Part shown: in pieces, positions 1 to 32,000 of the stretch
How positions within the stretch are numbered: the first letter of the stretch is position 1
Layout: each line of letters opens with the position of its first letter
Notes under the pieces: generated by a model
What the model was told of the DNA's origin: nothing
Seen by the model: the letters and a program-made list of their open reading frames with translations, nothing else
Databases searched by the model: none
From: Reyranella sp.
GTDB taxonomy: Bacteria > Pseudomonadota > Alphaproteobacteria > Reyranellales > Reyranellaceae
Assembly: GCF_004297405.1 (NCBI RefSeq)
Contig: NZ_SCVC01000043.1
Location: forward strand, 1-32,000
Reading direction: 5' to 3'
Length of the DNA: 32,000 bases
Made by a program: the position numbers and the translations under genes

Positions 1-472
1 TGAAGAGCCATACATCTCCGCCTGCGGCACGACCTTCGTTAAATACAGCTACAGCGCGCGCGCGATCGCCAATCTTCCAAAAGGCTTCGGAAACATCTCG
101 ATACACCATAGCGGTAGCACTTGGCTTCTGCTTCGGATCCATCAAACCTAGGGCCTCCTTGGCACTCTTAAAGCTGCTTTCCCCACCTCTCTTGTCGCCG
201 TCCAATATCTGGTATTCGGCCAAGCTACTGTAAGCTAACGCGAGCGTTCCGCAGTTTAGCTTCTTAGTTCGCGAGCATTCATCAGCAGTGGAAAAGCGGG
301 CGACCTCTTTCTTTGCTAGGCTAATTGCCGTTTTCTGATCGCCGGCTTGCGAGGCTTGCATTGCCACTTGTTGATGAGAAGTGTTTGTAGAACATGCGGT
401 CACAAGGGCGCCGATGACGAGCCAAGTTGCATGTGCCCTTCTGCAGTGAAGATCCCTCGACAGCCAGACCAT
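1..472 (-). CDS. Partial CDS (3' end outside window): putative lipoprotein with helical-repeat (TPR-like) body
   Basis: Hand translation of the minus strand. The ATG (complement of 470-472) follows an in-frame TAG, giving MVWLSRDLHCRRAHATWLVIGALVTACSTNTSHQQ... with the lipobox-like motif LVTAC. The frame stays open to position 1. It is absent from the ORF track because it has no stop inside the window. GC looks lower than in the fec operon. Confidence 0.45.
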   Translation of the reverse strand, partial: MVWLSRDLHCRRAHATWLVIGALVTACSTNTSHQQVAMQASQAGDQKTAISLAKKEVARFSTADECSRTKKLNCGTLALAYSSLAEYQILDGDKRGGESSFKSAKEALGLMDPKQKPSATAMVYRDVSEAFWKIGDRARAVAVFNEGRAAGGDVWLF

Positions 473-868
473 CTAGGTCCCTCAAATGAACGCCGCCAGC
501 CCGCCCGTTAACGGGGCTTGTGCGGAGAGCGTTGCTAAAGCGAACCAACGATTGGTCGCAAAAACGCGCGACTTGCCGCACAGAGCATCCGCGAGCTTAC
601 TGGGACTAATCCGCCTGGTCTTCTTCGATTTCAGGGACATCAAACTTGCATGTGAAAGCGCGCCACGGCCGCGCCCTCGTCATGAAGCGCATGGGTTGGT
701 CAGCCAAGGCCATACGCTTCAAGACCATGAAGAATGATACCGCCGCCGATTCTGCCTGGTCGGCCAGGAGCCGGGGCCGCTAATGGCCGGACCGCTCGAT
801 GCCAATTGAAGCGACGCATCTAGAGGACCACCAGTGAAGATCATAAAAATAATCCCTCTTCCTCCGCT

Positions 869-2140
869 TCACTCCGCGGCGGCGAGCCTTGGCCGTTGAG
901 CGCGCACGGCAACTCGCGCACGGCGCTTGCGGTACCAGATCAGGACGCCGGTGACCGAAAGCGAGGCTACGACCAGGCCCATGACGGAGATCAGAATGCG
1001 GCCCGGCAGGCCGAGGATGCGACCCGAATGCAGCGGGAACTGTGCCTGGATGAAGATGTCCGCGACCGTGCCCTTCCACGGCAGGCGGTCGCCGATCACC
1101 CCGCCGTCGTTGCCGTCGACGTAGATCGCCGGCGGGCCCACGCCCGCCGCACCATGGTCGTCACCTTCGAAGAATCGCACACCATAGAAGCCTTGCCGCC
1201 GTACGTAGAAGACATGGCCCACGGGGATGGTCCAGCCGCGTCGCTCCGCCTCGACGCGGCCGATCTCGATGGCTTCGGCGTAGCCAATGCGCGGCTCGAT
1301 CGGCTTGTCGCGGTCGTTTCGCGGGCGCGTGACGAAAGGCGACGGCGTAACGTTCGACACCGTAGAGAGCAGCGGCAGGAAGACCTCGCGCGAAAGATTG
1401 AGCGAGAAGGCCGTGAAGGCCAGCACGAATAGCAGCGCCCATGTCCACAGACCGAAGGCGCGATGGATGTCGAAGTTGATCCGATAAGCGCTGCCCGTCG
1501 TCTTGATCATCCAGGCGGGCTTCCAGCGCGCACCCCAGCCGCGGCGCAGCACACGCTCGACGTCGGCGGGACGGCCAGGATTCGGCGCATGGCGCACCGG
1601 GGTCGTGAGGTAGAAGCCGATGAAGCAGTCGATGGTCCACAGGATCGCGATGCCGCCCAGCAGCCATTCGCCCCAGCGGTTGATGCCCCAGAACTCCGGG
1701 ATGTGGAGGCTGAAGTGGAACTTATAGAGGAACGAGACGAACGTCTCGGTCGAGAGCGGAAAGGCCTGCCCCCACTGACGCCGTCCCAGCTCCTCACCCG
1801 TCGCGGGATCGAGGAAAATCTGGTTGTAGCCCGGCTCGTAAAGCCGGCCGGTCGCGGGATCGACACGCGGCAGCACGAAGATCGCAAGCGACTCGCCCGG
1901 CTCGGCGGACATCGGAATCGACACCGCCTGCACGCGCGGGTCGGCCGCCTCGACGCGCTTCACGAGGTCGAGCACCGGCAGTGCCGGGCCATTCGACCTT
2001 GCTTCCATCAAGTGTGGGTTGAGCAAGTCGTCGAGCTCGTGGTCCCACGAGATCACGGCACCCGTCACGCCCGAGACGAACAGGAAGCCCGCGATCACGA
2101 GGCCGACCCAGCGGTGCAGGAGCGTCGCGAGGCTTCTCAT
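869..2140 (-). CDS. PepSY-associated transmembrane protein (PiuB-like), last gene of the iron-uptake operon
   Basis: This is the C-terminal 423 aa of the 737-aa track ORF. It begins MRSLATLLHRWVGLVIAGFLFVSGVTGAVISWDHELD, the LHRWxGL...TG signature of PepSY-TM helices, and has several more hydrophobic helices. The ATG at 2138-2140 lies 5 nt after the receptor stop (2146-2148). Confidence 0.85.
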   Translation of the reverse strand: MRSLATLLHRWVGLVIAGFLFVSGVTGAVISWDHELDDLLNPHLMEARSNGPALPVLDLVKRVEAADPRVQAVSIPMSAEPGESLAIFVLPRVDPATGRLYEPGYNQIFLDPATGEELGRRQWGQAFPLSTETFVSFLYKFHFSLHIPEFWGINRWGEWLLGGIAILWTIDCFIGFYLTTPVRHAPNPGRPADVERVLRRGWGARWKPAWMIKTTGSAYRINFDIHRAFGLWTWALLFVLAFTAFSLNLSREVFLPLLSTVSNVTPSPFVTRPRNDRDKPIEPRIGYAEAIEIGRVEAERRGWTIPVGHVFYVRRQGFYGVRFFEGDDHGAAGVGPPAIYVDGNDGGVIGDRLPWKGTVADIFIQAQFPLHSGRILGLPGRILISVMGLVVASLSVTGVLIWYRKRRARVAVRAQRPRLAAAE

Positions 2141-2145
2141 CGGGT

Positions 2146-4614
2146 CTAGAATTCGGTCGAGAGCGACAGCATGACCGTCCGCGGCGCGCCCTGCGTGAGG
2201 GTGCTGAGCGGCGCCATCCAGTAGTTCATCTCGAACAGGTTCGTGACGTTTGCGCGCAAGGTCACCGGCTTGTGGTCGCCCGGCCGCTCGAACGTATAGC
2301 GGGCGCCGACGTCGAAGCGCGTCCAGGGCGAGAGGGCCTGCGTGTTCGCGGCGTCGACGTAGGACTGGCCCGTATAGATCACGCGGCCCAGGAGCGAGAG
2401 GCCGTCGACCCACGGCACATCCCAGTCGGCGCCGAGGTTGAGCTGCACCGTCGAAGCGCCGGGTGCGAGCTTTCCGTCGTTGGTTCCGTTCGAGGTCAAG
2501 GTCTGGCGCGGATCGAGGAGCGTGATGCCACCGAGGGGCCTGAAGCCCTTGACCGGCTCGCCGAACAGGGTGAGCTCGATCCCCTTGTTGACCTGCTGGC
2601 CGTCGGCGGTCTGCGTATTGTTCGACGGATTGGTGATCACACTCTGTCGCGTGATCTGGAACAGGCTGAGGGTCGCGCCGAAGTTGCCGAGGTCGATCTT
2701 GGCGCCAACCTCGAATTGCGTCGACACGAAGGGCGGCAGCACCGTGCCGGCGTTGGTGAAGGGCGGCGCGACGACGCTGCCCGCGCTCAGGGCCTGGATG
2801 TAATTGCCGTAGAACGAGACTTCCTTCCACGGCCGTGCGACGAAGCCCACTGCCGGGGTCAGCGCACTCGTGTTGTAGCCCGTCGCGGGCGTCCCGGTGT
2901 TGGCGACGAAATTCGACTGCTCGACCTTCTGCGCACGGCCGCCGAGGATCAGCTGCAGGCGATCGTCGAACATGAAGAGGTTGTCGGCCAGCGAGATACC
3001 GGTCAGAAGCTGGTCCGACCGCGGCGTCGGCCCGGTCAGCGGTGTCGCGAAGAACGGCTGATTGACATAGCGAGGCGTCCAAATGTTCGACGTGAACACG
3101 GGGCCCGCGAGGCTCGTGAAATAGAACTGGCTGCGCAGCGAGGTGGCGCTGAGCACCGCCTCATGGCGGACGGGGCCGGTCGAGAACTTGCCGCGCACAC
3201 CGATCTCGGCCGCCGTCGTCTCCTGCGTGCTGTGGCTGGCGACCGGCGTGGCGGTGAAATTCCCCAGGGCGCTGGTGAGCGTCGGCGAATTGTCGAGGAT
3301 GCTCGTCTTGCTCCGGCGCGCTCCGACCTTCGCGAAAGCCGTGATCCCGGGCGTGATGTCGTGCTCGAAGCGCATCATGCCGTAAAGGCTGTCGTACTGC
3401 TGGTAGCCCCACGGCTGGTAGAAGCTCGAATAAGCCGACGGAGGCGGAGGCACGGGTACGTTCGCCGCGACGAACATGCCGCTCTGGCTGCCATACTGCC
3501 ACCGGTTGGTATAGCCGAGATCGGCATCGATGCGCGTACGGTCGCCGCGATAGTCGAAGCCGAGGCTCAGCGCGAGCTGGTTGTCGTTCTGGTTCGCGAT
3601 CGCCGTGTTGCCGCCGGTGAAGAACGCATTGGCCCGAAGGCCGAGCGCCTTGTCGGGCCCGAACCGGCGCCCGACGTCGAGATGGCCGCCGACCTGAGAG
3701 TTCGTGCCGTAGATGGCCGTCGCGCGGGTCAGATCCTCGTCGCCGGCGCGCTTCGGCACGAGATTGATCGTTCCGCCCACCATGCCGCGCGGTCCCATGC
3801 CGTTCAGCATGGCAGTGGGTCCGCGGAAGACCTCGACGCGCTCGATGCCCGCCATGTTCACGCTGTAATAGGGCGTGGGACCGAACAGCCCGTTGAAGGA
3901 CATGTCTTCGGGCAGCAACAGAAAGCCGCGGATGTAGAACCAGTCGGCGAGACCATTGCTCGCGTACATGGCGCGGATCGACGGGTCGCCCGCGACTGCA
4001 TCGGTCAGCGTCACAGCCTGCTGGTTGCGAAGATACTGTTCGGTGTAGGCGGTCGTGCTGAAGGGCGTGTCCATGTAGTCGCGCTCGCCCAGGATGCCGA
4101 TGCGCTGTCCGGTGGCGACCTGGCCGCCGGCGAACGGCGGCGGCAGGTTGCCGATCTCGGCCTGCGGCGGCGCCACATTCGCTTGCACCTGCACGGGATC
4201 GAGCACTATGCCGGACACTCCAGCAGCCGTGACGGTGATCGAGGTCGGCGAGGAGAAGCGGAACGTCGCGCCGGTACCCGCGAGGAGCTGCTGCATCGCC
4301 TGCGCCGTCGTCATCGTGCCACTGACGCCGGCCGTCGACTTGCCGACGGTCGCCGCGGAATCGAACACGACCTGCAAGCCGGCTTGCCGCCCGAAGGTGG
4401 TGAGTGCCGACGCTAGAGGTTGGGGTGGGATGTCGAACGTTGTCGTGATGCCTGCCTGTGCCTGTTGCGTCTGGGCCTGTTTCGCCTGAGTTTGGGCCGC
4501 CTCCTGGGCCAGCGCCGCGCCCGCCGTCATCGACAATGCCGAGACCGTCCCCATCAGGCAGGCCGAGAAGCGGGTGGCCGCGATCAGGCCGGCTTTCATC
4601 TTCGTCGAACGCAC
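2146..4614 (-). CDS. TonB-dependent siderophore receptor/transducer with N-terminal STN signalling domain (FecA/FpvA class)
   Basis: 822 aa. The signal peptide ends ...AGAALAQEA. The STN-like segment is FDIPPQPLASALTTFGRQAGLQVVFDSAATVGKSTAGVSGTMTTAQAMQQLLAGTGATFRF. A plug-type motif IERVEVFRGP is present. The long beta-barrel region ends in a terminal aromatic residue (LSLSTEF). It has a GTG start with GGGGGA 6 nt upstream. Confidence 0.9.
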   Translation of the reverse strand: MRSTKMKAGLIAATRFSACLMGTVSALSMTAGAALAQEAAQTQAKQAQTQQAQAGITTTFDIPPQPLASALTTFGRQAGLQVVFDSAATVGKSTAGVSGTMTTAQAMQQLLAGTGATFRFSSPTSITVTAAGVSGIVLDPVQVQANVAPPQAEIGNLPPPFAGGQVATGQRIGILGERDYMDTPFSTTAYTEQYLRNQQAVTLTDAVAGDPSIRAMYASNGLADWFYIRGFLLLPEDMSFNGLFGPTPYYSVNMAGIERVEVFRGPTAMLNGMGPRGMVGGTINLVPKRAGDEDLTRATAIYGTNSQVGGHLDVGRRFGPDKALGLRANAFFTGGNTAIANQNDNQLALSLGFDYRGDRTRIDADLGYTNRWQYGSQSGMFVAANVPVPPPPSAYSSFYQPWGYQQYDSLYGMMRFEHDITPGITAFAKVGARRSKTSILDNSPTLTSALGNFTATPVASHSTQETTAAEIGVRGKFSTGPVRHEAVLSATSLRSQFYFTSLAGPVFTSNIWTPRYVNQPFFATPLTGPTPRSDQLLTGISLADNLFMFDDRLQLILGGRAQKVEQSNFVANTGTPATGYNTSALTPAVGFVARPWKEVSFYGNYIQALSAGSVVAPPFTNAGTVLPPFVSTQFEVGAKIDLGNFGATLSLFQITRQSVITNPSNNTQTADGQQVNKGIELTLFGEPVKGFRPLGGITLLDPRQTLTSNGTNDGKLAPGASTVQLNLGADWDVPWVDGLSLLGRVIYTGQSYVDAANTQALSPWTRFDVGARYTFERPGDHKPVTLRANVTNLFEMNYWMAPLSTLTQGAPRTVMLSLSTEF

Positions 4615-4713
4615 AACTATCCCCCAAGCAGCCGTGCCGGCGGGATCACGGATTACATTTTCCTACACGACGGCGCGCGCAGGGCTCTCAACGAGGGAAC
4701 GAACAAGCGGCGC

Positions 4714-4730
4714 AAAACTTAACGGCGGCC
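4714..4730 (-). promoter_or_regulatory. Candidate ECF (FecI-type) promoter element upstream of the receptor gene; copy 1 of a 17-mer
   Basis: aaaacttaacggcGgcc (plus strand) lies in the fecR-receptor intergenic region about 100 nt upstream of the receptor start. It matches 16/17 with 5816-5832. Read in the direction of transcription it is GGCCGCCGTTAAGTTTT, which contains a CGT(T) core like ECF -10 elements. Confidence 0.3.
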
Positions 4731-4784
4731 GTCCCACTAAAATCCGCGGCGCGGCAAGGGGCAGCGCCGAGGAGCCTGGCACCA

Positions 4785-5747
4785 TCAACGCGACGAGATC
4801 ACCGTCAGGTAGGGCGAGATGGCGGTCACCCGCCCGCGCTGCAGGTCGACCAGCGCGCGCAGAGCGTCGGCCGGGTTCTTGAGGTCGATGATGCCCGAGG
4901 CGAGACTGTCGGCGATCGTCGAGTCTGCGAATACGATCATGCCGGGCATGTGCCGAGCGATCTGCTCGACGATCTCGCGCACCGGCACGTCGTACACGAC
5001 GATCCGCCGGTCGCGCCACGCCGTGACATCCTGCGGATCGACGTTGTCCTGCGCGACGCCGCTCTTCGCCGCGACCCTGACGCGTTGGCCAGCGCCGAGC
5101 GAGGCGAGCTTTTCCGCATTGTGCCGCAACACGTTCACGCTGCCGGATTGCACCGCCACGGAGACGCCGCTCTCCGACGTCGCCACGTTGAAGGCCGTGC
5201 CCGTCACGACGACGTCGATGCCGCCTGCCGCCACGACGAACGGACGCTGCCTTGACGACACGACCTCGAAAAAGGCCTGCCCCGTCAGCAGCCGAACGCC
5301 GCGCTGCGAGGCCGTGTAGTCGACCGCGACGGCACTGCCGGCATCGAGCGCGACGCGGCTGCCATCTTCCAGCATGAGGTCGCGAAGCTCCGCCGTCGTC
5401 GTGACGTGATCGGCTTGGAGCCGCAATTGCACCGCCGGCACCGCGAAAAAGGCAAGACAGGCTGCCAGCGCCGTGACCGCGAGCGCCGCGCCGCCATAGC
5501 ACAGGCGTCGCCAGGGCGGCACAGCCCGCGCCGCCTCACGTCGCTCGGGCGTGAGCGAGGCAAGCCGACTCGACGTACCCCAGGCCACCTCGACGGCAGC
5601 ATAAGCACGGCGGTGGTCATCGCTTAGGGCAAGCCAGCGCTCGAAGTCGGCGCGCAGTGCCGAACCTTCGGGTTCGCCTTCCAGCCGCATAAGCCATTCG
5701 ATGGCCTGGCCCTGAAGGGACTCGCCCCTGCCTGGCACTGAGTTCAA
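4785..5747 (-). CDS. fecR: FecR-family anti-sigma factor / transmembrane sensor
   Basis: 320 aa. The N-terminal anti-sigma segment is AIEWLMRLEG...FERWLALSDDHRRAYAAVEVAW, followed by one TM helix (LCYGGAALAVTALAACLAFFAV) and a periplasmic FecR-type domain. It sits between the ECF sigma and the STN receptor. The track start is a TTG. Confidence 0.85.
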   Translation of the reverse strand: MNSVPGRGESLQGQAIEWLMRLEGEPEGSALRADFERWLALSDDHRRAYAAVEVAWGTSSRLASLTPERREAARAVPPWRRLCYGGAALAVTALAACLAFFAVPAVQLRLQADHVTTTAELRDLMLEDGSRVALDAGSAVAVDYTASQRGVRLLTGQAFFEVVSSRQRPFVVAAGGIDVVVTGTAFNVATSESGVSVAVQSGSVNVLRHNAEKLASLGAGQRVRVAAKSGVAQDNVDPQDVTAWRDRRIVVYDVPVREIVEQIARHMPGMIVFADSTIADSLASGIIDLKNPADALRALVDLQRGRVTAISPYLTVISSR

Positions 5748-5815
5748 CGTCCTCGGGCTCCTCTCCCAGCGGGGACTGTACGCATTGCCCCTCCACCAGA
5801 ACGAATGGCAACCGG

Positions 5816-5832
5816 AAAACTTAACGGCTGCC
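5816..5832 (-). promoter_or_regulatory. Copy 2 of the 17-mer, in the fecI-fecR intergenic region
   Basis: aaaacttaacggcTgcc lies 6 nt downstream of the fecI stop and about 70 nt upstream of the fecR start. It has the same orientation as copy 1. Confidence 0.3.
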
Positions 5833-5837
5833 TCATC

Positions 5838-6461
5838 CTAGCGGAAGATGAGTCCCTCAGCGCCTGGCATGTTCAAGGTGCAGTGGAGCATCGCGTCCTT
5901 GATCATCTTGTGAACGCGCGGGACCGACACGCCGAGGTGGTTGGCGATCTCCTGCAGCGTACGCCGCTCGACGCGATACATCACAAAGGCAACCTGAGTC
6001 CGCTCCGGAAGAGCTCCGAGCGCCTGCTCAAGCGCCCGAAGCTTGTCGCGGTAATAGACCACGCGCTCCACCGACGGTGCCTCGCTCGGAATCGCCTCCA
6101 ATCTTTCCGGCGCGACCGCCTCTGGCGCATGGATCGAGCCGCGTCGCAGGCAGTCCAACGCCAAATTGCGCACGATGGCGAACAGGTATTTCGCGGGCTG
6201 GGCAATATGAGCCGCTTCCGGCCCCTTCGAGGAGAAACGGAGCCACGCCTCCTGCACGAGATCCTCCGCCGTCGATCGGTCGCGCAGCAGGTTGTGCGCG
6301 TAGTTCAGCAGTTCGTCCCGATGCGCGAGGTAGATAGTCAACGAGGGATTCGCAGAAGCCAATGCAGGCCGTCCCAGTTGCGAATAGGTCTCATTCGTAT
6401 AGGCCTGACCGGTCTCAGAATCAATGCGCCGCCTGATAGGGACGCGGCAACATGCGCGCAT
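5838..6461 (-). CDS. fecI: ECF sigma-70 family RNA polymerase sigma factor (FecI-like)
   Basis: The region 2 motif is DRSTAEDLVQEAWLRF. The region 4 HTH is RRTLQEIANHLGVSVPRVHKMIKDAM. I chose the start at the internal ATG (complement of 6459-6461) rather than the track start at 6593. The extra 44 aa are unlike sigma N-termini. The exact start is uncertain. Confidence 0.85.
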   Translation of the reverse strand: MRACCRVPIRRRIDSETGQAYTNETYSQLGRPALASANPSLTIYLAHRDELLNYAHNLLRDRSTAEDLVQEAWLRFSSKGPEAAHIAQPAKYLFAIVRNLALDCLRRGSIHAPEAVAPERLEAIPSEAPSVERVVYYRDKLRALEQALGALPERTQVAFVMYRVERRTLQEIANHLGVSVPRVHKMIKDAMLHCTLNMPGAEGLIFR

Positions 6462-6604
6462 ACACCGTGATTGCAGCGCCGCCGTGTAGAGAGCATGACG
6501 GGACCGGCTGGAATCAGCCAGTCCGGTCATGTCCTGTGAGCCTGCGATCACCCCGTGCGAGATGCCGTTACTTCGCGCGGCGCCAGGCCCCAAGGCACAA
6601 TGAT

Positions 6605-6886
6605 GAGGAAGTGCCCCTGGAGGGGCTAAGTACGGGCACGGCCGATCAGCTCTTTCTGGCGCTGCGGATCGCGGCCTTGGAGGAGTACCTGACCTCCTCG
6701 CCTCCGCTTCCGTTCATCGTCGACGATCTGTTCGTGAATTTCGATGACGAGCGCGCGGCGGCGGGATTTGAGGTCCTTGGCGACCTTGCCCGTCGCACCC
6801 AGGTGAGCTTCCTGACCCATCATGCGCATCTGATCGGCGTGACAGAGGCGTCCCTACCGGAAATCGCGGCTCCAATACGTCTCTAG
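6605..6886 (+). pseudogene. 3'-terminal fragment of an SMC/YhaN-like AAA ATPase gene (copy 1)
   Basis: The sequence EEVPLEGLSTGTADQLFLALRIAALEEYLTSSPPLPFIVDDLFVNFDDERAAAGFEVLGDLARRTQVSFLTHHAHLIGV reads as an ABC/SMC signature (LSxGxxDQL), then a Walker B/D-loop (FIVDD), then an H-loop (THH). No Walker A or coiled-coil part lies upstream; the fecI region is there instead. Confidence 0.6.
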
Positions 6887-7315
6887 AGCGCAGGAGCAAT
6901 CCAGCCGGTCGATAAGGCTGTTATAACAGGATACCGTTATGCACCCTTTGGAGTGAGCCGGGAACGGACGCAATGCCGACGATACCTCTCGACTCGGTCG
7001 TTGAGGGCGTAGTAGGCAGCACGATGGTGGAAATGCGTCGGTGGGCGACTAGGCGCGCCTTGACCGAGAAAGCAGCAGTCTAGGGAAGCAGGTCTACTAG
7101 TCGCCCCGCAGAGTCGACTGCCCTCACGCGCTTATTGGGGGACGCTGTCTTCTGGCTCTTAAGCTCAATCAGCAGCTTCTGCGTGTCTTGCGCTGGCAGC
7201 ACAGTAGCCGTCCGCCAGGTGCCATTGTTGTCGACCTGCACGTACCAGTACTCGTCCGTAGCCGCTACTGCCCGCAGTCGCTCAGTACAGAAGCCTCATG
7301 ATGTGGCCGTTGCAT

Positions 7316-7717
7316 TTACAATCCGCCTGGTCCTGGCATTACTGTAAACACAAATGGGCGGCCACCGATTGTACCCCGCCCATTGCCCCGCAGATCCTCA
7401 CCCGCGAAATCGAATGTGCCAGTTTGCCCATCGCTGCAAGTGACCGTTCCTTGTGCTTGCGTGGCACCAGCCACCCGCCCCCGAAACAATGGGATCTTGC
7501 CTGTGCAGGTACGACCGCTAGTGGTACGGAACTGAAGGTCTCCCTCGTCATTGAAGCGCCGGATCATGGTGCCCGTGAACAACTCTTGGCCTCCGTCGAC
7601 GGCACCATTCATGGTAAAGTAAGCGCCGCCACAACCCGCTACACCGAGGGTGAGAACAATTAAGATTGCGTTGCGTAACTTGCGTCCGACTTTGACGCTG
7701 CTGCTCAATTTTCGCAT
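7316..7717 (-). CDS. Small lipoprotein, unknown function
   Basis: 133 aa. The N-terminus is MRKLSSSVKVGRKLRNAILIVLTLGVAGCGG, with the lipobox LGVAGC. The mature part is Gly/Thr-rich. Confidence 0.6.
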   Translation of the reverse strand: MRKLSSSVKVGRKLRNAILIVLTLGVAGCGGAYFTMNGAVDGGQELFTGTMIRRFNDEGDLQFRTTSGRTCTGKIPLFRGRVAGATQAQGTVTCSDGQTGTFDFAGEDLRGNGRGTIGGRPFVFTVMPGPGGL

Positions 7718-7805
7718 TTACAACTCGCGGTCAATAATAGTGGCATGCATTAAGGTAGACCCTAGCGCGGTCTCTTAATCTCTAGCATCCAAGTGTGGAT
7801 ACCGT

Positions 7806-8198
7806 TCATGACCCGGCTACATGCGGCTCCGATCCAGTGTGCGCATGCCCACTTAGGAGCCGGCTCCCAGATTCGGACGTCGAAGGTGGCAACAATAGTC
7901 CGCGGCCTTGTCCAACGGCGAAGTCGAAAGTTGCGGGATAGCCAGTCGTGGTCTTGGCATTGATCCGCCCGGATCCATCGGGATTAAGACCCTGAAGCCG
8001 CAGCGTCCACTTGGTGTTACGTTCGCTCGTCGCAACCAGGACGTTATCTTTCACGTCAATCTTCCATGAGTAATTCGGCACTCCCTGGAGGCATGAGCCG
8101 CCACCGCTCTTAAGCGTTGCTACCGCAGTCCATGATTGGGCCGAAGCAGCGGTCGTAACGCACATTATTGCCGCGGCCAGCCAAGCCACTCTTTTCAT
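7806..8198 (-). CDS. Small exported protein, unknown function
   Basis: The internal start gives MKRVAWLAAAIMCVTTAASAQSW, a Sec signal with an ASA-Q cleavage context. The track start at 8261 adds a non-signal-like extension. Confidence 0.5.
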   Translation of the reverse strand: MKRVAWLAAAIMCVTTAASAQSWTAVATLKSGGGSCLQGVPNYSWKIDVKDNVLVATSERNTKWTLRLQGLNPDGSGRINAKTTTGYPATFDFAVGQGRGLLLPPSTSESGSRLLSGHAHTGSEPHVAGS

Positions 8199-8431
8199 TG
8201 ATCCCCATCCCAACACGACTGACGTGACCTCCGCTGCAATAGCGACAGCTAAGCGCATCACATAGCGTCGCCGCGCAGATCTACCACAGCGAGTGCCGCA
8301 CGCAAGACGTTCGCGACCAACGCGTATAGGCCTCAGCTACTAGCGCGGCCTTCGCGCGCCCGAGTGCGGAACGAGCTGGGCGACCATGAAGCATGCCCCC
8401 TATACGCCCACGAGCCGACCGGACGCACAAG

Positions 8432-8682
8432 CGCGGAACGGCCGATCAGCTGTTCACGGCGCTGCGGATCGCAGCCCTGGAGGAGTATCTGACGGCCTCA
8501 CCTCCGCTTCCCTTCATCGTTGACGATCTGTTCGCAAACTTCGACGATGAACGCGCGGCGGGGTTTGAAGTGCCGGACGATCTCGCCCGCCTAACCTAGT
8601 GATCTTCCTTACGCATCACACGTATCTGATCGGCGTGACAGAGCGGGCACTGCCGGAAATTGCCGCTTCAATACGTCTCTAG
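8432..8682 (+). pseudogene. Second, more decayed copy of the same ATPase 3' fragment (copy 2)
   Basis: The sequence RGTADQLFTALRIAALEEYLTASPPLPFIVDDLFANFDDERAAGFEV... aligns by eye with 6632-6886. Relative to copy 1 it has a 3-nt deletion (AAAG to AAG), a TAG where copy 1 has CAG (8597-8599), and a 1-nt deletion right after that. Both copies end in the same ...CAATACGTCTCTAG. Confidence 0.6.
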
Positions 8683-9011
8683 ATCGTCGGGCCATAACCT
8701 AGCGTGCTGATGCGATAAGCCATTATCCCGCTGCGCCCGGTCGTAATTGATACAGCTCCGATTGAAGAGACTGTTCGACGCGCGATTGGTTCTGGACACG
8801 ATGGAAATGCGGCGAAGACTTCGTGCCCAGCTTGATTCAACACTTGCATCATCTCGGGTCCGACCGGGCTGCGCTGGCACGACCGGTCGGGTGAGCGCCC
8901 TGAACCGAGCGCGCACGGCCCAGCAGCCCGCTCTATTGTCCGCTTGGCATCACGGCTATACTACCTGGCGTAGAGTAAAGTGCCTCAGCTTTTCTAGAAG
9001 ACAATCCGCCC

Positions 9012-9860
9012 ATGTTTCTAAAGTCTCTTTGCTCAGGCTTGGCCCGGCACTGGCCCACAATCCCCCAGTCAATGCTTGTTGTATGGGGCTTAACTTGGCT
9101 CTTGATCGAGCCGTCGGCGTTCTTCTTTCCATTTGCAAAAACGCTGGCCGAAACCTACGCACCGGAGGTAGTCGGCGGATCGTCGCTTGTGGCGATCATA
9201 TATTCAATTCTTGCCACCAAAGATCCCATACAGATCCACTTTCCCATTAAGACGACAACGACCGAGGTCTGGATAAGGTTCGGAGATCTATTCGAAGCTG
9301 ACGGACACGTCGTCATTGCCGTCAACGAGTTCTTCGACAGTGAAATCGGGCGACCAGTCGCCCCTAGTTCTGTTCACGGCCAGTTCATTACTCGTGTTCT
9401 TGGCGGCAATGCCAATCGATTTAACGCTGATGTCGACCGAAGCTTAGACGGCACTGCATCGGACATAGTTGACCGGCCCGAGGGACGACCCCGTCGCTAT
9501 CCCCTAGGCACAACGGCTATTCTTCATGAGGGTCGGCGGAAGTACTTCCTGTTTGCGTTGACCAAGACGGATCCGGTGACTTGCGAAGCGAACGCGGATG
9601 TACCTCAAATGTGGTCTGCATTGCTCAAACTTTGGGATTGCGTTCGGGTCGAAGCGAACGGTGAACGCGTCTGCATGCCACTAATCGGCGCCGGACTGGC
9701 GAGAATCAATTTAGAGCCCACCCATCTCTTGCGGTTGGCTTTGCTTTCGCTCCTTGTTCAGACCAGGAGCCGGACAATTACCAGCCAGATTGAGATCGTC
9801 CTACATAAGAGCCTTATTGGCAGGATCGACCTTCGAGCAGTGCGGGACGATTGGAGATAG
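9012..9860 (+). CDS. thsA: Membrane-anchored Macro-domain protein, type II Thoeris ThsA-like effector
   Basis: 282 aa. There are two N-terminal hydrophobic helices (MLVVWGLTWLLIEPSAFFFPF and VVGGSSLVAIIYSILA). Macro-like motifs follow: IRFGDLFEADGHVVIAVNEFFD (compare GDIT..DAIVNAAN) and VCMPLIGAGLARI (compare FPxIxTGxxG). The stop at 9858-9860 lies 1 nt before the TIR-like gene. Confidence 0.6.
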   Translation: MFLKSLCSGLARHWPTIPQSMLVVWGLTWLLIEPSAFFFPFAKTLAETYAPEVVGGSSLVAIIYSILATKDPIQIHFPIKTTTTEVWIRFGDLFEADGHVVIAVNEFFDSEIGRPVAPSSVHGQFITRVLGGNANRFNADVDRSLDGTASDIVDRPEGRPRRYPLGTTAILHEGRRKYFLFALTKTDPVTCEANADVPQMWSALLKLWDCVRVEANGERVCMPLIGAGLARINLEPTHLLRLALLSLLVQTRSRTITSQIEIVLHKSLIGRIDLRAVRDDWR

Positions 9861-9861
9861 C

Positions 9862-10416
9862 ATGGCATATCGCAGCGGCACATACGTCGCGTTCCATGCA
9901 GAAGGAACGTCGGATCCGACGGAATCTGACATGAAATACTATCGGCTTCTTCAAGCGTGGGACAAGAACAAGAAGTTCGACTTCCGTCTGGTCAACAGTC
10001 ACGACAAGGTGGCTGCAGTACGCGACACTAGCAAACGTGCAACCTTGGAAGCGAGCCTCCGTCAGCGGCTCAGTAACTCCCGGAACGTGCTTTTAATAAT
10101 TGGCAAGACGACCAAATTGGACGATGACTGGATACCGTTCGAGATTGCCTACGCAGTAGACAAATGTACGATCCCGATCATCGCAGCCTACACCGACTAC
10201 GTAACTGTCACAGCACCGGCACAATTGCGCGGCCTCTGGCCAAAGGCGCTGGCGCTTCGAATCGCGAACCAGACCGCGCGTGTCATTCACATACCATTCA
10301 AACAGGCACCAGTTACCGATGCGGTCGGTCAGTTCGATCACAACAACTTACCCAAAGGCGCTGCTAGCCACTATGGCGCGGACACCTACCGCGCGTGGGG
10401 ACTAGGGCATCAGTGA
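9862..10416 (+). CDS. thsB: TIR-like (DUF1863 / ThsB-type) protein
   Basis: 184 aa from the internal ATG, beginning MAYRSGTYVAFHAEGTSDPTESDMKYYRLLQAWD. It contains ...NVLLIIGKTTKLDDDWIPFEIAYAV, the W..FEI glutamate context typical of DUF1863/ThsB TIR-like domains. It is tightly coupled to the Macro gene. Confidence 0.6.
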   Translation: MAYRSGTYVAFHAEGTSDPTESDMKYYRLLQAWDKNKKFDFRLVNSHDKVAAVRDTSKRATLEASLRQRLSNSRNVLLIIGKTTKLDDDWIPFEIAYAVDKCTIPIIAAYTDYVTVTAPAQLRGLWPKALALRIANQTARVIHIPFKQAPVTDAVGQFDHNNLPKGAASHYGADTYRAWGLGHQ

Positions 10417-10956
10417 AGTGCAGGCACTAGTCCGACGCAAAATGCCACGAGGCCGAAGACCTGACACGTTTACTCGCTGACGCCGCTTTCTCAGTCAGTA
10501 GATCAATGCCCCAAGGACGTGACGCACTTATCGGGTCGACCCGCACGACACGCAGCGGCGCGCACTCGCCGAGCATCCACCCCTCGGCGATCGCCACGGA
10601 GACGACTTGGTCGACTGGAACCGTCAACTCAACCTGCGCCCCCATCTCCCCCGCCCGCGGACACCGCTCGAAGGCCTGAATCGAAATGGCCGCGAGTACC
10701 TCACGATTGCTCGCGAAGTCCTTTGATCTGTTAGGTGCCCTTTTAGTCGGCCGGACGATTGCTATTCTTTGTCCAGACTAGAGGCGCTAGCACTAAAATT
10801 GGCACCGCTCACAGATTTCACAGTGGGGCCGTCAAGGGTCACGGCCACGCTTGGCCAAAGGACCGTCGGAGTGGCCTCCGTTGAAGACGCGGCGCGCCTC
10901 ATCGGCACAAAAACTCAGGTTGGTCAGCGACAATTGTGAATACAGCCCAAGCACTT

Positions 10957-12336
10957 CTACCTTCCGAGACGAGGAATGCGTAACGATTGGCCCACATAGA
11001 TGCGATCTGGATGTTCTAGCTTGTCCAAGTTCGCCTTGAAGATGTCAGGTGCTTTAGTGTGGTCATTGTAATATTGCATCGCGATAGCGTTCAGGCCGTC
11101 TCCGGGCACAACACGGTGAATTGCCAGGATCTCCGTGGGAGGTTCGACGCCAACGCCCAAAGTCTGAGCGTCAAGGCCACTCAGGATGGCTGAGACGTTC
11201 GCCAGGGTCTTTGGTTTGTAGGCGGTTTTGTCCTTGAGGTTCTCGGGCTTGTCCAGCCAGCGCCTTCGGGCGCTAATGCTGACTTCGTGCAGAAGCTTGG
11301 GACCCGGAACACGGTCGACCTTGGGCAGCAGATCCATGATCCTTGAAATGATCCCAGGTCGTGCCACCGGGAGTGCGTTCTGAAGATGATCCTTGTAGTC
11401 GGGGGAAAGCTCGAAGATCCGCGATTGCGGCACGCCGTCGAACTCCAGGCCGCATTTTCGAGCGCCATCTAGAACCCAATCCAGCGCCTGATCTGAAAGC
11501 CCGCGCCGCTCACCACCACCACCAACAGCACCGTGCACGCCGGGGAACCAACGCTGCTGGTAGGGTGCGTCATCAGCTTTCTCGTCAGCGCCGACACCCA
11601 CATTCAGCTCAGCAACGTTGTCCCACAGGGTCGGCAGAAAATCACGCCGGTGTTCATCGATCGCCACGGCATGTCGTGCGCTCTTGATAAAGGGGGAGAG
11701 GCGCGTGTCGTGAAACTGATGCTGCCTGTTGAGGAAGGCGAGTAACTTGTATCGGGCTGGGATGCCGAGTGCTCCGACCGAGTCCCAGACCCCGAGATAA
11801 TCGATCTTCAGCCGGCCACTTTGGCCGGCCGTGTAGCCCTTCACGTTTGCGCACCGCCAAGCCTCATCTTCATCAGACACACATAGGGCAGGTGAGTAGT
11901 TGCTCCGGAATGCCATCATCTCCGCAGCAAAGGCGGTCGAGTCCCCTTTCCTATTCTGGTAACGCTCGATAGCTTCGGTGACCTTAGAAGCGTCGCTTCG
12001 TTGCAGGAGGCCGCAGGTACTCAGCATCCCCGCGAAGGAGCGTGCGGTGTAGGCCCCCCGTGAGAAGCCGAAGACATAGATCTGATCTCCCGGCGTGTGA
12101 TTGAAAATGAGAAAGCGATAGGCGTCCCCCAGGTTCTCGACCATTCCGGCGCCGAAGATGCCTCCGGTGTACTTCTCCCATTTTCCCGTGCCGATGCCCT
12201 CATCATAGAAGATGGCTTGAGCAGTACCGTCACTCGCCTGCGGGAGAACACTCTCGGCGGTAATAACAACGTTCGTCGGGTATGGCGCATCGAGGCGATT
12301 CCACGTCCCATCAAAGCAGATGACTAACCTCTTCAT
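10957..12336 (-). CDS. DUF2235 (Tle1-like alpha/beta hydrolase) fused to a C-terminal LysM domain
   Basis: 459 aa. The N-terminus LVICFDGTWN and the nucleophile elbow YVFGFSRGAYTARS (Ser92) are typical of DUF2235. The C-terminus HRVVPGDGLNAIAMQYYNDHTKAPDIFKANLDKLEHPDRIYVGQSLRIP is a LysM pattern. No signal peptide is visible. Confidence 0.75.
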   Translation of the reverse strand: MKRLVICFDGTWNRLDAPYPTNVVITAESVLPQASDGTAQAIFYDEGIGTGKWEKYTGGIFGAGMVENLGDAYRFLIFNHTPGDQIYVFGFSRGAYTARSFAGMLSTCGLLQRSDASKVTEAIERYQNRKGDSTAFAAEMMAFRSNYSPALCVSDEDEAWRCANVKGYTAGQSGRLKIDYLGVWDSVGALGIPARYKLLAFLNRQHQFHDTRLSPFIKSARHAVAIDEHRRDFLPTLWDNVAELNVGVGADEKADDAPYQQRWFPGVHGAVGGGGERRGLSDQALDWVLDGARKCGLEFDGVPQSRIFELSPDYKDHLQNALPVARPGIISRIMDLLPKVDRVPGPKLLHEVSISARRRWLDKPENLKDKTAYKPKTLANVSAILSGLDAQTLGVGVEPPTEILAIHRVVPGDGLNAIAMQYYNDHTKAPDIFKANLDKLEHPDRIYVGQSLRIPRLGR

Positions 12337-12599
12337 GACACCTCCGTAGCGCGGGGCATTACTAGGGAGCGCACGGCAGCGCGCAACTGACCTGAAACCG
12401 GCATCACGACTCCCCAGGGATAAGAAGGGCTGCCAGCTCGCTCGTACTGATAGACGATCATACTGGGCAAGTTGCGCTTGTCGTAAAGCTGGCTAAAGCG
12501 AAAGACGACACTGCGGGAGTGATACCCTATCCGACCAAAGCGACTAACTTGCTCATCGAGGCGCGCCACGGCCGTGCTGGCCCTCGAGCTAAACGGCAA
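12333..12599 (-). CDS. Hypothetical small protein, possibly co-translated with the DUF2235 gene
   Basis: 88-aa ORF whose TGA overlaps the DUF2235 ATG (ATGA, 12333-12336). No recognisable motif. Confidence 0.3.
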   Translation of the reverse strand: MPFSSRASTAVARLDEQVSRFGRIGYHSRSVVFRFSQLYDKRNLPSMIVYQYERAGSPSYPWGVVMPVSGQLRAAVRSLVMPRATEVS

Positions 12600-12641
12600 G
12601 CAGCGAATTCAGCCTGGTAAGGGCGGGCTTGGCGTAGGCAA

Positions 12642-12914
12642 ATGGATCCACTGACAGGGTGCCGGAAATGGTATCGGCCATCCCTTAATTTGACGGACGT
12701 CGTCGGAGACGTGAACAGGATCATTGATGCCAAGCGCCCTGACGCGCCATTTATGCTGGTGACCGACGGCATCACCTGGACGCGGCGGGAGTCGGACCTT
12801 AGCAAGCTTGTACAGCTGCAAATCGGCGGCCAGATCGCCCGGATCTACACCACCAAGATGGCGTCACAGTTCAAGGCCGAACTTGAGACGCTAAGGGCAG
12901 AATTGAAGATCTGA
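12642..12914 (+). CDS. Hypothetical 90-aa ORF; possibly the C-terminal remnant of a restriction endonuclease-like gene
   Basis: The segment FMLVTDGITWTRRESDLSKLV resembles the xxITDGxGW C-terminal motif I recall from DpnII/MboI-type enzymes. This is memory-level and weak. An in-frame stop lies 24 nt upstream of the ATG. Confidence 0.25.
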   Translation: MDPLTGCRKWYRPSLNLTDVVGDVNRIIDAKRPDAPFMLVTDGITWTRRESDLSKLVQLQIGGQIARIYTTKMASQFKAELETLRAELKI

Positions 12915-12961
12915 GTGCGCTCCAAGTCGGCCAGACATACCGTCCCTTGCGCCCGGACATT

Positions 12962-12982
12962 TTGTCCATATACTATGGACAA
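12962..12982. promoter_or_regulatory. Perfect 21-bp palindrome (9+3+9), candidate operator of the HTH gene
   Basis: TTGTCCATA-tac-TATGGACAA lies 20 nt upstream of the ATG at 13002. Extra half-sites are GGACA at 12955-12959 and TATGGAC at 13001-13007, which overlaps the start codon. Confidence 0.5.
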
Positions 12983-13001
12983 GCTGGAAGGGCGTTAGAA
13001 T

Positions 13002-13541
13002 ATGGACCGTAACGAATTACTGCTGGTGCTTCGAAAGCTTCGCCTCTCCCCGAAGGAGGCGGCCGGGCTCCTGTCGGTCGATCCCAAGACTGTAGCAAGA
13101 TGGATGGAGCGTGGAGCGAAAGTCCCTGGCCCCGCCGAACAGGCCTTGCGGGCATGGGCCAGATTGGCGGACGCAGGATTGCCTTGGCGGCCGCGGGAAT
13201 GCCTTATCGGTTTGTCGGAAGCAGATGCGGCCGAGCAGATCAGATTGCTGCGCGAGCACAATCTGGCGCTCGACGACATGCTACGCCGTGTAAAGGCCCG
13301 CGGTGGACCCGCAGCTCCGTGGATGGTCGACCTGGACAACCACACCGCGGAACTCGGTGAATCGATGAGGCTGTACTTTTATGCGCTCCCCGATGGCGGA
13401 TTTTCTCCTTCGTCATACAGCCGATTGGACCGCGACCCAAACTACGAACGCGACTGGCCGCTAATCGAGGATGCGATCGCCAGTATCGCCGAAGCGATCC
13501 GTGATGCAGGCCCTCGCTGGTATAAGCGTGCCAATGTCTGA
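13002..13541 (+). CDS. HTH DNA-binding protein (XRE/MerR-like N-terminus) with unknown C-terminal domain
   Basis: 179 aa. LSPKEAAGLLSVDPKTVARWMERG is a helix-turn-helix pattern. Third-position GC looks coding. The stop overlaps the next gene's start by 8 nt (ATGTCTGA). Confidence 0.7.
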   Translation: MDRNELLLVLRKLRLSPKEAAGLLSVDPKTVARWMERGAKVPGPAEQALRAWARLADAGLPWRPRECLIGLSEADAAEQIRLLREHNLALDDMLRRVKARGGPAAPWMVDLDNHTAELGESMRLYFYALPDGGFSPSSYSRLDRDPNYERDWPLIEDAIASIAEAIRDAGPRWYKRANV

Positions 13542-14286
13542 TCCATTGGACGAGACGCCGGTCGACATGGCGATTCGGTTCCAGAGCGGGCTGATCGCAT
13601 CTGCGACGGGTAGTGCATTCGACGGCGGCGGCGACGCCTACAAGCAGCTCCGTCACTATTTCGCGTCGCACCTCGACACGAAGGCAAAGCTGGTCCGCCG
13701 GTGCAGCGACCTCGGTCAGTTCTGGGGCTTCATAAAGTACGAGCGCGCAAGGTATGCTGAACGTCGCGATTTGGTCTGGGACGCCTTTCGGCCCTTAATC
13801 GAGCATCTTGAAGCAAATGACCGGCCGCCGGGTTCCGAAGCCATCGGCCCCGCACTCCAAAGGTTCGACTCCGAACACGTGGCGGCCGCCTGGCAGAAGG
13901 CGCTCGATCGCCGCGTGGCGGATCCGGAAGGGGCGATCACCGCGGCGCACACCTTGCTCGAGACGGTCTGCAAGCATGTGCTGGATGTCGCCAGCATTCC
14001 ATGCTCCGCCGACGCCGACCTGCCGAAACTATGGGCGCTTGTGGCCGAGCAGCTAAACCTGGCCCCTCACCAGCATCAGGAAACTGTCTTCAAAGCCATC
14101 CTCGGCAACTGCCAGGCCGTGGTGAACAATCTCGGTACAACACGGAATCGTGTTGGCGACGCCCACGGCCATGGCCGCAATCCGGTGAAACCAAAAGCGC
14201 GGCATGCAGAGCTTGCAGTCAATCTTGCTGGCACGATGGCTTCGTTCATCGTGTCGACCTGGCAGGAGCGTCAGGAGGCCAAATGA
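13534..14286 (+). CDS. Abortive-infection family protein with Abi_C (AbiJ-like HEPN) C-terminal domain
   Basis: 250 aa from the internal ATG. It contains DPEGAITAAHTLLETVCKHVL ... LPKLW ... LGTTRNRVGDAHGHG ... RHAELAVNLAGTMASFIV, which matches the Abi_C pattern. RNRVGDAH is an Rx6H HEPN motif (R204-H211). Confidence 0.7.
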   Translation: MSDPLDETPVDMAIRFQSGLIASATGSAFDGGGDAYKQLRHYFASHLDTKAKLVRRCSDLGQFWGFIKYERARYAERRDLVWDAFRPLIEHLEANDRPPGSEAIGPALQRFDSEHVAAAWQKALDRRVADPEGAITAAHTLLETVCKHVLDVASIPCSADADLPKLWALVAEQLNLAPHQHQETVFKAILGNCQAVVNNLGTTRNRVGDAHGHGRNPVKPKARHAELAVNLAGTMASFIVSTWQERQEAK

Positions 14287-14314
14287 CACTCAGACCAGAA
14301 AGGAACACGGACGC

Positions 14315-14575
14315 ATGATCGACGTGCCAATGGCCTACGGCTCACACCATCGCATCACACAGAGCGTCAACGACGTGCGCGTCAGCCTCGTTCCTGGCCC
14401 AGAAGTCGAGTTGACGGCGTTCGTCGTTCCCGATTCCGGCATTTCGAACTTGTCGTCCCTGCCGTCAGCAAGCATCACGATCCACATGGACGTTCCGTCC
14501 GCGAGAGAGCTTCTCTCACAGTTAATAGGCATGTTCCAGGTCCAGGGCTGGCCGCTGCCTCGCGAGCACCGTTGA
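14315..14575 (+). CDS. Small hypothetical protein (86 aa)
   Basis: Internal ATG with AGGAA 9 nt upstream. GC-rich third positions. It lies 28 nt after the Abi_C gene and 76 nt before the TIR gene. No motif recognised. Confidence 0.45.
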   Translation: MIDVPMAYGSHHRITQSVNDVRVSLVPGPEVELTAFVVPDSGISNLSSLPSASITIHMDVPSARELLSQLIGMFQVQGWPLPREHR

Positions 14576-14651
14576 TGGGCGCAGGGTCGGGCCGGCGCGA
14601 GGCGACACACGAAACGAAGAGAACCATCAGGTCCAAGAGCCGAGAGACGCC

Positions 14652-15599
14652 ATGCCAGTGACAGTATTCATTTCGTACTCGCATGCAGATGCCGCGGTGC
14701 TTGAGCGTCTGCATAAGCATCTTGCGATGCTGCGTCGCGACTCGATCATCAAGGCTTGGACCGACCACGAAATCCTTCCAGGTGACCGCTTCGACGCCGT
14801 CATCAAGAGCAGCCTCGAAAACAGCGCATTGTTTCTGGCGCTTGTCAGCCCTGACTATCTTGCTTCCAACTATTGCTATGAGAAGGAGTTTCAGCACGCA
14901 TTGACTCTCATGAAAGCCGGGCGTCTTCGCATCGTGCCGATCATCGTAGAACCGTGCGACTGGCAAAACTCGCCCTTCGGCCAGTTCATGGCACTGCCCA
15001 AAGATGGAAAGCCGGTTTCGGATTGGACCAACGCGAACACAGCCTATCTCGACGTCGTGGGAGGTCTCCGAAGGTTCCTGACGGCGCCTGCGCCTTCGTT
15101 GACAACTGAGATCAGAACGGCTCCCGGCAACGCCGCACCTCGGCGCGTACGGGTCAAGCAGGATTTCGACTCGATTCAGAAGGCCGAATTCACCGACCGG
15201 GCATACGAGATCATCCGCAACTATTTCGAATCATCGTGCAAGGAGCTTACCGAGGTTGGAGAGGGCACTCTGAAGGCGAAGTTCGAAGCGATGAACGCCA
15301 CGACCTTCACCTGCACGGTCATCAATCGAGCGAAGAAGTCCGCCGAGGCACACATAACCATCCGCAATTCCAAAGGTGGTGGAGGTTTCTTCGGCGACAT
15401 CAACTACGTCTATGAGCGCCATGCGCCCGGCAATATATCCAATGGCCACGTGGGCGTGGAAGCAGACGACTACAGTCTCTATCTGACCTTGGCCAATTTC
15501 TCTTCTGGCCGTTCACGGGAGGACAAGTATTCGGCCGAACAGGTCGCCGACCGACTGTGGTCCGATTTGGTCAGCCGGGCGGGCATTGAGTACGAATAG
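14652..15599 (+). CDS. TIR-domain protein with about 170-aa C-terminal domain of unknown function
   Basis: 315 aa. The N-terminus VFISYSHADAAVLERLHKHL ... LFLALVSPDYLASNYCYEKEF is a bacterial TIR_2 pattern with Glu77/Glu79 at the catalytic-Glu position. After about residue 140 I recognise no motif. Confidence 0.8.
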   Translation: MPVTVFISYSHADAAVLERLHKHLAMLRRDSIIKAWTDHEILPGDRFDAVIKSSLENSALFLALVSPDYLASNYCYEKEFQHALTLMKAGRLRIVPIIVEPCDWQNSPFGQFMALPKDGKPVSDWTNANTAYLDVVGGLRRFLTAPAPSLTTEIRTAPGNAAPRRVRVKQDFDSIQKAEFTDRAYEIIRNYFESSCKELTEVGEGTLKAKFEAMNATTFTCTVINRAKKSAEAHITIRNSKGGGGFFGDINYVYERHAPGNISNGHVGVEADDYSLYLTLANFSSGRSREDKYSAEQVADRLWSDLVSRAGIEYE

Positions 15600-16124
15600 A
15601 CACGAGTGTTTTGAAAGATGCTTTCCCTTTGACACGGCGGCCAAAACCGCTCGGTGATGAGAGACCTTACGGAAACAAGCGGAGCGCGCTAACCAGAGTG
15701 TATGGTGATTGGATTTGCGCAATCAGACGGCAAGTTGCGAGAAGTCCCTCAGAGGACACAGAGCGGACAAAAAGAGGGCTTGGGCGGCCGAATCTTAAGA
15801 GGGTTTTTTCCCGAGTGGAACGGTCCGCCTGCTTCATCTGGAACGTTACGAGGGCGGCGGCCCGCTCACTGCGTGATGGTCGGCCGGCGTCCCGCGGCTC
15901 GGCTGCACAACGGCTAAATCCATCGCATTAAGGTAAACCACATCCGCTGACAGTCGAGAATTACTCACCTCGACGTATACCAACGCGGCACTGTCCCGCA
16001 GATCATTTCGACGACTGCAAACTCCCGTGCCATGGCCACCACTCCTAGAGCCGATGTAATTCTATCTACTTAGGCGCGAGCTAATATTCTTGATTAATTC
16101 TGGGCGCGCACCAAGCTCGTTCAA

Positions 16125-17762
16125 ATGAAGTTCCCTCGCCTCAGCCAGTATCGAACTGGCGGCACCAGCCAACACATGAAGGTCGGCATACCCCTACCCC
16201 GCACGCCGGATGGCCGGGTCTATCGGTTTTCGCCGAATGAGAATGCGTACCCACGCCACTTTGTTATCGGCAACGTCGTCGCGAGCGTCGGCCTTTCGAA
16301 GGAACTACGCGTTCGAATGAAGCATGAGCCCCACACTAAGCAAACTGTTTGCCCCTATAGCGGCATTGTCGCCGATGACGATGCATTCATACATCCAGAC
16401 GATGTGAAAGCAGCGCTGGAAATAGTAAAGCACGCCGCAGCGCAGGACATGCAAGACGCCGTATCGGATATATTCAGAAACGCGTTCAAAGGGAGTTCTT
16501 CGGTAAAAGGACCCATCAGAGTTACGACAGACGTAAAGCGCAGCATACCAAAGCCGAAACCGCGCTTTTCCCGCCAGGACCTTATGCGTAAGCTGGTCTG
16601 CGACCATTGCGGCCGCGACTATGGACTCTTCGCCATCGGCCTCTTCTGTCCCGACTGTGGCGCCCCCAATCTTCGACTACATTTCTCGCGCGAAGCGGAA
16701 TTGGTCGATGACCAGGTCTCGCTAGCTAAAGGAATCGAAACCGAGAAGGAAGAGTTAGCTTATCGCCTGTTGGGCAACGCTCACGAAGACGTCTTGACGG
16801 CTTTTGAAGCGACGCTAAAGGCCGTCTATTTTTATGGGAAAGCGCAGGCCAATGTCAGTCCGCCAAAGGTTGGAAACGATTTTCAGAATATAGATAAGGC
16901 TCTTAGGCGGTTCGCAGAACTCAATCTCAATCCCTTCGCGGAATTGACCGATCCCGAGATGGCAGCGTTGCTGCTCAACATCCAAAAGCGCCACATCATC
17001 GGCCACAATCTCGGCGTCGTGGATGACAAGTTTGCTACCCATGCAAACGATGCCAAGGTCGGTGAGACCGTAGGTCTCGTCGGTGCAGACATCCAGCAGT
17101 TCGCCGCCATTGGTCAGAAGGTTGTCGACGGGCTCGATGCTTGGCTTTGCGGTTCACCATCACCTACCGTCAATCATTCGCCTTTGCTCATGACAATCAA
17201 GGAACCGACCGTAGATCCAGATGATCCTAAAAACCTTAGGGCGCTCGACCTTCAGCTATCGCTGTTGGCGCGCAAAGTGGCCGTTTGGGTGGCCGAGCAT
17301 TGCACCGACGGTTCGCGCGGCTTTGTGGATGCCAGCAAGCTGCGCAAGGAATTCAAAGACAACTCCGAAGTGGAACTTGAGGAAGCAGTAGCCGAGTTGG
17401 CCACTGATGGTTTCGTAGAGATATCGCATTTTTCTGGTGGCGGATTGACGAACTTCCGGCCTTTGCTCGATCTCTATCTGACATTCGACGGACCGGCATT
17501 CGGTCGTGACCCGGTCGCCGACACAGTAACAGTCACTGAGCTTGCACTGGCGAGGCCGGATAGCGTCAGGGGTGAAGAGCTCTTAGCGCAAACAGGCTGG
17601 GATCTACGACGATTCAACCCAATATTCGAGCACATTGCGGCGCAAATCCCGGATCGTGGAGTGCGCCGCTATCTTGGCACCAAGCTTTCTGTCTCTTCCC
17701 TCCACCTACTCGCCGAAGACCGCGTACAATTAAAGCGGTTCGTCGCTCGTCTGAAGAGCTAA
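16125..17762 (+). CDS. Large hypothetical protein: zinc ribbon plus candidate HEPN-like helical domain plus C-terminal winged-helix-like region
   Basis: 545 aa. The ribbon is CDHC-N12-CPDC (C159-C178). It is followed by a helical region containing NIQKRHIIGHNLG, an Rx4H motif at R289-H294 with a polar residue after R, as in HEPN. GC looks lower than in the flanking core. It is separated from the TIR gene by 525 nt with no convincing ORF. Confidence 0.6.
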   Translation: MKFPRLSQYRTGGTSQHMKVGIPLPRTPDGRVYRFSPNENAYPRHFVIGNVVASVGLSKELRVRMKHEPHTKQTVCPYSGIVADDDAFIHPDDVKAALEIVKHAAAQDMQDAVSDIFRNAFKGSSSVKGPIRVTTDVKRSIPKPKPRFSRQDLMRKLVCDHCGRDYGLFAIGLFCPDCGAPNLRLHFSREAELVDDQVSLAKGIETEKEELAYRLLGNAHEDVLTAFEATLKAVYFYGKAQANVSPPKVGNDFQNIDKALRRFAELNLNPFAELTDPEMAALLLNIQKRHIIGHNLGVVDDKFATHANDAKVGETVGLVGADIQQFAAIGQKVVDGLDAWLCGSPSPTVNHSPLLMTIKEPTVDPDDPKNLRALDLQLSLLARKVAVWVAEHCTDGSRGFVDASKLRKEFKDNSEVELEEAVAELATDGFVEISHFSGGGLTNFRPLLDLYLTFDGPAFGRDPVADTVTVTELALARPDSVRGEELLAQTGWDLRRFNPIFEHIAAQIPDRGVRRYLGTKLSVSSLHLLAEDRVQLKRFVARLKS

Positions 17763-18070
17763 GACGGCAAAGTCGCCCCGAAGGATCTACGATACCTCTG
17801 GGATGACCCAACAACTCACGATGTTTCTAGGATCTCCTAAGCGTCGCGCCTCATGAGCTTGTTCAGGCGACAGGCGGACAGCCAAGTTGCAGCCGGGAGA
17901 CGCTGTCTTAGTGGAGAATTCGTTCCAAATCTGCTTCCCAAAATAGGGCTTACTTCGAGACCAATCGATCCATCCAGTCTCAGTTTGACTAGTAACACCT
18001 CCGGCAGCGCGGCAGAGTCTCACACTTAGGCAGTACCCGACATCGGCCAAGGAGCGGTCAACCCTGTCCC

Positions 18071-19228
18071 TTAAGGACAGGCGCCAGCCAGTACGCTACG
18101 AGCAATGACCAACTTTTGGACCTCCGACGCACCTTCATAGATGCGCATGGGCCTCACTTCCCGATACAGCTGTCCGATGATTCCCCCTTCGACGATGCCT
18201 GCCCCTCCAAAAAGCTGAACAGCAGAATCCACGACACGCTGAGCGGCCTCGGTCGCCACTAGCTTTGCAATCGACGCTTCGAGGGAGCCGCGCAAGCCTC
18301 TCGTATCCTTGTGCCACGCCGCGCGATAGACAGATAGCGCAGCTGTTTCGACATCGACCGTCATGTCGGCGAGCTTCGCCTGTACTCCCTCGAGTTGCGC
18401 CATGCTGCGCCCGAACATGCGACGTTCGCGCACTCGACGAATGCTCTCATCGAGCGCTCGCCGGGCTGCTCCGACAGCGGCCGCTCCGACAGACGGCCGG
18501 AAGTAGTCGAATGTCGCCATCGCGAGCTTGAAACCCTGGCCGCGCTCTCCCAGCAACGCCGACTTCGGTACGCGGCAAGCGTCGAAGGTCAACGATCCGA
18601 TCGGGTGCGGCACGATGAGATCGATCGGCGCCGTCGAGAGGCCAGGAGTCCCGGCGTCCACGATGAAGGCCGAGAGGCCGCGCGCGCCGGGCGCTTCTTC
18701 CGTACGCGCCAATACGATGTAATGATCGGCGATTCCCGCATTGGAAATCCAGGTCTTGTGCCCATCCAGGACAAACCCGTCGTCGTCCATCCGGGCGGAT
18801 GTCGCGATGGCGGCAACGTCCGAGCCGGCGTCGGGTTCCGAGATGGCCAGCGCCGCGATGCTTTCGCCGGCACGAGCAGGCGGCAGATAGCGGCTCTTCT
18901 GTTCGGACGTGCCATGCAGACCGATCAGCGCGGTCCCCAGCCCCTGCATAGTGAACATCGCGTCGGCCAACACATTCTGATAGGCCAGCGCTTCGCGGGC
19001 GATGCAGATCGCACGGACATCGAAGACCGTTTCACCGCGCTCGGCGTGCGGCACGACGATGTCGAGGAGGCCGGTGCCGGCAAACGACCGGACGATCTGC
19101 CGTGCTTCCTCAAGAAGGCGGACGGGCCTCGTCAAGTGTCCAGGACCGATCCAGGCCTTTGCCGTTGCGGCCACGGTCTCGTGACGTGGCTCGAAGAACG
19201 GCAGATCTACGAGAGCCCAGCTTTTCAT
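18071..19228 (-). CDS. Acyl-CoA dehydrogenase family protein
   Basis: 385 aa. It contains ...ISEPDAGSDVAAI..., TWISNAG and the C-terminal IYEGASEVQKLVIAR, all classic ACAD motifs. Confidence 0.9.
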   Translation of the reverse strand: MKSWALVDLPFFEPRHETVAATAKAWIGPGHLTRPVRLLEEARQIVRSFAGTGLLDIVVPHAERGETVFDVRAICIAREALAYQNVLADAMFTMQGLGTALIGLHGTSEQKSRYLPPARAGESIAALAISEPDAGSDVAAIATSARMDDDGFVLDGHKTWISNAGIADHYIVLARTEEAPGARGLSAFIVDAGTPGLSTAPIDLIVPHPIGSLTFDACRVPKSALLGERGQGFKLAMATFDYFRPSVGAAAVGAARRALDESIRRVRERRMFGRSMAQLEGVQAKLADMTVDVETAALSVYRAAWHKDTRGLRGSLEASIAKLVATEAAQRVVDSAVQLFGGAGIVEGGIIGQLYREVRPMRIYEGASEVQKLVIARSVLAGACP

Positions 19229-19232
19229 GTTC

Positions 19233-20426
19233 TCAGATCACTCCGGCTTTCTGCAGCGACTGGAGTTCGTCCAGAGTGAGGTTCAGCAACTCACCGTAGA
19301 CTTCGGAATTGTGTTGACCTGGATCGAAGACCATTCGACCCGACTTCAGCGGCGTGCCGCTCATCTTGAGGGGCTGCCCCGGTACAGGCATGTCGCCCAT
19401 CGTCGGATGACTCGCAGTGACCACCATCTGCCTGGCACCGACTTGCGGATCGTCCAGCACCTCCCGGACATCGTTGACGACGCCGCACGGCACCTCCGCC
19501 TCCACCAAGAGGGCGACGACTTCGTCTTTGTTTCTTGGCGTCACCCATTCTTGCACGACACGCTCGACATCCTCGACGCGCCGGATCCTGGCTTCATTGG
19601 TCAGATAGTCGGGATGATCGGCCAGGTCCGCTCGCCCGATGACACGGCACAGCCGCTTCCAGATAGCATCCACGCCGGGTGCGATGTAGACAAAGCCGTC
19701 GGTCGCCTTGAAGACGTTTGCCGGCGCACTGTAAAGACGCCGGTTCCCCACGCGCGGCAGCACGTCGCCGGTCAGCCCGAAATACGGCAGGTCCGCTTCG
19801 ATCTGCGACACCGCGCTGTCGAGCAGGGCGACGTCGATCCATTGTCCTTCGCCCGTACGATCGCGGTGCTGAAGAGCCGCGAGCGCACCGATGGCGGCAT
19901 TGAGCCCCGTCACCATGGCGGCGGTCGATGTTCCAGCCTTGAGCGGCGGATCATCGGCATCGCCATTCAGGCTCATCAGCCCGCCGACGGCCTGTGCGAT
20001 CATGTCGAAGCCGCCACGATCCTTGTAGGGTCCCGTCTGACCAAATCCCGTTACCGAGATCATGATGAGTTTGGGATTGGCCTTGCGCAGGTCATCGTAG
20101 CCAAGACCCAGCTGCGCAAGGAAACCGGGGCGATAGTTCTCGATTAGGATGTCGGCTCTGCCGACCAGTTGCCGGAGGAGGTCGGCGCCTTTCGCCTGCT
20201 TGAGGTTCAGCGTCACCGTCTTCTTGTCACGGTTGTTGAGCGCGTAGTACACGCCGAAGCCCCGTACCAACGGTGTTGCGCGCCGGTCGTCATTGCCGTT
20301 CGGCCGCTCGATCTTGATGACCTCTGCGCCGAGGTCACCCAGGATCTGAGCGCAAAGCGGACCCGGGGTGAATTGCGACATGTCCAGCACGCGGACATGG
20401 CCCAGTGCCTTCTTGGGGATCGACAT
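19233..20426 (-). CDS. Family III CoA-transferase (CaiB/BaiF type)
   Basis: 397 aa. The N-terminus is VRVLDMSQFTPGPLCAQILGDLGAEVIKIERP. Its stop is 4 nt from the ACAD start. Confidence 0.9.
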   Translation of the reverse strand: MSIPKKALGHVRVLDMSQFTPGPLCAQILGDLGAEVIKIERPNGNDDRRATPLVRGFGVYYALNNRDKKTVTLNLKQAKGADLLRQLVGRADILIENYRPGFLAQLGLGYDDLRKANPKLIMISVTGFGQTGPYKDRGGFDMIAQAVGGLMSLNGDADDPPLKAGTSTAAMVTGLNAAIGALAALQHRDRTGEGQWIDVALLDSAVSQIEADLPYFGLTGDVLPRVGNRRLYSAPANVFKATDGFVYIAPGVDAIWKRLCRVIGRADLADHPDYLTNEARIRRVEDVERVVQEWVTPRNKDEVVALLVEAEVPCGVVNDVREVLDDPQVGARQMVVTASHPTMGDMPVPGQPLKMSGTPLKSGRMVFDPGQHNSEVYGELLNLTLDELQSLQKAGVI

Positions 20427-20435
20427 ATTCTTCCT

Positions 20436-21641
20436 TCAAACCTTTGAACTGCCGCCAGTCGAGCCAGCGGACCCTTGGAGCACGGCACCGGACCGGAGCC
20501 ATTGGTTGATCTGTTGTCTCGAGAACCCAGCCTCCTCGAGGATTGCCACCGAGTGCTCCCCCAGATAGGGCGCGGCTTCCTGTCGGCGTCGTAGCTTGCG
20601 AGCAGGAATACCTGGAAGTGAGATGGCACCGAGTCCGGGCTGCTGGAATCTCTCGAATGTCCCGAGATGCTGTGCCTGGGGATGCGCCATACATTGGGAA
20701 TAGTTGCGGACGGGCGCATGCAGGATGTCAGCGTCCGACAGCCTGCTGGACCACTGGTCGACACTCAGTCCTGACAGGACATCGCCGATCAGGGCGTTGA
20801 GAAGGCCGACATTGGCCACGCGCGCCGTCATTCCGGCAAACTCCGGACGATCGACCCATTCGGCATGCCCCAGCGCTTCGGCCAGGCGGGCAAACTGCTG
20901 GTCGTTCATGGTCACGACATTGATCGAGCCATCCTTCGCCTGGAATGTCCCGTTAGGCGCCGTAAGGGCCACTGACGCCCTTGCTTCCCGTTCAGGTTCC
21001 AGAGCGTGCTCGGCATAGTTGCCCACCAGCACCGCCGCAGATGTATCAAAGAGATTGATCTCGATATGCTCTCCCGTGCCGGAACGCGTCCGCTGGAAAA
21101 GCGCCGCGCCGACCGCCTGGGCCGCATACAGTCCCGCGTTAAGATCGGCGAGAAAGATGCCCATTTTCCGCGGTGAACCCTCGCCGCGATTGGAAAACAT
21201 CAGGCCGGCATCTGCTTGCATCACGGAGTCCGTTGCCGGCGCCGCCGAGTAAGGACCAGCGAGACCGTAACCGGAGATCGAAACGTAGATGAGCCCGGGA
21301 TTTGCCTGGCGCAATGCCAATGGATCCAGGCCCAGTCGCGTGGCGACGCCTGGCCTGAAATTCTGGACCACGACGTCCGCCTGCTTCGCCAGGTCGATCA
21401 GGATCCCGCGACCGGCCGCCGTAGTGGCGTCGACGCAGAGCCCTCTCTTGCCGCCATTCATGGCAATGGTGAGCGAACTGATGCCGTCGCGCAGGGCGCC
21501 GACACCTCTGGACCAGTCCCCGGCCGGCGGCTCGACCTTCACGATGTCGGCGCCTTGCTGCCAGAGAACCTCGGCACAATACGGTCCCGCAGCACCCTGG
21601 CTCACATCGAGAACCTTGAGACCTTCGTAGGGCAGCGACAT
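20436..21641 (-). CDS. Family III CoA-transferase (second paralogue)
   Basis: The internal ATG gives MSLPYEGLKVLDVSQGAAGPYCAEVLWQQGADIVKVEPPAGD. The track start at 21701 adds an Arg/Ser-rich leader. Confidence 0.9.
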   Translation of the reverse strand: MSLPYEGLKVLDVSQGAAGPYCAEVLWQQGADIVKVEPPAGDWSRGVGALRDGISSLTIAMNGGKRGLCVDATTAAGRGILIDLAKQADVVVQNFRPGVATRLGLDPLALRQANPGLIYVSISGYGLAGPYSAAPATDSVMQADAGLMFSNRGEGSPRKMGIFLADLNAGLYAAQAVGAALFQRTRSGTGEHIEINLFDTSAAVLVGNYAEHALEPEREARASVALTAPNGTFQAKDGSINVVTMNDQQFARLAEALGHAEWVDRPEFAGMTARVANVGLLNALIGDVLSGLSVDQWSSRLSDADILHAPVRNYSQCMAHPQAQHLGTFERFQQPGLGAISLPGIPARKLRRRQEAAPYLGEHSVAILEEAGFSRQQINQWLRSGAVLQGSAGSTGGSSKV

Positions 21642-21669
21642 GTACTTCAAACTCCTGCCTGACTGGTGG

Positions 21670-22647
21670 CTACTCCGGCTGGACGCCGGCCGCCTGAGCA
21701 AGTTGGCGCCATTGCGCCAGGTCCGTCTTCAAACGAGCCGCGAGCGCCGCGGGGCCTTCGCCGCTTGGTTCGGCGCCGAAATCCCTGATCTTGGCGATGA
21801 TGGCGGAGTCCCGTAGCGCCTTGGCGATGCCGTCGTGGAACTTGTCGGCCACCGTCGGCGGCAGGCCCTTGGGGCCAAAGACCGCAAACCAGACGCTGCA
21901 AACGACACCGGGGATGCCAAGCTCGCCGATCGTGGGCACGTCGGCCAGCACCGGCAGGCGCTTCTCGCTCGTTATGGCTAGGATCTTCGCCGTTCCCGAT
22001 CTGTGATGGGACATTGCCGACACGGGTGTCGTGATGCCGGCAGGAATCACTCCGGAAACCACCTCCTGGAGCATTGGTGCTGCGCCTTTGTACAAGACAC
22101 TTTCAAAGGACAACTTCCCCTTGTTCTTTATGAGGTCGCCTACCAGGCGGGCAGAGTTCTCACTGCTGCCGATCGCGTACTTGCCCGGCTGCGCGCGGAT
22201 GTCGGCGAAGAGCGCTGCGGCATCGCTGAAATTGCTCTTGGCCGAGCCGACCAGTGCGTAGGCCGTCTCGGCAATCGTAGCGATGGGCGTGAAGGCGGTT
22301 TCGGTGTCGTAGGGAATCGACTTCAGCAGCACCGGGTTGACCGCGTGCGTGCTGGTTGTGAACAGGACTGTCAGCCCATCCGGAGGAGCATTCGCGACGA
22401 TATTGCTGCCGAGGATGCCACTTCCGCCTGCCTTGTTGTCGACGATCACCGACTGCTTCCAGTCATCGGCCAACCGGGCGGTGACCAATCGGGACATGAT
22501 ATCCAACGCTCCCCCTGGTGCGGTCGGCACCACGACACGGACCGGGCCTGCGGGAAACATCTGTGCCCAGCCTGTTGATGGGAAGACGCTGAGACAAGGG
22601 AGCGACATCAACCCCTTGCCGATTGCGCGCCGCGTGATGTTGTTCAT
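21670..22647 (-). CDS. Bug/TctC-family tripartite tricarboxylate transporter substrate-binding protein
   Basis: The internal ATG has GGGAGGAAA upstream and gives MNNITRRAIGKGLMSLP...GWAQ (a signal peptide). The Bug-family core PGGALDIMSRLVTARLADDWKQSVIVDNKAGGSGILG follows. Confidence 0.85.
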   Translation of the reverse strand: MNNITRRAIGKGLMSLPCLSVFPSTGWAQMFPAGPVRVVVPTAPGGALDIMSRLVTARLADDWKQSVIVDNKAGGSGILGSNIVANAPPDGLTVLFTTSTHAVNPVLLKSIPYDTETAFTPIATIAETAYALVGSAKSNFSDAAALFADIRAQPGKYAIGSSENSARLVGDLIKNKGKLSFESVLYKGAAPMLQEVVSGVIPAGITTPVSAMSHHRSGTAKILAITSEKRLPVLADVPTIGELGIPGVVCSVWFAVFGPKGLPPTVADKFHDGIAKALRDSAIIAKIRDFGAEPSGEGPAALAARLKTDLAQWRQLAQAAGVQPE

Positions 22648-22759
22648 GTCTTTCCTCCCAGGTGCCTCAGGGAGGAAGCTAGAAGACGCGCCCTTTGGCC
22701 GGCAACGCCGCATCGCGGCAGAATTCTCGATAGAGAATTTGGGACCGTGTTTCGGAGTC

Positions 22760-23860
22760 CTAGCGGGCGCGGTGGTCTCGTTCGCCCGGCGCCTTCGGGT
22801 GAGGATAAGCGTGGGGACGTGCGAAACCTTCTTGCCCGACCAAGGCTTCGAGCTCCTTGTGCGCCCTTCTCTGAATCTCGACCAGCCGATCCTCGAGTTC
22901 GTAGTCGAACGGGTCCGCCAGCCGCTGTTCGATCTCGCCGCCTGCCTCCGGCGGATTCTCGAGATACCACCGCACCGTTTCGGGAAGCGCCTGTTCGACG
23001 GGCAGCGGATCGCGGTAACCGAGCTCGTCCTTGATTCTGGAAATGTCCATCACCCAATGATGCGGGTGATCATGGAGAGTATAGGGCAGGGATGGCTTGG
23101 CGGCCTCATTCGGCAAGCTCGCGAGCTCTATGCGCTCACCCATCGTGTCTGCCACCATCTCGATGGTCTGGCGCAGTGTCAGCGTCCGTTCATCGCCACA
23201 GTTGTAAGCTTTACCTGCACTTTCTCGCGGCTTGTCTACGGCCAGTAGTACGGCATGAGCAAGATTGCCGGCGTATCCGTGTGCGGCGAGAAGCAGTCCT
23301 CCGTCAGGAACAATGATGAATGGCCGTTTGTCCCGGATGCGCCTAATGAAACACCACTCGCGCGGAATCAGCTGGTGTGGGCCGTAGACATAAGGATACC
23401 GAAACATCGTAGCGGTTGGATGGGCAATAAAAACCGCTTGTTCAGTCTGCGTCATTAGTTGGGAGAAGCGAAGTTCATCATCTCCGGTCACGAGTGGCCA
23501 GGTTTCCGGCGTCGGCACGGGCAGGCCCGGCGGACGCAAGCGTTCGGGTTCCTTGAACCCGCGGTATATTGCTACGCCTCCTACACCGATGAATCTCGGG
23601 GTCCGCCCCTGCAGCGCTGCCGCGAGGTGTCGCAGGCGCCCGTATGTTGCGACCACCAGATCGTACGTCCGGCCGACAAGCGCATCGTCGATCGTTTCCC
23701 TGAAATGTGGATCGCCGTGAATATGAGAGACCCGGTGCTCGATCTCGGGGTTCTCATGTGTGCCCCTGTGAAAGATCGTTACCTGATATCCGCGTTCTAG
23801 AAGTCCATTGACGATGAATGGGCCGGTCGGGCCGGTTCCCCCTACGACAAGCGCGCGCAT
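22760..23860 (-). CDS. NAD-dependent epimerase/dehydratase family protein
   Basis: MRALVVGGTGPTGPFIVNGLLERGYQVTIFHRG is a Rossmann GxxGxxG motif. ATG at 23858-23860; the track uses an upstream GTG. Confidence 0.8.
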   Translation of the reverse strand: MRALVVGGTGPTGPFIVNGLLERGYQVTIFHRGTHENPEIEHRVSHIHGDPHFRETIDDALVGRTYDLVVATYGRLRHLAAALQGRTPRFIGVGGVAIYRGFKEPERLRPPGLPVPTPETWPLVTGDDELRFSQLMTQTEQAVFIAHPTATMFRYPYVYGPHQLIPREWCFIRRIRDKRPFIIVPDGGLLLAAHGYAGNLAHAVLLAVDKPRESAGKAYNCGDERTLTLRQTIEMVADTMGERIELASLPNEAAKPSLPYTLHDHPHHWVMDISRIKDELGYRDPLPVEQALPETVRWYLENPPEAGGEIEQRLADPFDYELEDRLVEIQRRAHKELEALVGQEGFARPHAYPHPKAPGERDHRAR

Positions 23861-23991
23861 ACATGGCCTCACGTCAAATAGCGTTACCGCCTACTTTGTC
23901 GGCACCGTATCCGACGAAACGGCTGTAGCAAGGGAATGCCGTCACCAAATTCTCTATTGCGAATGTGTGCTCGGAGTAATGCGGCAGGAGC

Positions 23992-24819
23992 CTATACAGT
24001 GCGCCGCGATGAGTAAGCCCGCGAGGATCCGGCGAGCCTGGCGAGTTCGACCAATTCCTGAGCGATGCCGTTTATGCTTCGGCTCGACAACTGTCCGGAA
24101 AAGGTGACTGCATTGAAGGCCAGTGCGATCCGGCCTGACGGCCCGAAAACCGGAGCGGCAATACTTAGAACTCCCCGCAGGAAGTTACCATCATCAACTG
24201 CAAAGCCTTCGCGCGCGGCGCTGGCCACCTCACGGCGGTAGGCGTCGAACGTAGGCGGCGATTGCCAACGGACGCTAGAGAACTTCCGGCGTAGCGCGAA
24301 CGGCGTCAAATCCGATTGACCGGCCACGAGGCGACCCACGGCGCCCGCCCAGATCGGCAAGCGCTGACCAATGCGCATTTGAATCTGGATGTCTGCGTCA
24401 CTGAGAGAAAATGCCGCCAGCCGAAGATGGTGTTCGTCGGCGACTTCCCAGAAGACAACGGTAACGCGAAACTTGGACGCCAGTTTCGTCATCGCCGGGC
24501 GCAGGACCTCGAGGTTGGCTTGCCGACCAAGCACGCCTTCAGCGAGGGCAACCATTCCAGTGCCGACATGATATGACTTAGACTTGGCCTCGAACCCGAC
24601 AATTCGCATTGCAACCAAAGTACGCAGAATGGCCAAGCCAGTACTGGGATTGATCGCCAGTTCTCGCACGATCTCGGTTAGCGTCATAGAGTGACTGGAG
24701 CGACTTAGTAGCTCGAGCACTCGTATCGCACTCACGACGGGCTTAACCAGCTTGCTTTCGGCGAAACCTGTTCGCTCTCTAGAAGCCGTGCGCGCTCCAT
24801 GCCGGATAGTAGTTTTCAT
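23992..24819 (-). CDS. IclR-family transcriptional regulator
   Basis: 275 aa. The N-terminal wHTH is AIRVLELLSRSSHSMTLTEIVRELAINPSTGLAILRTLV. The C-terminal effector domain contains ...NFLRGVLSIAAPVF... Confidence 0.85.
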   Translation of the reverse strand: MKTTIRHGARTASRERTGFAESKLVKPVVSAIRVLELLSRSSHSMTLTEIVRELAINPSTGLAILRTLVAMRIVGFEAKSKSYHVGTGMVALAEGVLGRQANLEVLRPAMTKLASKFRVTVVFWEVADEHHLRLAAFSLSDADIQIQMRIGQRLPIWAGAVGRLVAGQSDLTPFALRRKFSSVRWQSPPTFDAYRREVASAAREGFAVDDGNFLRGVLSIAAPVFGPSGRIALAFNAVTFSGQLSSRSINGIAQELVELARLAGSSRAYSSRRTV

Positions 24820-24994
24820 GAAGGAGGTTAGATCGCTGCTCTGGATGCCGAATAATCATTCTAGAGGAGAATTGCAATTCAGTTACAGCAGTCCGTTCGC
24901 GGATCCGGAAGAGAACGGGTCAGCCGACACAACTCCCAAATTCCGAGTGCCCGCCCCCGGTAACTCAGTGCGCGAAACGTGTTTGAACACTGTG

Positions 24995-25849
24995 CTACGG
25001 CTGTAAACCATCAGCATCCCTTGTCCGCGACCTCACAGCGTCGCGATATCCTTGATCTCGATGTGCGCAAGGTTCGCGCCGCGAGGCGCGCGAGCTGCGG
25101 TTTGATCCAATTCGGCGGCCGGATGACATTCCCATACGTGCGCGCCTCTTGTCGAAGCAACGTCGAGAACCGCGTTCGGCCATGGATTGAACGTCGGAGT
25201 ATGACGCTGTTAGGTCAGCTCGCGGGTTCTGACGTTCGACCGTCCAGGTGCCTCCCGCCTCGTTCAGCGCGGCCACGACGGTGGCCCAATCCTTCTGTGG
25301 TCTCAGACGCCACACGATGGGCAGCCAATCGTTGGCCGAGGCGGCGAGCTGCTGGACGTGACGAGACGCCCTCGCCTCTCGAATCTTGGCGATGGCTTTG
25401 GGATCCCGCGCACGCACCCCTGGATTGCTGGCGCCTCGCGCCACGGCCGCCTTGATGCCGGCACGGGTGCGGGCGGCGATAAGCTGGCGCTCAAGTTCGG
25501 CAACGGCACCCAGCACCTGCAGGGCAAAGATGCCCTGCGGGGTCGTGGTGTCGATCGGATCTGCCAGCGAGAGAAAGCCCGCTCCATTCTCTTTCAGCTG
25601 CTCGATGACCTCGAGGAGGTGACGCACCGATCGGGCAAGGCGGTCGAGCCGCACGACAAGCAGCACGTCCCCTGCCCTACAGGCAGCGATCGCCCGCGCA
25701 AGCTCCGGGCGATCGCGATCGGCGCCGGAGGCGTGCTCGGTAAACAGGGTGGTGCAACCGGCGGCCTTGAGTTCGTCGAGCTGGCCGCCCGTCGTTTGTT
25801 CGTCGGTAGAAACGCGGGCGTAGCCTATCAGGCTCAAAGGATCCCCCAC
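24995..25849 (-). CDS. Small serine recombinase (resolvase/invertase family)
   Basis: LIGYARVSTDEQ holds the catalytic Ser. Also present are ...DVLLVVRLDRLARS... and ...ALQVLGAVAELERQLIAARTRAG. The track start is GTG at 25849. A TTG at 25837 would give the canonical MSLIGYARVST and a TTGA overlap with the upstream gene's stop. The last 75 aa or so are Arg/Ser-rich and may not be native. Confidence 0.8.
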   Translation of the reverse strand: MGDPLSLIGYARVSTDEQTTGGQLDELKAAGCTTLFTEHASGADRDRPELARAIAACRAGDVLLVVRLDRLARSVRHLLEVIEQLKENGAGFLSLADPIDTTTPQGIFALQVLGAVAELERQLIAARTRAGIKAAVARGASNPGVRARDPKAIAKIREARASRHVQQLAASANDWLPIVWRLRPQKDWATVVAALNEAGGTWTVERQNPRADLTASYSDVQSMAERGSRRCFDKRRARMGMSSGRRIGSNRSSRASRREPCAHRDQGYRDAVRSRTRDADGLQP

Positions 25850-26783
25850 GCCTGGAAACGCCGCCGTCCAGTCACTTTCTTGACCGAAGTGCCCAGCTGC
25901 AAGCGGAGCCGACGAAACCCTGTGCTGGTCAGTTTTAGGTCCCGCTGGGCGATATCAGCGCTGATCAGAGGCCGCGACAGCACCAGGTCGATGAGCGCCG
26001 GCAGACGCGAGTCAACATGCTTGGATTGCGCCACCTGACCGAGGACGTGGTGAGCCAGGCTGAGGCGCTTGAGCTCGGCCTGCCCGGCGACCGCGCCCAA
26101 GGTCATCCAGTCGAGAAAGCCGGCAATGCGCTGCTCTAGCGGCGCGCGATCGCCATAGCGATACCGGGATTTGCGCGCGCCGATGTCGAGCGCGAACTGA
26201 TGGTAGGGCGTCAGCCCCCTGCCCTCATCACGGCGGCGGCCATGATGGCGGAGCGCCAGGCGCCGGCGTGTAAAGGCTCGATCTGTAGCCAGGCGTCCCA
26301 CACAACGGCGGCCCTAAGCACGATTGGCAGAGCTGGGAGGCCCGCCAAGAGGTCACGCCAACGGTCAACACGCTCGTCCTCGTCCCACTCGGCATCACCG
26401 AGCGCGCGCAGCAGCTCGTCGCGGGGCAGTTTGATTCGGCCCTCGAACAGGGCGTCGTCGCTCCAGGCCCATGCCGGCGGATGCGCGGCCGCCGATCGGC
26501 GAGCCTGCAGAGCAATTCGGGCGCGGGTGAGCTCGATCGTTGATAGACGAATGGGCGAGCCCGCATCGATCAACACTAGGTCGTCTATCGGGACCAGCTC
26601 GCCGGCGATCGCGCGCAGCGCACAGGCCTCCTGGAAATCGCTTCGGGCGCGATACCCCTCCCCGACCCGGCCCAGGCGGGCTACCTGCTCGTCAAGCCGA
26701 ACGACCTCGAAGGCGGCCCTCTCGAGAGCCTGGCCGAGCGACGTGGTCGCCCTTTGTAAAGCCGGCTTGGAGTATTCGAACAT
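25834..26783 (-). pseudogene. DUF1612-like / C-terminal HTH protein (rhizobial plasmid-type), interrupted by a frameshift
   Basis: Two overlapping ORFs (26211-26783 and 25834-26301) join seamlessly (...AAVMRAGG|LTPYHQFALD...) if one G is added to the GGGGG run (plus-strand CCCCC at 26215-26219). The family assignment is from memory of DUF1612/HTH proteins found next to resolvases in Rhizobiales. Confidence 0.5.
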
Positions 26784-26910
26784 CGGAACGGATGGGAGGT
26801 GTCGGCCCTACTCAGCAGGCTTTCGACTCTGGCCAGCCTGACCACAGGCAATCTCGATCAGCCATTCGACCGCTGCCTGCTCGATATGTGCCATGACACT
26901 CTCCCTGGCC

Positions 26911-27345
26911 TCAATTAGGGTTCTTGGGGCTTTCCCATGGGTTAAGCAGGTTCACCCTAGTAGCGGCGAAGTTGCCGACATTGCGTGAGACGACAGTCAT
27001 GCCGTGGATCAAGCCGGTCGCCGCGATCAGCGCGTCCCGATCATTTTTTGGATCTGGAACGTGCAGGCGAGCGCATTGCTGGGCCACAGGGAGATCGATG
27101 GGCAGCATCCGGCCGTCAAACTCCGCAAGCACCTTGGCGTGAAGCCACCTGCGCAGGCTGGCTCCTTGAACCGGATCACGCCGCTCGGCCTGCAGGACGC
27201 CGAGCTCCAGCTCCTTCGCGGTGATCACTGAGATGTAGAGCGTGGATGGCTCGACCGAGGATGCCCAGGCCGCGACATTGGCGTCTGCCCTCCCCGCACG
27301 AGCTTTACGGAGCTCAGATACGACGTTGGTGTCCAGGATGAACAT
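26911..27345 (-). CDS. vapC: PIN-domain toxin, VapC/FitB type
   Basis: 144 aa. MFILDTNVVSELRK carries the N-terminal acidic residue of the PIN domain. Also ...DALIAATGLIHGMTVVSRNVGNF. It overlaps the antitoxin stop by 1 nt. Confidence 0.85.
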   Translation of the reverse strand: MFILDTNVVSELRKARAGRADANVAAWASSVEPSTLYISVITAKELELGVLQAERRDPVQGASLRRWLHAKVLAEFDGRMLPIDLPVAQQCARLHVPDPKNDRDALIAATGLIHGMTVVSRNVGNFAATRVNLLNPWESPKNPN

Positions 27346-27605
27346 CAGCTGAGATCGGCCGGCGTGATGGCGATGTTGCTCTGAGGCGGATCGAACTCTA
27401 CCTCGTCGTCCGAGGCGAGCGCGTCGATGAGGCTCCGACGCTGGCCGGCCAACCGCCGGTATTCCTCGATCGAGAGCAACACGTGGGCCGGGCGGCCGCG
27501 ATCAGTGATGAACACGGGCCCACTATCCGCGGCCTTCTTTGCCCGGCTCGTGTCCTGGTTAAATTCTCTACTAGTGAGGGTCGTGACGGTCATAGAAGCC
27601 TCCAC
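27345..27605 (-). CDS. Phd/YefM-family antitoxin
   Basis: VTTLTSREFNQDTSRAKKAADSGPVFITDRGRPAHVLLSIEEYRRL is a typical Phd/YefM N-terminal domain. The start may be at the internal ATG (27593). Confidence 0.8.
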   Translation of the reverse strand: MEASMTVTTLTSREFNQDTSRAKKAADSGPVFITDRGRPAHVLLSIEEYRRLAGQRRSLIDALASDDEVEFDPPQSNIAITPADLS

Positions 27606-28389
27606 GAGGACGATTGTGTCTACGTTTATACATATTTTGTGAAGACTTCAATACGGAAGTGACGATCAAACGGTCGGTTCGTCGGTCCCTGCTCCGTTGT
27701 TCACAGATCCTTTCAATGGCCTGCAGGGCCTGTCTTGGAGTTTGGGAGTCGCTGTCCTTATGGCCTTTCGGGTATGGGAAGGGCGACGGCCAATGGTGAC
27801 GAGCCACTCTGGCGATGGAGCACGTGTGCACTGTCGCGCAGGACATCGCGGGCATTTGGCCGCCACGGCCATCTTCCATTCCTCGTTCCAACATGCAAGC
27901 CAATGCAAAAGAGCTGAGCGGGAGTGCATTCGAGTTGTGATCTGGGAGCACAACGTCGGCGTCAACATCGAGAAAGCAGCGCACGGAGTTGGCGCCTTCT
28001 TCAGTTTTCGACGACGACTCGGCCCGCAGCGGGTGACTGTTTTAGCGGCGCCGTTCCTGCCGGCGGCACCAAAGAAAGAGGTGATCCCGCCAGTTCGAAT
28101 GACGTGTAACGGCCCCCTTATCGACGGCTGCGCTCACACGCCCCACAACGACTACCTCTCCCACTGGCTCACTGTAAGCTCCGCTTGGCCGGGGATCGTT
28201 GAAAGCGTTTGTGCAGCTTCGTCGTGGGGATTCCTAAAGCGCATGCAGCAGCTGATGCTGTCCGATCCGATCGCATGGCTCGCCGGGAGAATGGCTTATC
28301 TCGATTCTCATGCCCCACGCACCGCACCTCGGAAGCCGCCTAGTTCGACCGATCGTTGCCACCGTCCGCATGGCCGCGATGAGGGGTGT

Positions 28390-29265
28390 TTACCGTGACG
28401 ACGCTCCCTGTGGCAGAGAACACCGAACGTGTGGAACTCCGTCAATGATCAGGCGATTGTTGGACAGCCGGAACGTCTGCGTTTGCCGTTCACTACGATC
28501 ATTAAAGGCACCGCAGTTCAGGGTTACCCGGAGCTGAGCATCGGGAAGTGGCGTAATTCCGACAATGTCGCAGCCTTCTTCGAACCGAGTGATCTGTGTT
28601 TGCCCGATGCCAAGATAGGTTGGTGGAGGTGGGAACGATGACTTGGTCGAGCAGAATCTTGGATTGTGATCCTTCTGAGGAATCCACGTGCCTCGCATCT
28701 TGTCCCACTGAACCTGCGCCGAACTCGGTAACGCTCTGTTCGCAGGTGGGGGCGACTGAATGGCTGGCCGTTCCAGTAGATACTCGTAATCGACCATTTC
28801 GTTAATGTTGTGTCCGCCGAACAGTTGGGAGCGAGCCCCAGCAGGCACCCACCAGTACATGTTGGACGATGCGTTCCCGCACATCATCGAGAGTTGCACG
28901 ACCTGCTGCTCCAACGCGAGGATGCCAAGGCTAGCCAACCTCCTATGCTGGCTGGTTTCAGGATGAACGAGAGCCGTCTTGGGAATCGTGGTCCGTTCAA
29001 CATTCAACTTTGGACCACCCTGGCCGCAGCTTCCAGGGACCTGATAGAACTTGCCAATGCGTTGGAGGAGTTGGCGTCTCTGAGCGTTCGTTGGGACTTG
29101 ATATCCCGTTGCACCATTTCCGAAGCGCACGTCCTTGATAATCCACGATCCGGCAAGAGACTGTGGAAGGGGTTGCCCATAGGCTTGACTGCCAATCAGT
29201 AGCCCCGACAGCACACCTGCTAGACCTCTCACCCAGTGACGCCAGTGGTGCGCGATCCCAATCAT
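28390..29265 (-). CDS. Exported protein of unknown function
   Basis: The internal start gives MIGIAHHWRHWVRGLAGVLSGLLIGSQAYGQP, a signal peptide. The mature part is about 260 aa with several Cys and no recognised motif. Confidence 0.5.
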   Translation of the reverse strand: MIGIAHHWRHWVRGLAGVLSGLLIGSQAYGQPLPQSLAGSWIIKDVRFGNGATGYQVPTNAQRRQLLQRIGKFYQVPGSCGQGGPKLNVERTTIPKTALVHPETSQHRRLASLGILALEQQVVQLSMMCGNASSNMYWWVPAGARSQLFGGHNINEMVDYEYLLERPAIQSPPPANRALPSSAQVQWDKMRGTWIPQKDHNPRFCSTKSSFPPPPTYLGIGQTQITRFEEGCDIVGITPLPDAQLRVTLNCGAFNDRSERQTQTFRLSNNRLIIDGVPHVRCSLPQGASSR

Positions 29266-29299
29266 TGGGACCTCCAGACAATCCCAAGCGCGGGGGCGC

Positions 29300-29710
29300 T
29301 CATCTCTTCGCCTTACCCACAACTGCGAGGGGGCCTGGGGAAAGCTTGAATTCGGCTCGGCCGAAGCGAAAGACAGTGTCGATCCTCGCCGCCGTAAGTG
29401 ACCCTTCCAAGCGATACCGACCAGGATCCTGGGGCTGAAAACCGCTGCAATGGCTCAGAAAGGTGCCATCTGGACGGAGATCGACAGAGTCGCAACGTGG
29501 TAGCCCCGACATGCTGCTCTGCGCACTGATCGCAGTAATCTCAAATCTGAGACGACTACCTGTCTTAAATATCACGAGAGTGTACTGGCCCCCCTGCTCG
29601 CTGATGCTGGCAGCACTGAAAACCTCGGTCTGAGCTCGGGCTGGATGAATGCCGCTAGCGAAGAGCAGCAGTGACATCGCAAACAATCTCATAGAGGGCC
29701 GTCGTTTCAT
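29300..29710 (-). CDS. Small exported protein of unknown function
   Basis: The signal peptide is MKRRPSMRLFAMSLLLFASGIHPARAQ. 136 aa. Confidence 0.55.
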   Translation of the reverse strand: MKRRPSMRLFAMSLLLFASGIHPARAQTEVFSAASISEQGGQYTLVIFKTGSRLRFEITAISAQSSMSGLPRCDSVDLRPDGTFLSHCSGFQPQDPGRYRLEGSLTAARIDTVFRFGRAEFKLSPGPLAVVGKAKR

Positions 29711-29812
29711 TGTTTCTCCTAAGTTTGAAGCAGAACAGGTCGATGAGTCGCCGAATCTATTCTTTACTATAGCAAATGGTCAATTCTATGGCGACCACCA
29801 CCCTGCTGGGTC

Positions 29813-30070
29813 ATGGACATCAGGCTTACAGTGGGTCAAAACTTGCGGAGGATCCGGCTAGAGCGCGGCCTCAGCCAGGAAGCATTGGCTCACTACGCTC
29901 GCATAGCCCCAAGTTTTCTCAGTCAAATCGAGAACGGAACGCGTTCGGCAACGATCACAAAGCTGCACGACCTCGCAATGACACTTCGAATCCCTATTGC
30001 GGAGCTCTTTGTTGAAGGCAATGCACCCACTAAAGGGCTTCCTCGCGGTCGTCGCGTCGCCAAAGTTTAA
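29813..30070 (+). CDS. XRE-family (Cro/C1-type HTH) transcriptional regulator
   Basis: GQNLRRIRLERGLSQEALAHYARIAPSFLSQIENGTRSATITKLHDLAMTL is a canonical HTH_3 pattern. It is divergent from the two exported-protein genes. Confidence 0.8.
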   Translation: MDIRLTVGQNLRRIRLERGLSQEALAHYARIAPSFLSQIENGTRSATITKLHDLAMTLRIPIAELFVEGNAPTKGLPRGRRVAKV

Positions 30071-30086
30071 GTCCAATAGAGATGTC

Positions 30087-30111
30087 GCTCACCGCAATCT
30101 CACCGGTGAGC
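30087..30111. terminator. Hairpin between convergent genes (candidate bidirectional terminator)
   Basis: GCTCACCG-caatctcac-CGGTGAGC forms an 8-bp perfect stem. It lies 17 nt after the XRE stop and 26 nt from the stop of the 30137 gene. There is no strong U-tract. Confidence 0.35.
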
Positions 30112-30136
30112 TTGAGTTCATTCTGGTTCAGGGTGT

Positions 30137-31105
30137 TCAGTTCCTCTGACGGGTCAGGTTAAGAGGATTGCGAATCCGAGCCGAAATCGCCTCACTGATC
30201 TTGTTCTTCTGGGCAAGATCAGCTCTTAGGCGTTTGATCTCGGCTTCCATGGCCTCCTTACGTTCTTGGTTCGCACGCGCGTATGCAGCCACTTGCTCGT
30301 TCAGTTCGGCGTTCTGCTCCTTGAGGTCGGCGATCTCGTGCTCCATTCGATTCATCTGCTTGAGCCAAGGTGCGCCCTCAGCAACCGCGATCATCGCAGC
30401 TTCCTCCCGAGCGGGCTGCAGATGAGCTTGGCTCCGGAATTTAGCGATCTGGCGCTTTTGCCCCTCATTGGTCGCAAGAGCCTCGGCGAGCTTGATCCGT
30501 AGGACGGCCTCAGACGTTTCTTCCGGGATCGCCGCTACCTGTTGCTGGCCCTTCACCTTGTCGGCTGCCTTCTTCGAACGATAAGCCTGCTTGCGCTCCC
30601 GCTCCGCCTGCCTCCGGTTCTCGGCGAGACGTTCCACGTCGGGAAGGAAAACCTCTGGAGCCATGTAACCGATCAGGTCGAGGTCGATCCCGCGCTCTGC
30701 CGCAATCTTGACGACGGCCTCGTGTCGAAGCTGAGCCTGCATTGTCGTGCGGTGCATATGATGTACATCAGCGTACTGCACACGACCGGGCTTGCGGGCC
30801 TCGGTGTCCCACATCCACTGCGGCGGAGCACAGTCGAAGAACTTAACGAACTCGTCGTGGAGGTTCGCAACAGCGAAGAACCTGTCGGCCCAGATGTCGC
30901 GATGCCGGTCCTTGAACGAAATCCAAAGGGACTCCACCAGCTTCAGCAGGCCATTGCGATCCGTTCCATCGACTACTGTTCTCATTCGCGAGAGGACGCT
31001 GCCCTCTGCGGGGTCGGGCTTGAACGTCCTCACGGTTAGGTACCAGTTGATGAGGTCGTGATCCTCCTCGCGCTTCAGATGTATGAACTTGCCGACGATT
31101 TCCAT
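30137..31105 (-). CDS. Hypothetical protein with long C-terminal coiled coil
   Basis: Start at the internal ATG (31103-31105) with GGAGGA 6 nt upstream. The N-terminal 170 aa or so are globular (MEIVGKFIHLKREEDHDLINWYL...). The C-terminal half is Glu/Lys/Ala/Gln-rich and heptad-like (...EIADLKEQNAELNEQVAAYARANQERKEAMEAEIKRLRADLAQ). Confidence 0.6.
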   Translation of the reverse strand: MEIVGKFIHLKREEDHDLINWYLTVRTFKPDPAEGSVLSRMRTVVDGTDRNGLLKLVESLWISFKDRHRDIWADRFFAVANLHDEFVKFFDCAPPQWMWDTEARKPGRVQYADVHHMHRTTMQAQLRHEAVVKIAAERGIDLDLIGYMAPEVFLPDVERLAENRRQAERERKQAYRSKKAADKVKGQQQVAAIPEETSEAVLRIKLAEALATNEGQKRQIAKFRSQAHLQPAREEAAMIAVAEGAPWLKQMNRMEHEIADLKEQNAELNEQVAAYARANQERKEAMEAEIKRLRADLAQKNKISEAISARIRNPLNLTRQRN

Positions 31106-31394
31106 ATCGATCCTCCAAACGTAAAAGGGACTCCAGTCCACGCGTCGGCTAAACTTCCGGACTGGAGCCCCATTCGTGACGAGCTAGGCTCGCTTTGGAG
31201 AATCTCTGACTGATCGTGTTGCCGACGCGATCACCCTTATTTAGGGCTGGGAAGAGAAATCGATGCTCTATCGAAGCTGGGGCTATCGATGAGTCGGTTC
31301 AAGCCATCGACCAGATATTGTTTGGATCGTCGGTGTTGGCTGTTCTGGATGATCGCTCAGTCGCCTATTGGCTCCTTCGCTATATACACCAGAG

Positions 31395-31557
31395 ATGGGA
31401 CATCGGCGTCGCGTCCCATCATAGAAGACATACTAATAATTCTTCTTATCTCTATTACTTAACTAAGAATCATTACTAAGATTCTAATCAAGTTAATTAA
31501 CTAAGAGAAGAATAGAAGATTATATCTTCTATGATGGGACAGGCCGAATTGTCCCAT
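31395..31557. repeat. 163-bp palindromic element with AT-rich core
   Basis: A perfect 16-bp inverted repeat GTCCCATCATAGAAGA (31413-31428) / TCTTCTATGATGGGAC (31525-31540) extends imperfectly inward. Each arm is capped by its own hairpin: ATGGGAC-N11-GTCCCAT (31395-31419) and ATGGGAC-N10-GTCCCAT (31534-31557). The core is very AT-rich. It has three ACTAAG repeats (31462, 31475, 31500) and a TTAATTAA (31493-31500). Confidence 0.7.
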
Positions 31558-31776
31558 CGCTCATACAAATGGACGAGCCTGACAGGCGAGCGATCAGGCT
31601 TCGCCTCAGACGATCCCGTTCGGAACGAACAGACAGGCCCGCGAGGGTGAGCGGCCAATAGGACCACTGACCCAACGGCCAGACGCACCATTCTAACCGA
31701 CCACGCTCTTCCTCTCGATCGATCAGAAGCCGAAGCTGCAAATACGCGAGCGGTCCTTCGACGGTATTGCATTGGT

Positions 31777-32000
31777 CTACACGCGGCGCTCATTGTGCCT
31801 GGAGCTGATCTTAGAATGTGCTTGCCGGGTGTACTTCTCAGTGTTTGGCAGGACCTTCGAGAAAACGAGGGAGCCAGCTGCTTTAAGCGCGAGTTCGCCG
31901 ACCTGCTGGGCCGGCTCGAAAGTGGCCGCTGCTCTAGCGAGCTGCCAACGCATGGTCGCGATGGCTCGCTGGCAATCAAAGTCGAGCGTGCATTGCGTGC
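31777..32000 (-). CDS. Partial CDS (5' end outside window), hypothetical protein
   Basis: Hand translation gives ...TQCTLDFDCQRAIATMRWQLARAAATFEPAQQVGELALKAAGSLVFSKVLPNTEKYTRQAHSKISSRHNERRV, with the stop at the complement of 31777-31779. Its GC-rich third positions make it look more protein-like than the overlapping 160-aa track ORF. Confidence 0.4.
   Translation of the reverse strand, partial: TQCTLDFDCQRAIATMRWQLARAAATFEPAQQVGELALKAAGSLVFSKVLPNTEKYTRQAHSKISSRHNERRV

Follow-up and report, generated by a model that had tools for sequence, protein, structure and literature searches.

The four-gene cassette at positions 13002-15599 of the window (the whole 32,000-nucleotide stretch of Reyranella sp. 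DNA that was analysed) is probably a lineage-specific patchwork, that is, one co-directional operon made up of independently distributed defence-island modules and not one conserved system. All four genes lie on the + strand, the first two with an 8-nt overlap and the others behind gaps of 28 and 76 nt; in these respects (coordinates, overlap and both gaps) the cassette is as an earlier note on this DNA had described it. The same note had put forward, as a candidate, one undescribed system of a TIR, a HEPN and a helix-turn-helix (HTH) protein, and this proposal fails on the grounds that the note itself had named. The four families do not co-occur beyond close relatives (at least 85% identity; tblastn and profile searches), and the PADLOC AbiJ model covers the HEPN part of the second gene while the PADLOC model PDLC00420 covers the fourth from end to end. 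The alternative that the note also allowed, two adjacent units, fares better. The features that we discuss are collected in Table 1.

Table 1. Coordinates of the cassette genes, of the control region in front of them and of the neighbouring features in the window.
Feature	Position	Strand	Description
ThsA-Macro	9012-9860		Neighbouring Thoeris pair
ThsB	9862-10416		Neighbouring Thoeris pair
DpnII-type restriction endonuclease remnant	12633-12914	+	Last ~94 codons
Putative sigma-70-type promoter	12947-12974	+	Predicted by reading the sequence; -35 TTGCGC 12947-12952, 16-nt spacer, -10 TATACT 12969-12974
Operator GGACA-N3-TGTCC (GGACATTTTGTCC)	12955-12967	.	Within the promoter spacer
Perfect palindrome TTGTCCATA-TAC-TATGGACAA	12962-12982	.	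20 nt before the G1 ATG
G1	13002-13541	+	179 aa
G2	13534-14286	+	250 aa, counted from the ATG that yields the 8-nt overlap; AbiJ-like; N-terminal domain uncharacterised, C-terminal domain HEPN (Abi_C) with R204-x6-H211
G3	14315-14575	+	86 aa
G4	14652-15599	+	315 aa; TIR aa 1-145 (E79), disordered linker, Y4lF domain aa ~165-315

We begin by considering the cassette as a piece of DNA. Besides the window, the intact cassette is found only in the relatives L059-61 and L144, with 78-93% protein identity, and the four-gene order is kept at dS 0.26-0.94 across the three contexts. The DNA block common to the copies begins in the 3' part of a DpnII gene and reaches to no more than 4 nt from the G4 stop codon (in the window, the DNA homology begins at 12691); each of the three contexts has a different right flank. 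Comparison of the three copies gives purifying selection on every gene (dN/dS 0.05-0.33 overall, 0.05-0.13 for G1 and 0.13-0.33 for G3). A search of the cassette interior for promoter-like or terminator-like sites on the + strand returned none, and the 8-nt overlap and short gaps suggest that translation of the genes may be coupled.

In L144, the cassette lies 3' of an intact DpnII-type restriction-modification (R-M) pair. The remnant in the window corresponds to aa 187-280 of the intact 279-aa DpnII protein of L144, at 72% identity (tblastn), and the ORF 12642-12914 alone gives no family match. Judged from this alignment, the remnant marks the site of an R-M system that used to lie in front of the cassette. 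The neighbouring R-M gene has decayed twice independently and the cassette has been kept; the preserved order and the purifying selection, set beside the decay of the R-M gene, form a pattern that a functional unit would also give.

We turn our attention to the two genes that encode the predicted enzymes. G2 matches the Pfam family Abi_C (PF14355) at 66.6 bits (cut-off 24, E = 2.2e-18, aa 164-240, profile positions 1-82 of 83), and it matches the PADLOC AbiJ profile with E = 5e-19 in the C-terminal part only (profile positions 164-276); its aa 1-160 have no Pfam match and are not aligned by the AbiJ profile. Within the sequence RNRVGDAH, residues R204, N205, D209 and H211 are invariant among 25 homologues of 61-89% identity, and with the score above the Pfam threshold the assignment of gene 2 to the Abi_C/HEPN proteins with an Rx6H motif is secure. 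The family comprises at least 2714 clusters, under the NCBI name "abortive infection family protein". We found no solved structure in the subfamily of ~255 aa to which G2 belongs, and we know of no member of this subfamily with a tested phenotype.

G4 scores 70.9 bits against the Pfam family TIR_2 (cut-off 28, E = 1.7e-19), and its AlphaFold model (pLDDT 82) superposes on the TIR domains of AbTir, BtpA, SARM1 and plants with a Foldseek probability of 1.00. Residue E79 is invariant in 27 sequences and aligned with the conserved TIR glutamate position of Cat1, the best solved relative of G4 by sequence. The TIR N-terminus claimed for this gene is confirmed by the Pfam score, the fold and the invariant glutamate. 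Its fusion to a second domain is also correct, but that domain is not unassigned as had been stated: precomputed annotations give it as PF27176, "Y4lF". No solved relative of the Y4lF domain was found, a literature search for "y4lF" returned nothing relevant, and a Foldseek comparison of the G4 model with viral structures gave nothing significant. A relationship between this C-terminal domain and the N-terminal domain of G2 was considered and rejected (hhalign probability 0.5%). The TIR-Y4lF family is large (at least 1157 clusters); its members come from Alpha-, Beta- and Gammaproteobacteria and from Bacteroidota, and it occurs on 40 plasmids.

The next question is "do the four families travel together elsewhere?" Around the homologues of G2 (47-71% identity), tblastn and profile searches detect G1, G3 or G4 in none of the 80 metagenome loci; 55 of these loci extend for 550 nt or more upstream and 52 for 800 nt or more downstream. 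By the same methods, G1, G2 and G3 are absent from 58 of 58 genome loci with a G4 homologue (27-61% identity), 56 of which have at least 1.7 kb upstream. All-against-all clustering of the flanking ORFs gives no recurrent neighbour for G2 and, for G4, none except R-M genes upstream in Bacteroidota, where G4 homologues trail co-directional Type I or Type IIG R-M genes in at least 22 loci. Pfam scans of 118 neighbours of G2 and 76 of G4 place no family in more than three members. Homologues of G2 at 75-78% identity stand in other contexts, after an MmeI-type enzyme, where the G2 homologue begins only 3 nt past the MmeI-type gene, or after a resolvase.

Against this distribution we weigh two readings that give the cassette a joint function. 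One is a composite immune module, in which G1 would release the HEPN RNase and the TIR NADase jointly and G3 would couple or buffer them; such a module would have arisen behind DpnII-type restriction as a back-up and later become independent of it. We regard this as unlikely. The other is an integrated four-part system with the TIR protein as sensor or signal maker, the HEPN protein as effector, G3 as adaptor and G1 as repressor or antitoxin. It would fit the tight packing without internal promoter or terminator signals, the conservation of the order in three contexts (dS up to 0.9) with constraint on every gene, and the retention of the cassette while the flanking R-M genes decayed twice. However, no pair of the four families co-occurs outside relatives at least 85% identical (58 + 80 loci; BLAST and HMM searches), and both enzymatic families are overwhelmingly solitary. 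In addition, searches of G2 revealed none of the known domains for signal binding (SLOG, Macro, SAVED, CARF and similar ones); Pfam and PADLOC match its HEPN part only. We consider the integrated system improbable.

The first gene is best understood together with the DNA in front of it. The Pfam HTH matches of G1 are all below the cut-off (best 19.5 against 24.6) and include a weak one to an antitoxin Xre-like HTH, while its AlphaFold model (pLDDT 92.7) has an N-terminal helical domain of the DNA-binding type; the designation as an HTH gene is upheld by the confident model but not by Pfam. The family is small (58 clusters) and conserved over its full length, a Pfam domain sought in the C-terminal extensions of the longer homologues was not found, and viral contigs gave one match. 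In about a dozen sampled contexts, G1 homologues either head unrelated, variable cargo or stand alone, some of them between housekeeping genes, and no Abi_C gene was detected beside them.

The operator GGACA-N3-TGTCC occurs once in the window, where 0.03 chance matches are expected. In ten loci of the G1 family, the operator palindrome is found with 0-2 mismatches at 46-73 nt 5' of the start codon. In loci of this family, similar -35 and -10 hexamers flank the operator. Six of the ten have the operator at 0 or 1 mismatch, with no control window equally good; the tenth is weak, its operator with 2 mismatches being equalled by 11% of control windows. The putative promoter around the operator in the window was not called in a consensus scan because its -35 hexamer is too weak. 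Inside the cassette, a search for a second operator copy gave only chance-level matches with 2 mismatches. The perfect palindrome next to the operator is unique in the window and has no match in 100 shuffles, even with 2 mismatches allowed. One TGTCC half-site is common to the palindrome and the operator; a third half-site, GGACA, comes from the palindrome alone. The two relatives keep only the TTGTCC...GGACAA cores of the palindrome's arms. The palindromic operator that had been noted in front of the genes does belong to a conserved operator of the G1 family, but it is not specific to this gene combination. From the conservation of the operator, we infer that G1 is the autorepressor of the operon.

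The third gene is a rare one. G3 has no family match in Pfam, PADLOC or NCBIfam and no match in viral contigs or in plasmids. Among 1.84 billion proteins it has 12 representatives, 9 of which are 59-122 aa long with common conserved motifs. One homologue at 52% identity is without flanking G2 and G4 in the one context that was looked up, a contig of 573 nt.

With these properties of G1 and G3 in hand, we examine whether the cassette could be two pairs of the toxin-antitoxin kind, G1 being the DNA-binding antitoxin of the HEPN toxin G2, and G3 a small antitoxin, or an immunity protein, that counters the TIR NADase G4. Genes of such pairs typically overlap, as G1 and G2 do by 8 nt, and G3 lies directly upstream of G4. 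G1 also bears a weak likeness to regulators of this kind: besides the weak antitoxin Xre-like HTH match in Pfam, its best structural neighbours are the Xre-type antitoxins NatR, MbcA and HigA and the protein Aca2. These Foldseek matches are not significant, however (best E = 0.04 against the PDB). The overlapping genes and the conserved operator in the promoter region are as in type II toxin-antitoxin loci, but family-wide co-occurrence of G1 with G2 is not found (0 of 80 loci with the G1 HMM). The G2 family is without G1 in 80 + 2 loci, G3 is missing beside the G4 family in 58, and homologues of G1 are found by themselves among housekeeping genes or in front of unrelated genes. Two such pairs are in our judgement an improbable explanation.

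The defence-island setting beside a Thoeris-like pair, claimed earlier, is confirmed as a ThsA-Macro gene with its ThsB, and this neighbourhood leads to a further reading of G4. The protein matches the PADLOC ThsB model PDLC00420 over nearly its full length (E = 2.2e-62, aa 4-308 aligned to positions 3-313 of the 319 in the profile), the ThsA-Macro/ThsB pair close by is complete, and Thoeris loci can hold several ThsB genes. In Thoeris, a signal derived from ADPR and produced by ThsB switches on an adjacent ThsA effector (SIR2-SLOG or Macro-TM). G4 might then be an extra ThsB sensor for the type II Thoeris system that lies 4 kb upstream, with its signal activating that ThsA. Yet the ThsA in the window has its own ThsB, lies ~4.8 kb from G4, and is separated together with it from the cassette by an opposite-strand Tle1-like gene and the restriction-enzyme remnant. 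The same cassette is present in L059 and L144 without a ThsA on the contig, and with the ThsA of the window as the tblastn query no ThsA homologue was detected within 10 kb of the G4 homologues in 58 genomes. Nor is a ThsA family among the 25 listed, out of 38 Pfam families in all, for the neighbours of 20 alphaproteobacterial G4 homologues, or annotated in four plasmid contexts. We think the extra-sensor explanation very improbable. As no ThsA partner is detected, G4 fits the ThsB model but lacks the two-gene arrangement by which Thoeris is defined.

Returning to the patchwork of independent modules, which we favour, we infer from the sequences an operon with repressor binding, RNase activity and NADase activity that may work as follows. 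G1 would bind the GGACA/TGTCC half-sites in the -35/-10 spacer of its own promoter, as the operator conservation indicates, and its repression would set the expression of whatever lies downstream. G2 would be a self-contained abortive-infection protein of the AbiJ type; by analogy with its family, the N-terminal domain is presumed to be a sensor or inhibitor and the C-terminal HEPN domain an RNase that arrests the infected cell. G4 would likewise be self-contained. Its TIR domain keeps the catalytic glutamate and is therefore presumed to cleave NAD+ on activation, with the Y4lF domain as a presumed sensor or assembly module. The block would first have followed the DpnII-type methylase-endonuclease pair; this pair having since decayed in the window, any function that the cassette now has would not depend on R-M.

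The analysis carries a warning for the scanning of genomes: genes packed tightly behind a common promoter in a defence island do not thereby amount to one system, and the comparative co-occurrence test gave a clear negative for the four-gene one. PADLOC labels TIR-Y4lF proteins as ThsB although they are without ThsA, and Thoeris counts may therefore be inflated. The family is probably a single-gene TIR defence, and it may represent a widespread class of this kind that has been misfiled as Thoeris ThsB and that sits at the tail of Bacteroidota restriction operons. The G1 family, with its conserved GGACA-N3-TGTCC operator, offers a simple and testable regulator ahead of variable defence cargo.

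Each part of the cassette can be compared with known systems. Like the Aca proteins and the Xre-type antitoxins (MbcA/NatR/HigA), autoregulating HTH proteins that head defence or anti-defence operons, G1 combines an N-terminal HTH with a small alpha/beta C-terminal domain and has a palindromic operator inside its own promoter with variable genes downstream; it differs from them in that neither its sequence nor its fold matches any of them significantly. AbiJ-type HEPN proteins are described as single sensor-plus-toxin proteins, often tied to R-M operons (PMC3710099). G2 resembles this AbiJ/Abi_C group (PF14355; Lactococcus AbiJ; Anantharaman et al. 2013, PMC3710099) in its C-terminal HEPN domain with a conserved R-x(4-6)-H, in an N-terminal domain of ~125-160 aa, and in being a single protein in mobile-element or defence contexts, at times directly 3' of R-M genes. 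The difference is in the N-terminal half of G2, which is outside the PADLOC AbiJ profile match and the Pfam families; the N-terminal domains described for AbiJ proteins are NTD1-5.

For G4, several of the TIR defences that have been validated in E. coli are single proteins (PMC11350192), and these fit the solitary distribution of its family. The systems TIR-II, V, VI and IX (Wang et al. 2024, PMC11350192) are stand-alone proteins that require an intact TIR active site but no partner gene; they belong to other families than G4, and a Y4lF domain is not reported for any of them. Thoeris ThsB shares with G4 a TIR domain with a glutamate at the catalytic position and, through one PADLOC model, an end-to-end match, whereas G4 has no detected ThsA partner and carries the extra Y4lF domain of ~150 aa. 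Abortive-infection nucleases can also be embedded in R-M operons, as is PrrC in the EcoprrI locus. The cassette resembles such HEPN-R-M combinations (PMC3710099) in its position after the DpnII-type pair in a relative, as do the G4 homologues behind R-M genes in Bacteroidota and the G2 homologue behind the MmeI-type gene; it differs from them in that the R-M system has decayed in the window while the cassette is retained.

We begin by considering the four genes at 13002-15599, which the earlier note took for a candidate undescribed defence module, or else two adjacent units: G1 (an HTH protein), G2 (Abi_C/HEPN), G3 (a small protein) and G4 (TIR-Y4lF). The layout, the palindrome and the domains named for G2 and G4 are borne out by the ORF table and the Pfam scores, with 66.6 bits for Abi_C in G2 (cut-off 24) and 70.9 bits for TIR_2 in G4 (cut-off 28). 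The PADLOC AbiJ model covers the HEPN portion of G2 only, the helix-turn-helix matches of G1 are all sub-threshold, and G3 has no family match in domain and profile searches. G2 and G3 are separated by 28 nt, G3 and G4 by 76 nt, and no promoter-like or terminator-like site was found on the + strand inside the cassette, a result compatible with one continuous transcript, though no proof of it. Database records hold G4 and G2 proteins identical to these, from a Reyranella sp. assembly. Comparison of the cassette copies gives purifying selection on all four genes (dN/dS 0.05-0.33, dS 0.26-0.94), and because G3 is included we regard it as a real gene.

Coordinates of the cassette, its neighbours and related features
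Feature	Position	Strand	Remarks
ThsA-Macro	9012-9860	+	PADLOC PDLC00410, 4e-81; Pfam ThsA_Macro
ThsB (TIR-like)	9862-10416	+	PADLOC PDLC00421, 8.6e-65; directly 3' of ThsA
Tle1-like phospholipase (DUF2235) with C-terminal LysM	10957-12336	-	between Thoeris pair and cassette
DpnII-type endonuclease remnant	12633-12914	+	only aa 187-280 remain
Putative operator GGACATTTTGTCC	12955-12967	.	chance expectation 0.03 matches in window
Palindrome TTGTCCATA-TAC-TATGGACAA	12962-12982	.	one copy in window
G1	13002-13541	+	179 aa, ORF table
G2	13534-14286	+	250 aa, from the ATG giving an 8-nt overlap with G1
G3	14315-14575	+	86 aa, ORF table
G4	14652-15599	+	315 aa, ORF table
545-aa protein	16125-17762	+	aa 69-180 partially match PADLOC candidate PDC-M14A
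Long proteins with G1 module	L155:3950-4924, L156:3947-4717, L157:3953-4753		Bradyrhizobium and Caulobacter plasmids

The order G1-G2-G3-G4 is kept in two metagenome contig sets (L059-61 and L144), with proteins 78-93% identical, and the recurrence of the cassette is limited to such close relatives. The DNA in common (about 86% identity) spans window positions 12691-15603, and its right edge lies no more than 4 nt from the G4 stop codon. To the right of it, each of the three contexts continues differently. To the left, a DNA adenine methylase (373 aa) and a DpnII-type endonuclease (279 aa) are both intact in L144, while L059 keeps aa 105-280 of the endonuclease and the window still less. The cassette therefore once sat behind a DpnII-type R-M pair, and this pair has been lost to decay at least twice, independently. 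A few kb 3' of the R-M genes and cassette, L144 also carries an HTH/M78-peptidase pair and a Multi_ubiq-ThiF(E1)-BubE operon (L144:10647-13224), so this region is a larger defence island.

In the window itself, a complete type II Thoeris pair lies upstream. The Tle1-like/LysM fusion gene is an odd neighbour in a defence island. Just 3' of the cassette, beyond the common block, is the gene of the 545-aa protein, for which Pfam gave nothing; it contains a zinc-ribbon-like CxxC...CxxC stretch and an HEPN-like R-x4-H motif (RHIIGH), and may be a further defence gene. Metabolic genes follow.

When loci of the four families are compared, the association is lost outside close relatives. The G4 family has at least 1157 clusters; we sampled 58 loci from different species (27-61% identity, 56 with at least 1.7 kb upstream), and neither tblastn nor family HMMs find a G1, G2 or G3 homologue in any of them. 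G1, G3 and G4 are likewise missing from all 80 metagenome loci sampled (47-71% identity) from the G2 family of at least 2714 clusters. Already at 75-78% identity G2 homologues are in other contexts, one of them after a resolvase. Another (75%), on a plasmid-like contig with ArdA, ArdC, ParA and Rep genes, begins 3 nt past an MmeI-type R-M gene and lies ahead of a RelA/SpoT-domain gene (L142:3247-7872). The G1 family is small (58 clusters), and in about a dozen contexts its members are solitary or head unrelated genes, often adjacent to R-M genes, integrases or insertion sequences. G3 has 12 representatives in 1.84 billion proteins, and the single readable context lacks G2 and G4. The proposal of a single four-gene system does not survive this comparison well: one integrated unit is the less likely reading, its main support being a gene order under purifying selection that is held in three contexts. 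Two toxin-antitoxin-like pairs are also less likely. Flanking-ORF clustering and Pfam searches of 118 G2 and 76 G4 neighbours give no recurrent partner for either family.

Stretches matching G3 occur as 8-9 repeats within giant proteins of 1503-5189 aa (P0303, P0305, P0308), so that G3 may be one such repeat domain existing as a separate protein. Pfam gives the repeats no name.

We turn to G1 and its promoter. The AlphaFold model is confident (pLDDT 92.7) and has an N-terminal helical domain of DNA-binding type, a long helix, and a small domain that combines sheet and helix; Foldseek gives no significant match, and the top weak neighbours are Xre-type antitoxins and Aca2. In ten loci with G1 homologues, whose promoters are otherwise unrelated, a GGACA-N3-TGTCC palindrome with 0-2 mismatches lies 46-73 nt 5' of the start codon. 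Six have 0 or 1 mismatch, with no same-locus control window as good; three have 1 mismatch, matched by 1-3% of control windows, and the tenth has 2, matched by 11%. In the window this operator is flanked by TTGCGC (-35-like) and TATACT (-10-like). The palindrome of the earlier note, not reproduced in 100 shuffles even with 2 mismatches allowed, overlaps it and contributes a third half-site; in the two cassette relatives only its half-site cores are conserved. Our inference is that G1 acts as an autorepressor, and that the operator goes with the G1 family rather than with this gene set. On some plasmids the module seen in G1 (HTH plus alpha/beta domain) also makes up the N-terminal part of longer proteins (256-324 aa), whose additional C-terminal 100-150 aa or so match nothing in Pfam.

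Judged from sequence, the cassette is most likely a G1-repressed operon with two self-contained abortive-infection effectors and a rare small protein. G1 would bind the operator and repress an operon presumably transcribed as one unit, and G2 would act as an RNase and G4 as an NADase. The set would have been put together in one lineage behind an R-M system that has since decayed.

For G2, in which the HEPN motif residues R204, N205, D209 and H211 are all invariant among homologues, the comparison is with AbiJ-type proteins. These combine an N-terminal sensor-like domain and an HEPN toxin in one chain, work singly and are frequently coupled to R-M operons (PMC3710099); the distribution of G2 agrees with this description.

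In the G4 model (pLDDT 82) a disordered linker connects the TIR domain (aa 1-145) to a C-terminal domain of six strands framed by two helices. Precomputed annotations assign this C-terminal domain to PF27176 (Y4lF), and no solved or viral relative of it was found. Structure comparison relates the TIR portion to AbTir, BtpA, SARM1 and plant TIR domains. In Bacteroidota (loci L018-L056, e.g. L025:1289-5116, L024:6120-9245) Type I or Type IIG R-M genes lie upstream of the TIR-Y4lF gene in at least 22 loci; they run in its direction and it stands at their 3' end, beginning in L025 12 nt past a Type IIG gene. On Microvirga terrae plasmid pR24_2 (L160:2724-4960) a TIR-Y4lF gene (57% identity) comes after an HTH regulator gene and an overlapping gene of the reverse-transcriptase family. 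The window shows this layout too (HTH, Abi-type gene, TIR-Y4lF), except that the middle gene is a different one. The family behaves as a solitary gene and often stands last in another defence operon.

G4 is matched end to end by PADLOC PDLC00420, so a defence database already covers its family. The model is labelled ThsB, but no ThsA partner is detected adjacent to G4: none lies beside it in the two cassette relatives, four plasmid contexts (y4lF of pNGR234a among them) carry no annotated ThsA, and tblastn finds no homologue of the window's ThsA in the 58 G4 loci. An auxiliary ThsB is the less likely role. The closest solved relative by sequence is Cat1, a CRISPR-associated TIR protein, with whose conserved glutamate position the invariant E79 of G4 lines up. 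Among the TIR defence systems validated in E. coli, several need just one protein each (PMC11350192), a precedent for G4 acting alone.

Follow-up and report, generated by a model that had tools for sequence, protein, structure and literature searches.

The largest ORF of the defence island in this window (the whole 32,000-nt stretch of Reyranella sp. contig NZ_SCVC01000043.1 that was analysed) raises the question of what a protein without a family name contributes there, and whether it works alone or with the TIR gene that precedes it. The gene is complete (16125-17762, + strand) and encodes 545 aa plus a stop codon, just as described in the initial annotation, which was also right about its rank by size within the island. 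The public gene call is 528 aa long, with M18 as the start (internal ATG at 16176); most homologues conserve residues 1-17, which favours the ATG at 16125. The gene lies in the low-GC patch remarked on earlier, with a GC content of 0.545 against 0.600 for the whole window, and the 1638-nt segments with the lowest GC start at 15901-16401. It was found in one of 25 genomes of the genus; an empty site, sought in the same-genus genomes via the downstream flank, was not found, the species being too diverged at the DNA level.

The protein had been called an orphan that belongs to no nameable family, and only the second half of this description stands. It has 663 homologues at E ≤ 1e-3 in a 90%-clustered database, with 49-78% identity among the matches listed, and 781 relatives among 50%-identity representatives, all of them unannotated. 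These proteins occur across Proteobacteria and reach Chloroflexota. Together with the Reyranella protein, they make up a large family that is found in bacterial defence islands and has no name. The family includes short forms of about 350 aa, which lack the C-terminal winged-helix domain and yet keep every invariant polar residue.

The middle of the protein (residues 183-346; 16671-17162, + strand) is occupied by an all-α, HEPN-like domain, for which an AF2 domain model was obtained with a pLDDT of 89.6 and a pTM of 0.84. The model contains four long helices, H1 (184-203), H2 (206-241), H3 (276-294) and H4 (320-342). A loop joins H3 to H4, and H2 is separated from H3 by an insert (residues 242-275) that carries a short helix (256-264) and an FQN motif (253-255). 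HEPN domains are defined by an Rx4-6H motif at the end of helix 3, a polar residue (N, D or H) after the Arg, and an Ex3[KR] motif in helix 2 (Anantharaman et al. 2013, PMC3710099). The candidate active site, R289-H290-I-I-G-H294-N-L-G-V-V-D300 (16989-17024, + strand), includes the KRHIIGHN string (residues 288-295) that the initial annotation had located in a helical segment, and R289 and H294 (107 and 112 in the numbering of the domain model, where helix 3 is 94-112) mark the C-terminus of helix 3 and the start of the H3-H4 loop. The Rx4-6H pattern alone is uninformative because the protein holds seven of them; conservation takes the 289/294 pair beyond chance, with R289 present in 302/302 relatives and H294 in 301. 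H290, the polar residue to which attention had been drawn, is likewise found in all 302, and D300 in 301. The acidic motif E228-x3-K232 (16806-16820, + strand) is within helix 2 of the model, and here E228 occurs in 295 of the 302 relatives (Asp in six more) and K232 in 288 (Arg in 13 more). Together with the H2-H3 insert, which is a HEPN feature too, the motif and helix arrangement of the domain as modelled is that which defines HEPN in PMC3710099. A second pattern of this type, the Rx5H of R214-H220 (RLLGNAH), was rejected as a HEPN motif, as it is located in helix 2 and H220 is replaced by Leu in 20 of the 302 relatives. Other features are not standard for HEPN and could indicate a metal site, namely the invariant Q254 and D300 and the acidic E221/D222 cluster, of which E221 is near-invariant among the 302 relatives.

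For the kinship with HEPN families that was proposed at the outset, fold searches gave HEPN matches that are not significant, and profile searches gave none. When the domain model was searched with Foldseek, HEPN proteins led the specific matches (YutE, 1ylm, at rank 1 with a probability of 0.84; Csm6, 5fsh, at rank 3; HI0074, 1jog, at rank 24), with values that are not significant (E 0.37-2.6, TM 0.37-0.51), and most of the list consisted of generic helical bundles, such as 14-3-3. Foldseek searches with the full-length protein had no match below E 0.016 in PDB and BFVD; their matches, mostly wHTH and cullin-like, were driven by the C-terminal domain and also included the HEPN proteins 1o3u and 7ae6. 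Sequence searches of Pfam, NCBIfam and PDB with the protein and 36 relatives at E ≤ 1 returned generic zinc-ribbon noise and no established HEPN family, the Pfam outcome for the 36 relatives being read among the 25 commonest of the 112 families matched at this threshold. With home-made alignments, hhalign gave probabilities of 1% for Abi_C, 0.3% for HepT and 0.6% for DUF3644, and 33% (E 4.5e-4) for the zinc-ribbon DUF4145, a match collinear over 145 columns in a register that does not superpose the motifs. Control pairs of true HEPN families scored 0.1-16.6%, below the DUF4145 value, and since such pairs score no better, this route does not discriminate HEPN membership. Local hhalign alignments paired KRHIIGH with the DUF3644 motif RHEIEH and with the HepT motif RNxxxH. 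Given a fold match that is not significant and no match to a HEPN sequence profile, the HEPN fold of the central domain is an inferred one.

The first zinc ribbon of the N-terminal module is degenerate (residues 25-84; 16197-16376, + strand), a β-strand region in the model, in which distant relatives have CPNxxC...CPYCG, whereas the clade of the Reyranella gene has SPNENA...CPYSG and has lost three of the four Cys. An intact ribbon, C159-x2-C162-x12-C175-x2-C178 (16599-16658, + strand), stands directly before the helical domain. It is the CxxC-N12-CxxC ribbon recognized initially; it holds four of the only seven Cys of the protein, and these four are kept in 301-302 of the 302 relatives, while the zinc-ribbon profile matches of the protein and its relatives are weak. 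Residues 69-180 (16329-16664, + strand), which cover the end of the first ribbon, a long helix, a disordered linker and the second ribbon, match the PADLOC model PDC-M14A with an E value of 2.3e-8, as do 36/36 relatives (best 1.5e-17). PDC-M14 is a putative two-gene PADLOC candidate (FAM_02625>>FAM_00494), whose component A was defined from genes lying within R-M and BREX systems, a setting in which the family of the Reyranella protein is also found; in the latter, the module is instead fused to the HEPN-like domain. PADLOC models of the PDC-M14B partner matched neither the 545-aa protein itself nor the flanking ORFs (the TIR gene, 15611-15931 and an acyl-CoA dehydrogenase), and a text search of the literature found PDC-M14 in one row of a supplementary table only, where the partner family has no annotation. 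Elsewhere, double zinc ribbons of the PDC-M14A type occur both as a separate gene and in fusion with a PARIS-like AriAB ATPase-Toprim.

The C-terminal third of the protein (residues 380-545; 17262-17759, + strand) had been described as winged-helix-like and is indeed predicted to contain two such units in tandem, with fold matches to the wHTH proteins MarR, CodY-C, RPC34 and ScpB at weak E values. This domain is variable, and many relatives, the short forms, are devoid of it. The same module recurs in another genome on a cyclase protein (match E 7e-8 / 6e-11), at a CBASS/Pycsar-like locus where the PycC-like cyclase is upstream of a CBASS patatin effector, and this recurrence fits a sensor role.

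The neighbourhoods of the homologues bear on the function as well. Thirteen of the 14 surveyed are defence or mobile contexts, including the inside of type I R-M operons, and the remaining homologue is placed amid housekeeping genes, a point against a defence protein. The long forms adjoin AbiTii and an integrase, PIN toxin-antitoxin pairs and IS elements, Mrr, AbiEi/AbiEii, or PD-T7-1 with an RT and an integrase. Short-form relatives lie between hsdM and hsdS of a type I R-M operon and next to type IIG R-M, HsdR, Mrr, CBASS and BREX genes; within R-M, CBASS and BREX operons, the short forms have the same orientation as the operon. Resolvases, integrases and IS elements adjoin some homologues, and a conserved partner gene was not found among the 14 neighbourhoods.

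These data are best accounted for by a stand-alone, single-gene anti-phage protein of the abortive-infection type, made of three modules with a HEPN-type RNase at the centre, to which we give a probability of about 55%. The abortive-infection RNase had been put forward in the initial annotation, and it is the best-supported reading because the R/H pair is invariant and located at the end of helix 3, Ex3K is in helix 2, HEPN proteins are the top specific fold matches and the homologues inhabit defence islands and R-M operons. The HEPN fold match is not significant, and this shortfall favours, as a doubtful alternative, a central domain that is a metal-dependent hydrolase (a nuclease, a phosphohydrolase or an atypical zincin-like enzyme), still serving as a single-gene defence effector. 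Equally doubtful is the corresponding view of the site, with a catalytic metal bound by H290, H294 and D300 and perhaps also by E221, D222 or E228. The motif of metzincins and snapalysin is HExxHxxGxxD, and H290-x3-H294-x2-G/S297-x2-D300 has this spacing, with H290, H294 and D300 each in 301-302/302 relatives, position 297 always small (Gly in 193, Ser in 107, Ala in two) and the conserved acidic E221, D222 and E228 on a neighbouring helix. However, residue 291 is Ile, Val, Leu or Pro and never Glu, so that the general base of zincins is missing, and the all-α domain is devoid of their β-sheet; for these two reasons the zincin-like reading of HxxxHxxGxxD ranks below HEPN, and the protein is no match for zincin metallopeptidases, which have HExxH in an α/β fold. 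In addition, HEPN proteins are present among the top 50 fold matches and metalloprotease or HD-domain structures are not, and a metal site leaves unexplained the invariant R289, which is central to HEPN.

The protein could also be a non-enzymatic, nucleic-acid-binding regulator of the mobile element or island (a repressor, a partition factor or an anti-restriction factor), and its conserved R, H and D residues would then be structural or ligand-binding; we regard both the role and this account of the residues as improbable. The wHTH matches of the C-terminal domain, the common binding of nucleic acids by zinc ribbons, and the integrases, IS elements and resolvases beside the homologues speak for such a regulator, but the most conserved part of the protein is the central helical domain and not the wHTH part, which the short forms have dispensed with while keeping all the invariant polar residues. 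Furthermore, catalytic residues typically show the absolute conservation that R, H, H, D and Q have in sequences as distant as 21% identity, and the co-oriented short forms within R-M, CBASS and BREX operons fit a regulator poorly. More improbable still is a protein that works, as effector or sensor, with the TIR gene (14652-15599) or the island's Thoeris system and is co-transcribed with it. The TIR gene is ThsB-like, on the same strand, and its stop at 15599 is exactly 525 nt upstream, the distance reported initially. The spacer (15600-16124, + strand; GC 0.549) contains no terminator-like site on the + strand, which favours co-transcription, and the same scan found no sigma-70-like site there; an Rfam scan around the gene that included the spacer and a search for repeats in the same surroundings were both negative. 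Nevertheless, 525 nt is long for an operon junction, a TIR gene occurs in 0/14 homologue neighbourhoods, and the island already has a ThsA(Macro)/ThsB pair at 9012-10416. Moreover, neither ThsA nor any other Thoeris model matches the 545-aa protein, and the effector domain of the ThsA type (SIR2 or Macro/SLOG) is absent from it by the same model search. The earlier suggestion that the protein is a distal partner in the TIR cassette is therefore not borne out; the gene most likely acts alone, independently of the TIR gene, and presumably has its own promoter within the spacer.

The proposed abortive-infection RNase can be compared with defence proteins that are already known. With the stand-alone HEPN RNases (AbiJ/Abi_C, AbiD/F, AbiU2 and HepT/DUF86; PMC3710099), the Reyranella protein shares an all-α domain with, as predicted, four helices, Rx4H with a polar His, Ex3K and the H2-H3 insert, as well as a setting in defence islands and within R-M operons. 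It differs in that its family matches no Pfam HEPN profile, has no significant fold match, and possesses the additional invariant Q254 and D300 and the acidic E221/D222 pair; in addition, the gene has no antitoxin or MNT partner, and the pair of flanking modules is unique. The ZnR-HEPN proteins of DUF4145 (PF13643), which gave the best hhalign score of the families tried and no PF13643 match at E ≤ 1, are likewise single small defence-island proteins with a CxxC...CxxC ribbon directly N-terminal of the HEPN-like domain, although their motif was seen as RxxGNxxxH, against RHxxxH in the Reyranella family, and they have neither the long N-terminal module nor a wHTH domain at the C-terminus. The short-form relatives between hsdM and hsdS recall PrrC and RloC, the HEPN-type anticodon nucleases that serve as back-up defences from within type I R-M operons, but the Reyranella family has no ABC-ATPase domain and the long form in the window is not next to any R-M system. 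HEC-08, a single protein with HEPN and a zinc finger, defends against phage and requires the His of its motif (bioRxiv 10.1101/2024.01.29.577857). Like the Reyranella protein with its HEPN-like domain, HEC-08/EC042_2821 (DUF3644) is a single-gene protein that joins a HEPN domain to zinc-ribbon-like domains; HEC-08 occurs embedded in other defence systems, and an RHxxxH motif (LRHEIEH) was present in 2/3 DUF3644 sequences retrieved; its domains come in the opposite order, HEPN at the N-terminus and the zinc fingers at the C-terminus, and neither PF12358 nor the PADLOC HEC models matched the 545-aa protein or its relatives (hhalign 0.6%).

The mechanism that would follow from the HEPN-type RNase can be outlined by analogy. 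The N-terminal zinc-ribbon and C-terminal winged-helix modules would be the regulatory or sensing parts and would keep the enzyme silent until they recognize a sign of infection, probably a phage nucleic acid or protein. The central four-helix domain would be a metal-independent endoribonuclease of the HEPN type, whose catalytic site might be formed by R289, H290 and H294 with the aid of E228/K232 on helix 2 and of the family-specific Q254 and D300, and two such domains may pair to create the active cleft, as in other HEPN enzymes. Once activated, the enzyme would cleave RNA of the cell or of the phage to products with 2',3'-cyclic phosphate ends, and the growth of the infected cell would stop.

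Single-protein HEPN defences are already a known kind, so the concept itself is not new; what is described here is probably a new HEPN-like family of single-gene abortive-infection proteins. With 781 clusters, it has no entry in Pfam or NCBIfam and so far only a candidate function; its domain boundaries and its invariant residues (R289, H290, H294, D300, Q254, E228 and the four ribbon Cys) are now available for naming and testing it, and the short and long forms constitute a natural truncation series. Through its N- and C-terminal modules, which are shared with other systems, the family offers access to the trigger of several types of defence. For the Reyranella genome, the gene is set apart from the TIR cassette, as one more independent system in a 9-kb defence island. 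More tentatively, the family may be an unrecognized HEPN-like clade whose flanking modules are interchangeable infection sensors for unrelated immune effectors. If so, a single phage cue would be sensed through a common domain by defences as different as RNase-based, nucleotide-signalling and Toprim-based ones, and the short forms lying between hsdM and hsdS would serve as PrrC-like back-ups, triggered by the inhibition of restriction.

The open reading frame at 16125-17762 on the forward strand is translated without an internal stop into 545 residues and begins 525 nt after the stop of the TIR gene. Its GC content, 0.545, is below the 0.600 of the window, and the lowest-GC 1638-nt windows across the whole window start at 15901-16401. 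Seven cysteines are present, four of them arranged as C159-x2-C162-x12-C175-x2-C178, and residues 288-295 read KRHIIGHN. Re-measurement thus bore out every physical statement of the initial annotation, i.e., the ribbon, the KRHIIGHN motif, the gap and the low GC. Its description of the protein as an orphan did not survive, as a word-indexed search returned 663 homologues and an exhaustive HMMER scan found 781 relatives among 50%-identity representatives. Among the matches listed (120 of the 663), identity is 49-78% with nearly full coverage; every one is labeled hypothetical, without a Pfam domain, and the sources include Luteibacter, Caulobacter, Novosphingobium, Bradyrhizobium, Sphingomonas, Sideroxyarcus and many metagenomes. 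Within its own genus, the gene is present in only 1 of 25 genomes. The public call of 528 residues begins at M18 and leaves out positions 16125-16175. Because the alignment shows that the first 17 residues are kept in most homologues, 16125 is the better start, and the public call is probably 17 codons too short.

The protein contains seven Rx4-6H patterns, so that the pattern alone is uninformative and conservation is what counts. This was measured in an alignment of 302 relatives spanning residues 150-346, in which R289, H290 and Q254 are invariant, H294 and D300 are each kept in 301 sequences, and all four ribbon cysteines are retained in 301-302. Of the acidic and basic positions, E221 is kept in 298 relatives, E228 in 295 (with Asp in 6 more) and K232 in 288 (with Arg in 13 more). 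The conservation of the motif residues, including the Arg/His pair proposed as catalytic, persists even where overall identity falls to 21%. A second motif, RLLGNAH (Rx5H; R214-H220, positions 16764-16784), lies within helix 2 and resembles the RxxGNxxxH of retrieved DUF4145 sequences; R214 is kept in 287 of the 302 relatives and H220 in 270 (Leu in 20), below the values for R289 and H294.

The full-length AlphaFold model (34-sequence alignment, pLDDT 80), together with the alignments, divides the protein into three modules. Residues 183-346 form the second, which is all-alpha and the most conserved; modeled alone from a 61-sequence alignment (pLDDT 89.6, pTM 0.84), it consists of helices H1 (184-203), H2 (206-241), H3 (276-294, followed by a loop) and H4 (320-342, after the loop), with an insert between H2 and H3 that carries a short helix (256-264). 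The criteria for HEPN domains include a polar N, D or H right after the Arg and another acidic position on helix 2, usually in the form Ex3[KR] (Anantharaman et al. 2013, PMC3710099). All four positional features of HEPN domains are found in the predicted structure: R289...H294 closes H3, the residue after the Arg is H290, helix H2 carries E228x3K232, and the insert is in place. When this domain was compared with the PDB by Foldseek, the first match was YutE (1ylm), a DUF86 HEPN protein (probability 0.84), with the Csm6 of T. thermophilus (5fsh) third and HI0074 (1jog) 24th; the HEPN proteins 1o3u and 7ae6 were among the matches of the full-length search. The specific HEPN matches have E-values of 0.37-2.6 and TM-scores of 0.37-0.51, and most of the remaining list consists of generic helical bundles of the 14-3-3 type.

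The main rival reading regards the same residues as the metal site of a metal-dependent hydrolase, formed by H290, H294 and D300 with E221, D222 and E228, and indeed H290-x3-H294-x2-G/S297-x2-D300 is spaced as a metzincin/snapalysin motif. Against a zincin, the residue after H290 is never Glu in the alignment, the modeled domain is without the beta-sheet of a zincin, and no metalloenzyme occurs among its top 50 fold matches. As for the HEPN reading, no Pfam HEPN family is among the matches of this protein or among the 25 families, of 112 matched at E≤1, that most of 36 relatives hit. Using hhalign with our own alignments, built from the neighboring gene's homologues for Abi_C and from genome searches for ZnR-DUF4145, DUF3644 and HepT, the family gave a probability of 1% with Abi_C, 0.6% with DUF3644 and 0.3% with HepT, and 33% (E 4.5e-4) with ZnR-DUF4145, collinear over 145 columns from the second zinc knuckle and the highest value of all pairs. 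Since true HEPN families scored only 0.1-16.6% against each other in the same setup, the low values carry no negative weight. Locally, and without significance, KRHIIGH was placed over LRHEIEH of DUF3644 and over RNxxxH of HepT. The HEPN assignment of the initial annotation is therefore well motivated by the motif, the topology and the genomic context, with HEPN proteins among the leading fold matches, although no fold or profile score reaches significance.

In module 1 (residues 1-182), a beta-rich region precedes a long helix, which is followed by a disordered linker at 121-149 and then by the intact ribbon. Distant and short-form relatives carry an additional N-terminal ribbon, CPNxxC...CPYCG, and in the long-form clade this first ribbon is degenerate (SPNENA...CPYSG, residues 36-79, positions 16230-16364), with three of the four cysteines lost; its fold appears to be kept without the metal ligands. 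The PADLOC model PDC-M14A matches residues 69-180 (E 2.3e-8) and all 36 relatives tested (best 1.5e-17); across the phylum, 6 of 401 genomes gave a hit to the N-module model. The PDC systems, untested and termed "phage defence candidates", come from genes that lie within BREX, DISARM and type I R-M systems, and PDC-M14 is a two-family cassette, FAM_02625>>FAM_00494 (bioRxiv 10.1101/2024.01.29.577857). A PADLOC scan of the flanking ORFs found no PDC-M14B partner adjoining the gene. In one metagenomic protein of 661 residues (P0195), the N-module (query residues 19-196) is apparently fused to a PARIS-like AriAB ATPase (PADLOC E 4e-102) and a DUF4435/Toprim domain.

Module 3 (residues 380-545) is the most variable part and is absent from an abundant short form of about 350 residues. 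The winged-helix-like character suggested for the C-terminal third is seen in the model as two predicted units; their fold matches (MarR, the CodY C-domain, RPC34, ScpB and STK19) all have weak E-values. The same domain ends a 613-residue protein from a genome of the same genus (26% identity, E 6e-11, matching residues 384-513; locus 412-3258, minus strand), whose N-terminus is a PycC-like cyclase and which is followed by a CBASS-type patatin phospholipase effector (PADLOC E 4e-143). This protein looks like an unusual cyclase-sensor fusion.

In the window, the gene shares its island with a ThsA(Macro)/ThsB pair (9012-10416), a Tle1-like/LysM protein, an HTH gene with an AbiJ-like Abi_C protein, and the ThsB1-like TIR gene (14652-15599; PADLOC ThsB1, E 2e-62), and housekeeping acyl-CoA and CoA-transferase genes begin at 18071. 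The TIR gene lies 4 kb from the ThsA(Macro)/ThsB pair and may be an extra ThsB of this nearby Thoeris system rather than part of an AbiJ cassette. The island's left edge has two pairs of direct repeats about 1.8 kb apart, in 6635-6890 and 8435-8686 (127 nt, 85% identity; 88 nt, 83%), in agreement with the duplicated ATPase 3' end noted previously.

Of 14 homologue neighborhoods, 13 are defense or mobile settings. Long-form homologues adjoin an integrase and AbiTii, IS elements and PIN toxin-antitoxin pairs, an Mrr-type nuclease, or AbiEi/AbiEii; another shares an integrase-bounded island with RT and PD-T7-1-like genes, and one is surrounded by housekeeping genes. At locus L006 (7001-8068), a type I R-M operon includes a short form flanked by hsdM and hsdS, its start overlapping the hsdM end by 11 nt; KTSC-domain and DUF3800 genes are embedded in this operon as well. 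Another short form follows a type IIG enzyme at a distance of 16 nt, and others adjoin HerA/DUF87, PIN-TPR and HsdR; Mrr and IS110; HsdR and a resolvase; or BREX. At a further locus (L060, 1-7847), the short form follows a SAVED/SMODS/Cap2/Cap3 CBASS operon, with a gap of 2 nt to Cap3 (JAB), precedes a Schlafen/AlbA_2 gene, and may be co-transcribed with these four genes. Neither a conserved partner gene nor any TIR gene was found across the 14 neighborhoods, which leaves the suggested partnership with the TIR cassette unsupported.

The closest relatives in kind are the stand-alone HEPN Abi proteins, the ZnR-DUF4145 proteins and HEC-08 (DUF3644), which combines HEPN and zinc-finger domains and is experimentally defensive, with the motif His required (bioRxiv 10.1101/2024.01.29.577857). 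The family studied here is not matched by any of the models for these groups, and its architecture is distinct. A single polypeptide would detect infection with its zinc-ribbon module, its winged-helix module or both, and detection would release or assemble a HEPN-type RNase site comprising R289, H290, H294 and E228, whose activity would arrest the infected cell. The cyclase is the sensing component in CBASS/Pycsar-type systems; because the C-terminal domain is variable and also occurs on such a signaling cyclase, it could serve as the sensor. The short forms found within R-M operons may be backups to restriction, in the manner of PrrC.
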